64,000 nucleotides of DNA from Alphaproteobacteria bacterium (GTDB lineage: Bacteria; Pseudomonadota; Alphaproteobacteria; UBA828): contig CBDEFM010000002.1 in assembly GCA_965237415.1 (NCBI GenBank), forward strand, positions 3,232,001-3,296,000, in the 5' to 3' direction. Of the stretch, positions 1-64,000 are shown piece after piece (positions within the stretch are counted from its first letter, which is position 1; the number at the start of each line of letters is the position of its first letter). Position numbers and translations under genes: made by a program. The notes beneath the pieces are model-generated. The model was given only the letters and a program-made list of their open reading frames with translations. It did not search any database and had not been told where the DNA came from.

Positions 1-744
<744 letters not shown>

Positions 745-1251
745 TCAGATCGACTCCTTGCCGCGCGAGATCGCGACCACGCCCGTGCGCGATATCTCGG
801 TCAGCCCGAGCGGCGTCATCAGCCGGATGAAGGCGTCGATCTTGCCGCCCTTACCGGTCAATTCGAATACGAACGAATCGATCTCGCTGTCGACCACATG
901 GGCGCGGAAGACATCCGCGATTCGCAGCGATTCGACCCGCTTCTCGCCGGTGGCGACGACCTTGATGAGCGCGAGCTCGCGCTCGATGTAGGGGCCTTCG
1001 CTACCCAGGTCCGAGACCTTGTGGATCGGCACCAGGCGATCGAGCTGCGCCTTGATCTGCTCGATGACCATGGGCGAGCCCAAGGTCACCAGATTGATGC
1101 GGGAGAGTCGCTTGCCGCGCTCGACCTCGGCGACGGTCAGGCTCTCGATATTGTAGCCGCGCCCGGAGAAGAGGCCGATGACCCGCGCCAGAACCCCCGG
1201 CTCGTTCTCGACCAGCACGGAAAGCGTGCGGCGCTCGGCGGAGTCGTCCAC
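745..1251 (-). CDS. ilvN: Acetolactate synthase small (regulatory) subunit
   Basis: ACT domain LSVLVENEPGVLARVIGLFSGRGYNIESL; C-terminal RTGVVAISRG. Confidence 0.96.
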   Translation of the reverse strand: MDDSAERRTLSVLVENEPGVLARVIGLFSGRGYNIESLTVAEVERGKRLSRINLVTLGSPMVIEQIKAQLDRLVPIHKVSDLGSEGPYIERELALIKVVATGEKRVESLRIADVFRAHVVDSEIDSFVFELTGKGGKIDAFIRLMTPLGLTEISRTGVVAISRGKESI

Positions 1252-1355
1252 GGCCGTTCCTCCCGGCCGCCTACAGGCGGGCGTCCCGCTGCGGCCGGCG
1301 CCCCGGCGCGGCGAGCGGATTGGCGACGTGTGTCATGGTCTGGCGCCGCGGGGTC

Positions 1356-3149
1356 CTAGACGAGCACCATCCCGTCTTCGGAGCGCTCCTCAAGCTCGCC
1401 GTGCTCCGGCCCCAACTTCATCTCGTAGTGCGCGGCACCGGCCGGGATCATCGGATAGACGTTCTCCTCCTTGTCGACTTGGATGTCGGCAATCACGGGG
1501 CCGGGCGTCTCGATCATGGCCTGAATCACGTCGTCCACGTCCTCGGGCCGCTTTGCCCTGAGCCCCGTGGCCCCAAAGGATTCCGCCAGCTTCACGAAGT
1601 CGGGGAGCGAATCCATGTAGCTCTCGGCATAGCGGCCGCCGTGGAAGAACTCCTGCCACTGGCGCACCATGCCCATGTATTCGTTGTTGAGCAGGAAGGT
1701 TTTTACGGGCAGCCGGTACTGCACCATGGTGGACAGCTCCTGAATCACCATCAGGAGAGACGCCTCGCCGGCGATATCGATGACCAGCGAGTCGGGATGG
1801 GCGACCTGCACGCCCATCGCTGCCGGAAAGCCGTAGCCCATGGTGCCGAGGCCGCCCGAGGTCATCCACCGGTTGGGCTCCTCGATCTTGAGGAACTGAG
1901 CCGCCCACATCTGGTGCTGGCCCACTTCGGTGGTGAAGTAGACGTCCCGCCCCTTGGTCGCCTCATAGAGCCGCTGGAGGGCATATTGCGGTTTGATGAC
2001 GGTGCCGGAGTTCTTGTAGCGCAGGCAATCGCGCCCGCGCCACGCATCGAGCTGCCGCCACCATGCCGCCTGCGCCTCGGCGTCGGGCTCGGCGCCGCTC
2101 GCCTCCCACTCGGCCATGATGGCGTCGAGCGCGAGGCCCGCATCGCCGATGATGGCGACGTCGACCGGCACATTCTTGTTGATGGAGGACGGATCGATGT
2201 CGATCTGAACCTTGGTCGAGCCACGCGAGAAATCGGCGAGCCGGCCGGTGACGCGATCGTCGAAGCGCGCGCCGACCGCGATCATCAGATCGCACTCGGC
2301 CATCGCCATGTTGGCTTCGTAGGTGCCGTGCATGCCCAGCATGCCGAGGAAGAGCGGGTCGGTCCCCGGATAGCAGCCGAGCCCCATCAGCGTGTTGGTG
2401 ATCGGATACCCGGTGCGTCGCACCAGTGCAGCCAGGCTCTGCGCCGCGCCGGGGCCTGAGTTGATGACTCCGCCGCCCGCGTAGAAGAGGGGGCGCTTGG
2501 CGCGCGCCATCAGCTCGACCGTGCGCTTGACCGCATCGGCATCGGGTATCCGCCGGGGTCGGTATGAGCGATGATCCCTGCCGTTGCCCGCCGCCTCCGC
2601 TTCGACGTAGGGCGCCTTGGTCATGACCACGTCCTTCGGCAGGTCGACCACCACGGGGCCGGGCCGGCCGGCGCTCGCGATGTAGTAGGCCTCGCGGATC
2701 ACGCGGCAAAGATCGTTAGCGTCCTTCACCAAATAGTTGTGCTTGGTGCAGGGCCGGGTGATCCCCACCGTGTCGGCTTCCTGAAACGCGTCGTTGCCGA
2801 TCATGTGGGTCGGCACCTGCCCGGTCAGGCAGACGACGGGGATGCTGTCCATGAGCGCATCGGTGAGCCCGGTGACGCTGTTGGTGGCGCCGGGGCCGGA
2901 GGTGACCAGCACCGTGCCGACCCTGCCGGTGGAGCGCGCATAGCCCTCGGCGGCATGCACGGCGCCCTGCTCGTGCCGCACCAGGATGTGACGCAGCTCG
3001 TTCTGCTTGAAGATGGCGTCGTAGATCGGCAGGACCGCGCCGCCGGGATAGCCGAACACGACCTCTACGCCGAGATCGACCAGAGTGCGAACAACCAGTT
3101 CGGCCCCGGTCGGCTCGGCCGGGGCGTGATCCTCGGCATCCGTTGTCAC
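1356..3149 (-). CDS. ilvB: Acetolactate synthase large subunit
   Basis: FGYPGGAVLPIYD, RHEQGAVHAAEGYAR, SGGLGTMGYG; GTG start at 3149 with a GGAAGGGAG RBS. Confidence 0.96.
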   Translation of the reverse strand: MTTDAEDHAPAEPTGAELVVRTLVDLGVEVVFGYPGGAVLPIYDAIFKQNELRHILVRHEQGAVHAAEGYARSTGRVGTVLVTSGPGATNSVTGLTDALMDSIPVVCLTGQVPTHMIGNDAFQEADTVGITRPCTKHNYLVKDANDLCRVIREAYYIASAGRPGPVVVDLPKDVVMTKAPYVEAEAAGNGRDHRSYRPRRIPDADAVKRTVELMARAKRPLFYAGGGVINSGPGAAQSLAALVRRTGYPITNTLMGLGCYPGTDPLFLGMLGMHGTYEANMAMAECDLMIAVGARFDDRVTGRLADFSRGSTKVQIDIDPSSINKNVPVDVAIIGDAGLALDAIMAEWEASGAEPDAEAQAAWWRQLDAWRGRDCLRYKNSGTVIKPQYALQRLYEATKGRDVYFTTEVGQHQMWAAQFLKIEEPNRWMTSGGLGTMGYGFPAAMGVQVAHPDSLVIDIAGEASLLMVIQELSTMVQYRLPVKTFLLNNEYMGMVRQWQEFFHGGRYAESYMDSLPDFVKLAESFGATGLRAKRPEDVDDVIQAMIETPGPVIADIQVDKEENVYPMIPAGAAHYEMKLGPEHGELEERSEDGMVLV

Positions 3150-3261
3150 GGCGATCTCCCTTCCGCACAAGCGTAAACGACCCACCCTTCGACCAGGGTC
3201 GGCCGGCCCGCGTCGGTGCGCCTGGCCGCGCACCCGTCTCTGGAGGGCGGACAGTAGTCCC

Positions 3262-4209
3262 TCACCCCTTGCCGGTCAATAGCAGGCGTTCCACGAGGGC
3301 GAGAGATTCCCGTTTCGATTCCGCGCGGTAACGGTCCGGCATGCGGGCTGTGCCCGGCATTTGGTTGCGGAACCAGGTGGTCTGGCGCTTGGCGTAGCGG
3401 CGCGTCTCCTGCCGGCCGAGCACGATCGCCCGCTCGAGGGAGGTGACGCCGCTCAGGTGATCGTGCAGCGCACGCACGCCGACCGCCTTCATCACAGGCA
3501 ACCCGGGATCGAGACCGCGGGCCTTGAGGCACGCTGCCTCGTCGAGGGCGCCCGCCGCCATCATGCCCTCGAAGCGCGTGTTGCAGGCGTCGTAAAGCTC
3601 TGCCCGGGGCGGCTCGAGGACGAGCGTTGCGGCCCGGCCGCCGAAGCTCTCGTGCTTCTCCGCCTGCCACGAGAGGAGCGAGCGTCCGGTCGCCTCGACC
3701 ACCTCGTAGGCCCGCATCACCCGCTGGCTGTCGCCGGGTTCGAGCCGGCGGGCCGCCTCGGGGTCGCGCGCGGCGAGCCGCGTGTGGAGGCCGGCGCTGC
3801 CCTCTCGTTCATAGAGCGCCCGCACTGCCGACCGCACGGGCTCAGAGATCGCCGGCACCGGTGCAAGCCCCGCGAGGAGCGCCCGCAGGTAGAGCCCCGT
3901 TCCGCCGACCAGGATCGGCAGCGCGCCATCGCCACGGATCCGCTCGATCTCAGCCATTGCCAGAGCGCGCCAGCGGCCGGCCGAGCAGCGCTCGGCGCCG
4001 TCGAGAACGCCGTAGAGCCGGTGCGGCGCCCGCGCGCGGAGCTCGTCGTCCGGCCAGGACGTGAGAATCGGCAGATCGCGGTAGAGCTGCATGCTGTCGG
4101 CGTTGACGACGGCACCGCCGAACTTCTGGGCGGCATCGGCCGCAAGCGGCGACTTGCCGCTCGCCGTCGGGCCGCCGATCACCAGGATCGAAGGGGGGCC
4201 TTCGTCCAC
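3262..4209 (-). CDS. miaA: tRNA dimethylallyltransferase
   Basis: GPTASGKS, NADSMQLY, VGGTGLY, RRYAKRQTTW. Confidence 0.96.
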   Translation of the reverse strand: MDEGPPSILVIGGPTASGKSPLAADAAQKFGGAVVNADSMQLYRDLPILTSWPDDELRARAPHRLYGVLDGAERCSAGRWRALAMAEIERIRGDGALPILVGGTGLYLRALLAGLAPVPAISEPVRSAVRALYEREGSAGLHTRLAARDPEAARRLEPGDSQRVMRAYEVVEATGRSLLSWQAEKHESFGGRAATLVLEPPRAELYDACNTRFEGMMAAGALDEAACLKARGLDPGLPVMKAVGVRALHDHLSGVTSLERAIVLGRQETRRYAKRQTTWFRNQMPGTARMPDRYRAESKRESLALVERLLLTGKG

Positions 4210-4226
4210 AGCGTGTTCGCCTGCCT

Positions 4227-5459
4227 TCAGGAGAGGACCAGCGAGACCAGTCCGTCGGCGAGCTTGGGCTCGAACCAGGTGGTTTTCGGCGGCAGGATCG
4301 CGCTTGCATCGGCGACCGCCATGAGGTCCTCCACGGAGGTCGGATAGAGCGAGAAGGCCACTGTCGCGTCGCCGTTATCGACCGCCGCCGCGAGCGCCTC
4401 CACGCCGCGCACGCCGCCCACGAAGTCGATCCGCGCATCGAGCCTGGGATCGCCAATGCCGAGGATCGGCCCAAGAACCAGGCGCGCGAGGAGCGAAACG
4501 TCGAGACGATCGACCGCCGCACCGCTGGCTGGCACCAGTCCTCCGGCGGCGAGGCGGTGCCAGCGGCCCCCCACATACATGCCGAAGTGCGCCGGCTGCG
4601 CGGGCTCCACCGGCCCCTCCGCCGGCTCGCAGCCGAGCGTCTGGCCGATCCGGCGCAGGAACGCGGCGGATGTGAGCCCGTTCAGGCCCCGCACGATTCG
4701 GTGATAGCCGAGGATGCGCACCTCGTCGGCGGGGAAGCTCACCGTCAACAGACGGCCGGCTGCCTCTCCCGTCCCTGCTCCCATCGCCTGGGCCGCTGTC
4801 TGCGCCGCGGCGGCGCGGTGGTGGCCGTCGGCGATATAGAGCGCGCCGATCCGGTCGAACCGTTCCGTCAGCGCGCCGATCTCGTCGGCGCCGTCGATCG
4901 GCCAGAGCATATGCGTCACCGTTCCGCCGTGCACGGAGCGGCAGAGCGGCGGCCCCGCGCAGGCCGCGGCGATCAGGCGGCGAACCTCTTCGTCTGGCCG
5001 GTGAATCAGGAGCAGGGGGCCCGTCTGCGCGCCGAGCGCTTCTATGTGCCGGGCGCGATCCTCCACTTTGGGCGGCCGGGTCGATTCGTGCCGCTTGATC
5101 GCGCCTTGCTCGTAGGCCGCGAGGGAGGCCGCAGCCACCAGCCCCGTCTGCGCGCGGCCTTGCGCCTCCATGCGCCAGGCGTAGAAGCGGGGCGCCGTAT
5201 CGCAGATCAGGACTCCGCTCTCGATCATCCGCGAGAACGCCGTCGCCGCCCCTTCGTAGAGCGCAGGCGCGCCAGGTGGCGTCTCGGGCGGCAGGTCGAT
5301 CTCCGGTCGGGAGACGTGGAGGAAGCTCCGCGGACGCCCCTGAGCGGCGGCCCGCGCCTCCTCTGTGGAGAGCACGTCATAGGGCGGCGCCAACACTGCA
5401 TCCGCATGGTGCGGGGCGACGCGGAGCCCAGCGAAGGGCGCGAGCAGTCGCTCGCTCAC
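4227..5459 (-). CDS. DUF1015 family protein (ParB/sulfiredoxin-like fold)
   Basis: APPYDV, IKRHEST, LYIADGHHR, PPKTTWFEPKLADGL signature motifs. Confidence 0.9.
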   Translation of the reverse strand: MSERLLAPFAGLRVAPHHADAVLAPPYDVLSTEEARAAAQGRPRSFLHVSRPEIDLPPETPPGAPALYEGAATAFSRMIESGVLICDTAPRFYAWRMEAQGRAQTGLVAAASLAAYEQGAIKRHESTRPPKVEDRARHIEALGAQTGPLLLIHRPDEEVRRLIAAACAGPPLCRSVHGGTVTHMLWPIDGADEIGALTERFDRIGALYIADGHHRAAAAQTAAQAMGAGTGEAAGRLLTVSFPADEVRILGYHRIVRGLNGLTSAAFLRRIGQTLGCEPAEGPVEPAQPAHFGMYVGGRWHRLAAGGLVPASGAAVDRLDVSLLARLVLGPILGIGDPRLDARIDFVGGVRGVEALAAAVDNGDATVAFSLYPTSVEDLMAVADASAILPPKTTWFEPKLADGLVSLVLS

Positions 5460-5499
5460 GTGGTGTGCCCCTTCCTCGTCACGACCGTCCCCGTCGCCG

Positions 5500-5694
5500 C
5501 TAATTGACCAGCCAGACCAGCAGGAGGCCGACCAGGGCCGCGCTCATTCCGATGGTTCGTATCCGCGCGGACGGCTGGGCGAGCACGCGCGCGATGCTGC
5601 GCCGCATCGCCTCGGGGAACAGCGCGTAGAGCCCGCCTTCGATGACGAAAATGAGCCCGATAGCGGTCAGGAATGCGGTGAGCCCGTCGCTCAT
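5500..5694 (-). CDS. DUF2065 family small membrane protein
   Basis: IGLIFVIEGGLYALFP motif; usual position after hflC. Confidence 0.85.
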   Translation of the reverse strand: MSDGLTAFLTAIGLIFVIEGGLYALFPEAMRRSIARVLAQPSARIRTIGMSAALVGLLLVWLVN

Positions 5695-5753
5695 GGCCGG
5701 GTCGTTCGGAGCAGCCTCCGGCCGGCCGGGGGACGGCCCGCGGCCCGGGCGCG

Positions 5754-6668
5754 TTACTCGGTCGCCGCCGGAGCGCGCGCCTGGTTGCCGGCGATCTCAC
5801 CGAAGTAACGGAAGAACTCGCTGTTCGGCGACAGCACCATCGAGGTATCGGAGTCCCCGAGGGCTTCGCGATAGGCCTGCATGGCCCGGTAGAAGGCGTA
5901 GAATTCGGGGTCCCGGCCATAGGCCTCGCGCGAGATCCGGTGCGCTTCGCCGTCGCCGTCGCCGCGCAGGATCTGGGACTCGCGTTCCGCCTCCGCGAGG
6001 AGCACCACACGCTCGCGATCGGCGCGCGAGCGGATGCGCTGCGACTCTTCCTCACCCTGGGCCCGGAACTCCTTCGCCTCGCGCTCGCGCTCGGTCTGCA
6101 TGCGCTGATAGACGGCCTGGCTGTTCTCCTCCGGCAGGTCGGCGCGGCGGATGCGCACGTCGATCACATCGACGCCGAAGCCGGTGGACTGACGGTTCAC
6201 CTGGTCCCTGATCTGAGTCATCAGCTGGGCGCGCTCGCCGGAGAGCACGGTGATCAGCTCGACCGTGCCCAGCACCTGCCGCGTGCTGGCGTTGAGGATG
6301 GCGCCGAGCCTGGCGCGGGCCACCGCCTCGTTGCCGACGGACTGGAAGAAGCGCAGGGGATCGATGATCCGGTAGCGGATAAAGGCGTCCACGACCAGCC
6401 GCTTCTGATCTCCGAGGATCATCTCCTCCGCCGGCGCGTTGAAGTCGAGGACCCGCTTCTCGAAATACTCGACGTTCTGGACGAAGGGCGTCTTGAAGCG
6501 GAGCCCCGGCTCGTCGGTGCCCCACTGGTTCACCACCCTGATGGGCTCGCCGAGCTGCAAGAGGATCGCCTGTTGATCCTCTCGCACCTTGTAGGTGGAG
6601 ATCAGGAGCAGGACGATGGCCACGAAGATGACCGCGGCGCCGATGATGAATTTGAGTCGGGTGCTCAT
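5754..6668 (-). CDS. hflC: FtsH protease modulator HflC
   Basis: N-terminal TM, SPFH domain, RMQTEREREA, DPEFYAFYR. Confidence 0.96.
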   Translation of the reverse strand: MSTRLKFIIGAAVIFVAIVLLLISTYKVREDQQAILLQLGEPIRVVNQWGTDEPGLRFKTPFVQNVEYFEKRVLDFNAPAEEMILGDQKRLVVDAFIRYRIIDPLRFFQSVGNEAVARARLGAILNASTRQVLGTVELITVLSGERAQLMTQIRDQVNRQSTGFGVDVIDVRIRRADLPEENSQAVYQRMQTEREREAKEFRAQGEEESQRIRSRADRERVVLLAEAERESQILRGDGDGEAHRISREAYGRDPEFYAFYRAMQAYREALGDSDTSMVLSPNSEFFRYFGEIAGNQARAPAATE

Positions 6669-6674
6669 GGCCTA

Positions 6675-7808
6675 CTACTGCGTGCCGCCCTGGCGGCGTT
6701 GAAGCTCGGGCAGGGGCAGGTAGGGCACGACGCCGGAGGAGCCCCCCGCGCCCGAATCGATGATGATCTTGTCCAGCCCGCCGAGCACTTCCTCCATCGT
6801 CTCCAGATACATGCGCCGGCGGACGACATCCGCGTTCTGCGCGTACTCGGCGTGGACCGCAACGAAGCGCGACGCCTCGCCCTGGGCCTCGGCGACGATC
6901 TGCTCCTTGTAGGCCGTGCCCTCCTGCACGAGGCGTTCCGCCGCGCCGCGTGCACGCGGGATGATGTCGTTGCGGTAGGACTCGGCCTCGTTCTTCGCCC
7001 GCTCCTGGTCCGCCCGCGCGGCCTGCACGTCGCGGAAGCTGGCGATCACCGCGTCCGGCGGCGCAATGTCCTGCGGCTCGATCTGGGTGACTTCGATGCC
7101 GGCGCCGTAATAGTCCAGGATCGACTGGGTCAGTTCGTGAGTCTGCTGGGCCAAGAGAAACCGCTCCTCGGCAAGGGCGGATTGCAGGCGGGTCTTGCCG
7201 ATCACCTCGCGCATCGCGCTCTCGGCCGCGTCCCTCACCGTGCGGTCCGGCGCCTGGATGTTGAACAGATACTGGCCGGCATCGCGGATGCGCCAGAAGG
7301 CGGTGAACTTCACGTCGATGATGTTCTCATCGCCGGTGAGCATCAGACTCTCGTCCGGCACTGGCCGCGTGAACGCCCCCCGGTTGGAGTCAACCAGGGT
7401 CCGGTAGCCGATCTCGGCCCGGTTGATCTTCGTCACCTTGGGCAAGAGAACCGTCTCGAAGGGCCAGGGCAGATGATAGTTGAGGCCCGGCTGGGTAGTC
7501 TGGGTCCACTCGCCCCAGCGCAGCACCACGCCCTGCTCGTCGGGCTCGACGCGGTAGAAGCCGGTCAGCAGCCAGATGCCGAGCACGATGATGAGGAGCA
7601 GGATGAGGCCGCGGCCCCCGCGCACTCCGGGCATAAATCGGCGGAAGCGATCCTGCCCACGCCGGAGCATCTCTTCGAGGTCTGGCGGTGGGGTTTGCTG
7701 CCCACCACGCCGGCCGCCGCCGCCCGGTGAGCGGCCCCACGGGCCGCCACCACCGCCGCCGCCGCCGCTTTGCCAGCCGCCACCGCCGCCTTGGCTAGAC
7801 CAGGGCAT
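6675..7808 (-). CDS. hflK: FtsH protease modulator HflK
   Basis: MPW..GGGPWG..PPDLEE N-terminus, MLTGDENI, RMYLETMEEV. Confidence 0.96.
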   Translation of the reverse strand: MPWSSQGGGGGWQSGGGGGGGGPWGRSPGGGGRRGGQQTPPPDLEEMLRRGQDRFRRFMPGVRGGRGLILLLIIVLGIWLLTGFYRVEPDEQGVVLRWGEWTQTTQPGLNYHLPWPFETVLLPKVTKINRAEIGYRTLVDSNRGAFTRPVPDESLMLTGDENIIDVKFTAFWRIRDAGQYLFNIQAPDRTVRDAAESAMREVIGKTRLQSALAEERFLLAQQTHELTQSILDYYGAGIEVTQIEPQDIAPPDAVIASFRDVQAARADQERAKNEAESYRNDIIPRARGAAERLVQEGTAYKEQIVAEAQGEASRFVAVHAEYAQNADVVRRRMYLETMEEVLGGLDKIIIDSGAGGSSGVVPYLPLPELQRRQGGTQ

Positions 7809-7938
7809 GGTTCGGCCTCTCCTCCAAGGCTTTGCAAGCTATCATCGGCGCCTTATAAGTCATGCGGTCGCCGCACGCAACGGCGCGCTTGCACGCTCGC
7901 AGCTATCCGCGGCGCGCCCCCCGGGTCGGAGTGGAACG

Positions 7939-9105
7939 ATGGCGTCAGTCACCAAGGAGCAGGTTCTGGCGGCGCTGACCGATGTCTTGGACCCGGACAG
8001 CGGGCAGAACGTCGTCGCCGGCGGGCTGATCAGCGGTGTGGTGGTCAAGGACGGCAACGTCGGTTTTGCGCTCGAGGTCGACCCGGCTCAGGGCGCGGCG
8101 AAGGAGCCGCTGCGCAAGGCCTGCGAGACGGCGGTCGACCGGTTGCCCGGCGTGCTCTCGGTGACGGCGGTGATGACCGCCGAGAGGCAGGCCTCCGGCC
8201 AGGCGAACGGCCACAGCGACGCGCATGGACATGGTCACGCTCATGGCGGGCAGGCCCAGGCGGGGGCGTCGCAGGCGGGGGCGTCGCAGGCGGACCAACT
8301 CCTGCCCGGCGTGAAGAGCTTGATCGCCATCGCGTCGGGCAAGGGTGGAGTCGGCAAGTCGACGACAGCCGTGAACCTCGCTACGGCCATGGCCGCCCAG
8401 AACGTCCGGGTCGGTCTGCTCGACTGCGACATCTACGGCCCCTCGATCCCGCGCATGCTCAATCTGAGCGGCCAGCCGGAGTTGGTGGGGGAGCGCACGC
8501 TGCGCCCCATGGCGAATTACGGGATCAAGTGCATGTCGATCGGGTTCCTCGTCGCCGAGGACACGGCCATGATCTGGCGCGGCCCGATGGTCATGCAGGC
8601 GCTCGAACAGATGATGCGCGACGTCGATTGGGGCGAGCTTGACGTGCTGCTTTGCGACTTGCCGCCGGGCACCGGCGATGCGCAGCTCACCATGGCGCAG
8701 CGGGTCCCGCTCACCGGCGCCGTGATCGTCTCGACCCCGCAGGATATCGCGCTGCTCGACGTGACCCGGGGCATCAACATGTTCCAGCAGGTCAACGTGC
8801 CGATCTTCGGGGTCGTGGAAAACATGAGCTACTACGTGTGCCCCGAGTGCGGCCACCGCGCCGAGATCTTCCACCATGGCGGCGCGCGCGAGACGGCGCG
8901 CCGTCTCGGTGTCGACTTCCTGGGCGAAATTCCGCTCGACCTGGACATCAGAACGACCTCGGATTCGGGCCGCCCCATCGTGGTCACCCAGCCTGACAGC
9001 CCCCACGCCGCGTCCTACCGGCGGATCGCCGCCGGCCTCATCGACAAGGCGACCTCGGCGGTGGGCGGCGCGGGGCGCCCGCAGCCCCGCATCGTCATGA
9101 TGTGA
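7939..9105 (+). CDS. apbC: Mrp/ApbC (NBP35 family) Fe-S cluster carrier ATPase
   Basis: ASGKGGVGKSTT, MIWRGPM, DLPPGTGD, CPECG; ATG at 7939. Confidence 0.93.
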   Translation: MASVTKEQVLAALTDVLDPDSGQNVVAGGLISGVVVKDGNVGFALEVDPAQGAAKEPLRKACETAVDRLPGVLSVTAVMTAERQASGQANGHSDAHGHGHAHGGQAQAGASQAGASQADQLLPGVKSLIAIASGKGGVGKSTTAVNLATAMAAQNVRVGLLDCDIYGPSIPRMLNLSGQPELVGERTLRPMANYGIKCMSIGFLVAEDTAMIWRGPMVMQALEQMMRDVDWGELDVLLCDLPPGTGDAQLTMAQRVPLTGAVIVSTPQDIALLDVTRGINMFQQVNVPIFGVVENMSYYVCPECGHRAEIFHHGGARETARRLGVDFLGEIPLDLDIRTTSDSGRPIVVTQPDSPHAASYRRIAAGLIDKATSAVGGAGRPQPRIVMM

Positions 9106-9117
9106 AGGTCGCCGCCG

Positions 9118-9801
9118 ATGGCGCGCAGGCGGATCGACGACGTTCTTCAGGTACTATCGGGCCATCTGGGCCGCCGACGGTGGATCGGCGCGGGCCTCGT
9201 CGCCCTTCTCCTGGCTGCGCTGGTTGCCGGCTGCGCTCCCTCGGTTCCGGATCGTCAGCAGGACCTCTGCGCGGTCTTTCACCAACATCCCGACTGGTAC
9301 GACTACGCGAAGGACGCAGCGAACGAGTGGGGCGTGCCGATCCCCGTCCTCATGGCCTTCGTGCACCACGAATCGAGTTTCCGGAGCGATGCGCGGCCGC
9401 CCCGCAAGTACGTCCTCTGGATCATCCCCTGGGGCCGGGTGTCGTCCGCCAAGGGATACGCCCAGGCGCAGGACCCGGCCTGGAGCGACTACACGGACGA
9501 GCGCGGCTCGTTCTTCCGCAGCCGTTCTGACTTGGAAGACGCCCTCGATTTCATCGGCTGGTACAACCACGGGACGGCGCGCGAGCTCGGGATCGCCAAG
9601 ACCGACGCGCGCAACCTCTATCTCGCCTATCACGAGGGTCGCGGCGGCTACCGGCGCGGCACCTGGAAAGGCAAGCCGAAGCTGCAGCGCATTGCCGAGC
9701 GCGTGGCCGAGACCGCGCGGCGCTACCAGGCGCAGCTCAAGCGCTGCGAATCAGAATTCCGCTGCGACGCCTGGTACGAGCTATGGCCCTTCTGTAGCTG
9801 A
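9118..9801 (+). CDS. Lipoprotein with SLT-like lytic transglycosylase domain
   Basis: Lipobox LVAGC; HHESSF, SSAKGYAQA, YLAYHEG motifs. Confidence 0.8.
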   Translation: MARRRIDDVLQVLSGHLGRRRWIGAGLVALLLAALVAGCAPSVPDRQQDLCAVFHQHPDWYDYAKDAANEWGVPIPVLMAFVHHESSFRSDARPPRKYVLWIIPWGRVSSAKGYAQAQDPAWSDYTDERGSFFRSRSDLEDALDFIGWYNHGTARELGIAKTDARNLYLAYHEGRGGYRRGTWKGKPKLQRIAERVAETARRYQAQLKRCESEFRCDAWYELWPFCS

Positions 9802-9876
9802 TCGCCCGCCCGGCATTCTCGCCACGATTCCCGCCCCTTCCTTTGGGGATTATACGCCTAACTAGCCATTTTCCGT

Positions 9877-9905
9877 TTGACGCCAGCCTGCATTATCGCC
9901 ACAAT
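9877..9905 (+). promoter_or_regulatory. Candidate sigma70 promoter for the transposase/cargo operon
   Basis: TTGACG-17bp-CACAAT just inside the left TIR. Confidence 0.55.
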
Positions 9906-9949
9906 ACTAGCCAAGAAAGCGCTTGCGGCGAATCGAGAGGATGCTGAAG

Positions 9950-10891
9950 ATGGCTAAGCGTGGTCCTGGCAAGGCGCACCGAGAGGGGCTGACGGTCATT
10001 GAACTGTTCAAGCTCTTTCCCGACGATGCCACCGCCGAAGTGTGGTTTGAGGCACAGCGCTGGCCGGAAGGCCGGTTCTGCCCGGACTGCGGATCGACCA
10101 ACACGGTTGAGGTCAAAAGCCGCAAGCCCATGCCCTATCGGTGCCGCGACTGCCGCCACCACTTCTCCGTCCGCAAGGGCACGGCAATGCAGTCCTCCAA
10201 GATCGGGCTGCAAAAGTGGGTCATCGCGCTCTACATGATGACCACCGGCCTCAAGGGCACATCCAGCATGAAGCTCTACCGCGAGGTCGGCATCCGGCAG
10301 GCCACGGCATGGTTTTTGATGCAGCGCATCCGGGAAGGCTTCACGGACGGCGAGAACCAGCCCTTTCCCGGCCCCGTAGAGGCCGATGAGACGTACATGG
10401 GCGGCAAGCGGAAGAACATGCCGAAAGCGAAGCGCAAGACGCTGACGGGGCGCGGAGCGGTCGGTAAGGTGGCAGTCGCAGGCGTGAAGGATCGAGCGAC
10501 CAACCGCGTCGTGGCTCGGTCAGTTCCGGCTACCGACAAGCCGACCCTTCAAGGCTTTGTTGCCCAGCATGCGGCTCCCGACGCCAAAGTGTTCACCGAC
10601 GATGCCAGCGCCTACGAAGGGCTGCCCTTCGATCACGAGGCGGTCTGTCACTCCGCCGGTGAGTATGTTCGCGGTATGGCGCACACCAACGGCATCGAGT
10701 CGTTCTGGTCGATGCTCAAGAGGGGCTATCAGGGCACCTATCACCACCTGAGCGAGAAGCACTTGGATCGCTATGTCGCGGAGTTCGCGGGTCGCCATAA
10801 TGTTCGCGAGTTTGACACGATCACGCAGATGTCCCAGCTGGCGAAGGGCATGGTCGGCAAGCGCCTCACCTATCGCGAGTTGGTCGCTTGA
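9950..10891 (+). CDS. IS1595 family DDE transposase
   Basis: Zn ribbon CPDC..CRDC; VEADETYMGG, VFTDD, HTNGIESFWS catalytic motifs; GAGAGG RBS before ATG 9950. Confidence 0.95.
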   Translation: MAKRGPGKAHREGLTVIELFKLFPDDATAEVWFEAQRWPEGRFCPDCGSTNTVEVKSRKPMPYRCRDCRHHFSVRKGTAMQSSKIGLQKWVIALYMMTTGLKGTSSMKLYREVGIRQATAWFLMQRIREGFTDGENQPFPGPVEADETYMGGKRKNMPKAKRKTLTGRGAVGKVAVAGVKDRATNRVVARSVPATDKPTLQGFVAQHAAPDAKVFTDDASAYEGLPFDHEAVCHSAGEYVRGMAHTNGIESFWSMLKRGYQGTYHHLSEKHLDRYVAEFAGRHNVREFDTITQMSQLAKGMVGKRLTYRELVA

Positions 10892-11835
10892 GCGGGGAGA
10901 CGCTTGAAACGAGAGGGTATGCTGGGACTGGTGCGCGCGGCGCCCCCTACATCAAAGCGGACACCTACACCCCTTCCCATCATGTTCGGGTCGACGATCT
11001 GGAGAGAGACCCGTTCACCGAAATCTCGCAGTGCTTGCTACTATGCGGAGACGCAAGGCAGGCCCTCTCGCTTCTCCCGGATAACTCGGTTCAGACCGTT
11101 CTGACTTCGCCACCCTATTGGTCTCTCCGAGACTACGAGGTCGAGGAACAGACTGGGAGGGACGACAATCTGGACTCCTACATTGAGAGCGTTGTCGGGA
11201 CCTTCGACGAGGTGTTCCGTGTCCTTCGGGACGACGGCACCGTTTGGCTGAATGTCGGGGATTCCTATACCTCCGGGAATCGCCGCTACCGAGCCCCTGA
11301 TCGAAAGAACCGCGCGCGAGCAATGCAAGTTCGCCCCCCGACACCTGAGGGGTTGAAGCCAAAGGATCTGATCGGCGTTCCATGGCGGTTGGCATTCGCC
11401 CTTCAGGAAGCCGGGTGGTGGCTCCGCAGCGAAGTTATTTGGCACAAGCCGAACGCGCATCCTGAATCGGTTCTGGATCGGCCGACAAAGGCGCACGAGA
11501 CGATATTCCTGCTATCGAAGGCCAAGGATTACCACTACGACATTGAAGCCGTTCGTGGCCCTAAGGGCCGTCGCCTGCGTTCCGTGTGGGATTTGCCTAC
11601 CGAGCCGGTGAAACGATCGAACGGTCGGGCCGACGACCATCCAGCGATGATGCCGCTCACACTCGCCCTGCGGTGCATCGCGATCACCGGCCGCAAGGAT
11701 GGTGTTGTGCTCGATCCTTATGCAGGTTCCGGGACCACCCTGCTGGCGGCGGCCGAACACGGATACATGTGGGTCGGAGCCGAAATCAAGCCGTCTTTCG
11801 TCGACCTGATCGAGCACCGGATAGACGACGCGTGA
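10888..11835 (+). CDS. Site-specific DNA methyltransferase, beta class N4/N6 (probably m4C, M.SmaI/M.Cfr9I-like)
   Basis: TSPPYW (motif IV) precedes DPYAGSGTT (motif I); KPKDLIGVPWRLAFALQ; TTG start overlaps the transposase stop. Confidence 0.93.
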   Translation: MSGETLETRGYAGTGARGAPYIKADTYTPSHHVRVDDLERDPFTEISQCLLLCGDARQALSLLPDNSVQTVLTSPPYWSLRDYEVEEQTGRDDNLDSYIESVVGTFDEVFRVLRDDGTVWLNVGDSYTSGNRRYRAPDRKNRARAMQVRPPTPEGLKPKDLIGVPWRLAFALQEAGWWLRSEVIWHKPNAHPESVLDRPTKAHETIFLLSKAKDYHYDIEAVRGPKGRRLRSVWDLPTEPVKRSNGRADDHPAMMPLTLALRCIAITGRKDGVVLDPYAGSGTTLLAAAEHGYMWVGAEIKPSFVDLIEHRIDDA

Positions 11836-12587
11836 CCCTCGAAGAACTAAAGGCGACGCTCGACTCCTTCTCCTCCGTGCAGATCGAGTTCGTGGCGAGA
11901 GTCATGGACTCCCTCGCCAACCCGCCCAGCGCTGACATCCGGCGAGCCGGAACATGGCTCACGGGGACGCCGGAATGGATGGAGTATTTTGGGCTAGCGC
12001 TGTCCGTTCATCACAGCGCGACCACCGAGCCATTGGGGTTGACGGCCTTCGAGGCCGTGTTCCGGAATGCCTGCGAGCATCTCGGCTGGCCCGTCGACCC
12101 TCCGGGATCGCGGACGCGCCGGTTCGTCGATCTGACCGTTCAGCCGGACACTGGACCGGAGCGGCGACTATCGCTGAAATCTACTGCGGCCGGCAATCTC
12201 TCACATACGTCCGTCCACATTTCCAAGCTCACCGAGGCTGCTTGGGTGCAGGACACACGCACCGCAAGAGCGAGGCAGAGTCGGACGTGGGAACTGTTCC
12301 GGGAATACCAGTCCGCCGTCAGCCATATCGTCATGCTTCGAGCGTTCCGAGAGGGGCAGGACCGTGTTCCGCGCCTCTATCAACTCGTAGAGATACCGGC
12401 CAGCATCTTCGACTCGATCCAGTCTGCCCCGCTGTCTGTATTCGAGCGCGATGCGCCGCTCATAGAGTGCGAGGTCGACGGCGAGGCGGCTGCCGTGGTT
12501 GCCATTGATCGATCCGACGCCAAAATCACCATCAGGCGGATACAGCTTGCTGCCTGTACTGTTCACGCCGAATGGAGCCGAGCATGA
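11832..12587 (+). CDS. Putative type II restriction endonuclease, SmaI-like
   Basis: GTGA overlap with the MTase stop; blocks HH..T.PL...FE, SRT..VDLTV, LSLKSTAA.NLS...HISK, YQLVEIP and C.VHAEW resemble R.SmaI as recalled (not aligned). Confidence 0.72.
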   Translation: MTLEELKATLDSFSSVQIEFVARVMDSLANPPSADIRRAGTWLTGTPEWMEYFGLALSVHHSATTEPLGLTAFEAVFRNACEHLGWPVDPPGSRTRRFVDLTVQPDTGPERRLSLKSTAAGNLSHTSVHISKLTEAAWVQDTRTARARQSRTWELFREYQSAVSHIVMLRAFREGQDRVPRLYQLVEIPASIFDSIQSAPLSVFERDAPLIECEVDGEAAAVVAIDRSDAKITIRRIQLAACTVHAEWSRA

Positions 12588-12748
12588 CCGAAAAGCCGAA
12601 ACCGCGTGGCCGTCCGCCAAAGGCAATCCCGAAGCTGAACGCCACGCCGGAGCGCGCAGCCCGCGCCATATTCTCCGCCGTGAAACCCGCCGACCCCACA
12701 ATCCGCGTTCAGAAGCCCCACATGCGGAAGCCGAAACCGAGGGATTGA
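12584..12748 (+). CDS. 54-aa basic protein with an AT-hook-like motif
   Basis: Manual translation MTEKPKPRGRPPKAIPKLNATPERAARAIFSAVKPADPTIRVQKPHMRKPKPRD*; ATGA overlap with the REase stop. Confidence 0.6.
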   Translation: MTEKPKPRGRPPKAIPKLNATPERAARAIFSAVKPADPTIRVQKPHMRKPKPRD

Positions 12749-12752
12749 TGAG

Positions 12753-13040
12753 ATGGGGGAACGATGGATCGCCAACCCCGAGATGCCCAAGCCGTTCCCG
12801 CTGAAACTGGAGTCAATCCGCAGAGCGGCTGTGGAACGATGGGGTGATGCTCCCATTTTGGAAGATGAATCCGCCAGGGCCACAATTCTGCTGTGGGTCT
12901 ACGCTGGGTGCCCAGACGCAGCGGATGTTTGCCTCAACGTCGCAACACGCCAACCACCCGTCCCAGGACAGGGAGAGATGAATCCCGAAGCATTCATGAC
13001 CGCGCTCTTCAAGCGCGGGGTCTTTCTGCCTGCAGAATAG
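12753..13040 (+). CDS. Hypothetical protein (IS cargo)
   Basis: 95-aa ORF 4 nt after the previous stop, ending 9 nt before the right TIR. Confidence 0.45.
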   Translation: MGERWIANPEMPKPFPLKLESIRRAAVERWGDAPILEDESARATILLWVYAGCPDAADVCLNVATRQPPVPGQGEMNPEAFMTALFKRGVFLPAE

Positions 13041-13084
13041 CCGACGGGTTGGCTAGTTAGGCGTATAATCCCCCTTCCTTTCGG

Positions 13085-13330
13085 GTTCCCAGAACCATGG
13101 TGCGGTGCCCGGCGTGCGATTCCAGCGCCAGGATGGCGCCATGCAAAGCGCGAGCAAGTGGGGCATGGCATCGAGAATCGGGGTCAGCGGGCGTTCTCTG
13201 GGCGCGCGGTTGCCGCGCGTGGTTTGCGCGGCCTCTTGTCTCGCGGAATCCCACTTAATCCCACTTAATCCCGGCGAATCCCGCTTCGATTTAATTTGTC
13301 GCCCAAGGTGGGACGCGGAATCGGACCGCG
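13085..13330 (-). repeat. Dispersed repeat, copy C (GGGATT-phased family)
   Basis: AATCCC at 13247, 13257, 13267 and 13277, plus an ACCATGGTGCGG end motif; reverse complement of the copies at about 49200 and 49950. Boundaries approximate. Confidence 0.75.
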
Positions 13331-13424
13331 AGCGTGGTGAGAAATGAGGGCGACTGGCCCGTTTCCGAGGTTTCTACGCTTTCGACCCAATGCGTGTTCT
13401 TTTTTGGACCTCAGTTCCTCACTC

Positions 13425-13519
13425 CGTCATGCCCGGACTTGTTCCGGGCATCTCCGTCCGTCAACGCCGTCGGAGGTTGGACGGCCGCGTGGATGGCCGG
13501 AACGAGTCCGGCCATGACG
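13425..13519. repeat. CGTC-type REP-like palindromic doublet
   Basis: CGTCATGCCCGGACTTGTTCCGGGCATC...GATGGCCGGAACGAGTCCGGCCATGACG; second copy at 50422-50516. Confidence 0.85.
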
Positions 13520-13565
13520 AGGAGGGGACACCCTGCGAATGTGTAAGAATCTCTCGAACGGGACA

Positions 13566-14609
13566 CTAGGGATCGCGCCCCAGCACCGCCATCAGCTCGC
13601 GCCACTCGCGCTTGGAGAGCCCGCTGCTCGCCTGATCGACCGCTTCGCCGGCGAGCATGCGCTTGACCGCGGCGAGCCCGCCTGCGGAGAGCGACGCGGC
13701 GTCCATCGCATAGTCGCGGAAGGCTTGGTACGTCGCAGGCACCCAGCTCATGACGATCTTGTCGAGGATCACGTCGGCATAGGCGCGGATTTCGTACTGG
13801 GCGTGGGCATCGGCCCGGAGCGAGAGGAAGTGCAGGAGGTTGTGCAGGTCGATCTTCCAGTAGAACTGGGTGTAGTAGTTGACCGGCAGCGCCGCGCGCG
13901 CGAGCTCGCGGGCGAGCCCGGCACGATCCGGGTCCTTTCGATCCCCGCTGTCGTCCTCGTTGAGCAGGTTCTTGTAGACGCCATAGGCGCGGGTCGAAAT
14001 CCAATCGAGGCGAGAGAGTGCCTGCCGGGCCTCCTCGTCGGTCAGCACATCGTCCCGGCCCTGCATGTTGGAATCGGATTGCGCGGCGAGGGCCAACCGC
14101 TCACCCGCTGCCTCCGTGCTGCCGAACAGGTCGTCCATGCCGCTGCTGCTGGCCCGCTGGCGCCCGATCTGCTCCTCGTGGACCGATTGCAGGTGGTCCG
14201 CGTCCGGCACGTAGAACTCGCGGTCCAGCCGCGAGTAGCGCGCCGAATATTCGTTGACGCTGGCGGTGCGGTGGCGGAGCCACTGCCGCGCGACGAAGAT
14301 CGGCGCCTTGATGTGCAGCTTGAGCTCGCACATCTCGAAGGGCGTCGTGTGGCGGTGGCGCAGGAGATAGCGGATCAGCGCGCGGTCCTCCCGCACCTTG
14401 CGCGTGCCCGCGCCGTAGGAAACCCGCGCCGCCTGGACGATGGCCGCGTCGTCGCCCATGTAGTCGATCACGCGGACGAAGCCGTGATCGAGCACGTCGA
14501 AGCGCTCGTAGAGGATCGCCTCCATGGCCGGCACCGTGACGCGCCGGGTCTCCTGCGAGGTGGCGCGTTGGGCCTCGATCTCCGCCCGCTTGTGGTCGTC
14601 GATCGGCAT
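13566..14609 (-). CDS. thyX: FAD-dependent thymidylate synthase
   Basis: [19 protein letters not shown] ThyX motif; AARVSY; HAQYEIR; ATG at 14609 (the longer ORF overlaps ssrA). Confidence 0.95.
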
Positions 14610-14700
14610 GGTGTCGGTGATCCCCGGTGGCGCGGTTCGGCCGGCCAAGTCGGCGGTCGCGCTTCGCTCGGACGGCCGCTCGTGGCGCCCTATTGGCCGC

Positions 14701-14729
14701 TTCCATTTGGCGCCGCGACCTCCTATATT
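14701..14729 (+). promoter_or_regulatory. Candidate ssrA promoter
   Basis: TTCCAT-17bp-TATATT immediately upstream of the tmRNA. Confidence 0.45.
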
Positions 14730-14733
14730 AGCT

Positions 14734-15020
14734 GGGTCGGCGGGAGACCGTCGACTATGGCGATAAACGCTGCTCGGAATAATCGTTGCGGACCCGGGGG
14801 CAGTACCCGGCGCCTCCACCACCCTTTGGGCCGGCGGCCCGCGTTGCGGGGGCGAACCAGGATCGACGTGCGTGGTAAAGGTGTAGTTTTCGCCCGGCAT
14901 GGTACCGCCGTTATCGGGCCAACGCAGAGGTGCGAATGACAATGAAGTCGCACTCGCTGCCTAGCATCGCTAGGTAAGCGCGGCTTGGGGGGCGCCGGGC
15001 AACAGAAGCCCCCCGCTTAC
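14734..15020 (+). ncRNA. ssrA: Two-piece (permuted) tmRNA
   Basis: T-arm/acceptor GGACCCGGGGGCAGTACCCGGCGCCTCCACCA (ends 14821) precedes GGGGGCGAACCAGGATCGAC (14848); tag [10 protein letters not shown] at 14932-14964; between thyX and sspB. Outer ends approximate. Confidence 0.93.
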
Positions 15021-15273
15021 CGCGCATTTCTCACCAAGGCTACGGCCCGCGCCACCCGGACCATGGTCCTGGTGACATTCGGGGTGGGCCCGGCATGATC
15101 GCCAAGGCCATGGTTTGCTGCGAATGGGGCCGGTGGCTGAAAACAAAAAATCGCAAAACGAAGCCAATTTCACATAACTGGTTGTTTCACAATCAGAATC
15201 GGAGATTCGAACTGATCTCAACGTCTGGCGGAGCGGACATCTGGGCGCACCGCGCCCCCCCTGGCGCTTCCCA

Positions 15274-15376
15274 CGTAACCCAAACCGCGCGCGTCCCGCG
15301 TAACCCAAACCGCGCGCGTCCCGCGAGCCTCATACCGCGCGCCTCCGGCGCGACCCAATATACCGCGCGCGTCCCG
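15274..15376. repeat. Tandem repeat, about 25 bp x4
   Basis: CGTAACCCAAACCGCGCGCGTCCCG twice exact, then two degenerate units. Confidence 0.8.
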
Positions 15377-15462
15377 CGCGACGCAGGCCGTGACCCTGGC
15401 GAGGCATCCGGGCTAAGCTGCCTGCGGGCCAAGTTGCCGGGCGAGCGGACACGGACGCGGGA

Positions 15463-16044
15463 ATGGGCAAGGATCTGATCGGCTACAACACGATGGTGGA
15501 AAGCGGATTGCGCTCGGTGGTCCGTGAGGCGCTCCGCCGGGTCGCCGCCGAGGGCTGGCCCGGCACCCATCACGCCTACATCGCCTTCAAGACCGCTGCG
15601 CCCGGTGTCGAGTTGCCGGACTCGCTCCTCGCGCGCCACCCCGACGAGCTGACGATCGTGCTTCAGCACCAGTTCTGGGGCTTGGAGGTCGACGACGACT
15701 CCTTCGCCGTGACGCTTAGTTTCAACAAGGTCGGCCAGCGTATCGTCGTGCCCTTCGCAGCGCTTACCAGCTACGCCGACCCTTCGGTCAAGTTCGGCCT
15801 GCAATTCGGAATTCCTCCGGAGGCGCGCGGAGAGGCTCCGCCAAAGGCGCGCGGCCACAAGGTTCTGCCCGAGGCTGACGGCGCAGAGGCGGGCGGAGAA
15901 GAGGTCGCGCCGGAGGCGAGCGGAGAAGAAACTTCGCCGGAGGCGAGCGGAGAAGAAACTTCGCCGGAGGCGAGCGGAGAAGAAACCGCGCCGGAGGCGG
16001 GCGGCGAGAAGGTCGTGGCGCTCGACCGCTTTCGTAAGAAGTAG
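15463..16044 (+). CDS. sspB: ClpXP adaptor SspB (alphaproteobacterial type)
   Basis: HHAYIAFKT, LTIVLQHQFW, DPSVKFGLQF, C-terminal VVALDRFRKK ClpX-binding motif. Confidence 0.92.
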   Translation: MGKDLIGYNTMVESGLRSVVREALRRVAAEGWPGTHHAYIAFKTAAPGVELPDSLLARHPDELTIVLQHQFWGLEVDDDSFAVTLSFNKVGQRIVVPFAALTSYADPSVKFGLQFGIPPEARGEAPPKARGHKVLPEADGAEAGGEEVAPEASGEETSPEASGEETSPEASGEETAPEAGGEKVVALDRFRKK

Positions 16045-16818
16045 TTACTCCTCCCATTCGAGGTTGCCGCAGACCCCGATCAGTTGCCCGGTGATGTTGC
16101 GCGCCGTGTCCTGCGCCAGGAAGAACGCGGCGTCGGCGACCTCCTCGCAGGAAATCAGCGAGCGCGTGGAGATGAAGCTGACGTAGCGCTCGTGCGCCTC
16201 CTCGACCGACTGCCCTCGCTCGCTCGCGAGATGCGTGATCAGGCGCCGCCCGCGCGGATTGTCGATGATCCCCGGCAGGATCGCGTTGCAGCGGATGCCG
16301 AAGGGGCCGAGCTCCCGCGCCAGATTCCGGGTCATGCCGTCCACCGCACACTTGGAAGTGACGTAGGCGGTCCTGAGCGGCATCCCGACCCTGGTGGATG
16401 CGGTCGAGATGTTGATGATCGCGCCCTCGCCCTTGGCCTTCATCACCGGTACGGCGCGCTTGATGCAATGGAACATGCCGTTGAGGTTGACGTCGATCAC
16501 CCGATACCAGTCGTCGTCCTCGATCTCCTCCACCGGTGCGCGCGGCCCGCTGATGCCGGCGTTGTTGACCAGCACGTCGAGGGTGCCGAGGGCCTCGAGC
16601 CCGTCCTCGAACCAGCGCGCGACTGCGTCCGCCGAGCCCACGTCCGCGATGCTGCCGGACATGCCGGGGTTGGCACCGAGCACATCCTCCAGGCTCTCGG
16701 TGGTCACGCAGCAGATATGGACGCGCGCGCCTGCGGCGTGGAAGCGCTCTGCCACGGCGCGGCCGATGCTGCGGCCGGCGCCGGTCACCATCACGGCCTG
16801 TGACGTATCGCTCGTCAT
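16045..16818 (-). CDS. SDR family oxidoreductase
   Basis: TGAGRSIG, NNAG, YVTSK; ATG at 16818. Confidence 0.9.
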   Translation of the reverse strand: MTSDTSQAVMVTGAGRSIGRAVAERFHAAGARVHICCVTTESLEDVLGANPGMSGSIADVGSADAVARWFEDGLEALGTLDVLVNNAGISGPRAPVEEIEDDDWYRVIDVNLNGMFHCIKRAVPVMKAKGEGAIINISTASTRVGMPLRTAYVTSKCAVDGMTRNLARELGPFGIRCNAILPGIIDNPRGRRLITHLASERGQSVEEAHERYVSFISTRSLISCEEVADAAFFLAQDTARNITGQLIGVCGNLEWEE

Positions 16819-17086
16819 GGCACACCCTCGGGCTTCCCTGGGATGACGGCGCGAAGATAGAGCGGTGGCCGGCGCGGGCCAAACCCCAGTCAGATGCACG
16901 CCAGCAGCAGAAGTGACAGGAGAGATGGGTGCCCGGGCCGCAGGCCCGGACGGCGCGACTGCGCCGCGCGCGGATACGCGCGTAGTGTCGCGCGTCCACG
17001 CGCGCGGAGCGCACGATCGAGCGGCGCGAGCGCCCGGCGACTGAGGGATATGGTAAAGGAGGCCCGCAACCGGAGAGGGTACGGCC

Positions 17087-18493
17087 ATGACCGACACATC
17101 GGCGGAGACCCGGCGCGAGACGGACTCGATCGGCGCGATCGACGTGCCCGCGAGCGCCTATTGGGGTGCTCAGACCCAGCGCAGCCTGCAGAACTTCAGG
17201 ATCGGCGGTGAGCGCATCCCGCCGCCGCTGATCCGGGCGCTCGGCATCGTCAAGCAGGCGGCGGCGCGGGTGAATGTCGAAGCGGGCCTGCTCGATGCCG
17301 AGGTCGGCGCGGCGATCGATACGGCTGCGGGCGAGGTCATCGCGGGCGCGCTCGACGACCACTTCCCCCTCGTCGTCTGGCAGACCGGGTCGGGCACCCA
17401 GAGCAACATGAACGCCAACGAGGTGATCGCAAACCGGGCCTGCGAGATCCTGGGTCAGCCGATGGGCCAGAAGACCCCGGTCCACCCCAACGACCACGTC
17501 AACCGGAGCCAGTCGTCCAACGACACCTTCCCGACCGCGATGCACGTCGCCGCCGTGGAGCAGTGCCATCACCTGCTGCTTCCGGCGCTCGAGCATCTGC
17601 ACCGGGCGCTTGCGGCGAAATCGGAGGCCTTCGCCGATATCGTCAAGATCGGCCGGACCCATCTCCAGGACGCGACGCCGCTCACCCTCGGCCAGGAGTT
17701 CTCCGGCTATGCGACGCAGGTGGAGTACGGCATCGAGCGCGTGCGTGCCGCGCTGCCCAGGCTTTGCGCGCTCGCCCAGGGCGGCACCGCCGTCGGCACC
17801 GGGCTCAACACCAAGGCGGGCTTCGATGCGCGCTTCGCGGCCGAAGTCGCCGCGCTCACCGGGCTTCCCTTCAGGACCGCCGAGAACAAGTTCGAGGCCA
17901 TCGCCGCCAACGACGCGGTCGTCGAGATGTCGGGCGCGCTCAACACCGTGGCTGCGAGCCTGATGAAGATCGCGAACGACATAAGGCTGCTGGCGTCGGG
18001 CCCGCGCTGCGGCCTGGGCGAGCTCGAATTGCCGGCGAACGAGCCAGGCTCCTCGATCATGCCCGGCAAGGTCAACCCGACTCAAGCGGAGGCGCTGACC
18101 ATGGTGGCCGCCCAGGTCATGGGCAATAACGTCGCGATATCGGTGGGCGGCGCCAGCGGGCACTTCGAGCTCAACGTGTTCAAGCCCGTGATGATCTACA
18201 ACCTGCTCCAGTCGATCCGGCTGATCGGCGACGGTGCCCGCAGCTTCACCGACAATTGCGCCGCAGGCATCGAGCCCAACCGCGCGCGTATCGACCAGCT
18301 CCTCCACGAATCGCTGATGCTGGTGACCGCGCTAAACCCGTATATCGGCTACGACAACGCCGCCAAGGTGGCGAAGAAGGCCCACGCCGAGGGCACGACG
18401 CTGAAGGAGGCCGCGCTTGCCCTGGGCGTGGTGAGCGATGCCGACTTCGAGCGCTGGGTCGATCCAACGAAGATGACCGGCCCGACGCCTTAG
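17087..18493 (+). CDS. fumC: Fumarate hydratase class II
   Basis: [29 protein letters not shown]. Confidence 0.97.
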
Positions 18494-18514
18494 GCGTCGA
18501 GACCCGGCCTCGGC

Positions 18515-20545
18515 TCAGGCGGCTCCGAGAGGCGCGGTCGCGGCGCGAAGCCAGGCCAGCGTGGCCGCATCGTCCGCGAGCAGGGGCGCAAGGGTCTCCT
18601 CCACGCGCGCATGATAGGCGTCGAGCCAGGCGCACTCGCCCGCCGTCAGCATGGCAGGGTCGATGAGCGCCCGGTCGATGGGGGCGAGCGTGAGCGTCTC
18701 GAAGCCGAGGAAGCCGCTATCGGCCCCATCGGCTTCGGTCACCGCCACCAGATTCTCGATGCGGATGCCGTAAGCGCCGGTCTTGTAGTAGCCGGGCTCG
18801 TTGGAGACGACCATGCCGGGAGCGAGCGCCGCGCCCGAGCCCAGGCGCGAGATGCGCTGCGGGCCTTCGTGCACGTTCAGGTAATGGCCCACGCCGTGCC
18901 CGGTGCCGTGATCGTAGTCGAGGCCTGCTTGCCACAGGAACTGACGGGCGAGCGTGTCCAACTGCGCACCGGTAGTGCCGCGCGGAAAGCGCGCCAGGGC
19001 GAGCGCGATGTGGCCGCGCAGCACGCGGGTGAAGCGGTCCCGATGCTCCGGCTCGGGCGTGCCGATCGCGACCGTCCGGGTCACGTCGGTGGTGCCGTCC
19101 AAGTACTGCCCGCCGGAATCGACGAGGTAGAGCGTGCCCGGCTTCAGCGCGCGGTTCGTCTCCGCCGTCACCCGGTAGTGGACGATGGCACCGTTGGGGC
19201 CGGCGCCCGAAATCGTGTCGAAGCTGGGGCCGCGGAAGCCCTCGCCGCCGGCACGCATCGCCGCCAAACGGGCAACGGCATCCAGCTCGGTGACGGAGCC
19301 GGGCGGGGCGGCCGCGAGCCAGGCCAGGAAGCGGGTCAGCGCCGCACCGTCCCGGCGATGGGCGGCACGGATGCCGGCAAGCTCGACCTCGTTCTTGCAT
19401 GCCTTGGGCAGTGCACAGGGATCGGTGCCGCGAATTACCTGGGCGCCGCCCTCCGTCAGGCGATCCACCATCCAGACCGGCGTCGCCGCCTCATCAATCA
19501 GCACCGCGCTGCCTGCCTCGGCAAGACCATCGAGCACGCCCGCCAGCGCATCCGGCGACTGCACCCGCACCGTATTGCCAAGATGAGCCGGGACTTCGGG
19601 CAGGAGCTTGCGGCGATCCACGAACCAGTCGACATCGCCCTCGCCATGAACGATGGCGAAGGAATGGGGGAGGGGGCTGTTGGCGACGTCGGCGCCCCGC
19701 ACGTTGAGCAGCCAGGCGATCGAATCGGGCGCGCTCAGCACCACGGCGGCGGCACCCTTCTCTGTGAGCCGGGCGGCGATTGTTTGCCGCTTCTCGCCAG
19801 TGTCTGTGCCCGCGAAGCGCACCAGGTGGGGGCCGATGGGGCCGAGCGGCGGCGGCGGCTGGTCGTCCCACACGGCGTCGATGGGGTTGTCCTCGCATGG
19901 GACGAGGCGCGCGCCAACGGCCTGGCACGGCGCCGCCAGCCGGTCGCGGCCGTGCGCGCTGTGCAACCTGGGGTCGTAGCCGAGCGCGGCATCCGCCGAT
20001 AGGTGGCTCCGCAGCCACGCGTCGGCGGGCTCGTGGGTGATGTGGCGATGCTCGTAAAGGGCGCCGTCCACCTGCGCCGCCGCCTGCAGGGTATAGCGCC
20101 CGTCGACGAAGAGTGCCGCCCGCTCGGCCAGCACGATCGCCATGCCGGCCGAGCCCGAGAAGCCGGTGAGCCAGGCCAGGCGCTGCGAACGCCGCGCCAC
20201 GTACTCGCCCTGGTGCTCGTCGCTGAGCGGCACCACGAAGCCGTCGAGCCCCCGCCGCGCGAGCTCGGCCCGGAGCGCCGCAAGGCGGTCCGCTATCTGC
20301 GGGGCGTCGATCCCATCCGGCGCCTCGGCGTGCGCCTGCCGGAGCGCCTCGAGCCGCTCGGCCAGCGCGCCGTTGGTCTCGGCGTCGGGGTGGATCAAGC
20401 GCAGCCAGTGCCGATCCAGTACCGCAGCCGCGGCGACGCCCTGCACCAGTGCCTCGACCTCGTCGATGGGTGTCTCGATTCCGGCGTCGGCCAGCGCTTG
20501 GGCCAGCGCATCGCGCCTTTCGGTCGTCGCGTTTTTCTCCGACAT
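18515..20545 (-). CDS. Aminopeptidase P (M24B) family protein
   Basis: DSGGQYLDGTTDVTRT, HGTGHGVG, VHEGP, SNEPGYY, GIRIEN. Confidence 0.93.
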   Translation of the reverse strand: MSEKNATTERRDALAQALADAGIETPIDEVEALVQGVAAAAVLDRHWLRLIHPDAETNGALAERLEALRQAHAEAPDGIDAPQIADRLAALRAELARRGLDGFVVPLSDEHQGEYVARRSQRLAWLTGFSGSAGMAIVLAERAALFVDGRYTLQAAAQVDGALYEHRHITHEPADAWLRSHLSADAALGYDPRLHSAHGRDRLAAPCQAVGARLVPCEDNPIDAVWDDQPPPPLGPIGPHLVRFAGTDTGEKRQTIAARLTEKGAAAVVLSAPDSIAWLLNVRGADVANSPLPHSFAIVHGEGDVDWFVDRRKLLPEVPAHLGNTVRVQSPDALAGVLDGLAEAGSAVLIDEAATPVWMVDRLTEGGAQVIRGTDPCALPKACKNEVELAGIRAAHRRDGAALTRFLAWLAAAPPGSVTELDAVARLAAMRAGGEGFRGPSFDTISGAGPNGAIVHYRVTAETNRALKPGTLYLVDSGGQYLDGTTDVTRTVAIGTPEPEHRDRFTRVLRGHIALALARFPRGTTGAQLDTLARQFLWQAGLDYDHGTGHGVGHYLNVHEGPQRISRLGSGAALAPGMVVSNEPGYYKTGAYGIRIENLVAVTEADGADSGFLGFETLTLAPIDRALIDPAMLTAGECAWLDAYHARVEETLAPLLADDAATLAWLRAATAPLGAA

Positions 20546-20570
20546 GGCGGCGTTTCTGCCAGTGCGACGC

Positions 20571-21476
20571 TTACGGCGTCAATATCAGCGTGGCCCAGGC
20601 GCCCAGGCGTATACGGTGCCAAAGCCTGAGCCGGACGGCGCGAAAGGCCGCGAGCACGCGTGTTTCCTCCGTCGTCAGAAGGCCTGAGAGGACCACGGCG
20701 CCGCCGGGGCCGAGGTGCCGCGCGAAGGCAGGCGCCATCGCCGCGATGGGTTTCGCCCTGATATTGGCGCAGATCAGATCGGCGTGTCCGAGCCGGACAC
20801 CGCTACGCAGGCGGAAGCCCTCGCCCTGCGTCACCGACACGCGGCGGGAGAGCGCGTTCTGCCGCACCGTCTCGCGCGCGGCAGCCACTGCCGTGGGGTC
20901 GCTATCGAGTGCGAGCACCTGTGCCGGCCAGAGGCGCGCGGCTGCCACGGCGAGGATTCCGGAGCCTGTGCCGATGTCGAATGCGCGGCGCACCCGCCGG
21001 CGGCGAGCCATCCAGTCGAGCGCGAGCAGGCAGCCTTGCGTCGTCTCGTGGCGGCCGGAGCCGAATGCGGGGCCGGCGTCGATGGAGAGCGCGAAGCGCC
21101 CGCGCGGTGGGCCTCGGTGCGCGCCCATAATCGTGAAGCGCCCAACCGAGATGGGCGGAAATGAGGCCAGGGACTTCGCTTCCCAATCGGCCGGGTGCAC
21201 GGGCTCGACGGCCGTGCCGTCGGGCGCCACGCCGGCTGTGCGGAGCAGCGCCAGCAGCCGCGCGGGCCTTGGATCGTCGGCCGCCGGGGCGGTGCCGAAC
21301 AAGGTGACGCGCAACGCGTCCGATAGCGCATCGCGGGCCGGATGCGCCGCCACCATCGTCTCGGCCACCACGGCGTCCGCATGGTCTGCGAGCGCTTCCT
21401 CCAGCGCCTCGAAGCCTGACCGGCTGAGGGTCACCGTGAGCCGCCAGCCTTGCGCCCCGGGGCGATCTCCGCTCAC
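20571..21476 (-). CDS. prmA: Ribosomal protein L11 methyltransferase
   Basis: AFGSGRHETT, DIGTGSGILA, ANI; start uncertain (GTG 21476 chosen). Confidence 0.85.
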   Translation of the reverse strand: MSGDRPGAQGWRLTVTLSRSGFEALEEALADHADAVVAETMVAAHPARDALSDALRVTLFGTAPAADDPRPARLLALLRTAGVAPDGTAVEPVHPADWEAKSLASFPPISVGRFTIMGAHRGPPRGRFALSIDAGPAFGSGRHETTQGCLLALDWMARRRRVRRAFDIGTGSGILAVAAARLWPAQVLALDSDPTAVAAARETVRQNALSRRVSVTQGEGFRLRSGVRLGHADLICANIRAKPIAAMAPAFARHLGPGGAVVLSGLLTTEETRVLAAFRAVRLRLWHRIRLGAWATLILTP

Positions 21477-21544
21477 CGCCGCCCCCGGCGCGGCCAATTC
21501 CCGGCTATGATGGAGGCCGCGGAACGCACGGTCGGAGACCCACA

Positions 21545-22249
21545 ATGCCTGAGATGCCGGACTGGCAGCGCTTCCTGAGCGACGACGACAGGACCACCAT
21601 CGAACGCGGCCGTTGGGCCAGGCGGGTCGGCTTCGGCGCGCACCCGGCCGTCATCCTCATCGACGTGCAGAACTACATGGTGGGGGAGAAAGGCCGCCAC
21701 GACCTCGGCGCCTACCCCTACAGCTGTGCTTCCGGCTGGGCCGCCGTGGAGCAGACCAAGCGCATCGTCGGCGCGGCCCGCGCCGCCCGGACACCGGTGA
21801 TCTATACCCGCTTCGCCATCGACCGCACCGTCGGCGATGCCGGGCTCTTCGACGCCAAGATAGGCGCCGAGGCGGGGGAGAACGTCTATTTCGAAGGCAC
21901 CCACGGCAGCGCGATCGTGGACGCGGTGGCGCCCGAGCCCGGCGATCTGGTCTTCACCAAGAAGAAACCCAGTTCGTTCCACGGCACGCCTCTCCTGCCC
22001 TATCTGATCGACCGCGCCATCGATACGCTGATCGTCACCGGCGGCGCTACCTGCAACTGCGTCCGCGCCACGGTCTTCGACGCCTTCTCGTACAACTATC
22101 GCACCATCGTACCGGCAGCCGCGGTGTTCGACCGTCTGCCCATCTCTCACGAGATCAACCTGTTCGACATGAACCGCTGCTCCGCGGACGTGACAGACAC
22201 CGAGGCCGTGCTCGCCTATTTTGCCGATCTGGCAGCGCGCGCGGCCTAA
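21545..22249 (+). CDS. Isochorismatase-family cysteine hydrolase
   Basis: LIDVQ, KKKPSSF, GATCNCVRAT (D-K-C triad). Confidence 0.9.
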   Translation: MPEMPDWQRFLSDDDRTTIERGRWARRVGFGAHPAVILIDVQNYMVGEKGRHDLGAYPYSCASGWAAVEQTKRIVGAARAARTPVIYTRFAIDRTVGDAGLFDAKIGAEAGENVYFEGTHGSAIVDAVAPEPGDLVFTKKKPSSFHGTPLLPYLIDRAIDTLIVTGGATCNCVRATVFDAFSYNYRTIVPAAAVFDRLPISHEINLFDMNRCSADVTDTEAVLAYFADLAARAA

Positions 22250-22281
22250 ACGCCGCCGGCGGCACCTGCTATAGTGGCTGC

Positions 22282-22377
22282 GGGAGATCGGCGGCGGACG
22301 GCTTTCTCGCTAACCCGGTCAGGTCCGGAAGGAAGCAGCCGTAACGAGTTTCAAGCCGGGTCGTCTGCCGGTCTCCT
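22282..22377 (+). ncRNA. ffs: SRP RNA (4.5S)
   Basis: Core CCGGTCAGGTCCGGAAGGAAGCAGCCG; complementary ends GGAGATCGGC/GCCGGTCTCC; upstream of dnaX. Confidence 0.95.
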
Positions 22378-22436
22378 GCCGCCAACCGGACGCGCCGCCC
22401 GCCGCGCACTGTGGGCCGAAGGACGCCGATGCACCG

Positions 22437-24161
22437 ATGAGCGAGGACGCCGCCGCCTATCGCGTGCTCGCGCGCAAGTACCGGCCGGCGAGCTTCGCCG
22501 GCCTGATCGGCCAAGACCCCCTCGTCCGCACGCTGAGCAACGCGATCGCGATGGATCGCCTGGCTCACGCCTACCTGCTGACGGGTGTGCGCGGGGTGGG
22601 CAAGACCTCGACCGCGCGGATCATCGCGCGTGCCCTCAATTGCATCGGCGAGGACGGAACCGGCGGCCCCACGCCCGACCCCTGCGGTACGTGCGACCAC
22701 TGCGTCTCGATCGCCGAGGACCGCCACGTCGACGTCATCGAGATGGACGCGGCCTCGCGCACCGGCATCGACGACGTGCGCGAGCTGATCGAGAGCGTGC
22801 GCTATCGCCCCGTCTCGGCGCGCTACAAGGTCTACATCATCGACGAAGTGCACATGCTCTCGAAGCAGGCCTTCAACGCGCTGCTCAAGACGCTGGAGGA
22901 GCCGCCGCCCCACGTCAAATTCGTGTTCGCGACGACCGAGGTGCGGCGCCTGCCGGTGACGGTGCTCTCGCGCTGCCAGCGCTTCGACCTGCGCCGGGTC
23001 GATATGGAGGTGCTGATCGAGCATTTCTCTCGGATCGCGGTCGACGAGGGTGCCGAGGTGGAGCCCGCGGCGCTCGCGCTTATCGCCCGCGCCGCCGACG
23101 GCTCGGTGCGGGACGGGCTCTCCGTGCTCGACCAGGCGATGGCCCACGAGGGCACGCGCATCACCGAAGAGGCGGTGCGGGCCATGCTGGGACTCGCGGA
23201 CCGGACCCGGCTCTTCGACCTCTTCGATATGCTGATGAAGGGCGCGATCAAGGACGCGCTGGACTGCTTCTCCGAGCTCCACGATGCGGGTGCGGAGCCC
23301 CAGGCGTTGCTGCAGGACCTGCTGGAGCTCTGCCACTGGCTGACCCGGCTGAAGCATGTGCCCACTGCAGCGGACGACCCAGCGGTGCCCGAGGTGGAAC
23401 GCACGCGCGGGCGCGCCATGGCCGAGGCGTTGACGGTGCCGTCGCTTACTCAGACATGGCAGATGCTGCTGAAGGGGCTTGAGGAGACCAGCCGGGCGGC
23501 GCGTCCGGCGCTTGCGGCCGAGATGACGCTGGTGCGGATCGCCTACGCCGCCGACCTGCCGAGCCCCGCCGATGCGCTCCGCGCCATCGGCGCAAGCGGC
23601 GCGGATGCACGGCCGAAGGGTACGCCCGAGCCATCTACCCCAGCGCCGGCACCACGCGGCGCCGCAAGCGCCGCAGTCGCTACTGCGGCTGAACCAGCTC
23701 CCGCAACAGCGCCGGCGCCCGTGCCCGAACCGACGCCGGCGAGCGCACCAGGGCCGCGCCTGGACTCGCTCGCGGCGATAGCCGCACTGGCCGAGGAGCG
23801 GCGCGAACCGATCCTCAGCGCGTGGCTCAGGACCGAGGTGCGCCCGGTGCGGGTCGGCGCCGGCGCGGTCGAGATCAATTGCGGCCGCTCGCCAGACAGC
23901 AGGATGCTCGACCTGCTGCGGGACAGGCTTCAGGAATGGACGGGCGAGCGCTGGATGATCGCGCTGAGCGAGGGCGGGGGCGAGCCGACCCTCGAGGAGC
24001 AGGATCGAGCCGCGCAGGAAGCGGCCGACAGGGCGGCGATAGACCACCCCCTGGTGCGCCAGGTCCTCGATGCCTTCCCCGGCGCGCGCGTGCGCAAGGT
24101 GCACCGGACGACGACCCCATTGCCGCCGGACGGCGGAAACGACGGAGGCTCTCCCTCATGA
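22437..24161 (+). CDS. dnaX: DNA polymerase III gamma/tau subunit
   Basis: YRVLARKYRP, GVRGVGKT, DEVHML, SRCQRF. Confidence 0.97.
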   Translation: MSEDAAAYRVLARKYRPASFAGLIGQDPLVRTLSNAIAMDRLAHAYLLTGVRGVGKTSTARIIARALNCIGEDGTGGPTPDPCGTCDHCVSIAEDRHVDVIEMDAASRTGIDDVRELIESVRYRPVSARYKVYIIDEVHMLSKQAFNALLKTLEEPPPHVKFVFATTEVRRLPVTVLSRCQRFDLRRVDMEVLIEHFSRIAVDEGAEVEPAALALIARAADGSVRDGLSVLDQAMAHEGTRITEEAVRAMLGLADRTRLFDLFDMLMKGAIKDALDCFSELHDAGAEPQALLQDLLELCHWLTRLKHVPTAADDPAVPEVERTRGRAMAEALTVPSLTQTWQMLLKGLEETSRAARPALAAEMTLVRIAYAADLPSPADALRAIGASGADARPKGTPEPSTPAPAPRGAASAAVATAAEPAPATAPAPVPEPTPASAPGPRLDSLAAIAALAEERREPILSAWLRTEVRPVRVGAGAVEINCGRSPDSRMLDLLRDRLQEWTGERWMIALSEGGGEPTLEEQDRAAQEAADRAAIDHPLVRQVLDAFPGARVRKVHRTTTPLPPDGGNDGGSPS

Positions 24162-24481
24162 AGAACATCGGCAAGATGCTGAAGCAGGCGCAGGCCATGC
24201 AAACCAAGATGGCCGAGCTGCAGGAGAGTCTCGGCACGCTCGAGGTCGAGGGAACCGCCGGTGGCGGCCTGGTGCGGGTGACGCTCACGGGCAAGGGGGA
24301 GATGCGCCGCCTCTCCATCGACCCGGCGCTGGTGAAGGACGACGAGGTGGAGGTACTGGAAGACCTCATCGTCGCCGCCTTCAACGACGGCAAGGCCAGG
24401 GTCGAGCAGCTCGTTCAGGAACGGATGGCCGAGGTCACCGGCGGCCTCAAACTGCCGCCGGGACTCGACCTCGGTCTCTGA
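24158..24481 (+). CDS. ybaB: YbaB/EbfC nucleoid-associated protein
   Basis: [34 protein letters not shown]; ATGA overlap with dnaX. Confidence 0.93.
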
Positions 24482-24518
24482 GCGCGCGTCGCGGCCCCTT
24501 CGCGAGCGGCGATTGGCG

Positions 24519-25115
24519 ATGACGAGCCAGGCGATCGAACGGCTGGTCGGACATCTCGGCAAGCTCCCCGGTCTCGGGCCGCGCTCTGCGCGCCGTGCCG
24601 CCCTGCACCTGCTGGAGCGGCGCGAATCGCACCTGGAGCCGCTGCTCGCCGCGCTCCGCACCGCGGCCGAAAGCGTCCGCGCCTGCTCCGTCTGCGGCAA
24701 TCTCGATGCCCAGGACCCTTGCGCGATCTGCGCCGATCCCGAGCGCGACCGCGCGGCCATTTGCGTCGTCGAGCAGGTCGCGGATCTCTGGGCGTTGGAG
24801 CGCACGCTGATGTTCCGCGGTCGCTATCACGTGCTGGGCGGACTGCTCTCCGCGCTGGACGGGATCGGGCCTGAGGACCTCGCCATCGCGGCTCTCGTCG
24901 CGCGTGCCGGCGCGCCGGAAGTCAGCGAGATCATCCTCGCCACCAGCGCGACCGTGGACGGGCAGACCACGGCGCACTATCTGGCCGACCGGCTCGCCGA
25001 GAGCGACGTCGCGATCTCCCGCCTCGCCCACGGTCTGCCGATCGGTGGCGAGCTCGACTATCTCGACGACGGCACGCTGGGCACCGCGCTCAAGGCGCGC
25101 CAGCGGCTTCTCTGA
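24519..25115 (+). CDS. recR: Recombination mediator RecR
   Basis: [12 protein letters not shown]4 zinc finger, Toprim domain, GGELDYLD. Confidence 0.96.
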
Positions 25116-25251
25116 GCGGCCGGCAAGGCAGCACCCTGGATTGTACCAAAGCCGCTCTCTATGGTCGGCGCGACTGCCGGCCTGGCGCTAAATCTTGAGT
25201 TAACGGCCGCGGCCGCAGGCGGCACAATCGATACGGGCAGCGGAGCGAACG

Positions 25252-26181
25252 ATGGCGAATGAGGCGAAGAGCGCAGGTCGGTTGGAACGCGTGCTGCGCG
25301 CAGGCGAGTTCGCCATAACGGCGGAGATGGGTCCGCCCGATTCCGTGGACCCGGCCGACGTTCTGGCCCACGCCGGATGCCTCAAGGGGCTCGCCGATGC
25401 CGTCAACGTGCTCGACGGTGCCGGCGCACGCGCCCATCTTTCGCCGCTCGCGACCGCTGCGATCCTGGCCCGCGAAGGCATCGAACCGGTGCTCCAGTTC
25501 ACCATGCGCGACCGCAATCGCCTCGCGCTGCAGGCCGATGTGTTGGGGGCGGCAGCGCTCGGCGTGCACAGTCTGCTCTGCCTAACCGGCGATTCGGTCG
25601 ACGCCGGCGATCAGCCGGAGACGAAGCCGGTGTTCGACCTCAAGTCTAACGAGTTCATGGCGCTGGTCCGTACCATGCGGGACGAGGCGGTGCTCCCCGG
25701 CGGGCGACGCCTCGCCTCCTCACCCAGGCTGCTGATCGGCGGCGCCGATGCCCCGCGCGAGCCGAAAGCCGGCGAGACTCCCGCCAGCCTTCAGGCCAAG
25801 ATCGACGCGGGCGCAGATTTCTTCCAGACCCAGTTCAGCTTCGACATGGCGATGCTGAGGCGCTACCTCGCCTGGCTCGCGGACTTCGGGATTCCCGAGC
25901 GCACATCCATTATCGTCGGCATCGGGCCCATAAGGTCGGCACGCTCGGCGCGCTGGATGAACGAGAACCTCTTCGGGGTCCATATCCCGGACGCCGTCAT
26001 CGCCCGCCTCGGCGGCGCCAAGGACCCGCAAGCCGAGGGAATTCGCATCTGTGTCGAGCTGATCGAGGAGCTGCGCGGCGTCAAGGGGGTCGCTGGCGCG
26101 CACCTGATGGCGCCCCGCGGCGAACGGGCGATCGCAGAGGCCATCGCCCAATCGGGCCTTCGCCGCCCCGGCGGCGCCTGA
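25252..26181 (+). CDS. metF: Methylenetetrahydrofolate reductase
   Basis: ITAEMGPP, RDRNRLALQ, LTGD, KIDAGADFFQTQ. Confidence 0.85.
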   Translation: MANEAKSAGRLERVLRAGEFAITAEMGPPDSVDPADVLAHAGCLKGLADAVNVLDGAGARAHLSPLATAAILAREGIEPVLQFTMRDRNRLALQADVLGAAALGVHSLLCLTGDSVDAGDQPETKPVFDLKSNEFMALVRTMRDEAVLPGGRRLASSPRLLIGGADAPREPKAGETPASLQAKIDAGADFFQTQFSFDMAMLRRYLAWLADFGIPERTSIIVGIGPIRSARSARWMNENLFGVHIPDAVIARLGGAKDPQAEGIRICVELIEELRGVKGVAGAHLMAPRGERAIAEAIAQSGLRRPGGA

Positions 26182-26246
26182 ATGCGCCCGCGCCGTGAGT
26201 AGAATTTCGTGACATTTGTGCCACAGCGGCGGAGAAAATTGCGGCA

Positions 26247-26264
26247 CAGACATGAATTTGTCAT
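26247..26264 (+). promoter_or_regulatory. Candidate Pho box upstream of the porin
   Basis: CAGACAT-gaat-TTGTCAT matches the 7-4-7 CTGTCAT repeat. Confidence 0.4.
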
Positions 26265-26404
26265 TGTCCATCCGAACCTGGGCTGGCGCAGCCGAAGCAT
26301 TTTGAGTAGGGTGCGCCGAGTGTTGGGGCGCTCGGCACCGGCAACAGCAACAGAGTAGGCTGGGGAACCGCATGTCGGGTGCGCGAATCGATCGGGAGGA
26401 TCGC

Positions 26405-27439
26405 ATGAAGAAGTTTCTGCTCGGCACGACGGCTCTGATCGCCGCCGGTGCTTTCGTCGGTGCCGCACAGGCGGCTGACGATGAGATGATGGCCGGGCCG
26501 GTCACGGTCGGAATCGCCGGCTACACGACGTCGGCCATCGGCTTTGCAAGCGACAGTGATGACAGCACGCGCGCCCATGGCATCGACTACGTTTTCGAGT
26601 TCGGCGTTTCCGGTTCCACCACTCTGGATAACGGCATAACGGTGGCCGTCAGTGCGCAGTTGGGTCAGTCCTCCGGCAGCTGGAATGCAGCCAATGGAGG
26701 CAATGGCGACCAGAATCCCGAAGCCGTTTTCGACGAGCAACACATCACGATGAGCGGGTCGTTCGGTTCATTCAGGATCGGGAGGACTGAGAGCGCGGCC
26801 TTCAATAGCACGGTCGCCGCTCCGGGAGCTGGCATCGGCGGAATGCTCGGCGTCAACTATAGCTGGTTCAGCACGGCAGTGGGGACCGTCAACACCTACT
26901 CCGGGATCGGACCAGAAGACGCGATCAAGGTGGTCTACACCACACCTAACTTCAACGGCTTGACGATTGGGATGAGTCACGCGCCCGAAGGCAGCGAACA
27001 GGCTCCCTATGCCGGTCGGAAAACCGACGACGCCGGGCAAAATTCGGGACACACAGCGGTCGGTGCGAACTATTCGACGGATTTCATGGAAGGCGGCTCC
27101 CTCACCCTTGGCGCTGGCTTTGAAACGGCCGAGAGTGAAGACGTCGGGGGCGATGACCCCAGCGCCATGCGTGCCGGGCTCAATATAAGCGTCGACCAGC
27201 TCTCGTTCGGCGGCAGCATGTACGATGCAGATCCAGGCGGCATGCAATTCGATATTGGGGCGTCGTGGACCGAAGGGGCGACAGAGTTGGGCCTCCAGTA
27301 TGGCCGCAATGCTAGTGATACCGGCTCAACGTTTGCCCATTTGACCTACACGCTCGGGCCGGGCGTCCTGGTTGGGGGGCAGATCGCCAGTTCGGAAAAT
27401 GTGACCCAGTTCATGCTTGGCACGGCGATCTTCTTCTAA
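26405..27439 (+). CDS. Outer-membrane porin (alphaproteobacterial)
   Basis: Signal peptide MKKFLLGTTALIAA; LDNGITV, GSFGSFRIG, YTTPNFNG; C-terminal Phe. Confidence 0.88.
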   Translation: MKKFLLGTTALIAAGAFVGAAQAADDEMMAGPVTVGIAGYTTSAIGFASDSDDSTRAHGIDYVFEFGVSGSTTLDNGITVAVSAQLGQSSGSWNAANGGNGDQNPEAVFDEQHITMSGSFGSFRIGRTESAAFNSTVAAPGAGIGGMLGVNYSWFSTAVGTVNTYSGIGPEDAIKVVYTTPNFNGLTIGMSHAPEGSEQAPYAGRKTDDAGQNSGHTAVGANYSTDFMEGGSLTLGAGFETAESEDVGGDDPSAMRAGLNISVDQLSFGGSMYDADPGGMQFDIGASWTEGATELGLQYGRNASDTGSTFAHLTYTLGPGVLVGGQIASSENVTQFMLGTAIFF

Positions 27440-27460
27440 TCGACCATCGCCGCTTGGCGA

Positions 27461-27493
27461 GAAAGGGGAGCACCCACGTGCTCCCCTTTTTCT
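27461..27493 (+). terminator. Rho-independent terminator (possibly bidirectional)
   Basis: AAAGGGGAGCAC-ccac-GTGCTCCCCTTTTT between the convergent porin and phoB. Confidence 0.88.
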
Positions 27494-27606
27494 TGTGTGC
27501 GGAGCGTGAGCGGAGCGTGATCGGTAGCTTTGAGGCGCAAGACCTCCATCGAGTCCGATGGCGGCATCGGGGCGTGGCTGTCAGTGCAGCCTGCGCCCTT
27601 GACGGT

Positions 27607-28299
27607 CTATCCCGCGCTTGAATCGAGGGCGTAGCCGGCCGAGCGGACGGTCCTGATCAGGTCCGGGCGACGGTCGGCGTTGAGCGCCTGCCGCAGCCGG
27701 CGCACGTGCACGTCGACCGTCCGGCTCTCGATGAAGATGTCCGGGCCCCAGACCGAATCGAGGAGCTGCTCGCGCGAGAAGACGCGGCCGGGATGCTCCA
27801 TCAGGTGGCGCAGCAGCCGGAACTCGGTCGGCCCGAGATGGATCGGCGCTTCCCCGCGTGTGACCTTGTGGGCGGCGAGGTCCATCCTGAGGTCGTCATA
27901 ATTCAGTACTTCGTCGCCGAGCGCAGGCCGCATGCGCCTCAAGATCGCGCGGATGCGGGCCAGAAGCTCGGCCGGCGAGAAGGGCTTGACGACATAGTCG
28001 TCGGCGCCGCCGTCGAGGCCGCGCACCCTGTCCGCCTCTTCGCCTCGCGCCGTCAGCATGACTATGGGGAGCGGCTGCGCGTCCGGCTTGCGCCTGATCC
28101 TGCGGCAGACTTCGATGCCGGAAAGCGTCGGCAGCATCCAGTCGAGCACCATCAGGTCGGGGCGCCGCTCCTCGACCATGAGCAGCGCCTCTTCGCCGTC
28201 GACGGCCTCGCCCACCTCGAAGCCGCCTTTCTCCAGGTTGTAGCGGAGCAGCGTGAGCAGCGCCGCCTCATCCTCGACGACCAGAATGTAGGGCTTCAT
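27607..28299 (-). CDS. phoB: Phosphate regulon response regulator
   Basis: LDWMLP, GADDYVVKPFS, GPTEFRLL, RTVDVHVRRLR. Confidence 0.96.
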   Translation of the reverse strand: MKPYILVVEDEAALLTLLRYNLEKGGFEVGEAVDGEEALLMVEERRPDLMVLDWMLPTLSGIEVCRRIRRKPDAQPLPIVMLTARGEEADRVRGLDGGADDYVVKPFSPAELLARIRAILRRMRPALGDEVLNYDDLRMDLAAHKVTRGEAPIHLGPTEFRLLRHLMEHPGRVFSREQLLDSVWGPDIFIESRTVDVHVRRLRQALNADRRPDLIRTVRSAGYALDSSAG

Positions 28300-29024
28300 G
28301 GCGCAGTCGCCTCCGAATCGTCATCTGCCTGGTGGAAGGATGTGACGTCGCCCTTGGGCCGTTCTTCCTGCACCGGGGTGCCGGTCACCACGTAGCTCAC
28401 GGTCTCGGCGATGTTGGTCGCGTGATCGCCGATTCGCTCGATGTTCTTGGCGATGAAGAGCAGGTGCGCGCACGGCGTGATGCGGCGCGGATCCTCCATC
28501 ATGTAAGTGAGCAGCTCGCGGAAGAGGCTGTTGTAGGATTCGTCGACATCCTCGTCCCGCCGCCAGACCGCCATGGCGCGCTCCACATCGCGGTCGCGGA
28601 AGGAATCGAGCACATCCTTGATCATGCCCTGGGCGATGCCCGCCATGCGCGAGATTGCATGGGTCAGGCGGATGGGGTCGATTTCCTGGATGGCGATAGA
28701 GCGCTTGGCGACGTTGGCGGCGTAGTCCCCCATTCGCTCGAGGTCGCTCGCAATCTTGAGCGAGGCGGTGATGACGCGGAGGTCGACCGCCACCGGCTGG
28801 CGCAGTGCCAAGATGCGTACCGCGAGCTGGTCGATCTCGGCCTCCAGCGCGTCCACACGGCGATCGTCGGTGATGACGCGCGAGGCGAGTTCGTCGTCGC
28901 GGCGGGCCAGCGAGGCGATCGAAGCGGCGAGCTGCTGCTCGACGATGCCACCCATCTCCAGGATCGCGTTGTTCATGCGATCCAGCTCCTCGTCATAGGC
29001 CTTGACCGTGTGCTCGGCAGCCAT
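28296..29024 (-). CDS. phoU: Phosphate signalling protein PhoU
   Basis: RQPVAVDLR, DLERMGD, KNIERIGDHATNIAE. Confidence 0.96.
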   Translation of the reverse strand: MAAEHTVKAYDEELDRMNNAILEMGGIVEQQLAASIASLARRDDELASRVITDDRRVDALEAEIDQLAVRILALRQPVAVDLRVITASLKIASDLERMGDYAANVAKRSIAIQEIDPIRLTHAISRMAGIAQGMIKDVLDSFRDRDVERAMAVWRRDEDVDESYNSLFRELLTYMMEDPRRITPCAHLLFIAKNIERIGDHATNIAETVSYVVTGTPVQEERPKGDVTSFHQADDDSEATAP

Positions 29025-29059
29025 CGGTCGCTCTCCTTATCCTCCGCCCGCGCCCTTGT

Positions 29060-29911
29060 TTAGCCGAAGCGCCCGGTGATGTAGTCCTGCGTCCGCTGAT
29101 CGTGCGGATTGGTGAATATCTGCTCGGTCGCCTCGAACTCCACTAGTTCGCCCAGGTGGAAGAACGCGGTGAACTGGGAGACCCGGGCGGCCTGCTGCAT
29201 ATTGTGGGTGACGATGGCGATCGTGTAGTGCTCCCTGAGCTCGTCGATCAACTCCTCCACCTTGGCCGTGGCGATGGGGTCCAGGGCCGAGCAGGGCTCG
29301 TCCATCAGGATGACCTCCGGGCTGATGGCGATGGCGCGCGCAATGCAAAGCCGCTGCTGCTGCCCGCCGGAGAGGCTGGTGCCCGGTTGTTGGAGCCGGT
29401 CGGAGACTTCGTCGAAGAGGCCGGCACGTCGGAGGCTCTGTTCGACAACATCGTCGAGCTCTCGGCCCTTGCTGGCGAGCCCGTGGATGCGTGGGCCGTA
29501 GGCCACGTTCTCGTAGATCGACTTCGGGAACGGATTGGGCTTCTGGAACACCATGCCCACGCGCGCCCGCAACTGCACCACGTCGATATCGCGGCCGTAA
29601 ATGTCCCGGTCATCCAGCGTGATCGATCCGGTCACCCGGCAAATGTCGATGATGTCATTCATGCGGTTGAGGCAGCGCAGGAAGGTGGACTTGCCGCAGC
29701 CCGACGGGCCGATCAGCGCCGTTACCTTGTTCTGGGCCAGATCGATGTCGACATCGAAGAGCGCCTGCTTCTCGCCATAAGAGACGTTGACGTCGCGCGC
29801 GCGCATCCTGATGAGTGCTGGCGCCTCGGCACGGGCGCCGACGGGTGCGGCTGCGGGAGCGCCCGTCTCCTCCATCATCAGTGTGACCACTCCGTCGGTG
29901 TCGTCGGTCAC
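29060..29911 (-). CDS. pstB: Phosphate ABC transporter ATPase
   Basis: [39 protein letters not shown]. Confidence 0.96.
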
Positions 29912-29929
29912 GATACCACTCCCGCCCGC

Positions 29930-31240
29930 CTACCAGCGGATCTCGAATTTGCGCCTGAGATAAATCGCCACCGCGTTCATCAGGATGAGGAAGGCCAGCA
30001 GCACGAGAATTGCCGCCGAGACCTTCTCGACGAAGCCGCGCTCCGGGCTGTCCGCCCAGAGGAAGATCTGCACCGGCAGCGCCGTCGCCGGATCGAAGGG
30101 GCCGCCGGGGATGTCCACGATGAAGGCCACCATCCCGATCATCAGGAGGGGCGCGGTCTCGCCTAGCGCGCGCGCCATGCCGATAATCGTGCCGGTGAGG
30201 ATGCCGGGCATGGCGAGCGGCAGCACATGGTGGAAGACGACCTGAATCGGCGACGCGCCGACGCCGTAAGCGCCCTCGCGGATGGAGGGCGGCACCGCCT
30301 TGAGCGCAGAGCGGGCCGCGATGATGATCGTCGGCAGCGTCATCAGCGTGAGTGTGAGCCCGCCCACGATGGGCGCAGAGCGCGGCAGGTGGAACAGGTT
30401 GATGAACACCGCGAGCCCAAGCAGCCCGAACACGATGGAAGGCACCGCGGCGAGGTTGTTGATGTTGACCTCGATCAGGTCGGTGATGCGGTTTTTGGGC
30501 GCAAACTCCTCGAGATAGATGGCTGCGGTCACGCCGATCGGGAACGTCAGCACCAGCGTGACCAGAAGCATATAGAACGAGCCTGCGATCGCGCCACCAA
30601 TGCCTGCAATCTCAGGTTCCCGCGAATCTGCGTTGAAAAAAAATTCGCCGTTGAACCCGGTCTCCACGAAGCCGGCGGCATCGAAGGTGTCGATCCAGGC
30701 AATCTGCTGGTCGTCGAGCCGGCGCTCGTCTTCCGGCACGTCGCGGGGCGCGCTCCCCTTGATCAGCATGTCAACATCGCTGGACGCGGTGAGCCAGACG
30801 CGCCGCGTTGTGCCGATGATCGAAGGATCGTCCACCACCAGACCGCGCAACTCGAAGCGCGCTGACGTGCTCACGAGCTTGAGCAACTTGCGCCGCTCCT
30901 TCCGCGCTGTCACCTCAGGGAAGGTGGCAAAGACGGATTCTCTCAAGAGCCTGCCGTAGTCTGCTTTTCGAAGCTCGTCCGCGCTCGGGGCTTCGCCCAC
31001 GCCGAGGACCTTGGGATCGAAGCTGACCTCGAGCGCGACCGAGGTCCTCACGAAGGCGGGGTAGCCTTCGGCGATGACACTGCCGATCAGGAGCGCGAGG
31101 AAGGCGAGAGCGACCGCCACCGCGATGATGCCGTAGGTCTTGAAGCGCCGCTCGGCGCGGTAGCGCCGGCGGAGGCGGCGCTTCGCCCAGTCAGCATCCT
31201 GCCAGGCGCCGCCGAGCGCCGGCTCTGCGAGGTCAGTCAT
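29930..31240 (-). CDS. pstA: Phosphate ABC transporter permease PstA
   Basis: NLAAVPSIVFGL, RALGETAPL. Confidence 0.95.
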   Translation of the reverse strand: MTDLAEPALGGAWQDADWAKRRLRRRYRAERRFKTYGIIAVAVALAFLALLIGSVIAEGYPAFVRTSVALEVSFDPKVLGVGEAPSADELRKADYGRLLRESVFATFPEVTARKERRKLLKLVSTSARFELRGLVVDDPSIIGTTRRVWLTASSDVDMLIKGSAPRDVPEDERRLDDQQIAWIDTFDAAGFVETGFNGEFFFNADSREPEIAGIGGAIAGSFYMLLVTLVLTFPIGVTAAIYLEEFAPKNRITDLIEVNINNLAAVPSIVFGLLGLAVFINLFHLPRSAPIVGGLTLTLMTLPTIIIAARSALKAVPPSIREGAYGVGASPIQVVFHHVLPLAMPGILTGTIIGMARALGETAPLLMIGMVAFIVDIPGGPFDPATALPVQIFLWADSPERGFVEKVSAAILVLLAFLILMNAVAIYLRRKFEIRW

Positions 31241-32615
31241 ATTGCTCTCGGTACTTGCGCGCGATGTGGAGCGCGAAGATGTTGAGCGCGAGCGTCACGA
31301 TGAAGAGCATCAGCCCCAGTGCGAAGGCGGCGAGGGTCTTGGCGCTGTCGAACTCCTGATCGCCGACGAGCAGCGTCACGATCTGCACTGTGACGGTGGT
31401 TACCGCGTCGAGCGGATTGGCGGTGAGGTTGGCCGCGAGGCCTGCGGCCATCACCACGATCATGGTCTCGCCGATGGCGCGGCTCACCGCGAGCAGGCAG
31501 GCGGCGACGATTCCATGCAGCGCCGCCGGCAGGATCACCCTGACCACGGTCTCCGACTTGGTCGCCCCCATGGCGAGCGAGCCTTCGCGCAGCGAATTGG
31601 GCACGGCGACGATGGCATCGTCGCTCAGCGACGAGATGAAGGGGATGACCATGATCCCCATGACGACGCCGGCGGCGAGCGCGCTCTCGGACGCCACGTC
31701 GAGGCCGATCGATTCGCCAATCCCCCTGATCGACGGTGCCACCACCAGTGCCGCGAAGAAGCCATAGACCACGGTCGGCACGCCGGCCAGGATTTCCAGG
31801 ATCGGCTTCGCCACGTTGCGGAACCTGGGGCTCGCGAATTCGGCCATGTAGATGGCGGCGAAGAGGCCGACTGGCAGAGCGACGAGCATGGCGATCAGCG
31901 TGATCATCAGCGTGCCGGTGAAGAGCGGGATGGCGCCGAACGCACCGGTGCTGCCGACCTGATCGGCGCGGATGGCTGTCTGCGGGCTCCATTGCAGGCC
32001 GAACAGAAAATCCCAGAAGGGGATGATCGAGAAAAAGCGGATCGATTCGAACAGCACCGAGAGAACGATGCCGATGGTGGTGACGATGGCGATGCAGGAG
32101 GAGAGGATCAGCGCAATGTTTACCACCCGCTCGACCTTGTTGCGCGCGCGCAAGCCGGGCGCAATGCGCCGCCAAGCCCAGCCGAAGCCGGCGCCCCCTA
32201 AGGCCACGCCGATAGCCAGCACCGCGGCTTGCGCCGTCGATTTCATGCTGGCGTAGCGGCCGGCCGCCGCCTGCATGGCCGGGTCGACCTCGCGGCTTAC
32301 CACGTCGCCTGAGGCCAGATTGCGCACATCGTTGAGCAAGAGGCCGATCATCGCGTCCGACTGCTCCGCCACCTCTGGGCCGAGGTAGGAGAGCAGCAGC
32401 GCCTCCAGGATCGGCGCCTCGATAATCAGCCAGACGATGAGGACGATGGCGGAGGGGATGCCGCACCAGAGCGCCACGTACCAGCCGTGATAGCTCGGCA
32501 TCGAGTGGAGCTTGCTGAGATTGCTGCCGGCCGAGCGGAGCGCCCGCCGGCGGCCGAAGTAGAGGCCGATGACCGCGAGCGCCAGGATCGCGATGAGAAG
32601 AATGGTGAGCTGCAC
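31233..32615 (-). CDS. pstC: Phosphate ABC transporter permease PstC
   Basis: LAGVPTVVYG, SRAIGETM; GTG start at 32615 chosen. Confidence 0.95.
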   Translation of the reverse strand: MQLTILLIAILALAVIGLYFGRRRALRSAGSNLSKLHSMPSYHGWYVALWCGIPSAIVLIVWLIIEAPILEALLLSYLGPEVAEQSDAMIGLLLNDVRNLASGDVVSREVDPAMQAAAGRYASMKSTAQAAVLAIGVALGGAGFGWAWRRIAPGLRARNKVERVVNIALILSSCIAIVTTIGIVLSVLFESIRFFSIIPFWDFLFGLQWSPQTAIRADQVGSTGAFGAIPLFTGTLMITLIAMLVALPVGLFAAIYMAEFASPRFRNVAKPILEILAGVPTVVYGFFAALVVAPSIRGIGESIGLDVASESALAAGVVMGIMVIPFISSLSDDAIVAVPNSLREGSLAMGATKSETVVRVILPAALHGIVAACLLAVSRAIGETMIVVMAAGLAANLTANPLDAVTTVTVQIVTLLVGDQEFDSAKTLAAFALGLMLFIVTLALNIFALHIARKYREQYD

Positions 32616-32692
32616 GCCGTCGGCCGCCCCTGCACCTTGCGCCCGATCGAGCGAGCGCTTGCCGCACACTACGAACGGGCTGGTTCAGGCAT

Positions 32693-32721
32693 AAGTCAGT
32701 TTCGTTACGATTTTGTGACGG
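32693..32721 (-). promoter_or_regulatory. Pho box upstream of pstC
   Basis: Minus strand CCGTCAC-aaaa-TCGTAAC-gaaa-CTGACTT, three 11-bp-phased half-sites overlapping the phoR stop. Confidence 0.7.
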
Positions 32722-34201
32722 CTACTTCGGACGATTCGTCCGCTCTCCCGTTGGCCGTGTCGCTTGCCGGCTGCGCCGCCCCTTCCAGCGCCGCGTCTTC
32801 GGCCACCGCGGCGGGCTGCAGGTAAACCGTGAACGTGCTGCCTTTTCCGGGGGTGCTGTCGATGGCGAGCGCACCGCGGTGCCTGTTCACGATGTGCTTG
32901 ACGATGGCGAGCCCGAGGCCGGTGCCGCCGAGCTCGCGCGAGCGCGCCTTGTCCACGCGGTAGAAGCGCTCCGTGAGCCGCGGCAGATGCTCGCGCGGAA
33001 TACCCGCGCCCCGGTCAACGACAGAGACTGCAACCGCGCCGTCTTTGCTCGCCATCCAACCGGCCGCCTGCGCCTCCGCCACCCGGCGCGCTTCCACACT
33101 GACGGTTCCCTCGGCGTCGCCGTACTTGATCGCGTTGTCGACCAGGTTGAGAAACACCTGGGTGAGCTCGTCGCCGTCGCCGATCACGGGCGGCAGGCCG
33201 TCTTCGGTGTCGATGGCAACGGTCACGCCGCGCTTTTCCGCCTGCCATGCGAGCGTGTTGTGCACGTTTGCGAGCAGAGAGGGGAGCGGCACCGCTTCGG
33301 TCGGCGGCGTGTGCTCGTTCATCTCGATGCGTGAGAGTGAGAGCAGGTCCTCGACAAGGCGCGCCATGCGCTTGCTGTGCTGATCCATGATGGCGAGGAA
33401 GCGCTCGCGCGCGGCGGGGTCGTCGCGGGCGGACCCCTGCAGCGTCTCGATGAATCCCATCAGCGTGGCCAGCGGCGTCCTGATCTCGTGGCTCGCATTG
33501 GCGACGAAGTCCGCCCGCATCTGATCGGTGCGGCGCACCGCCGTGAAGTCGACGAGCGCGAGTAGAACGGCAGCACCGCCCTCCCTCGGCTCGGGCAGCG
33601 GCTCCACCCGCGCCGCGAAGGTCCGTTCGACCGGCGCTTGCAGCGTGAACTCGATGTCGCGCCCACCGGCACCCTCGAGGGTCTGCTCGACCGCTTCGAT
33701 CAGTTGCGGATTGCGCAGCGACGCAGCGATGTGGCGCCCGATCACCTTGCCGTCGAGGAGCGATTCGGCCGCCCGGTTGGCACGCACGATCTTGCGCTCG
33801 GCATCCAGCAGGAGGAGCGGCTCGGGCAAGGCATCGAGCGCGCGTTCGAGCTCGGCCCGCTCGCTCGCGAGCTGCGCCCGGTCCTCGGCGCCGAGCCGGG
33901 CCAGGCGCTCGACCGATGCCGCAAGCTCACGGGTGAGGAGCCCCGCCGGAACGGGGCGTCGCTGTGCTTCGCCCTCGCTCCCGGCAGAGGTCTCCACATG
34001 GCGCGCCAGCGCGCCCACCTCCGCCAGTATCATGCCGGCTACCGCTGCCGCGAGAAGGCTGAGGCCCGCCCAAGCCAGCACCGCCGCGATGGGCGGCGTG
34101 AGGCTCAGTGCGGCAAGCACCAGGAATGCGGTTCCAAGTGGCAACGATGCCGCAAGGCTGAGCCGCCCCCACCGGCGAAGCGGAACAACGCGTGCCGCCA
34201 T
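32705..34201 (-). CDS. phoR: Phosphate regulon sensor histidine kinase
   Basis: PAS domain; [42 protein letters not shown]. Confidence 0.93.
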
Positions 34202-34267
34202 CGATCGGCTCTCCTTCGGAGCGTGGTTTCGGGCGCCTGAGTCTACCAAAGGGTTCTCGCCCTAAGC

Positions 34268-34296
34268 ATGACGAATATGTGACGAACAGGTGTCAG
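34268..34296 (-). promoter_or_regulatory. Pho box upstream of phoR
   Basis: Minus strand CTGACAC-ctgt-TCGTCAC-atat-TCGTCAT, three 11-bp-phased half-sites. Confidence 0.7.
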
Positions 34297-34350
34297 AGGC
34301 GCCGCCGTCAGGCGCGAAACGCCGGTGCCTCCTTGTGCTACTTTTGCGCC

Positions 34351-37086
34351 ATGCCCAATGACGCCGAGGCGCAAGCGACCGCCGCGCCGGCCGCCGCCCG
34401 CGGCGCCCGCCGGGGCCGGCCACGCGCCCGCCGTGTGGAACCGGCGACGCCGATGATGGCGCAGTATCTCGAAATCAAGGGCGCCAACCCGGACCACCTC
34501 CTCTTCTACCGGATGGGCGACTTCTACGAGCTCTTCTTCGACGATGCACGTCAAGCTTCAGATGCGCTCGACATCGCGCTCACCAAGCGGGGCCTCCACC
34601 AGGGGCAGGAGATCCCCATGTGCGGGGTGCCCGTGGTGAGCGCCGAGGGCTACCTCCAGCGGCTCATCCGCAAGGGCTTCAAGGTCGCGGTGTGCGAACA
34701 GGTCGAGGACCCGGCAGAGGCGCGCAAGCGCGGCGCAAAGGCGGTCGTGCGCCGCGAGGTGATCCGGCTGTTGACGCCGGGGACGCTGAGCGAGGACGCG
34801 CTGCTGGATGCGCGCGCGGCCAACTATCTCGCAGCGCTCGCCCAGGCCGAAGGGGCGCTGGCGCTGGCGTGGGCCGAGATGTCCACCGGCGAATTCGCGG
34901 TGATGGGTGTCTCGGAGTCCTCTCTGCCCGCAGCGCTCGCGCGCATCGAGCCCGGCGAACTCCTGGTGCCCGAGCCTTTGCTCGAAGCTCCGGCGCTCTT
35001 CGAGGTATTCGCCGAGTGGAAGGCCGTCCTCACCCCCCAGCCGCGCTCGCTCTTCGATAGCGTGGCCTCGGGGCGCGCGCTCGCAGCCTTCTACGGCATT
35101 GCCTCCCTCGATGGCCTCGGCAGTTTTGGCCGGGCGGAGCTCGCGGCGGCGGGCGCCGTGCTCGGCTATCTCAGGCTTACCCAGAAGGGCCAACTACCCC
35201 GGCTCGCGCGGCTCCGCTCGACCGCGGCCGGGGCAGCGATGACGATCGACGCCGCGACCCGGCGCAACCTGGAACTCACGGCGACGCTGGAAGGGGGCGC
35301 CGCCGGCAGCCTGCTTGCGGTCATCGACCGTACCGTGACCGGCGCCGGCGCCCGGCTGCTCAGGGCACGGCTCACAGCGCCGCTCACCGACCCGGACGCC
35401 ATCGCCGAGCGCCTCGATTCGGTCGGTTTTCTCGTCGAGGCCGAGGGCGCGCGGCACGGCCTCAGGGAGCGGCTGCGGCGCTGCCCGGATATGGAACGTG
35501 CGCTCTCACGGCTCAGCCTCGGCCGCGGCGGGCCGCGCGACCTCGCCGCGGTGCGCGACGCGCTCGGACAGATTCCGGCGATCCGCGATGCCCTCGGCGC
35601 CGATGCTGCGGGCGGCCTGCAGGCGCCGCCACCGGCGCTCGCGGCCTCTCTCAAGGCGCTCGGCCATCACCAGAGCCTCGTCGACCGACTGACGCGCGCC
35701 CTGGTGGAGAGCCCGCCGCCCGGCACCCGGGACGGCGGCATCATCGCGCGCGGCTACGATGCGGCGCTTGACGAGGTGGTTGAGCTTCGCGACCACAGCC
35801 GGCGCCTGGTCGGCGGGCTGGAGGCCCGCTACCGCAGCGAGACCGGCGTGGGCGCGCTCAAGGTGCGCCATAACAACGTGCTCGGCTACTACGTCGAGGT
35901 GCCGCCACAGCGGGCCAAGGCGCTGCCCGAGGCCTTCATTCACCGGCAGACCCTTGCCAGCGCCGTCCGCTACACGACCGTGGAGCTGGGCGAGCTCGAA
36001 GCGCGGATCAACGGCGCGGCCGAGAAGGCGCTCGCGCTCGAGCAGGCACACTTCGACGATCTCCGCGCAGATGTCGTCCGCCGGGCGGACGATATCGCGC
36101 GTGCCGCCGGCGCGCTCGCAATGCTCGACGTGGCCGAGGGGCTGGCGCTGCTCGCGGTCGAGCGCCGCTACGTGCGGCCGGTCGTCGATCGCACGCTCGC
36201 ATTCGAGATCAGGGGCGGACGGCACCCGGTGGTCGAGGCGATGGGTGCGGGCGGAGACACACCCTTCGTCCCCAACGACTGCGAGCTCGGCGATGCGGCC
36301 AGGATTTGGCTGGTCACCGGCCCCAACATGGCCGGCAAGAGCACCTTCCTGCGCCAGAATGCGCTGATCGCGGTGCTGGCCCAGATGGGCTCGTTCGTGC
36401 CCGCCGACGAAGCCCGCATCGGCGTGGTGGACCGGCTCTTCTCCCGCGTGGGCGCAGCGGACGACCTCGCGCGAGGCCGCTCCACCTTCATGGTTGAGAT
36501 GGTGGAGACCGCCGCCATCCTCAATCAGGCCGGCGAGCGCGCCCTGGTGATCCTCGATGAGATCGGGCGGGGCACCGCCACCTATGACGGGCTCTCGATC
36601 GCCTGGGCCGCAATCGAGCACCTGCACGACAGCAACCGCTGCCGGTCGCTCTTCGCGACCCATTATCACGAGCTCACGGCGCTTGCCCAAAAGCTCGACC
36701 GGCTCGCCTGCCACACCATGCGAATCAAGGAATGGCAGGGCAAGGTCGTGTTCCTGCACGAGGTGGCGCCGGGCGCGGCCGATCGTTCCTACGGCATCCA
36801 CGTGGCGCGCCTTGCGGGATTGCCCGAGGCGGTGCTCGCCCGCGCCGAGGAGGTGCTGGCGCTGCTCGAACAGGGCGACAAAGCCAATGCCGCCGCCCGG
36901 CTCGCCAACGACCTGCCGCTTTTTCAGGCCCGCCCGCAGGCGGCGCCCGCCCAGGCGGAACCGGCACCCGATCCGCTCCGTGCCCGCCTCGCCGAGATCA
37001 ACCCCGACGACCTCACCCCGCGGGATGCGCTGGAGCTCGTCTACGCGCTCCGCGCCGGGGTCAGGGACGATGAGACCCCGGACTGA
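34351..37086 (+). CDS. mutS: DNA mismatch repair protein MutS
   Basis: [33 protein letters not shown]. Confidence 0.97.
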
Positions 37087-37149
37087 CCCGCAGCCCTGCA
37101 CCGGTATAAGATCGGGGCCTTCGGATCGACAGCGGGGTCGCGCGAGGCG

Positions 37150-38022
37150 ATGAAACCGCCGCCATTCGCCTATGAATGCCCGAGCCATGTGGCCGAAGCC
37201 GTGGCAATGCTCGCGGCGCATGGCGGGGATGCGCGGCCGCTCGCCGGCGGGCAAAGCCTGGTGCCGTTGCTCAACTTCCGCCTGGCGCGGCCCGCGGTTC
37301 TGGTCGATCTCAACCGCATCGAGACGCTCAGCCGCATCAGGGTGAGCGACGGCGCGCTCCGCATCGGTGCTATGGCCCGCCAGGCTGCCGTCGAGGCCGA
37401 TCCGGACGTGGCGAGCGGCTGGCCCCTGCTGACCGAGGCAATCGGTCACATCGCCCATCCGCAGATTCGCAACCGAGGTACCGTCGGCGGCAGCCTCGCC
37501 CACAACGATCCGGCGGCCGAGCTGCCAGCGGTGATGCTGGCGCTCGATGCCGAAATATCCGCTCAAGGTCCACAGGGGCAGCGTACGATCCCGGCCGGGG
37601 AGTTCTTTGCAGGGACGATGGAGACGGCGCTCGCGCCCGACGAGCTGCTCACCGAGATTGCTGTTCCGGCACTTCCCGAGGGGACCGGCTGGGGCTTTCA
37701 GGAGGTCGCGCGGCGCCAGGGGGATTTTGCGCTCGTGGCGGTCGCGGTGCTGATGCGGCCGGGCGGCGCCGGCGCCGGCGGCCTCGACGCCCGCGTCGTG
37801 GTCACCGGCACTGGCGACGGGCCGGCCCGTATGCGCCTGGCGGAGGCGGTTCTGACTGAGCGGGGAACGCACGGCGATGCGTGCGAGGCGGCGGGCAACG
37901 CCGCGGCCGAGGCCTGCGATGCGGCGGACGATCCGCACGCGCCGGCCTGGTATCGCCAGAAGCTCGTGGCGGTGCTGACCCGCCGCGCCTGCCGCGATGC
38001 GGCGATGCGGATGGGGCGCTGA
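37150..38022 (+). CDS. Xanthine dehydrogenase/CoxM-family FAD subunit
   Basis: AGGQSL, IRNRGTVGGS. Confidence 0.9.
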   Translation: MKPPPFAYECPSHVAEAVAMLAAHGGDARPLAGGQSLVPLLNFRLARPAVLVDLNRIETLSRIRVSDGALRIGAMARQAAVEADPDVASGWPLLTEAIGHIAHPQIRNRGTVGGSLAHNDPAAELPAVMLALDAEISAQGPQGQRTIPAGEFFAGTMETALAPDELLTEIAVPALPEGTGWGFQEVARRQGDFALVAVAVLMRPGGAGAGGLDARVVVTGTGDGPARMRLAEAVLTERGTHGDACEAAGNAAAEACDAADDPHAPAWYRQKLVAVLTRRACRDAAMRMGR

Positions 38023-38511
38023 ATGGTTGACCACGAGCGCAGCGTGTGCGTGACCATCAACGGCGAGGCCCACGAGCGGCGGGTCGAGCCGAGGCTCCTG
38101 CTCTCGGACTTCATCCGCCACGAAGCGGGGCTCACCGGCACCCATGTGGGCTGCGAGCATGGGGTCTGCGGCGCCTGCACGGTGCTGATGGACGGTAAGC
38201 CCGTGCGCTCCTGCCTGATGTTTGCGGTGCAGGCGGACGGCGCCTCGGTGGAGACGGTGGAATCGCTTGCAGATGGCGAGACGCTGCACCCGCTGCAGGA
38301 AGCCTTCCGCCGCGAGCATGGGCTGCAGTGCGGCTATTGCACGCCCGGTATTCTGATGACGCTCAAGCCCTTCCTCCAGGCCAACCCGGCGCCGACCGAC
38401 GCAGAGATTCGCCGGGCGCTCTCGGGCAATCTCTGCCGCTGTACCGGCTATCAGCAGATCGTGGCGGCGGTTCGTCGGGCCGCGGCAATGCTGCGAGGCG
38501 AAGACTCATGA
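38023..38511 (+). CDS. CoxS-family 2x[2Fe-2S] subunit
   Basis: [28 protein letters not shown]. Confidence 0.93.
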
Positions 38512-40841
38512 CCACGCGGCTGATCGGGGAGCCGGTCGAGCGGCGGGAGGATGCGCGTCTGCTCACCGGGCGGGCGCGCTTCATCGACGACATCCACCTG
38601 CCGGGCATGCTGCACGCGGCGGTGCTGCGCAGCCCCCACGCCAAGGCGCGCTTCACGCGCATCGAGGCGAGCGCGGCGCTCGTGCTCCCCGGCGTGCATG
38701 CGGTGATTACCCACGAGGACCTGGGCTTTGCCAACGCGGCCATGCCGCTGCTCAACGAGGACCCCGGCTTCATCAACCCGCGCACCCATCAGGCGTTGGC
38801 ACCGGGCCAGGTGCGTTTCGTGGGCGAGGCGGTGGCGCTGGTGGTCGCCGACAGCCGCTATCTCGCCGAGGACGCGCTGGACCTGATCGCGGTCGACTAT
38901 GCGCCAGAGGCGGCGGCGGTCGATCTCGTCGCTGCGGCGGAGCCGGGCGCGCCGCTCGTCCACGACGACACCGATTCGAACATCGCCTGCCGCACCGCCG
39001 ATCTAAGCGGGGACATCGAGAGCGCCTTCGCCGCGGCCGATTTCGTGCTGCGCGAGGAGCTCCGGCCCGAGCGGGGCGCGGCCCAGCCCATGGAGACCCG
39101 CGGCGTCGTCGCCCGCTACGACGGGAGTCTCGACCAGCTCACGATCTGGGATACCACACAGGCGCCGGTGGCGGCCCGCGGCGTGATTGCGGAGAAGCTG
39201 GGGATGCCGGAGGCCGCGATCACCGTGATCGCGCCGGATGTGGGCGGCGGCTTCGGCGTCAAGATCTTCCTGGTCTACCCGGAGGAACTGCTCATCCCCT
39301 TCGCAGCCCGGCTGCTCGGCCGCCCGGTCAAGTGGATCGAGGACCGCCGCGAGCACTTCATCGGCTCCAACCACGAGCGGCTGATGGTGCACCGCATCGA
39401 AGTGGCTGCGACGAAGGACGGGCACATCCTCGGGATCAAGGACCACTTCCTCTACGACAGCGGCGCCTACTGCCCCTACGGCCCCATCAATGCCCAGTGC
39501 GCCCAGGCCATTCTGCCCGGCCCCTACAAGATTCCGGCGGTGCACACGGAATACGAGGCCGTCTACACCAACACCCCGATCGTGAGCCCCTACCGCGGCG
39601 CGGGTCAGCCGCACGGCGCCTTCGTCATGGAAACGGCCATGAACCACGTCGCCCGTGCGCTCGGCCTCGATGCAGCCGAGATCAGGCGGCGCAATCTGGT
39701 GCGGCCCGAGGACTGCCCCTGGGATTCGGGCCGCATCTTCCAGGGCAACACGCCGCTCATCCACCGCGACAGCGACTATCCCGCCCAGCTCGCGAAGACT
39801 CTCGACGCGCTCGACTACGCGGGCGTGAAGCGCAGCCAGCCGGCGGCGCGCGAGCAGGGAATCTTCCGCGGCGCCGGCATTGCTTTCTTTGTCGAGGGCA
39901 CCGGCATCTCGCCCTACGAGGGCGTCGAGGTGCGGGTGGAGCCCACCGGCCATGTGCACGTGACGACCGGCTATCCCTCGCAGGGGCAGGGCCATCACAC
40001 GACGCTCGCGCAGGTGGTGGCGGAGACCTTGAGCGTCGCGCCGGAGCAGGTGGTAGTCGAGAGCGGGCGGAGCGACCGCTTCGCCTGGGGGGTGGGCACC
40101 TTCGCCAGCCGCTCGGCCGTGATCGGCGGCAGTGCCGCGCTCGGCGCAGCCCAGGTCGTTCGCGCGCGGGCGCTGAACCTTGCCTCGGACGAGTTGGAGG
40201 CGGCGCCCGAGGACCTGGTGCTGGCGGATGGCGCCGTCCACGTAAAGGGAGCGCCGCAGATGGCGGTCACGCTGGCCGCTCTCGCGCGCGCGGCCGACCC
40301 CATCAACACGCTGGAATCGGGCACCGAGCCCGGCTTGCGGGCCGCCGACTATTACCGCTCTCCCGACGGCGCGTTCGCGAGCGGAGTCCACGGGCTGATC
40401 GTGGTCGTGGATGCCGCCACCGGCATGGTGGAGATCGAGAAATACGTGGTGGTCCACGACTGCGGCGCGATGATCAACCCCACCATCGTCGAGGGCCAGA
40501 TCCTGGGCGGCACGGCGCAGGGGATCGGCGGCGCCTTCTACGAGAAGCTCAGGTTCGACGAGGCGGGCCAGCCGCTGGTCACGACCTTCATGGACTATCT
40601 GATCCCGACGGCCATGGAGATCCCGCCCATCGAGATTATTCACATGGAGAGCCGCTCCAGCCTCAACCCCTTGGGCGTCAAGGGTGTGGGCGAGGGCGGC
40701 GCGATCCCGGCCGCCGCGGCCTTCGCCGGCGCCGTCGAAGACGCACTGGAGCCCTTCGGCGCGATCATCCGCGCTGTCCCCCTCGACCCGCCTGCCGTGC
40801 TGGCCCTGATCGAGGGGCGGAGTGGGGACAGCACGGCATGA
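38508..40841 (+). CDS. Xanthine dehydrogenase/CoxL-like molybdopterin subunit
   Basis: [26 protein letters not shown]; lacks the form I AYRCSFR loop. Confidence 0.9.
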
Positions 40842-40943
40842 CCTTGGTGAAGCCCGCCAACGATGGTCAACACTCGGGGGAAGAGCGAGTGTTCTAGCCG
40901 GCGTTATGTTCACTTCGAGTCTGTTTCCAGAAGGGGATGACGA

Positions 40944-41657
40944 TTGAGAATTCGACAAGTTGTTAATGAATCCGGCTCGTTTTCTGGAAGAGCGTTCGAT
41001 TTCGTCGTTCTCTTCCTGATCGTTTTCTCGATCATCACTTTGACTATAGATACGCTACCCGATTTGCCATCTTTCGTTAGTGACTTTCTTGATATTTCCG
41101 AGATCGTTATAACGGTTTTGTTTACAATCGAATACCTCGTTCGCATTGCTGCCGCTCCGAAGAAAATAGGTTACATACTCAGCTTCTATGGAATCGTAGA
41201 CTTAATTGCGATTCTTCCATTTTATATTGCGTTGGGTGTAGACCTTCGTGCAGTCCGTGCGTTTCGTTTGTTTCGCATTATCCGTATCTTGAAACTGACA
41301 CGCTACAGCCGGGCTATGGAACGCTTTGCGAAAGCACTCTCGTATGCAAAAGAAGAGGTGGTTATATTTTTCATTGCAACGATAATAATCCTGTATCTAG
41401 CCTCAGTTGGAATGTACTACTTTGAGCATGATGCGCAGCCGGACGCGTTTCGATCAATATTCGACAGCCTGTGGTGGGCTGTTGCCACGCTGACAACGGT
41501 TGGATACGGCGATATATACCCAGTAACTGTGGGTGGCAAGATATTCACATTCGTGATCCTTATGTGCGGTTTGGGTGTCGTGGCAGTGCCAGCTGGGCTC
41601 ATTTCAGCAGCATTGTCAAAAGTGCGACGAGATGAGGATCGCGAGAAGAATGAGTAA
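40944..41657 (+). CDS. Voltage-gated-type (6TM) potassium channel / ion transporter
   Basis: S4-like RAVRAFRLFRIIRILK; selectivity filter TTVGYGD; AT-rich coding sequence. Confidence 0.9.
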   Translation: MRIRQVVNESGSFSGRAFDFVVLFLIVFSIITLTIDTLPDLPSFVSDFLDISEIVITVLFTIEYLVRIAAAPKKIGYILSFYGIVDLIAILPFYIALGVDLRAVRAFRLFRIIRILKLTRYSRAMERFAKALSYAKEEVVIFFIATIIILYLASVGMYYFEHDAQPDAFRSIFDSLWWAVATLTTVGYGDIYPVTVGGKIFTFVILMCGLGVVAVPAGLISAALSKVRRDEDREKNE

Positions 41658-41856
41658 GTCGCCTTCTGGAATACCCCGGAAGCATTCCGAGATAATGAGT
41701 CGATCGGGTTGTACTGGTGGGACACTGGCCAGAGTTTGGCTGTCGCCGCTTGGCGCCGTGGCGGCGGGCGACTATCGTGCGCGGCTTGTCGCGATAGCGC
41801 GGGGCAACACTGTGACCGGAGCACATAAGGCCGCATGAGTAGCCACGTGAGGCCGC

Positions 41857-43923
41857 ATGAGTAGCGCTGCTTCGGGCGCGCGTTACGTGCTCGCCGTCGA
41901 TGTCGGCGGCACGTTTACCGACGTAATCCGCCACGACACGGAGACCGGCGCGGTCGAGATCGCGAAGACCGCGTCCACCCCGCCCGACTTCATCGGCGGC
42001 ATGCTCGCCGGCATCGACGCCGTGGGCGCCGAGCCCCGCGACATCAAGCTCATCAAGATCGGCACTACCATCGCCACCAACACGGTCATCATGCGCACGG
42101 GTGCGCGCACCGCGCTTGTGACCACGGCGGGCTTCACCGACGTTCTGCACGCCGCGCGTGCGGCCCGGCCCACGCTCTACGATTCCGATTGGGACCCGGC
42201 GCCGGCGCTGGTCGACCGACGCGACACAATGACCGTCGCCCAGCGCACGACCTACGAAGGCGAGGTGCTGGAGCCGCTCGACGAGGCGGGCTTGCGCGCC
42301 ATCGCGGCGCGGCTCCAAGAGCGCGGCGTCGAGGCGGTGGCGGTGAGCTTCCTCCACAGCTACATCAACGATGCCCATGAGCGTCGCGCGCAGGAGATTT
42401 TGGCCGACGAGATGCCGGGCAGCTACGTCTGCCGCTCGTCGGACATCCTGCCCGAGATCCGCGAGTTCGAGCGCACCAGCACGACCGTGGCCAACGCCTA
42501 TCTCGGCCCGGTGCTGGAGCGCTATCTCGCCGCGCTCCTCGACCGGCTGGAAGGCATCGGCTACGACGGGCCGGTCCTCATCACCCATTCCGGCGGCGGC
42601 GTCATGTCCATCGAGGCGGCGCGGCGCATCCCCGCGCGTATCTGCCAGTCGGGGCCGGCGGCGGGCGTGATGGCGGGCGCCGCCATCGGGCGCCTCGCCG
42701 AGAGGCCCGACGTGATCGTCCTCGACGTCGGCGGGACCAGCGCCGACGTCTCGCTCTCGCGCCGGGGCCGCGCGCTGATCCGGCCCGAGTGGAACATCGA
42801 ATTCAACATCGTCATCAGCTTCCCCTCGGTGGATGTCACCGCCATCGGTGCCGGCGGCGGCTCTATCGCCCGTATCGACGAGGGCGGGGTGTTGAAGGTG
42901 GGGCCGGAGAGCGCCGGCGCGCGGCCCGGGCCGGCCTGCTACGGCCAGGGCGGCATCCAGCCCACCGCGACCGATGCGAACCTGGTGCTGGGCCGGCTCG
43001 GCGCAGAGACTAAGCTCGCCGGCCAGGTGGCACTGCACCCAGAGATTGCCGCGCAGGCCATCGACCGGATCGCGGAGCCTTTGGGCTATTCGCGGGCGGA
43101 AGCCGCCACCGGAATCTTGCGCGTCATGCGCGCCAACATGGCGGGCGCGATCCGCCTCGTCTCGGTGAAGCGCGGCCACGATCCGCGCGACTTCGCGCTG
43201 GTTGCCTTCGGCGGCGCCGGGCCGCTCTATGCGGTCGAGCTCGCCCGCGAACTCGGCATTCCCGAGGTGATCGTGCCCTTCCGCCCCGGCCTCGGCTCGG
43301 CCATGGGCGTGCTCCACGTAGAGGTGCGGCACGACTTCGTGCAGTCGATCTTCGCGACCAACGAGCGCTTCGATGTGGGCGAGATCAACGACGCCTTCGC
43401 CCAGCTGGAGGCGCGTGCCCGCGTCCGCCTCGGCCGGGACGGCGTTGCGGCCGAGGACGTGGTGCTCCGCCGCGAGATCGATGTGCGCTACTATGGCCAG
43501 GTCTCGGGCGGCCTCACGCTCCCGGTCAAGGCGGGCGCGCTCGATGACGACGATATCCGGGGCCTCTTCCGCTCCTTCCACGTTCGCCACACCGAGGACT
43601 ATGGTTATTCCTTGCCGGAGGACCTTGCCGAGCTCGAAATCGTCAACGCCCGCGTCGCGGCGGAGGCGCGCGTCACGACCGGCGCGACGCCTGTGTTCGG
43701 CGCGAATGGCGCGGGCGATCCCGCTCCGAGCGGGCGCAGAAAGATGTTCGACGAGGCCGAAGGCTGGGTGGAGGCGCCGGTCTACGAACGCACCGCGCTC
43801 CCGGTCGGTTTCGAGATTCCGGGCCCCGCCATCATCGAGCAGCTGGACAGCACGACCCTGCTCGTCCCCGGCTCTTCGGCCCGGGTTGACGAGCGTTTCA
43901 ACCTGATCTGCACGAGCGGGTGA
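41857..43923 (+). CDS. Hydantoinase/oxoprolinase A subunit (ATP-binding)
   Basis: DVGGTFTD, SGPAAG, DVGGTS, GPESAGARPGPACY. Confidence 0.92.
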   Translation: MSSAASGARYVLAVDVGGTFTDVIRHDTETGAVEIAKTASTPPDFIGGMLAGIDAVGAEPRDIKLIKIGTTIATNTVIMRTGARTALVTTAGFTDVLHAARAARPTLYDSDWDPAPALVDRRDTMTVAQRTTYEGEVLEPLDEAGLRAIAARLQERGVEAVAVSFLHSYINDAHERRAQEILADEMPGSYVCRSSDILPEIREFERTSTTVANAYLGPVLERYLAALLDRLEGIGYDGPVLITHSGGGVMSIEAARRIPARICQSGPAAGVMAGAAIGRLAERPDVIVLDVGGTSADVSLSRRGRALIRPEWNIEFNIVISFPSVDVTAIGAGGGSIARIDEGGVLKVGPESAGARPGPACYGQGGIQPTATDANLVLGRLGAETKLAGQVALHPEIAAQAIDRIAEPLGYSRAEAATGILRVMRANMAGAIRLVSVKRGHDPRDFALVAFGGAGPLYAVELARELGIPEVIVPFRPGLGSAMGVLHVEVRHDFVQSIFATNERFDVGEINDAFAQLEARARVRLGRDGVAAEDVVLRREIDVRYYGQVSGGLTLPVKAGALDDDDIRGLFRSFHVRHTEDYGYSLPEDLAELEIVNARVAAEARVTTGATPVFGANGAGDPAPSGRRKMFDEAEGWVEAPVYERTALPVGFEIPGPAIIEQLDSTTLLVPGSSARVDERFNLICTSG

Positions 43924-43927
43924 GGCC

Positions 43928-45787
43928 ATGCAGCTAGACCCCATCACCTTCGAGGTGCTGCGCAACGCGTTGGGAAGCATGTGCGACGAGGGAAGCGAGT
44001 TGATCGCCCGCCTCGCCTATGCGCCGACCATCAGCGAGGGCCACGATCATTCCTGCGCGCTGCTGACGGCGGAAGGGCGACTGGTCGCCCACGGCAACCG
44101 GGATCAGGCACCCCACATCGGCTCCTTCGAGCCTTCGGTGCGGGTGGTGAAGGAGTGGGTGGGCGAATTCGAGCCAGGCGATATTTACATCTTCAACGAC
44201 CCCTACACCGGCGGCATCCACTGCAACGACGTGAAGCTGATCCGCCCGATCCATCACGAAGGCCGCCTCGTCGCCTTCAACTCCAGCACCGGCCACTGGC
44301 CCGATGTGGGCGGCGCGCTGCCCGGCAGCTTCAACCCGCGCGCGGTGGACTGCTACTCCGAGGGGCTGCGGATGCCGCCGATGCGGCTCTTCCACAACGG
44401 CGAGCTCGACCGCACGGTGATGACGCTGATCGAGTACAACATGCGCACCGGGCGCGAGCGCATCGCCGACATCCACGCCCAGCGACAGGCCGGTTCGCTG
44501 ATCGAGGACCGCCTGCTGGAGCTCTACGCCCGCCACGGGGCGGAGACCATCGAGGTGCTGTTCGAGGATATCTTCGACTACACGGAAGAGAGGTTCCGCG
44601 CCCGGGTCGCCCAGCTCCCGGACGGGGTGTACGAGTTCGAGGATTTCTCGGACAAGGACATCATGCATCCGGAGACGCCGCGTATCCGGGTGCACTGCCG
44701 GCTCACCATCGAGGGCGACCGCGCAAGCTTCGACTATCGCGGGAGCGACGCCGCCCCGGTGGGCCCCTTCGGCTTCCCCCGCGCCTCGCTGGAGACCGCG
44801 GTCTTCGACGGCACGCTCCACTGCTTCCCCAAGCTGGCGCCGCTCAACCACGGGTTGAGCCGCACAATAGAGGTTCTGTCGACGCCAGGGAGCTGCGTCC
44901 ACATCGAGGAGCCGACGCCGGCGTCCGGCTATGCGAGCGGGGCCTACGAGAAGGTTGCGGCGGTGACCATGGCCTGCTGGGCGGCGGCGTTCCAGGATGT
45001 CGAGCCGAAGCGCATGTACGCCGCCGGCATCAACCTCGCGAACCTCTGCATCGGCGGCGTCCATCCCAAGACCGGCAAGCACTACGTCAACTATCTCTGG
45101 AACGAGGGCGGCCAGGGCGCCCGCAGCTACAAGGACGGCAACCCCTTCCAGATGATGATCTTCATCGGCGGTGCCACCAACCAGCCGGTGGAGATCCTGG
45201 AGCGTTGGTATCCGCTGCTCTACACCAACTGCGAAGGGGTCACCGATTCCTGCGGGGACGGCACCTATCGCGGCGGGGTGGGGATCGACCGCAGCTTCAA
45301 GACCCTGGGCGCCATGACCATGACCATGCACGGCGATCGCGCCGAAGTAACCCCCTTCGGCCTCGCCGGCGGCACCAATGGCGGCCCTAACACGCTCAGG
45401 CTCCGCCGAGCGGCCTCGCCGGAGAAGGAAGAGGAGCTCGGCATGCACGCCATGGGCATCCAGCTCGCGCCCGGCGATCAGCTCATCTACCGCTCCAACG
45501 GCGGCGGCGGCTTCGGCGACCCCCGCGCCAGGGCGCCCGAGGCGGTGCTGGCTGATGTCGAGCAAGGCTGGATCACGCGGGAGAAGGCCGAGCGGGTCTA
45601 TGGCGTGGTGCTCGCGGGCGGCGACGGCACGGGCGAGCCCTTGTGCATCGACGAAGCGGCGACGGCGGCGCGGCGCGCTGACGGGGAGCGACCGGACGAA
45701 GGCTACGGCCCCGGCGAGGTGCATCCGCTGGGGCGGCTGCTCAAGGCACCGGGGAACGGCACGGACGCGCAGACACATCAATCGTGA
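43928..45787 (+). CDS. Hydantoinase B/oxoprolinase subunit
   Basis: NDPYTGGIHCND, HWPDVGG..PGS, GGGGFGDP. Confidence 0.92.
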   Translation: MQLDPITFEVLRNALGSMCDEGSELIARLAYAPTISEGHDHSCALLTAEGRLVAHGNRDQAPHIGSFEPSVRVVKEWVGEFEPGDIYIFNDPYTGGIHCNDVKLIRPIHHEGRLVAFNSSTGHWPDVGGALPGSFNPRAVDCYSEGLRMPPMRLFHNGELDRTVMTLIEYNMRTGRERIADIHAQRQAGSLIEDRLLELYARHGAETIEVLFEDIFDYTEERFRARVAQLPDGVYEFEDFSDKDIMHPETPRIRVHCRLTIEGDRASFDYRGSDAAPVGPFGFPRASLETAVFDGTLHCFPKLAPLNHGLSRTIEVLSTPGSCVHIEEPTPASGYASGAYEKVAAVTMACWAAAFQDVEPKRMYAAGINLANLCIGGVHPKTGKHYVNYLWNEGGQGARSYKDGNPFQMMIFIGGATNQPVEILERWYPLLYTNCEGVTDSCGDGTYRGGVGIDRSFKTLGAMTMTMHGDRAEVTPFGLAGGTNGGPNTLRLRRAASPEKEEELGMHAMGIQLAPGDQLIYRSNGGGGFGDPRARAPEAVLADVEQGWITREKAERVYGVVLAGGDGTGEPLCIDEAATAARRADGERPDEGYGPGEVHPLGRLLKAPGNGTDAQTHQS

Positions 45788-45810
45788 GCTGACCGGAGGG
45801 GAGACAGCGC

Positions 45811-46833
45811 ATGGAGTTCGGGATTGCCTTCAAGGGCGACATAGGGATCGAGCGCACCATCGCGATCGCGCGCCAGTGCGAGGCGGCGGGCTTCGACTAT
45901 GTCTGGTTCTTCGATTCCCACATCCTCTGGTCCGACTGTTACACCAAGATTGCGGTCTGCATGGCGCATACCGAGCGGGTGCGCTTCGGGCCGCTGGTGA
46001 CCAACCCCAAGGTGCGCGACTGGTCGGTGGCGGGGAGCCTCTTCGCCACGCTGAGCGATATCGGGCGCGGGCGCTTCGACATCGCCGTCGGGCGCGGCGA
46101 CAGCTCCATGCGGGTCATGGGCAAGTCGCCGGCGACGCTCGCCTATACCGCCGAGTTCTGCGATGCGATGCGCAAGATGGTGGCGGGCGATACCGTGCAG
46201 TACGCGGATTGCCCGGAGCCCGTCTATATGGACTGGGTGGCCGGCCATCCCATGCCGGTCTGGTTCGCGGCCTATGGGCCGAAGGCGCTCAAGACCGCGG
46301 GCGAGGTCGGCGACGGGCTCATCATCCAGCTTGCCGACGTGGGTCTCTGCGAATGGTTCGGCGGTCAGGCCAAGGCGGCGGGCGAGGCCGCGGGCCGCGA
46401 CATGGCGGGCTACCGGGTGCTCTCGGCGGCGCCCGTCTGGGTCGGCGACAAGGAGGCCGGCGTCGCGCAGACCAAGTGGTTCCCGGCGCTGGTGGGTAAC
46501 CATGTGGCCGATATCGTGGAGAAATACGGCGCCGGCACCGACCTCGTGCCCGACAGCCTCACCGCCTATATCGAGGCGCGCCGCGGCGCGGGCGCCGGGG
46601 GCGCGGGCTACAACTACCGCCAGCACGCCGACAAGGTCTCCGACAACACCTATTACATCACGCCGGAGATCACCGATTCCTTCTGCATCCTGGGCGAGCC
46701 GGACGAGCACGTGGCCAAGCTCAAGGCGCTGGAGAAGGCCGGTGTCACCCAGTTCACCATCTACCTCACCAACGGCGCGGAGGAGCGCATCGTCGCTGAC
46801 TACGGCGACCACGTGATCCCGCATTTTCGGTGA
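45811..46833 (+). CDS. Luciferase-like (LLM) oxidoreductase, possibly F420-dependent
   Basis: WFFDSHILW, GPLVTNP, GRGDS, AAYGPKAL. Confidence 0.85.
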   Translation: MEFGIAFKGDIGIERTIAIARQCEAAGFDYVWFFDSHILWSDCYTKIAVCMAHTERVRFGPLVTNPKVRDWSVAGSLFATLSDIGRGRFDIAVGRGDSSMRVMGKSPATLAYTAEFCDAMRKMVAGDTVQYADCPEPVYMDWVAGHPMPVWFAAYGPKALKTAGEVGDGLIIQLADVGLCEWFGGQAKAAGEAAGRDMAGYRVLSAAPVWVGDKEAGVAQTKWFPALVGNHVADIVEKYGAGTDLVPDSLTAYIEARRGAGAGGAGYNYRQHADKVSDNTYYITPEITDSFCILGEPDEHVAKLKALEKAGVTQFTIYLTNGAEERIVADYGDHVIPHFR

Positions 46834-46846
46834 GGGGCCGGCACAG

Positions 46847-47233
46847 TCAGAGCGCCCGGATCGGCCCCGGATAGCGCGCGAGCGTAGAATCAGCCGTCAA
46901 CAGGGTTAGGCCCTCGATCCGGGCCTGCGCGACCAGGATGCGGTCGAACGGGTCCTTGTGGATGGGCGGTAGCAGGTCTACGGCCGTCGCATGGGCGCCG
47001 GTTATGGGCAGCTCCCGATAGTCGCGCTCCAAAAGGTTCCGGCGCAACAGGCGCGGGTCCACGCTGAACGCTCTCCGCCCGAGGCTGTTCTTGATCGCAA
47101 TTTCCCAGAGGGACGCGGCGCTGAACACCAGCTCCGTCGCGGGATCCTCCATCAAGGCGAGCGCATCGGCCGGCAATCGATGCGGTTCACCCGCCGCCCA
47201 GAGCAGGACGTGTGTGTCCAGCAGAAGCCTCAC
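46847..47233 (-). CDS. VapC/PIN toxin
   Basis: LLLDTHVLLW, SLWEIAIK, HKDPFDRILVAQA. Confidence 0.92.
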   Translation of the reverse strand: MRLLLDTHVLLWAAGEPHRLPADALALMEDPATELVFSAASLWEIAIKNSLGRRAFSVDPRLLRRNLLERDYRELPITGAHATAVDLLPPIHKDPFDRILVAQARIEGLTLLTADSTLARYPGPIRAL

Positions 47234-47475
47234 TCTTCGCCGCTGAACATGGCCTCGATCTCGGCGGCGCCGATGCGGTCGAAGTCCTCCGGAATCGTGA
47301 CTTGCCCTTCCATGAACCCGAGCCGGGTCATCTTGTCGGTCGCCGGCGTATCCACCGCGACCACCTTGACCAATGGCTTGCCCGCGCGCGCGATGATGAA
47401 CGGCTCGCCGGCAGCCGCGTCAGCCACAAGACGCGAAAGCTGAGTCTTTGCTTCGTGCATATTGACAGTGCGCAT
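47230..47475 (-). CDS. Phd/YefM family antitoxin
   Basis: VNMHEAKTQLSRLV..GEPFIIARAGKP; overlaps the toxin start. Confidence 0.92.
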   Translation of the reverse strand: MRTVNMHEAKTQLSRLVADAAAGEPFIIARAGKPLVKVVAVDTPATDKMTRLGFMEGQVTIPEDFDRIGAAEIEAMFSGEE

Positions 47476-47551
47476 GGCGGCATCCCTCGAACTTAGTCCA
47501 ATAAACTTAGTTTATTATACCGGTCCGCGCAAGGCCCATCTAAGCCGCCCC

Positions 47552-48553
47552 CTAATCCAGCCGCACCACCTCGCCGGTGGTGGCGGAGTGCTCGGCGGCG
47601 AGCGTCGTCCGCACCGCCTCCATCGATTCCTCGGGCGTGATGATGCTGGGCGGCGTGCCGTCGCGGACACAGCGGGCGAAGTAGAGGAACTCCTCCCTGA
47701 GCGCTCCCGAGAGCGCGCCGTGCAGCTCGGGCCAGTAGGTGGTGTCGGGGCTCCTGAATCCGTCCTTCGTGCAGATGCCGATGTTGGGGAAGGTGTCCTG
47801 GATATGGATGAAGCCTTCCGTGCCGATGATCGACATGCGCTCGTCGATATCAAAGGGCGTTTTTTCGGGCATGCACCAGACCGTCTCCAGCGTCGCCGTC
47901 GCGCCGGAATCGAAGCGGTACATGGTCTGCCCGATATCCGGATATTTCAGGCCGCGTACGTCCACCGTCTGGGCGTAGGCGCTCACCACCTTGGCGCCGG
48001 TGAACCACAGCATCAGGTCGGTGTCGTGGATGGCGTCGCCGATGATCGGCCCGATCTTATTGAGGATCTCGGGCGTCCACGCCGCCGGGATGTTGCGCCG
48101 TGAGCTGAGCGCCACGATGCGGCCGATGTTGCCGGCCTCGATCTCGCGCTTGGCCGCGGCGTAGCGCGGGTTGAAGCGGCAGATGTGCCCCACCATGAGG
48201 AAGCCCGGCGCCGCCTCCGCCGCAGCCACGATGCGCGCGCAGTCGTCTGTCGTGGACGCCATCGGCTTTTCGAGGAAGACGTGCTTGCCCGCCGCGAGCG
48301 CGGCCAGCGTGGGCTCGGTGTGCTGGTCCCACATGGTGACGATGCTGACGGCGTCGAGGTCGCTCCGCCCCAGCAGCGCGCGGTAGTCGGTCTCCAGCAC
48401 CCCGACCCCGTACTTGCGGCCGAGGTCCTTGAGCCGCGATTCGGTCCTCGTGCAAAGCCCGGCGAGCTCCAGGCCCGGCGTCGCCTGGATCGCGTCGCAA
48501 TGGACCTCGCCGAACCAACCGAGGCCGATCACGCCGATGCGCACGCTCTCCAT
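47552..48553 (-). CDS. Gfo/Idh/MocA oxidoreductase
   Basis: GLGWFG, HVFLEKP, IHDTD. Confidence 0.9.
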
Positions 48554-48582
48554 GGCGGTGCCCTCCCGCCCGGCGGCGCCGC

Positions 48583-49164
48583 TCAGGCGGCCTCTTCCTT
48601 CTGCGCGGTGAAGGTGAGGCCCTTGGCCGCGAACTTCTCCTTCACGCCAGCCTGGATCGCGTCGAGCTTGACGGCAGTGGACGGCGACATGTCGATATCG
48701 GTCATGTCGTGCGTGCCGCCGGTGATCAGCACCTGCAGGATGCCTTCCTCCTCGCCGATGTTACGGAAGGCGCGGTTGACCTTGGGCGGGACCGAGATGG
48801 TGTCGAACTCGTCGAGCTCGACCCGCCCGTTGCCGTCGTCGTTCCACGTCAACTCGAAGCGGCCCTTGAGCACGGTGAAGGTCTCGTAGGTCTGGTGATG
48901 GGCGTGGAGCGAGGGGCCCTGGCCCGGCGGGCAGACGGCGAGCGTCATGGTCATGCCGGCGGCGTCCACGATGGGGGCGCCGGTGTTGATCGGCGTCTCC
49001 ACATCGCCGCTAAGGCCGATGACGGAGAGCAGCTTGCGCGCGTAGATGACATCGTTGGCCTCCAGCGGGATCTCCGGGTCCTGCTGGATCGGCAGCGGCT
49101 CCAGCGCGTCGTAGCGCGATATCCGGCTCTTCATCTCGTCGGGTGTGATCTCGATCGTCTTCAT
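48583..49164 (-). CDS. Cupin domain protein
   Basis: [17 protein letters not shown] cupin motif. Confidence 0.82.
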
Positions 49165-49197
49165 AGCATCCTCCCTGGCGCGCACCTCGGCGCCGCA

Positions 49198-49552
49198 CCC
49201 GGAATGGTAGAGCCTTCGGCGCCGGATTGGAATCGCCTGCGCGCGGGCCTGCGCGTCTGGCGAGGGGAGGGCGGGATATGGATTCGACTAATTTCCAATC
49301 GGGATTCGCCGGGATTAAGTGGGATTAAGTGGGATAAGTGGGATTCTGCGGGGCAAGGTCGCGCAAGTCCGCAGGGTCTTGCGCGCGGGATATCGCCCGC
49401 GCCTGAATGGTCGCGGGCGCAGAATATAGGATCGCGCACGCCCGCTCTTCTTGCCCGTCGCGGCCCGTCCGCTCTTGCTATGCATGGTCTCGCGCCGCAT
49501 GGCGCGACGATGGCGCCCCCGCCCTGCCCCGTGCACCGCACCATGGTGCGGG
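49198..49552 (+). repeat. Dispersed repeat, copy A (GGGATT-phased family)
   Basis: GGTAGAGC..TGGAATCGCCTG..GGGATTCGCCGGGATTAAGTGGGATTAAGTGGGATAAGTGGGATTC..GCGCGACGATGGCGC..CCGCACCATGGT shared with copy B. Confidence 0.8.
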
Positions 49553-49626
49553 CTTCCGGGGGCAGACTGCTACTCTGGGGCTTCGGCCGTGAAGCCACGG
49601 ATGTCGATCTGGTCGACTACCACTAC
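49546..49626 (+). pseudogene. HigB/RelE toxin C-terminal remnant
   Basis: [17 protein letters not shown] matches the HigB C-terminus; the 5' part is missing and TAC sits where the stop is expected. Confidence 0.65.
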
Positions 49627-49644
49627 GAACAGGAGGACCGCAGC

Positions 49645-49935
49645 ATGCCAATGAAGAACCCGCCGCATCCGGGTCTGTCCGTGCGTCATGACTGTCTCGA
49701 GCCACTGGGCCTCAGTGTGACAGAAGTAGCGCGCAAGCTGGGTGTCAGTCGCAAGCAACTCTCGGACATCGTAAATTGCCGCTCCGGCATCTCGCCTGAG
49801 ATGGCGATTCGCCTCGACAAGGCTTTCGGCGGCGGAGCCGATACGTGGTACCGGCTCCAGTCGACCTGGGAGCTGGCCCAGGCGCTGAAGAAGGCGGATC
49901 ACATCAAGGTCGAGCGTCTCTCGCCCGCCGCGTGA
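49645..49935 (+). CDS. higA: HigA (XRE-HTH) antitoxin
   Basis: [35 protein letters not shown]; AGGAGG RBS. Confidence 0.9.
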
Positions 49936-49952
49936 CGCTCCCGAGTGCCGCG

Positions 49953-50373
49953 CCCGAAACGGTAGAGCGATCGACTCCGGATTTGGAATCGCCTGTGCGC
50001 GAGCCTGCGCACCTTGCGCGTCCGGCGAGACGCGGGTGGGACACGAATTTGTTTAGTTTTGATGCGGGATTCGGCGGGATTAAGTGGGATAAGTGGGATT
50101 CCAAAGGTCGGACGGCGCCCGTCCTCGACAACGCTGGTGACGACGCTGCGGGCCTGTCGCGCACGCGGGAAGGGTCGTGCGCGCGGGGTAGGGTCTACAC
50201 GCCCGTGTCGCGCGCGCCTGCAAGGTCTCGCGCGCCGTTTCATTGCGCTCACCCCGGCCTGCTCGCCATTGCGCTCACCCCGGCCTTCTCGCCATTGCGC
50301 TGCGTGGCCTTGCACTGCATCGCGCGACGATGGCGCACCCGCCGCCCGCTGTGCTCCGCACCATGGTCTGGGC
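49953..50373 (+). repeat. Dispersed repeat, copy B (GGGATT-phased family)
   Basis: Same ordered motifs as copy A; contains an internal 26-bp tandem duplication at about 50241-50301. Confidence 0.8.
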
Positions 50374-50421
50374 AAGTGTCCTGTTCGAGAAGCTCCCATG
50401 CGTTTACATTGTATCCCCTTC

Positions 50422-50516
50422 CGTCATGGCCGGACGTGTTCCGGCCATCCATGTGTTTGCCCAGCGTCCGGCGGGTCTGGCTTCTGGAGATGCCCGGAAC
50501 AAGTCCGGGCATGACG
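50422..50516. repeat. CGTC-type REP-like palindromic doublet
   Basis: 95 bp like the 13425 copy; its last 31 bp are the exact reverse complement of that copy's first 31 bp. Confidence 0.85.
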
Positions 50517-50601
50517 GCGTGTGGGAGTGGTCGCGGTCGAGAGAATGTTCACCCATCCAACAACAACCGAATTTTGGATATTGGATATTAGAACGTCGGT
50601 A

Positions 50602-51231
50602 TCAATCCGCGTCCGGGCTGCCGCGCTCGTAGAGTTCTTCCCTGGTCCAGACGCACTTCATGAAGTTGAATCGCTCATGGTCTTGGAAGACATACTGCGA
50701 ATCTTCCTTTTCGTCTTCCGTGGTCCACGGCAAGCGATAGCCAAGCCATACCGTTTCGAATGGCTCTGATTCGCGAGGAGTTCCGCATAGCAGGTCTCGT
50801 ATACGTCTTTCCGCTTCGACTCTTGTACCGCGTGTGGTTAGAGGATGGTGGAGCACAACCAACAGATGCCCTCGTCCTTGACGTTTCACCAGTGCTGAAT
50901 ACTTGCTTCGCTTGTTTTCAACCAGCTCTACAGCTTTTGCTCCCACGACCGCATCCGGTTCCAAATATCCCTTTCCTTGCTGGTCTTCAGGCCCGCTCCC
51001 CCACAGCCATTTCGCTTCATCAGAGTCGTAATAGACGCCCGTCACTTCGCCCCAAGCCTTGATTTCGGTTCCGTCCTCCTTTCGTATGTGGAAATCAACG
51101 TCAGGCGGGTCTTGATTCGGGCGATTTGACTGTATCCGAGCGTTCAGGCGTTGCGCTAACGCGACGGCCCACCACTTTCCCCAATATTCTTCGTGTTGGC
51201 GCTGAAGCTGCTTACGGTCGTGTGGTTGCAT
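50602..51231 (-). CDS. Hypothetical protein, possible PD-(D/E)XK-like fold
   Basis: Low-GC 209-aa ORF; DPPDVDF...WGEVT. Confidence 0.6.
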   Translation of the reverse strand: MQPHDRKQLQRQHEEYWGKWWAVALAQRLNARIQSNRPNQDPPDVDFHIRKEDGTEIKAWGEVTGVYYDSDEAKWLWGSGPEDQQGKGYLEPDAVVGAKAVELVENKRSKYSALVKRQGRGHLLVVLHHPLTTRGTRVEAERRIRDLLCGTPRESEPFETVWLGYRLPWTTEDEKEDSQYVFQDHERFNFMKCVWTREELYERGSPDAD

Positions 51232-51249
51232 GTCCGTTCCCGAAATAGG

Positions 51250-51320
51250 GCGTTCATAGATGGCCGCGTTGAACAGGTAGACCGGGACGTTCGTGTCCAG
51301 CAAGTGCTACTCAACGCCCT
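51250..51320 (-). pseudogene. VapC/PIN toxin N-terminal remnant
   Basis: GVE*HLLDTNVPVYLFNA overlapping the antitoxin stop; in-frame stop, and the rest of the PIN domain is absent. Confidence 0.6.
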
Positions 51321-51538
51321 TGCAAATCGTCTCGGTTCCAGACGGCACCACCGCGCCGCGAGCGAGAGGCGCGCGAGAGCGCCAGCAACCGCTCGCAGGC
51401 GTCGTCGCGGCGACGATCGACACCAGCATAGGTTGCGAGGTACGTCCGGACCACGGCATTGACGGAGGTGTTCTCCTCTATCGCGCGGATGCGAGCGCGC
51501 TCGAGGATGTCGTCGTCGACCACGATGGTAAGGATCAT
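51311..51538 (-). CDS. RHH-type (DUF6364/VapB-like) antitoxin
   Basis: LTIVVDDDILERARIRA..TSVNAVVR.YL..YA; W.RDDL tail; upstream palindrome ACACG-GATTT-CGTGT (51555-51569). Confidence 0.75.
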   Translation of the reverse strand: MILTIVVDDDILERARIRAIEENTSVNAVVRTYLATYAGVDRRRDDACERLLALSRASRSRRGGAVWNRDDLQGR

Positions 51539-51648
51539 CACTCCGCCTCCGGCAACACGGATTTCGTGTAGCACGGAATCTGCTTTAGGGCCGAACTGGC
51601 GTCAGATTTTCCGCGCGTGGCCTTCCCAGAAGCGCCCGCGCCCCCGCC

Positions 51649-52563
51649 TCAAGCCTCACGCGACGTGATCGGATCGACGATGTTGAGGCGCGTGATGAAG
51701 CGCTGAAAGACGAGGGCCAGCACCAGCGGCGGGACGACCGAGAGCGTGCTCGCCGCTGCGAATAGTGTGATGTTTTGCGAGACCGTCTGCAGCGCTGGCG
51801 AGAGGGTCTGGGCGGTGCTGCCGCCGGTCAGGATGATGCCGAACAAGAGCTCGTTCCAGCAGAACAGGAACGCGATGATGAAGGCGGCGCTGATTCCGGG
51901 CATCGCCATCGGGATCATCACGTGCCGAAGCACCCCGAGCCGGCTGCAGCCGTCGATCCGCGCGGAGCGCTCGATATCGGCCGGCAGCGTCGCGAAGTAG
52001 CCCATCAGAATCCAGGCGAGCAGCGGGGTGATGCCGGTCAGGTAGGTCAGGATCAAGCTACCCTGATTGCCGATCAGACCGAGGGACTGAAAGAACATGT
52101 AGTACGGGATGAGGATCGCGATCGGCGGCAACACACGCGTGAGGAGGAGGGCGAAGAGCAAACCCATTCGGCCCGAAAACTCGAACCGCCCGAAGGCGTA
52201 GCCCGCGACGGTCGCGATGGCGGTCGCGATCAGGGCGGTCGGCAGCGCCACGATCAGGCTGTTGAGGAAGCCGAGGCCGATCTGCCTGGTTTGCCCGCCG
52301 AAAAGCGCATCCGTCTCCGCGACGCCGACGATGCGCGCATAGTTGTCGAGGGTCGGCCGATCGATGGTCTGGACGATGCCCTCGACAATCTCGGGCTTGG
52401 TCATGAGCGAGGCCCAGACCATCCAGAAAAATGGAACGACCGTCCACAGGACGACGAGGATGCCGGCCGCGATCACATAGAGCTTGAGCCGGCTGTTTCC
52501 GCTCAAGGCGGCCCAGCGCGCCCGCGCTCGACGCAAACCGTCGCGGGGCCTGACCGCTATCAT
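51649..52563 (-). CDS. Carbohydrate ABC transporter permease (MalG-like)
   Basis: NSLIVA, AGYAFGRF, EAA-like loop IERSARIDGCS, WNEL. Confidence 0.88.
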   Translation of the reverse strand: MIAVRPRDGLRRARARWAALSGNSRLKLYVIAAGILVVLWTVVPFFWMVWASLMTKPEIVEGIVQTIDRPTLDNYARIVGVAETDALFGGQTRQIGLGFLNSLIVALPTALIATAIATVAGYAFGRFEFSGRMGLLFALLLTRVLPPIAILIPYYMFFQSLGLIGNQGSLILTYLTGITPLLAWILMGYFATLPADIERSARIDGCSRLGVLRHVMIPMAMPGISAAFIIAFLFCWNELLFGIILTGGSTAQTLSPALQTVSQNITLFAAASTLSVVPPLVLALVFQRFITRLNIVDPITSREA

Positions 52564-52585
52564 TCGCCGGGCCGGCGGCCCAGGC

Positions 52586-54139
52586 TCAGATTTTCCGCTC
52601 GTGGCCTGCCCAGAAGCGCTCGCGCACCTTGCGCTTCAGCACCTTGCCGACCCCGCTGCGGGGAAGCTCCTCCCAGAACTCCACCGTCTTCGGCGCCTTG
52701 TAGGGGGAAAGCTCCTGCTTGCAGAGGGCGATGAGGTCGTCCCCGCTCACCTGCTCGCCCTGCTTCAGCTCGACCACCGCCTTCACCGCCTCGCCCCACT
52801 TCTCATCAGGCACACCGATCACGGCGCAGTCCTGCACCGCCGGGTGGCTCCAGATCACGCGCTCGATCTCGATCGGGAAGACGTTGAGCCCGCCCGAGAT
52901 GATCATGTCCTTCTTGCGGTCGACGATATAGACGAAGCCGTCCTCGTCCTTGTAGCCGATGTCGCCGGTGTGGTGCCAACCGTGGGCGCGGATTTCCGCC
53001 GTCGCCTCCGGTTCGGCGAAATAGCCGAGGGAGACGAAGGTGCCGCGCACCACGATCTCCCCCCATTCGCCGGTCGGCATCAGATTGCCGTCGTCGTCCA
53101 TCATCTCCACCTCGACGAAGACCGGCGGGCGGCCGCAGCTCAGCAGGCGGTGGCGCTTGGCGGGGTCGGCGAGGGCCTCCAGATGGTCGGCGGGCGTCAG
53201 GATGCCGATGGTGCAGGGGCACTCGGCCTGGCCGTAGATCTGGGTCATGCAGGGGCCGAAGAGGTCGATCGCCTCGGCCGCCTTGTCGGCCGACATCGGC
53301 GCGCCGCCATAGACGAAGTAATCAAGCGTTGAGTAATCGAACTCCCTGGCGCGCCGGTGGGCCAGCATCATGTAGATCACCGTCGGCGGCATGAAGGTGT
53401 GGGTCACGCCGTGGCGGTCGATCGCCTCCATGACGGCGAGCGGATCGGCCTTCTGGATACAGACCGTGGTACCGCCGAAGGCCATGGCGGGCCAGGCGAA
53501 GACGCCGGCGCCGTGGGCCATCGAGGTCGCGACCAGGTGCACCGGCGGCTTCTTGATCGGCAGGTGGGCGTAAGCGTTGGCGCACCAGGCCTCCCAGATC
53601 AGGTTCGACCACATCGCGCCCTTGGGCCGGCCGGTGGTGCCGCCGGAGGTGAAGTGGCTGATGACCGCATCGCGATCGTCCGGGAGCTCCGGTGCTACGT
53701 CGCCATGGCCCGCAATGAAATCCTCGAACGACGGCGCGTCCGCGCCCGCACGGCCGAGGCAGACGAGGTGACGGAGCTTCGGGCACCGGGCGCGGATCTG
53801 TGCGATCGCCGGCTCGAAGCTCGAATCGTAGAAGAGCCAGGCGGCCTCGCGCTGGTCGATGACGTAGGCGTTCTCGTCCGCCGACGCGAGCGCAGCGAGG
53901 CCGACCCAGACGCCGCCGGCGCGCGCCGCGCCGATCCAGGCCTCGAAGGCGCGGCTGCTGTTGGGGCTCAGGATCGCCACCCGGTCGCCCAGCACGAGCC
54001 CGCCTGCGACCAGCGCGTTCGCCGTGCGGTGGCTGCGTTCGGCCACCTCGCGATAGCTGATCTCGCCGGTCCCGTCGATGAGGCAGGCGCGGTCCGGGTA
54101 GTAGCGGTGCCCGCGCTCGAAGTAGTCGATCAGCCTCAT
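52586..54139 (-). CDS. AMP-dependent acyl-CoA synthetase
   Basis: FTSGGTTGRPKG, YGQAE, HTGDIG, DRKKDMIISGG. Confidence 0.92.
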   Translation of the reverse strand: MRLIDYFERGHRYYPDRACLIDGTGEISYREVAERSHRTANALVAGGLVLGDRVAILSPNSSRAFEAWIGAARAGGVWVGLAALASADENAYVIDQREAAWLFYDSSFEPAIAQIRARCPKLRHLVCLGRAGADAPSFEDFIAGHGDVAPELPDDRDAVISHFTSGGTTGRPKGAMWSNLIWEAWCANAYAHLPIKKPPVHLVATSMAHGAGVFAWPAMAFGGTTVCIQKADPLAVMEAIDRHGVTHTFMPPTVIYMMLAHRRAREFDYSTLDYFVYGGAPMSADKAAEAIDLFGPCMTQIYGQAECPCTIGILTPADHLEALADPAKRHRLLSCGRPPVFVEVEMMDDDGNLMPTGEWGEIVVRGTFVSLGYFAEPEATAEIRAHGWHHTGDIGYKDEDGFVYIVDRKKDMIISGGLNVFPIEIERVIWSHPAVQDCAVIGVPDEKWGEAVKAVVELKQGEQVSGDDLIALCKQELSPYKAPKTVEFWEELPRSGVGKVLKRKVRERFWAGHERKI

Positions 54140-54282
54140 GCGGCTCCTCCCGGATCGCCCCTCGGATGCCCCTCGGCCCCCCGCGCGCGCCGCCCCGCTC
54201 TACGCGGAATTGACTCGGATTTCAAACAAGTGTTTGCTCGGCACCGCGCCGCCCGGCCGCCGCAATCGGAGAGAGTGACGCC

Positions 54283-55500
54283 ATGCTTTCGCTGCCCAAG
54301 CAGGAGCTGAAGGGCCACTTCACCATGCTGCCGATGGACGAGGTCCATTTCGGCTCCGGCAGCCTCGAAAATCTTTCCGCCGAGCTGGAGAAGCAGGGCG
54401 TCAGCCGGGCCGTCATCATCACCGGCAACACCTTGGCCCAAAACACGGAACTGGTGGAGAAGGTGGCCGCCGCAGCGGGCAACAAGTGCGCGGGCGTCTT
54501 CCACGAGACCTCGCAGCACGTGCCGCGCCGCACCGTGATCGCCGCCGCCGACTACGCGCGCGAGCGGGGCGCGGACGCCCTCATCAGCTTCGGCGGCGGC
54601 ACGCCCAACGATACCGCGAAGGCCGCCACCATCTGCCTCGCCGAGGGGATCACGGAGCCCGCCGGCCTCGATCGGTACATGATCAAGTTCACCTACCCGG
54701 ATCAGGTCGAGATTCCGTCGCTCACGAACGACCCGATCCCGATGTTCGCGATCCCGACGACGCTGTCGGCCGGCGAGTTCACCTATTTCGTCGGCATCAC
54801 CGACGAGGACCGCAAGGTGAAGGACCTCTACGTCGACCGGCGGATCACGGCGAAGGCGGTCATCCTCGACCCCGACCTCACGATGGATACGCCGGAGCGG
54901 CTCTGGCTGGGCACGGGCATGCGCGCGGTCGATCACTGCATCGAGGCGATGTGCTCCAGCACGGCGCAGCCCTTCATCGATGCGCTCGCCTACCGTGCGC
55001 TCAACATGCTGGTGCGCTACCTGCGCGAGACCAAGGCCGACCCGGAAGACAGTTCGGCGCGGGGGCAGTGCATGGTGGCGGCCTGGATGTCGGTCTGCGG
55101 GCTTGCCAACGTCACGCTGGGCTTGAGCCACGGCATCGGCCACCAGTTGGGCGCCCGCTGCAACGTGCCCCACGGCGAGACCTCGGCGGTGATGATGCCG
55201 CACGTCATGGCCTTCAACCGCGAGCAAACCATGACCCGGCAGGCCTGGGTGGCCGAAGCCATGGGCGTCGACATCGCCGCCATGAGCGAGGAGGAGGCCG
55301 CAACCGCCGCGGCGGACGAGGTGGCGACGTTGGTGCGCGAGGATATGGGCCTGCCCTGGCGGCTCCGGGATGTCGGCGTCGCGCACGACGATTTTCCCGG
55401 CATCGCGGCCGATGCGCTTGAGGACATCATCGTCGCCAGCAATCCGCGCCAGGTGACGTCAACGGAAGAGGTCATCGACCTCTTGCACAAGGCCTGGTAG
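54283..55500 (+). CDS. Iron-containing alcohol dehydrogenase family protein
   Basis: GGGTPND, IPTTLSAGE, DHCIE, HGIGHQLG..VPHG. Confidence 0.88.
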   Translation: MLSLPKQELKGHFTMLPMDEVHFGSGSLENLSAELEKQGVSRAVIITGNTLAQNTELVEKVAAAAGNKCAGVFHETSQHVPRRTVIAAADYARERGADALISFGGGTPNDTAKAATICLAEGITEPAGLDRYMIKFTYPDQVEIPSLTNDPIPMFAIPTTLSAGEFTYFVGITDEDRKVKDLYVDRRITAKAVILDPDLTMDTPERLWLGTGMRAVDHCIEAMCSSTAQPFIDALAYRALNMLVRYLRETKADPEDSSARGQCMVAAWMSVCGLANVTLGLSHGIGHQLGARCNVPHGETSAVMMPHVMAFNREQTMTRQAWVAEAMGVDIAAMSEEEAATAAADEVATLVREDMGLPWRLRDVGVAHDDFPGIAADALEDIIVASNPRQVTSTEEVIDLLHKAW

Positions 55501-55510
55501 CGCAGGCTGA

Positions 55511-55800
55511 GCCCGGATTTCTCGCCAATGTCACGGCCTGCGTCGCGCCCAGACGTTCGATCCGCCAGGAGCGGGCCGAAAAGCGTATCGGGGAATACGG
55601 TTGAGGCCCGCGACGTGCGCTCCGCGCGCGTGGACGCGCGACGCGGGCGGGCGTCTGGGCGCGACCCGAAGGGCGGCGCTGTCCGGCCGACAGGGTTCGT
55701 CAAGCTGCTTGCCCGATGCCCCACATCGCGCTACGCAGCCTTCCTGCCCTGGCGGCCGGACAGCGCCGCGCAGGCCATGACATTGGCGAGAATTCCGGGC
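55511..55800. mobile_element. MITE-like non-coding element (290 bp)
   Basis: 32-bp TIRs, 30/32 identical (55511-55542 vs 55769-55800); flanked by TGA and TAA. Confidence 0.7.
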
Positions 55801-55814
55801 TAAGGGAGACACCC

Positions 55815-57902
55815 ATGGGCTATCGCATTGCCGTCGATACCGGCGGCACGTTCACCGATGTCGTGATCGCCGACGAAGCGGGCCGGCTCATCGTCGGCAA
55901 GGCGCTGACGACGACTGAGCGCACCTTCGAGGGGTTTCGCGAGGCGCTCGCCAATGCCGGGGAGATAGCGGGGGTCGCCTACGAGCGCCTGCTCGCCGAG
56001 ACCGAGATGCTGATCTACGGCACCACGCGGTCCACCAACTCGATCATCGAGGGCAAGGTCGCGAAGACGGCGCTGCTCACGACCGAGGGTTTTCCAGACA
56101 CGCTGCTCTACCGCCACGGCGGCAAGCGCGAGCCGCTCAACCTCGCGATGGAGTTCCCGCCGCCCTATATCCCCCGCCGCCTCACCTTCGAGATCCCGGA
56201 GCGCATCAACGCCGAGGGCGGCGTCGAGCGTGAGTTGGACGAAGCCGCCGCACGCGCGATCATCGAGAGCCTGCCACGCAAGCGCATTGAGGCGGTCGCG
56301 GTTGCGCTGCTCTGGTCGATCGTGAACCCCGACCACGAGCTTCGCATCGGCGCGCTGATTGCGGAGATCATGCCGGGCGTGCCCTACACCCTCTCCCACC
56401 AGCTCAACCCGATCATCCGCGAATTCCCGCGCACCTCTTCCACCGCCATCGACGCCTCGCTCAAGCCCTTGATGCAGAGCCATCTGGCCGAGTTCGAGAG
56501 CGACCTGCGCGCTGCAGGCTGCACCGGCGAGGTGCTGATCAGCACCTCCTCGGGCGGCGTGATGCACGTGGACGACGTGGTCGCGAAGCCGATCTACACC
56601 GTGAAGTCGGGGCCCGCGATGGGGCCGCTCGCGGGCATCGCCTATGGCGGCGCCGAGGACCAAGGCGACGACGTCATCATCGTCGACACCGGCGGCACCA
56701 CCTTCGACGTGAGCCTGGTCCGCAGCGGCCAGGTCAAATACACCCGCGACACGTGGCTGCTGGGCGAGTGGATCGGCCACAACCTCGGCCTCTCCTCGGT
56801 CGATGTGAGGAGCGTCGGCGCCGGCGGCGGCTCGATCGCCTGGATCGATGCCGGCGGTCTGCTGCGCGTCGGCCCGCAGAGCGCGGGCGCCCGCCCCGGC
56901 CCCGCCTGCTACGGCCAGGGCGGCGAGGAGCCCACCGTCACCGACGCCGCCGTCGTGCTCGGCTATATCGACCCGGACTATTTCCTCGGCGGGCGCATGA
57001 GACTCGACGTCGCCGCCGCGGCGGACGTGCTGGAGAAGGTCGCGGTGCCGCTGAAGCTCTCGGCGGACGAGGCCGCGTCTGCGCTGCTGACGCTTGCCGG
57101 CGAGCAGATGATCAAGGCGATCCAGGAGATCACGGTCCAGGACGGGGTGAACCCCGGCGAGAGCATCATCGTCGCCGGCGGTGGCGCGGCCGGGCTCAAC
57201 ATCATCCCCATCGCCCAGGCTCTCGGCTGCCGCCGCGTGCTGCTGCCGCGCACGGCGGGCGCGCTCAGCGCCTGCGGCGGGCAGTTCTCCAACATCGTCA
57301 CCGAGTTCAGCGCGAGCCGCTACGCGCATTCGAACACCTTCGACTTCGACGGTGTGCGCGAATCGCTCTCCGGCATCGCGGCCCGCATGGACGCGTTCGA
57401 GGAGAAGCTGCGCGATCGCAGCATCGAGCGCTTCGGGCGCGAGTATTTCGTCGAGGCCCGCTACATCAACCAGCAGTGGGAGATGGAGATTCCCATGCCC
57501 ATGGACCGCTTCGAGGGCCAAGCGGACGTGGAGCGGTTGGTGGAGACCTTCCACGATGTCCATTTCCGCCGCTATGCGGTGAAGGAAGAGGGTGGCGCCA
57601 TCGAGTGCATCAACTGGAAGGGCCGGATCACGGCGTTCCTGGACAAGCCGTCGTTCCCGACCGAGCCGATGGCGGACGGCCCCCTGCCCAAGCCGCGCCG
57701 CACCACGCGGGCCTATTTCGGCGAGGCCGGCGCCTTGGACACGCCCTCCCATCTCGGCGATGATCTGCTTCCCGGCATGGTGGTGGCGGGCCCCGCGATC
57801 ATCGAGGAGCCCACGACCACGATCGTCGTCTATCCGGGGTCGTCGGCGACCGTGACGGCCGGACGCAACTACCTGCTGGAGACCGGCGCCGTCGGCGCCT
57901 GA
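55815..57902 (+). CDS. Hydantoinase/oxoprolinase A subunit
   Basis: DTGGTFTD, SGPAMG, DTGGTTFD, GPQSAGARPGPACY; GGGAG RBS. Confidence 0.92.
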   Translation: MGYRIAVDTGGTFTDVVIADEAGRLIVGKALTTTERTFEGFREALANAGEIAGVAYERLLAETEMLIYGTTRSTNSIIEGKVAKTALLTTEGFPDTLLYRHGGKREPLNLAMEFPPPYIPRRLTFEIPERINAEGGVERELDEAAARAIIESLPRKRIEAVAVALLWSIVNPDHELRIGALIAEIMPGVPYTLSHQLNPIIREFPRTSSTAIDASLKPLMQSHLAEFESDLRAAGCTGEVLISTSSGGVMHVDDVVAKPIYTVKSGPAMGPLAGIAYGGAEDQGDDVIIVDTGGTTFDVSLVRSGQVKYTRDTWLLGEWIGHNLGLSSVDVRSVGAGGGSIAWIDAGGLLRVGPQSAGARPGPACYGQGGEEPTVTDAAVVLGYIDPDYFLGGRMRLDVAAAADVLEKVAVPLKLSADEAASALLTLAGEQMIKAIQEITVQDGVNPGESIIVAGGGAAGLNIIPIAQALGCRRVLLPRTAGALSACGGQFSNIVTEFSASRYAHSNTFDFDGVRESLSGIAARMDAFEEKLRDRSIERFGREYFVEARYINQQWEMEIPMPMDRFEGQADVERLVETFHDVHFRRYAVKEEGGAIECINWKGRITAFLDKPSFPTEPMADGPLPKPRRTTRAYFGEAGALDTPSHLGDDLLPGMVVAGPAIIEEPTTTIVVYPGSSATVTAGRNYLLETGAVGA

Positions 57903-57913
57903 GGGAGGGAGCG

Positions 57914-59731
57914 ATGGCACAAGCACTCGCGGAAGCGCAGCGGGAGAACCGCATCAATCCGGTCCTGCTGCCGGTGATGGCGAACCGCATGGATGCGGTC
58001 TGCCGCGAGATGACCAACACCATGCTGCTGGCGGCGCGGTCCTCCGTCATCGGCATGGCGCGCGACTTCTCGTGTGCGGTCATCACGTCGGACAACCAAG
58101 TGCTCGCCGTGGCCGAGGGCTTCCCCATCCACGTCTGGGGCACCAACATCCAGACCAAGTCGATGCAGGACCTGCATCCCGACTATGCCGAGGGCGATGC
58201 CTACCTGCACAACGATCCCTACCTCGGCAACACCCACCCGGCCGACCACACCATCCTGGTGCCGGTGTTCCATGAGGGGGAGCACTTCTTCACCGTCGCG
58301 GTGAAGGCGCATCAGGCCGATGTCGGCAACAGCCTGCCCACCACCTACATGGCGCAAGCCGCGGACGTCTATCAGGAAGGCGCGTTGATCTTCCCCTGCG
58401 TCCAGGTGCAGCGGGATTTCCAGAACATCGACGACATCATCCGCATGTGCGAGCGCCGCATCCGCGTGCCCGAGCAGTGGTACGGCGACTATCTCGCCGC
58501 CGTCGGCGCGGCCCGCGTCGGCGAGCGCTCGGTCAAGGCCTTCATCGCCAAGTACGGCGCCCACGCGGTGCGCCACTTCACCGAGGAATGGTTCGACTAT
58601 TCCGAACGCCGCTGCATCGAGGCCATCCGTGCGCTGCCCAAGGGCAAGCTCAAGGGCGCGCTGGCGCACGACCCGGTCGAGCCCTGGGTGCCGGAGGGGA
58701 TCCCGATCAACGTGACGATCGACATCGACCCCGACGAGGCGCGGGTGACGGTGGACCTGCGCGACAACATCGACTGCATCGACGCCGGCCTCAATCTGAC
58801 CGAGACCACGTCCACCATGGCGGCGGTGCAGGGCGTGCTCACCTGCCTCGGCGAGGACCTGCCGCCCAACTCCGGCACCATGCGCCGCATCGAGGTGCTG
58901 CTGCGCGAGAACTGCGCGGTGGGGATTCCGCGCTTCCCCCACAGCTGCTCGGTCGCGACCACCAACCTCGCCGACGTGATCGTCAACGTGACGCAATCCG
59001 CCTTCGCCGAGCTCGGCGACGGCCAGGGCTTCGCTCACGGCAACTACTGCAATTCGGCCGCCGCCGGGGTCGCCTCCGGCACCGACTGGCGGCGGGGTGG
59101 CGAGCCCTACATCAACCAGATGTTCATGATGGGCGGCGGCGGCGGTGCGTCCGCCGAGAACGACGGCATGCACTATCTCTTCGTGCCGGTGGCGGCGGGC
59201 CTGCTCTACCGCGACAGCATCGAGATCAACGAGCAGCGCTTCCCCGTGCTCATCGACAAGATGCACGTCGTCACCGATTCCATGGGCCACGGGCGGCGGC
59301 GCGGCGGGCCGGCGACCGAGGTGATCATGGGGCCGCGCAACGACTCCATGCGCATCCTCCACGTCTGCAACGGGCTCGAGAGCGCGCCCAAGGGCGTGCG
59401 CGGCGGCACCGGCTCCCAGCTCGGCGGCAATGCCAGGATCGACCGGGACGGCAACGAGCATCCCTATCCGGCAGTAATGGTGTGCGATCTGGAAGATGGC
59501 GAGCGCCTGCGTGCGCGGGATCAGGGCGGCGGCGGCTACGGCAGCCCGGTGGAGCGCGAGACCCATCGGGTGCTGAACGACGTGGCCGAGCGCTTCGTCA
59601 CGGTCGAGACGGCGCGCGATGTCTATGGCGTCGCCATCACCGGCAGCGTGGCCGACGACACCCTCGCCGTGGACGAAGCCGCCACCGCCTCGCTCCGGGC
59701 CTCGATGAACGGCGGCGGCGCCACGGCCTAG
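57914..59731 (+). CDS. Hydantoinase B/oxoprolinase subunit
   Basis: ARDFSCA, NDPYLGNTHPAD, HQADVG, GGGGYG. Confidence 0.92.
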   Translation: MAQALAEAQRENRINPVLLPVMANRMDAVCREMTNTMLLAARSSVIGMARDFSCAVITSDNQVLAVAEGFPIHVWGTNIQTKSMQDLHPDYAEGDAYLHNDPYLGNTHPADHTILVPVFHEGEHFFTVAVKAHQADVGNSLPTTYMAQAADVYQEGALIFPCVQVQRDFQNIDDIIRMCERRIRVPEQWYGDYLAAVGAARVGERSVKAFIAKYGAHAVRHFTEEWFDYSERRCIEAIRALPKGKLKGALAHDPVEPWVPEGIPINVTIDIDPDEARVTVDLRDNIDCIDAGLNLTETTSTMAAVQGVLTCLGEDLPPNSGTMRRIEVLLRENCAVGIPRFPHSCSVATTNLADVIVNVTQSAFAELGDGQGFAHGNYCNSAAAGVASGTDWRRGGEPYINQMFMMGGGGGASAENDGMHYLFVPVAAGLLYRDSIEINEQRFPVLIDKMHVVTDSMGHGRRRGGPATEVIMGPRNDSMRILHVCNGLESAPKGVRGGTGSQLGGNARIDRDGNEHPYPAVMVCDLEDGERLRARDQGGGGYGSPVERETHRVLNDVAERFVTVETARDVYGVAITGSVADDTLAVDEAATASLRASMNGGGATA

Positions 59732-59771
59732 GCGCTCCCGCAGCTCGGCCAGCCGCGTCGCAGAGGCACAA

Positions 59772-60545
59772 GTGCCGATAAGCCTCGCCGGCAAGACGGC
59801 CATCGTCACCGGTGCCGGCCGCGGCATCGGCAAGGCGGTGGCCGAGGTCTTCGCCCGCGAAGGGGCCAAGGTCCTGGTGGTCAACCGCAGCCCCGAGGCC
59901 GGCCAAGCCGCCACCGACGGGATCGTGGCCGAGGGCTTCGAGGCCTCCTTCCTCCAGGCCGACGTGCGCAGACAAGCTGACATGGAGCGCATGGCCGCCG
60001 CCTGCATAGCGCGCTACGGCCGCATCGACATCCTCTGCCTCAACGCCGGCATCTACCCCAACGCGCTCATCGCCGACATGACGGAGGCGATGTGGGACGA
60101 TGTGATGGACACCAACCTCAAGGGCGTGTTCTTCGCGGCCCAGGCGTGTCTCCCGCAGATGAAAAGCCAGCGGGCAGGGCGGCTCCTCGTCGTCTCCTCG
60201 ATCACCGGCCCCCGCGTGGGGCTGCCGGACGTGAGCTGCTACATGGCGTCCAAGGGCGGCGTGAACGCCTTCGTCCGAGGCGCGGCGTTGGAACTCGCCC
60301 CCTACAATATCACCGCCAACACGGTCTCCCCCGGCTCGATCCTGACCGAGGGCATCGCCCAGGCCCGCGGCGAAGAGGCGGTGAAGGAATTCAGCCGTGT
60401 GATCCCCGCCGGTCATCTGGGCGACCCGGAGGACGTGGCCTACGCGCTGGTCTACCTCGCCTCGGACCAGGCCCGCTTCGTCACCGGCCACGACATCGTG
60501 CTCGACGGCGGCCAGATTCTGCCTGAGAGACCGCTCGGTCTCTGA
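59772..60545 (+). CDS. SDR (FabG-like) oxidoreductase
   Basis: TGAGRGIG, NAG, YMASK. Confidence 0.9.
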   Translation: MPISLAGKTAIVTGAGRGIGKAVAEVFAREGAKVLVVNRSPEAGQAATDGIVAEGFEASFLQADVRRQADMERMAAACIARYGRIDILCLNAGIYPNALIADMTEAMWDDVMDTNLKGVFFAAQACLPQMKSQRAGRLLVVSSITGPRVGLPDVSCYMASKGGVNAFVRGAALELAPYNITANTVSPGSILTEGIAQARGEEAVKEFSRVIPAGHLGDPEDVAYALVYLASDQARFVTGHDIVLDGGQILPERPLGL

Positions 60546-60582
60546 GCGGGCCGCATCCCCGACGACGCCTTGCCAATCAGGC

Positions 60583-60608
60583 TATTCCCGGTTATATAAC
60601 CGGGAATA
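60583..60608. promoter_or_regulatory. TA operator palindrome
   Basis: Perfect 26-bp palindrome TATTCCCGGTTATATAACCGGGAATA over a TTGCCA-17-TATATA promoter candidate. Confidence 0.75.
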
Positions 60609-60623
60609 TGTTGGAGGTAGGTC

Positions 60624-60926
60624 GTGAGCGACTCATCCCAAAGACGTGCCACCGACAGGTACCGGCGCCGGCTGGCCGAACGCGGCATGGCCCGCTTCGA
60701 GGTGCTCGGGCGGGACGCCGATCGCGAGCTTATCCGTTCCCTGGCGAAGCGGCTTGCCGAGGACGGTCCGCAGGCTGACCGTCTTCGAACCGTGGTCCGA
60801 CACGGCGTTGCCGACGAGCCGCCACGAAGGGGCGGGATTCTCGAAGCGCTGCGCCGCTCGCCGCTGGTCGGTGAAGAGGCCGTTCCGCCCCGTCCCTTCG
60901 ATCCGGGACGCGAGGTCGATCTGTGA
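60624..60926 (+). CDS. Putative antitoxin
   Basis: 100 aa, RFEV..DRELIRSLAKRL..GGILEALRRSPLVG; GTGA overlap with the PIN gene. Confidence 0.75.
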   Translation: MSDSSQRRATDRYRRRLAERGMARFEVLGRDADRELIRSLAKRLAEDGPQADRLRTVVRHGVADEPPRRGGILEALRRSPLVGEEAVPPRPFDPGREVDL

Positions 60927-61360
60927 CCCGCTACCTTCTGGACACCAACATCATTAGCAACGTCACGAAGGCAGCGCCGTCAGAGGCCCTGCTCGCCTGG
61001 ATGGCCGAACAGATCGACGACGATCTCTTAATTTCCTCGCTCACGATTGCGGAAATTCGGCGCGGCATTTTGGAGAAGCCTGCTGGCCGCCGGCGCAATG
61101 CGCTCAAGGCCTGGTTCGCGGGCCCCGAAGGCCCGTCCGCTCTCTTCGCGGGCCGCGTTCTGCCGTTCGACGAGACTGCCGGGCTCGTCTGGGCGCGACT
61201 CATGGCTGAAGGCCGGGCGGAAGGCCGTCCCCGCAGCGCGCTCGACACCATCATCGCCGCGACCGCAGAAGCCAACGGCTGTATCGTCGTCACGGACAAC
61301 GAGCGGGACTTTCCCGGCGTCGAGACCTTCAACCCGGTTCGGCCCGCCGCCCGCCATTGA
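60923..61360 (+). CDS. VapC/PIN toxin
   Basis: YLLDTNIIS, TIAEI, DTIIAATA, VTDNERDF. Confidence 0.92.
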   Translation: MTRYLLDTNIISNVTKAAPSEALLAWMAEQIDDDLLISSLTIAEIRRGILEKPAGRRRNALKAWFAGPEGPSALFAGRVLPFDETAGLVWARLMAEGRAEGRPRSALDTIIAATAEANGCIVVTDNERDFPGVETFNPVRPAARH

Positions 61361-61419
61361 CAGGTAGCGGCGATGGCCCGAGTCTCGGGCCGCTTTCGTC
61401 GAGCAGGGCTGGAGACCCC

Positions 61420-62526
61420 ATGAGCGGGAGGGGCGGAATCGACTTCGCCTTTGTGGCGGCGCCGGTGGGCGAGGAGGGGCTCTCCGACGCCGCGCTCTAC
61501 AAGGAGATTCTGGCGGACTGCGACTTCGCTCACCGGGCCGGCTACCGCGCGGCCTGGATGATCGAGCATCATTTCTCCGACTACTTCCCGACGCCCAACC
61601 CCTTGGCCTTCCTCTCCCACATCGCCGCGCGCTTCCCGGATTTCGCGCTCGGCACCTGCGTGCTGGTGACGCCCTGGTACGAGCCGCTCAGGCTCGCCGA
61701 GGAGATCGCGCAGCTCAACCTGCTCACCGACCAGCCGCTCCATCTCGGCCTCGGCCGGGGCACGGCGAAGTACGAGTACGACGCCTTCGGCGTGGCGATG
61801 GAGGAGAGCCGGCAGCGCTTCCGCGAGGTCTGGGAGATCGTGAGCACCGCGCTCGCCGGCGGGCGCTTCCGCTACGAAGGCCAGTATCTCAGCGTCCCCA
61901 CCCGCGTCGAGCTGCGCCCCCGCTCCGACACGAGCAAGATCAACTTCTACGGCGCCGTCGGCGGCAGCCCTGAGTCGGGCGCGGTGATGGCCTCGCTTGG
62001 CCTCCCGCCGATCATGACCGCCTTCAGCAATCTGCCGCTGCAGCGCGAGGCGCTCTCCGGCTGGAAGGAGGCGGCAGAGACCCACGGTATGGACGTGAAC
62101 GCCTTCCGCTACCCGATGATGGTCAACTGCATCATCGCCGATGAGGACGAGGAGGCCTACGCGCTCGCCAAGCGCTACATCCCGCGCTTCCAGCAGGCGC
62201 AGATCGACCATTACGAGGCCGACGACGGGCATTTCGAGACCCTCTCGACCTACACCGCCTGGGCCAGGATCTTCGCCAAGATGAAGGAGCGCACCGATCC
62301 CGCCAACATCCCGCCCTGGGCCGACGGGCAGTTCGTGGGCTCGCCCGAGACCGTGCGCCAGCGGGTCGAAGCTTACGTGGATGCGGGCTTCAACAGCTTC
62401 CTCATCCACACGGCGACGCCCGGCGTGCCGCGCCGCCACCGGCAGGCCTGGCTCGGCCGCTTTGCGGACGAGGTGGCGCCCTGTTTCGCCGGCGGCGAGG
62501 CGTTGCGCGCCGCCGCCAGCGCCTGA
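61420..62526 (+). CDS. LLM class flavin-dependent oxidoreductase
   Basis: WMIEHHFS, PLRLAEEIAQL, LGLGRG. Confidence 0.88.
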   Translation: MSGRGGIDFAFVAAPVGEEGLSDAALYKEILADCDFAHRAGYRAAWMIEHHFSDYFPTPNPLAFLSHIAARFPDFALGTCVLVTPWYEPLRLAEEIAQLNLLTDQPLHLGLGRGTAKYEYDAFGVAMEESRQRFREVWEIVSTALAGGRFRYEGQYLSVPTRVELRPRSDTSKINFYGAVGGSPESGAVMASLGLPPIMTAFSNLPLQREALSGWKEAAETHGMDVNAFRYPMMVNCIIADEDEEAYALAKRYIPRFQQAQIDHYEADDGHFETLSTYTAWARIFAKMKERTDPANIPPWADGQFVGSPETVRQRVEAYVDAGFNSFLIHTATPGVPRRHRQAWLGRFADEVAPCFAGGEALRAAASA

Positions 62527-62563
62527 CGGGCGCCACCCGCGGGTGTCCGAGAAGGAAGCGACC

Positions 62564-63499
62564 ATGAAGCTCGACCCCGCGCTTGCGGAGATCCTCGCCT
62601 CGCTCGACCCGAGCGCTGAGACGCCGGTCGAGGCGATGACGCCGGAAGACGCGCGCAGGGTGTGGAAGGAGGAGATGGCGGCCGTCGCCGGCCCGCGGCT
62701 GCCGGTGAAATCCGTCAGCACGCACGAGGCGCCCGGGCCTGCCGGGCCGCTCGCGGTGCGCCTCTACGAGCCGGAGGGGGCCGGCGCCGGCCCGCAGCCG
62801 ATCCTCGTCTACTGCCACGGCGGTGGCTGGATTCGCGGCGACCTCGACACCCACGACGATGTCTGCCGCTACCTCTGCCATCACGCGGGCTGCCTGGTGG
62901 CGTCGGTGGCCTATCGCCTCGCGCCGGAGCACCGCTTCCCCGCAGCACTTGAGGACTGCGACGCCGCGACCCGTTGGGTGGCGGAGAACGCCGCCCGCCT
63001 CGGCGCCGATCCGGACCGTCTCGCCATCGGCGGCGACAGCGCCGGCGGCAACATCGCCTGCGGGGTGACGCTCAAGGCGCGCGATCGCGGCCGCCCGGCA
63101 ATCGCCTTTCAACTCCTCATCTATCCGGCGACCGACCTCGCCGGCGAGACCGAGTCCAAGCGGCTCTACTCCTCGGGCTACCTGCTCGACTCGATGCCCT
63201 TCTACGTCGCGAGCTACCTGGGGCCGGAGGGCGATGCGGCCGCGCCGCTCGCCTCGCCGCTGCTGGCGCCGGACCTTTCCAACCTGCCACCGGCCTTCGT
63301 AATGACCGCCGGCTTCGATCCGCTGCGGGACGAGGGCGAGGCCTACGCCAGGCGGCTAGAAGCGGCAGGCGTGCCCACGGACCATCGCTGCCATGAGAGC
63401 ATGATCCACGGCTTCGTCTCGATCACCGGCCTGATCGAGAATGCCGAGGCCGGTTTGGCCGACGCGGCGGCGGCGTTGCGTGCCGCCTTCAACCAGTGA
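62564..63499 (+). CDS. HSL-family alpha/beta hydrolase (esterase)
   Basis: HGGGW, GDSAGG, DPLRDEG, HGF. Confidence 0.92.
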   Translation: MKLDPALAEILASLDPSAETPVEAMTPEDARRVWKEEMAAVAGPRLPVKSVSTHEAPGPAGPLAVRLYEPEGAGAGPQPILVYCHGGGWIRGDLDTHDDVCRYLCHHAGCLVASVAYRLAPEHRFPAALEDCDAATRWVAENAARLGADPDRLAIGGDSAGGNIACGVTLKARDRGRPAIAFQLLIYPATDLAGETESKRLYSSGYLLDSMPFYVASYLGPEGDAAAPLASPLLAPDLSNLPPAFVMTAGFDPLRDEGEAYARRLEAAGVPTDHRCHESMIHGFVSITGLIENAEAGLADAAAALRAAFNQ

Positions 63500-63515
63500 G
63501 AGAGGGAGCGGCGCC

Positions 63516-64000
63516 ATGAGCGAAGGATTCGCCGGCCAGGCCTGCGTGATGACGGGCGCGGGTGGGGGCATGGGGCTTGCCATCGCCAGCGCGCTCCGCG
63601 CCGAGGGCTGCGCAGTCACCGCCATCGACCCCAAGCCCGAGCCGCCCGAGTTTGCCGAAGGCGCCGGTGCCGCCGGGCGCTACGTCGAGGGCGATGCCAC
63701 CGACGAGGCGCTGGTCGCACGCACCGTCGCAGACGCCTTCGACGCGTGCGCGCGGCTCGACTATCTGGTCAATGCCGCCGGCGTCGGCTGGTACGACCGG
63801 GACGGCTCCATCGCCGACATGGAGATGGCGATCTGGCACCGGGTGATGGAGATCAACCTCACCGCGTCCGCGCTCATGGCGCGCCATGCCGTGCCTTTGC
63901 TCCGGCGCACCGGCGCGGGCGGGGCGATGGTCCACATCGCGAGCGTCGTGGGACTGCGCAACATGGAGAACATCCTGGTGGACGGGCCGATCGACGCCTA
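63516..64000 (+). CDS. SDR family oxidoreductase (truncated by the window end)
   Basis: Manual translation MSEGFAGQACVMTGAGGGMG..LVNAAG. Confidence 0.85.
   Translation, partial: MSEGFAGQACVMTGAGGGMGLAIASALRAEGCAVTAIDPKPEPPEFAEGAGAAGRYVEGDATDEALVARTVADAFDACARLDYLVNAAGVGWYDRDGSIADMEMAIWHRVMEINLTASALMARHAVPLLRRTGAGGAMVHIASVVGLRNMENILVDGPIDA

Follow-up and report, generated by a model that had tools for sequence, protein, structure and literature searches.

A probable IS1595-family transporter element carrying a predicted SmaI-family restriction-modification system

Phylogenetic incongruence is the usual evidence that restriction-modification (R-M) genes have spread between species and between phyla. 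In the 64-kb stretch of DNA analysed here (the window, 64,000 nucleotides in all), a type II methyltransferase (MTase) gene and a restriction endonuclease (REase) gene lie between the ends of a single insertion sequence, raising the question of whether the R-M pair moves as part of that element. The best explanation is that positions 9845-13073 are probably an autonomous transporter IS of the IS1595 family, with a predicted complete type IIP R-M system of the SmaI family and two small open reading frames, orf4 and orf5, as its passengers. The features of the region are as follows.

9837..9844, no strand: left copy of the target-site duplication (TSD), CTTCCTTT, read from the sequence and matched to the right copy
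9845..9868, plus strand: left terminal inverted repeat (IRL), GGGGATTATACGCCTAACTAGCCA, 24 nt, 100%
9877..9905, plus strand: candidate promoter-like site TTGACG-17 nt-CACAAT, sigma-70-like, just inside IRL and 5' of tnp
9935..9940, plus strand: Shine-Dalgarno-like GAGAGG, 9 nt 5' of the tnp ATG, read from the sequence
9950..10891, plus strand: tnp, IS1595-family DDE transposase, 313 aa, from Pfam and NCBIfam profiles and alignment
10888..11835, plus strand: type II MTase, beta-class N4/N6 amino-MTase, 315 aa, TTG start, from PF01555 and PADLOC
11832..12587, plus strand: predicted type II REase, Pfam SmaI family, 251 aa, GTG start, from PF17411 and PADLOC
12584..12748, plus strand: orf4, basic protein of 54 aa, ATG start, 31 homologues with a conserved core
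12753..13040, plus strand: orf5, conserved hypothetical protein of 95 aa, 11 homologues
13000..13018, plus strand: candidate terminator-like hairpin shortly before orf5 ends
13050..13073, minus strand: right terminal inverted repeat (IRR), 24 nt, 100% complementary to IRL
13074..13081, no strand: right copy of the TSD, CTTCCTTT, read from the sequence

The original prediction described one element with perfect 24-bp terminal inverted repeats (TIRs) and an exact 8-bp TSD around tnp, the MTase, the REase and two small ORFs, and this picture was borne out. The two arms are perfectly complementary and, allowing up to 3 mismatches, are the only 2 sites matching the 24-mer in 64 kb (0 expected, from 100 shuffles), with no further copy in the window; CTTCCTTT is present at both flanks, and 3229 bp with all five genes are enclosed between the duplications. 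TIRs with an 8-bp target duplication are features of the IS1595 family, and the probability that 8 bp agree by chance at two set places is about 1.5e-5 (4^-8). A longer flanking repeat, CCCCTTCCTTT, was rejected as the TSD; it arises because the CCC of the flank abuts the terminal CCCC of the TIR, and the 8-bp parse alone is consistent on both sides. A composite transposon built of two IS copies was also rejected, because there is a single transposase and a single pair of ends, and the location of the MTase, REase, orf4 and orf5 between IRL and IRR with that one transposase is the arrangement of a transporter IS. The insertion site is intergenic, with a transglycosylase (SLT_4) gene on one side and thyX on the other, in a part of the alphaproteobacterial chromosome given to housekeeping genes. 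The composition of the element is foreign to this host, with a GC content of 61.0% against 67.4% for the window, and GC3 values of 0.69 (MTase) and 0.66 (REase) against 0.72-0.93 for host ORFs. The insertion may be a recent one.

Assignment of the transposase to the IS1595 type, also part of the original prediction, holds up in profile matches to both its zinc ribbon and its DDE domain. The protein matches PF12762 over profile positions 4-153 of 153 (2e-39) and NF033547 with 190.8 bits against a cut-off of 75 (2.8e-56), and its N-terminal CxxC...CxxC zinc ribbon, seen as CPDC...CRDC in the alignment, matches PF12760 (2.5e-08, 34.2 bits, cut-off 25.4). EADETY, TDDASAY and NGIESFWSMLKR are present in the alignment, and the start at 9950 agrees with the N-termini of sibling transposases, MA(K). 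The window copy and those of three related loci, L080, L027 and L054, keep the catalytic D, D, E and K columns, and these are exactly the four copies that have both TIRs and a TSD. In the ISNwi1 subgroup of ISfinder the ends have the form GGnnnTTAT, the target duplications are 8 bp long, the motif is DDEK, and passenger genes are found in some members; the window element, with its GGGGATTAT ends and D-D-E-K pattern, may belong with them.

A comparison set of 80 related MTase-REase loci contains three complete sibling elements, inserted at unrelated sites in metagenome-assembled genomes (MAGs) of Actinomycetes, Alphaproteobacteria and Gammaproteobacteria.

L080, Actinomycetes MAG: 2794 bp, TIR GGGGATTATACGCCTAAGTTGC, TSD AAACTATA
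L027, Limibaculum MAG: 2946 bp, TSD TTTCGTAA
L054, Gammaproteobacteria MAG: 3327 bp, TSD AAAATTTC

The sibling ends are related, GGG(G)A(A)TTAT..., each sibling has a perfect 8-bp duplication of its own, and the targets of all four elements are A/T-rich. Because the siblings are complete, share related ends and have their own TSDs, sequence comparison supports transposition of the transposase-MTase-REase package as a unit, giving the mobility originally proposed a backing from elsewhere than the window. When the surroundings of the full set of 80 R-M pairs were scanned for ungapped inverted repeats, IS-type ends turned up at L027, L038, L054 and L080 only, with L038 keeping its TIRs and having no TSD. 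A motif scan for ends added doubtful single matches only, at L020 and L060, and neither of the transposase-bearing loci L012 and L025 yielded ends. The intact package is distributed over Actinomycetota and two classes of Pseudomonadota, a truncated copy is found in Verrucomicrobiota, and decayed forms occur in further phyla, among them Chloroflexota, Acidobacteriota and Gemmatimonadota.

The MTase-REase pair is kept in 80/80 related loci, and in 15 of them an IS1595 transposase, or a C-terminal remnant of one, immediately precedes the MTase on the same strand. The other 65 pairs have no detectable transposase upstream of the MTase (62 of the 80 loci have no transposase-like match anywhere), and at L026 an IS1595 element is inserted beside, not around, such a pair, as might be expected if the window simply held a resident R-M pair between an ordinary IS1595 copy and the solo end of another. 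Such a chance juxtaposition is nevertheless extremely improbable, and is already largely refuted by the presence of one left and one right end as perfect inverted copies with an exact 8-bp duplication, by the separate TSDs of the three siblings, and by the recurrence, in 7/7 transposase-bearing copies, of both the gene order and a tnp stop that overlaps the MTase start by 4 nt. On a tree of MTase plus REase the transposase label is clustered, with 5 changes where shuffled labels averaged 14.9 and 0 of 500 shuffles as low, and every member of the window's own clade (9 rows) is transposase-linked.

With 65 of the 80 pairs lacking an upstream transposase and 9 retaining a remnant only, the R-M genes must also persist after transposase loss, and a transposase that is dispensable for their persistence means that other vehicles are possible. 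Plasmids gave no match to the whole element by megablast; a protein search with the REase returned 7 distant plasmid matches only, the best of them on Arthrobacter plasmids (40%), with an MTase and without a transposase, and annotated plasmid transposases were distant only, at best <=42% identical to tnp. The R-M cassette could itself be the primary mobile unit, swapping IS1595 backbones or contexts by recombination, so that its link to the transposase in the window would be a recent capture. Three backbone groups (the window with L080, L027 with L012, and L054 with L038) can be told apart by how similar their transposases are, by their TIRs and by which kind of small ORF follows the REase, and yet the window MTase and REase are nearer to those of L027, L012 and L025 (71-79%) than to those of L080 (71% and 64%), which lies far from the window on the MTase plus REase tree. 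Transposase and R-M pairwise identities are thus only partly congruent, which leaves room for cassette exchange in place of strict co-descent. We consider exchange unlikely, however, because the same 4-nt tnp/MTase junction is found in all three backbone groups, an agreement not expected from captures that happened independently; differences in rate between genes could also account for the incongruence, and the position of L080, a long branch, is uncertain.

The window element could instead be fixed and no longer mobile, or partly dead, with an inactive transposase or an inactive REase (the R-M system being, for example, reduced to a de facto orphan methyltransferase), and nearing the transposase-less state of most relatives. 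Decay is common among the relatives, where two transposases are truncated, nine are reduced to remnants and that of L012 is full-length with A replacing the catalytic E, and the L038 TIRs without a TSD point the same way, as do the single copy within 64 kb and a 5-aa insertion in the window orf5 that is absent from all 10 aligned homologues. Inactivity is nonetheless quite improbable for the window copy, as every frame is open, the catalytic columns of the transposase are kept, the TIRs and TSD are exact, and all 81 columns invariant over 32 REase sequences (the window among them) are retained.

The passengers were first proposed to be a type II MTase together with a distinct REase, and matches of Pfam and PADLOC profiles to both proteins agree with this. 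The MTase matches PF01555 (1.4e-44, 153 bits) and PADLOC MTase_II PDLC03387 (2.2e-95), its relatives in the PDB include CcrM and N4-cytosine MTases, and its translation contains the motif TSPPYW; the SPPY motif is typical of N4-cytosine enzymes. The REase scores 27.4 bits against PF17411, 0.1 bit above the cut-off of 27.3, with residues 8-248 aligned to profile positions 3-238 of 240, and matches PADLOC REase_II at 2.4e-16. It has 945 homologues, and PF17411 is found in 98 of the 120 matches listed. A sequence search of the PDB with the REase gave nothing meaningful. The fold of an AF2 model (pLDDT 89) resembles, though weakly, those of EcoRV, which gave the best matches, and of further PD-(D/E)XK nucleases, with no PDB match at E <= 0.001 and TM-scores of 0.25-0.31; EcoRV is a blunt cutter, as is SmaI. 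The depletion of CCCGGG is unremarkable: it occurs 15 times in the window against 34 expected (O/E 0.44, rank 20 of 63 palindromes), its O/E over the loci pooled together is 0.73 (rank 11 of 64), and it is absent from the element itself.

The first four genes had been described as chained by overlaps of TTGA, GTGA and ATGA, and all three are present in the sequence: tnp stop with MTase start at 10888-10891, MTase stop with REase start at 11832-11835, and REase stop with orf4 start at 12584-12587. No in-frame MTase start other than the TTG at 10888 occurs ahead of residue 46, and in other loci, too, starts lie at the homologous position; the MTase stop and REase start overlap in 76 of 81 cases. 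We infer that the site at 9877-9905 functions as a promoter. A sigma-70-like scan of the region gave 2 sites against 0.8 expected, weak taken alone, and a TTGAC-like -35 with an A/T-rich -10 lies at the corresponding left-end place in L027, L038 and L054; a AATCGGAGAG-like, Shine-Dalgarno-like stretch is also found in L054 and L038. Terminator-like hairpins, the one at 13000-13018 included, number 2 in this region where 2.5 would be expected, which is not significant.

Neither small ORF has a family, or a helix-turn-helix (HTH), in Pfam, NCBIfam, PADLOC or PHROGs, which sustains the original view that there is no obvious controller C protein; the small HTH controller gene that marks the operons of C-protein-controlled R-M systems was not found here. 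The orf4 protein contains an AT-hook-like RGRPPK followed by a conserved ATPExxARAIFSAVKP, and its homologues, of 37-75 aa, align over this conserved core. The match to AT_hook (E=0.039) is below the cut-off, no relative was found by profile search in the PDB or in PHROGs, and the ESM Atlas returned unnamed hypothetical clusters only (score 0.93). Small ORFs related to orf4 occur 3' of the REase in transposase-linked copies only. Ten of the orf5 homologues are full-length, at 54-94% identity, and the alignment of 11 sequences has 26 invariant columns. There is no counterpart of orf5 in L080, L027, L054 or L038, and its AF2 model (pLDDT 75.6) gave no match in a fold search (best E 2.3), with no PDB relative by profile search and nothing in the ESM Atlas (0.77).

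In the transporter-IS reading preferred here, the single DDE transposase would bind the GGGGATTAT... ends and move the whole 3.2-kb unit into A/T-rich 8-bp sites. One promoter just inside the left end would give a polycistronic tnp-M-R-orf4 transcript, on which translation of the MTase (TTG) and REase (GTG) would each be coupled to that of the preceding gene. Because of such coupling, modification would be made whenever the transposase is made, and would come ahead of restriction and in larger amount. An established R-M system could defend against foreign DNA and penalise loss of the element by post-segregational killing; later, the transposase would often decay, leaving a fixed chromosomal R-M pair.

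A bolder extension, possible and held here only tentatively, is that the element represents an autonomous IS1595 lineage crossing phyla, in which transposase, m4C-type MTase and SmaI-like nuclease form one coupled operon. The IS would gain a module for addiction and defence, making its own loss costly, the R-M genes would gain a vehicle across phylum boundaries, and decayed copies such as the remnants at 9 of the 80 loci would seed the "ordinary" chromosomal R-M pairs of the family. The conserved AT-hook-like orf4, confined to transposase-linked copies, might be a new accessory factor that replaces a C protein or helps at the A/T-rich ends.

The element is probably a real vehicle for R-M spread, though not unprecedented, and it makes visible a concrete minimal form of such a vehicle: one transposase, two ends and an R-M pair. 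The probable translational coupling of MTase to transposase offers a testable way for the R-M system to establish itself safely when no C protein is present, and the small size, 3.2 kb, allows the whole element to be cloned and the role of restriction in IS retention and spread to be tested. In genome annotation, a transposase stub upstream of an MTase of this type can be read as the mark of a former mobile element.

Elements of this kind are already known, both as transporter IS of the IS1595 family and, since a 2010 description, as R-M units bounded by inverted repeats and duplications of 8 bp. A literature search found no description of an IS1595 element with a SmaI-type R-M system, and an earlier one may exist, because the 2010 report (Furuta, Abe and Kobayashi, PMC2853133) cites a 2009 IS1595 paper among reports of IS-flanked R-M or solitary M genes. 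Like the window element, tISCpe8 and MTnSag1 are described as having a single DDE transposase, TIRs of about 25 bp, a target duplication and internal passengers (PMC5704250). Their cargo, according to that account, is lincomycin resistance and mobilisation functions, whereas the window element carries R-M genes, chained to the transposase by overlaps. In the units of Furuta et al., as here, R-M genes lie between inverted repeats with 8-bp TSDs, and empty sites were found there in relatives (PMC2853133). No transposase gene is named in the description of the Xanthomonas oryzae unit, and the window element has one. The Neisseria gonorrhoeae unit has 26-bp perfect inverted repeats, an 8-bp TSD and a gene with transposase motif COG3677, called there a "likely inactivated derivative", together with an apparently truncated type IIG gene (PMC2853133). 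In the window element, by comparison, transposase, MTase and REase are apparently intact, the R-M genes are a classical two-gene type IIP pair, and the distribution is cross-phylum. The SmaI R-M family resembles the window pair, at the profile level, in a full-length PF17411 match and a beta-class SPPY amino-MTase partner, but the window REase scores just at the cut-off and CCCGGG is not distinctly avoided. Finally, Takahashi et al. (2011, PMC3031569) reported a cooperation of IS and R-M system, in that restriction selects cells in which an R-M system has moved together with an IS; there, linkage arose in the laboratory through cointegrates with chromosomal IS1 or IS5, whereas in the window element the R-M genes lie inside a single IS, between its own ends.

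The IS1595-type element that carries the restriction-modification (R-M) pair occupies 9845-13073 of the window, and its two arms, 24 nt each (9845-9868 and 13050-13073), are perfectly complementary. Directly outside both arms lies CTTCCTTT, at 9837-9844 and 13074-13081, with 3229 bp between the two copies, so that the perfect 24-bp terminal inverted repeats (TIRs) and exact 8-bp target-site duplication claimed in the original prediction were both located. The 24-mer arm, at up to 3 mismatches, occurs at no other place in the 64 kb, where 0 occurrences are expected by chance. The five genes claimed (transposase, methyltransferase, restriction endonuclease and two small ORFs) correspond to five same-strand frames in the ORF list, the first four of which are chained by stop/start overlaps of TTGA, GTGA and ATGA, the 4-nt junctions that had been described. 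The finding is genuine and its original interpretation correct.

Genes of the element in the window (ORF list and sequence)
9950-10891, + strand: tnp (ORF1), transposase
10888-11835, same strand as tnp: ORF2, methyltransferase (MTase), TTG start
11832-12587, same strand as tnp: ORF3, restriction endonuclease (REase), GTG start
12584-12748, same strand as tnp: orf4, small ORF, ATG start
12753-13040, same strand as tnp: orf5, small ORF, ATG start

By its sequence ORF1 is assigned as an IS1595-type transposase, with a whole-length match to the DDE domain PF12762 (2e-39) and a zinc ribbon, PF12760 (2.5e-08), in Pfam, and a score of 190.8 bits against a cut-off of 75 for NF033547 in NCBIfam. ORF2 matches PF01555 (1.4e-44, Pfam) and MTase_II (2.2e-95, PADLOC), and its relatives of solved structure include CcrM and several N4-cytosine enzymes. 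Motif IV of ORF2 reads SPPY, a form typical of N4-cytosine methyltransferases, and the protein is classed on these similarities as a beta-class N4/N6 DNA methyltransferase. In the window, no in-frame start other than the TTG at 10888 precedes the conserved MTase core, and many other related loci also have starts at the homologous position.

The match of ORF3 to the SmaI family of Pfam is end-to-end and at threshold (27.4 versus 27.3 bits), and a type II REase model in PADLOC matches at 2.4e-16. Homologues of ORF3 number 945 detectable sequences; the 120 of them that were listed are 68-88% identical, and 98 of these 120 carry a SmaI domain in precomputed annotation. An alignment of 32 homologues has D100, S114, K116 and E135 among its invariant residues, and D100...S114-x-K116 probably forms a centre of the PD-(D/E)XK type. 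The same alignment gave a confident AlphaFold model (pLDDT 89, pTM 0.85). Compared with the PDB, the model has no match at E <= 0.001; the best fold match is EcoRV at 4.5e-3, TM-scores are weak at about 0.25-0.31, and the matches listed are mostly PD-(D/E)XK nucleases (EcoRV, HincII, DpnI, HinP1I, BglI, MspI and Hjc). Membership of the SmaI family suggests CCCGGG as the predicted recognition site. This hexamer is only moderately under-represented, both in the window (15 observed versus 34.1 expected, rank 20 of 63) and in the pooled related loci (observed/expected 0.73, rank 11 of 64). Separately, among the well-populated hexamer palindromes of the window, GGATCC is the one most strongly depleted (4 observed versus 17.5 expected), which hints at a past or present BamHI-type system elsewhere in the host.

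The surroundings of the element are a housekeeping stretch. Pfam families were matched by 37 of the 41 flanking ORFs scanned, including acetolactate synthase, MiaA, HflK/C-like, Mrp/NUBPL, SLT_4 transglycosylase, ThyX, SspB, fumarase, DnaX, a Pst/PhoU/PhoB cluster and MutS. Two RNA genes, the first an alphaproteobacterial two-piece gene, indicate that the host is an alphaproteobacterium.

RNA genes in the window
14697-15017, + strand: alphaproteobacterial two-piece (permuted) tmRNA gene, 229.9 bits
22285-22377, + strand: bacterial small SRP RNA, just upstream of dnaX

The element lies 36 nt past the SLT_4 stop, in the gap that separates this gene from the convergent thyX, and its insertion interrupts no gene. 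The 458-aa ORF called for thyX (13566-14942, - strand) overlaps the tmRNA gene, and the Thy1 domain spans only residues 157-402, so thyX probably begins at a more internal start. The G+C content of the element is 61.0% versus 67.4% for the window, and GC3 is 0.69 for the MTase, 0.66 for the REase and 0.80 for the transposase, with host ORFs at 0.72-0.93; this composition and the perfect ends are in keeping with a fairly recent arrival and imply no date. Another ORF of the window, of 596 aa (60931-62721, - strand), has a GC3 of 0.72, below that of its neighbours, and matches no Pfam family at E <= 1e-5.

When the REase alignment was scanned against one genome per species, 274 related loci were confirmed, and the best 80 of them were kept (L001-L080). 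Record titles, from which taxonomy was taken, place these 80 in Alpha- and Gammaproteobacteria, Chloroflexota, Acidobacteriota, Gemmatimonadota, Latescibacterota, Cyanobacteria, Actinomycetota, Verrucomicrobiota and unclassified bacteria. An MTase accompanies the REase in 80/80 of these best loci, and the MTase stop and REase start overlap in 76 of 81 pairs including the window (by exactly 4 nt in 59); the two genes thus form a tightly coupled cassette of long standing. In L032, L053 and L064, the gaps from the first in-frame MTase stop to the REase start are 1625, 680 and 279 nt, which suggests either an insertion between the two genes or a broken MTase frame.

Searching the 80 loci with five transposases as queries gave a transposase-like match in 18 and none in the remaining 62; in 15 of the 18 the match immediately precedes the MTase, on the same strand.

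Transposase matches among the best 80 loci
Full-length, upstream of MTase (n = 4): L012, L027, L054, L080
Shortened, upstream of MTase (n = 2): L025, L038
C-terminal stub, upstream of MTase (n = 9): L001, L002, L010, L014, L030, L032, L040, L059, L063
Separate IS downstream of the R-M pair: L026
Distant, opposite strand: L056
Weak, distant: L031

In L026 a transposase-less R-M pair is followed by an IS1595 element (7279-8338) with GGGAATTATCGGAACG as its left end, then a TTGACA-like site and a transposase of 306 aa; no right end is present in the 1.3 kb left before the locus stops, and the element may carry other cargo. L040 has a 38-nt inverted repeat (4787-4824 and 7357-7394, 97% complementary), unrelated to IS1595 ends, which encloses the transposase stub, MTase, REase and small ORF with no 8-bp duplication seen; these repeats may belong to a different repeat element with copies on both flanks, or the cassette may have a second means of moving.

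Three of the 80 loci hold complete elements built like that of the window, and the same package has demonstrably been inserted independently in several genomes.

Complete sibling elements
L080: 2794 bp; ends GGGGATTATACGCCTAAGTTGC; duplication AAACTATA
L027: 2946 bp; ends GGGGATTATGTAGGAAAGTGCCGAAA; duplication TTTCGTAA
L054: 3327 bp; ends GGGAATTATGTAGCAAAATCCGC; duplication AAAATTTC

The target duplications of all four complete elements, window included, are A/T-rich, in G+C-rich genomes. These four are also the copies in which the transposase has kept the D, D, E and K columns; the L012 transposase has alanine in place of E. Matching ends are also present in L038, where the transposase has an internal deletion and there is no duplication, and a search for element ends in L012 and L025 found none. 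In 7/7 transposase-bearing copies the MTase start and the transposase stop share 4 nt (TTGA, GTGA or ATGA). A TTGAC-like -35 and an A/T-rich -10 precede the transposase at the left end of four elements (window, L027, L038 and L054).

On a quick IQ-TREE tree of concatenated MTase and REase (81 rows), transposase linkage is clustered, with 5 changes versus a shuffled mean of 14.9 and 0/500 shuffles as low, and is nonetheless found in at least three separate parts. The window falls in a clade of nine rows, all transposase-linked (SH-aLRT 91), whose sister is a Chloroflexota clade with stubs kept in two rows. The tree grossly conflicts with organism classification, as expected for horizontally moving genes. 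L034 and L036, titled Chloroflexota and Pseudomonadales, have near-identical R-M pairs (branch lengths 0 and 0.01), reflecting either a very recent transfer or a binning error. Judged by the identity of the transposase, the sequence of the ends and the type of small ORF, the backbones group as window with L080, L027 with L012, and L054 with L038, whereas the MTase and REase of the window are nearer to those of L027, L012 and L025 than to those of L080. This discordance suggests some exchange of cassettes between backbones, or unequal rates.

For the small ORFs orf4 (54 aa) and orf5 (95 aa), Pfam, NCBIfam, PADLOC and PHROGs give no family match. The element has no helix-turn-helix controller (C) protein, in line with the original prediction that none was obvious. 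Both ORFs are conserved at the protein level. The 31 homologues of orf4 share the motif RPRGRPPK, then ATPExxARAIFSAVKP. Of 11 orf5 homologues, 10 are full-length (54-94% identity, 26 invariant columns), and a structural neighbour search with the orf5 model (pLDDT 75.6) found none. Residues 41-45 of orf5 (12870-12884) are a five-residue insertion, SARAT, absent from all 10 aligned homologues, two of which are otherwise about 99% identical. In transposase-linked copies a small ORF overlaps or soon follows the REase stop; by sequence it falls into three types (window, L080 and L025; L027, L012 and L040; L054 and L038), and transposase-less loci have no recognisable counterpart. orf5 is an additional gene of the window's sub-lineage.

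These features are consistent with a mechanism in which the DDE transposase would move the whole unit, making 8-bp duplications in A/T-rich targets, and the genes would be transcribed from the candidate promoter inside the left end. With weak starts (TTG and GTG) and no strong ribosome-binding site of their own, the MTase and REase would be translated by coupling to the preceding gene, an arrangement that would let methylation precede and outweigh restriction with no need of a C protein. Once established, the R-M pair would act as a defence and addiction module stabilising the element, and the transposase would later tend to be removed by 5' deletions, leaving a stub that still abuts the MTase start.

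Transporter insertion sequences (tIS) of the IS1595 family are already established; tISCpe8 and MTnSag1 are described with 25-bp ends and a target duplication (PMC5704250). Furuta et al. 2010 (PMC2853133) report R-M units with inverted repeats and 8-bp duplications, and cite a 2009 IS1595 paper among reports of IS-flanked R-M or M genes. Their N. gonorrhoeae unit, which contains a COG3677 transposase-like gene, resembles the window element in its R-M genes, inverted repeats, 8-bp duplication and transposase-like gene. IS and transposons are among the R-M carriers listed by Oliveira et al. 2014, and experiments of Takahashi et al. 2011 (PMC3031569) showed that restriction selects for joint movement of IS and R-M. 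The literature searched, outside which the IS1595-family reviews lie, gave no account of an IS1595 element that carries a SmaI-type R-M. Three features appear to be absent from the literature compared: the conserved coupling of transposase and MTase, the occurrence of intact and decayed copies across phyla, and the small ORF specific to the tIS. The element is not a new category, and it is relevant to the study of both mobile elements and R-M systems.
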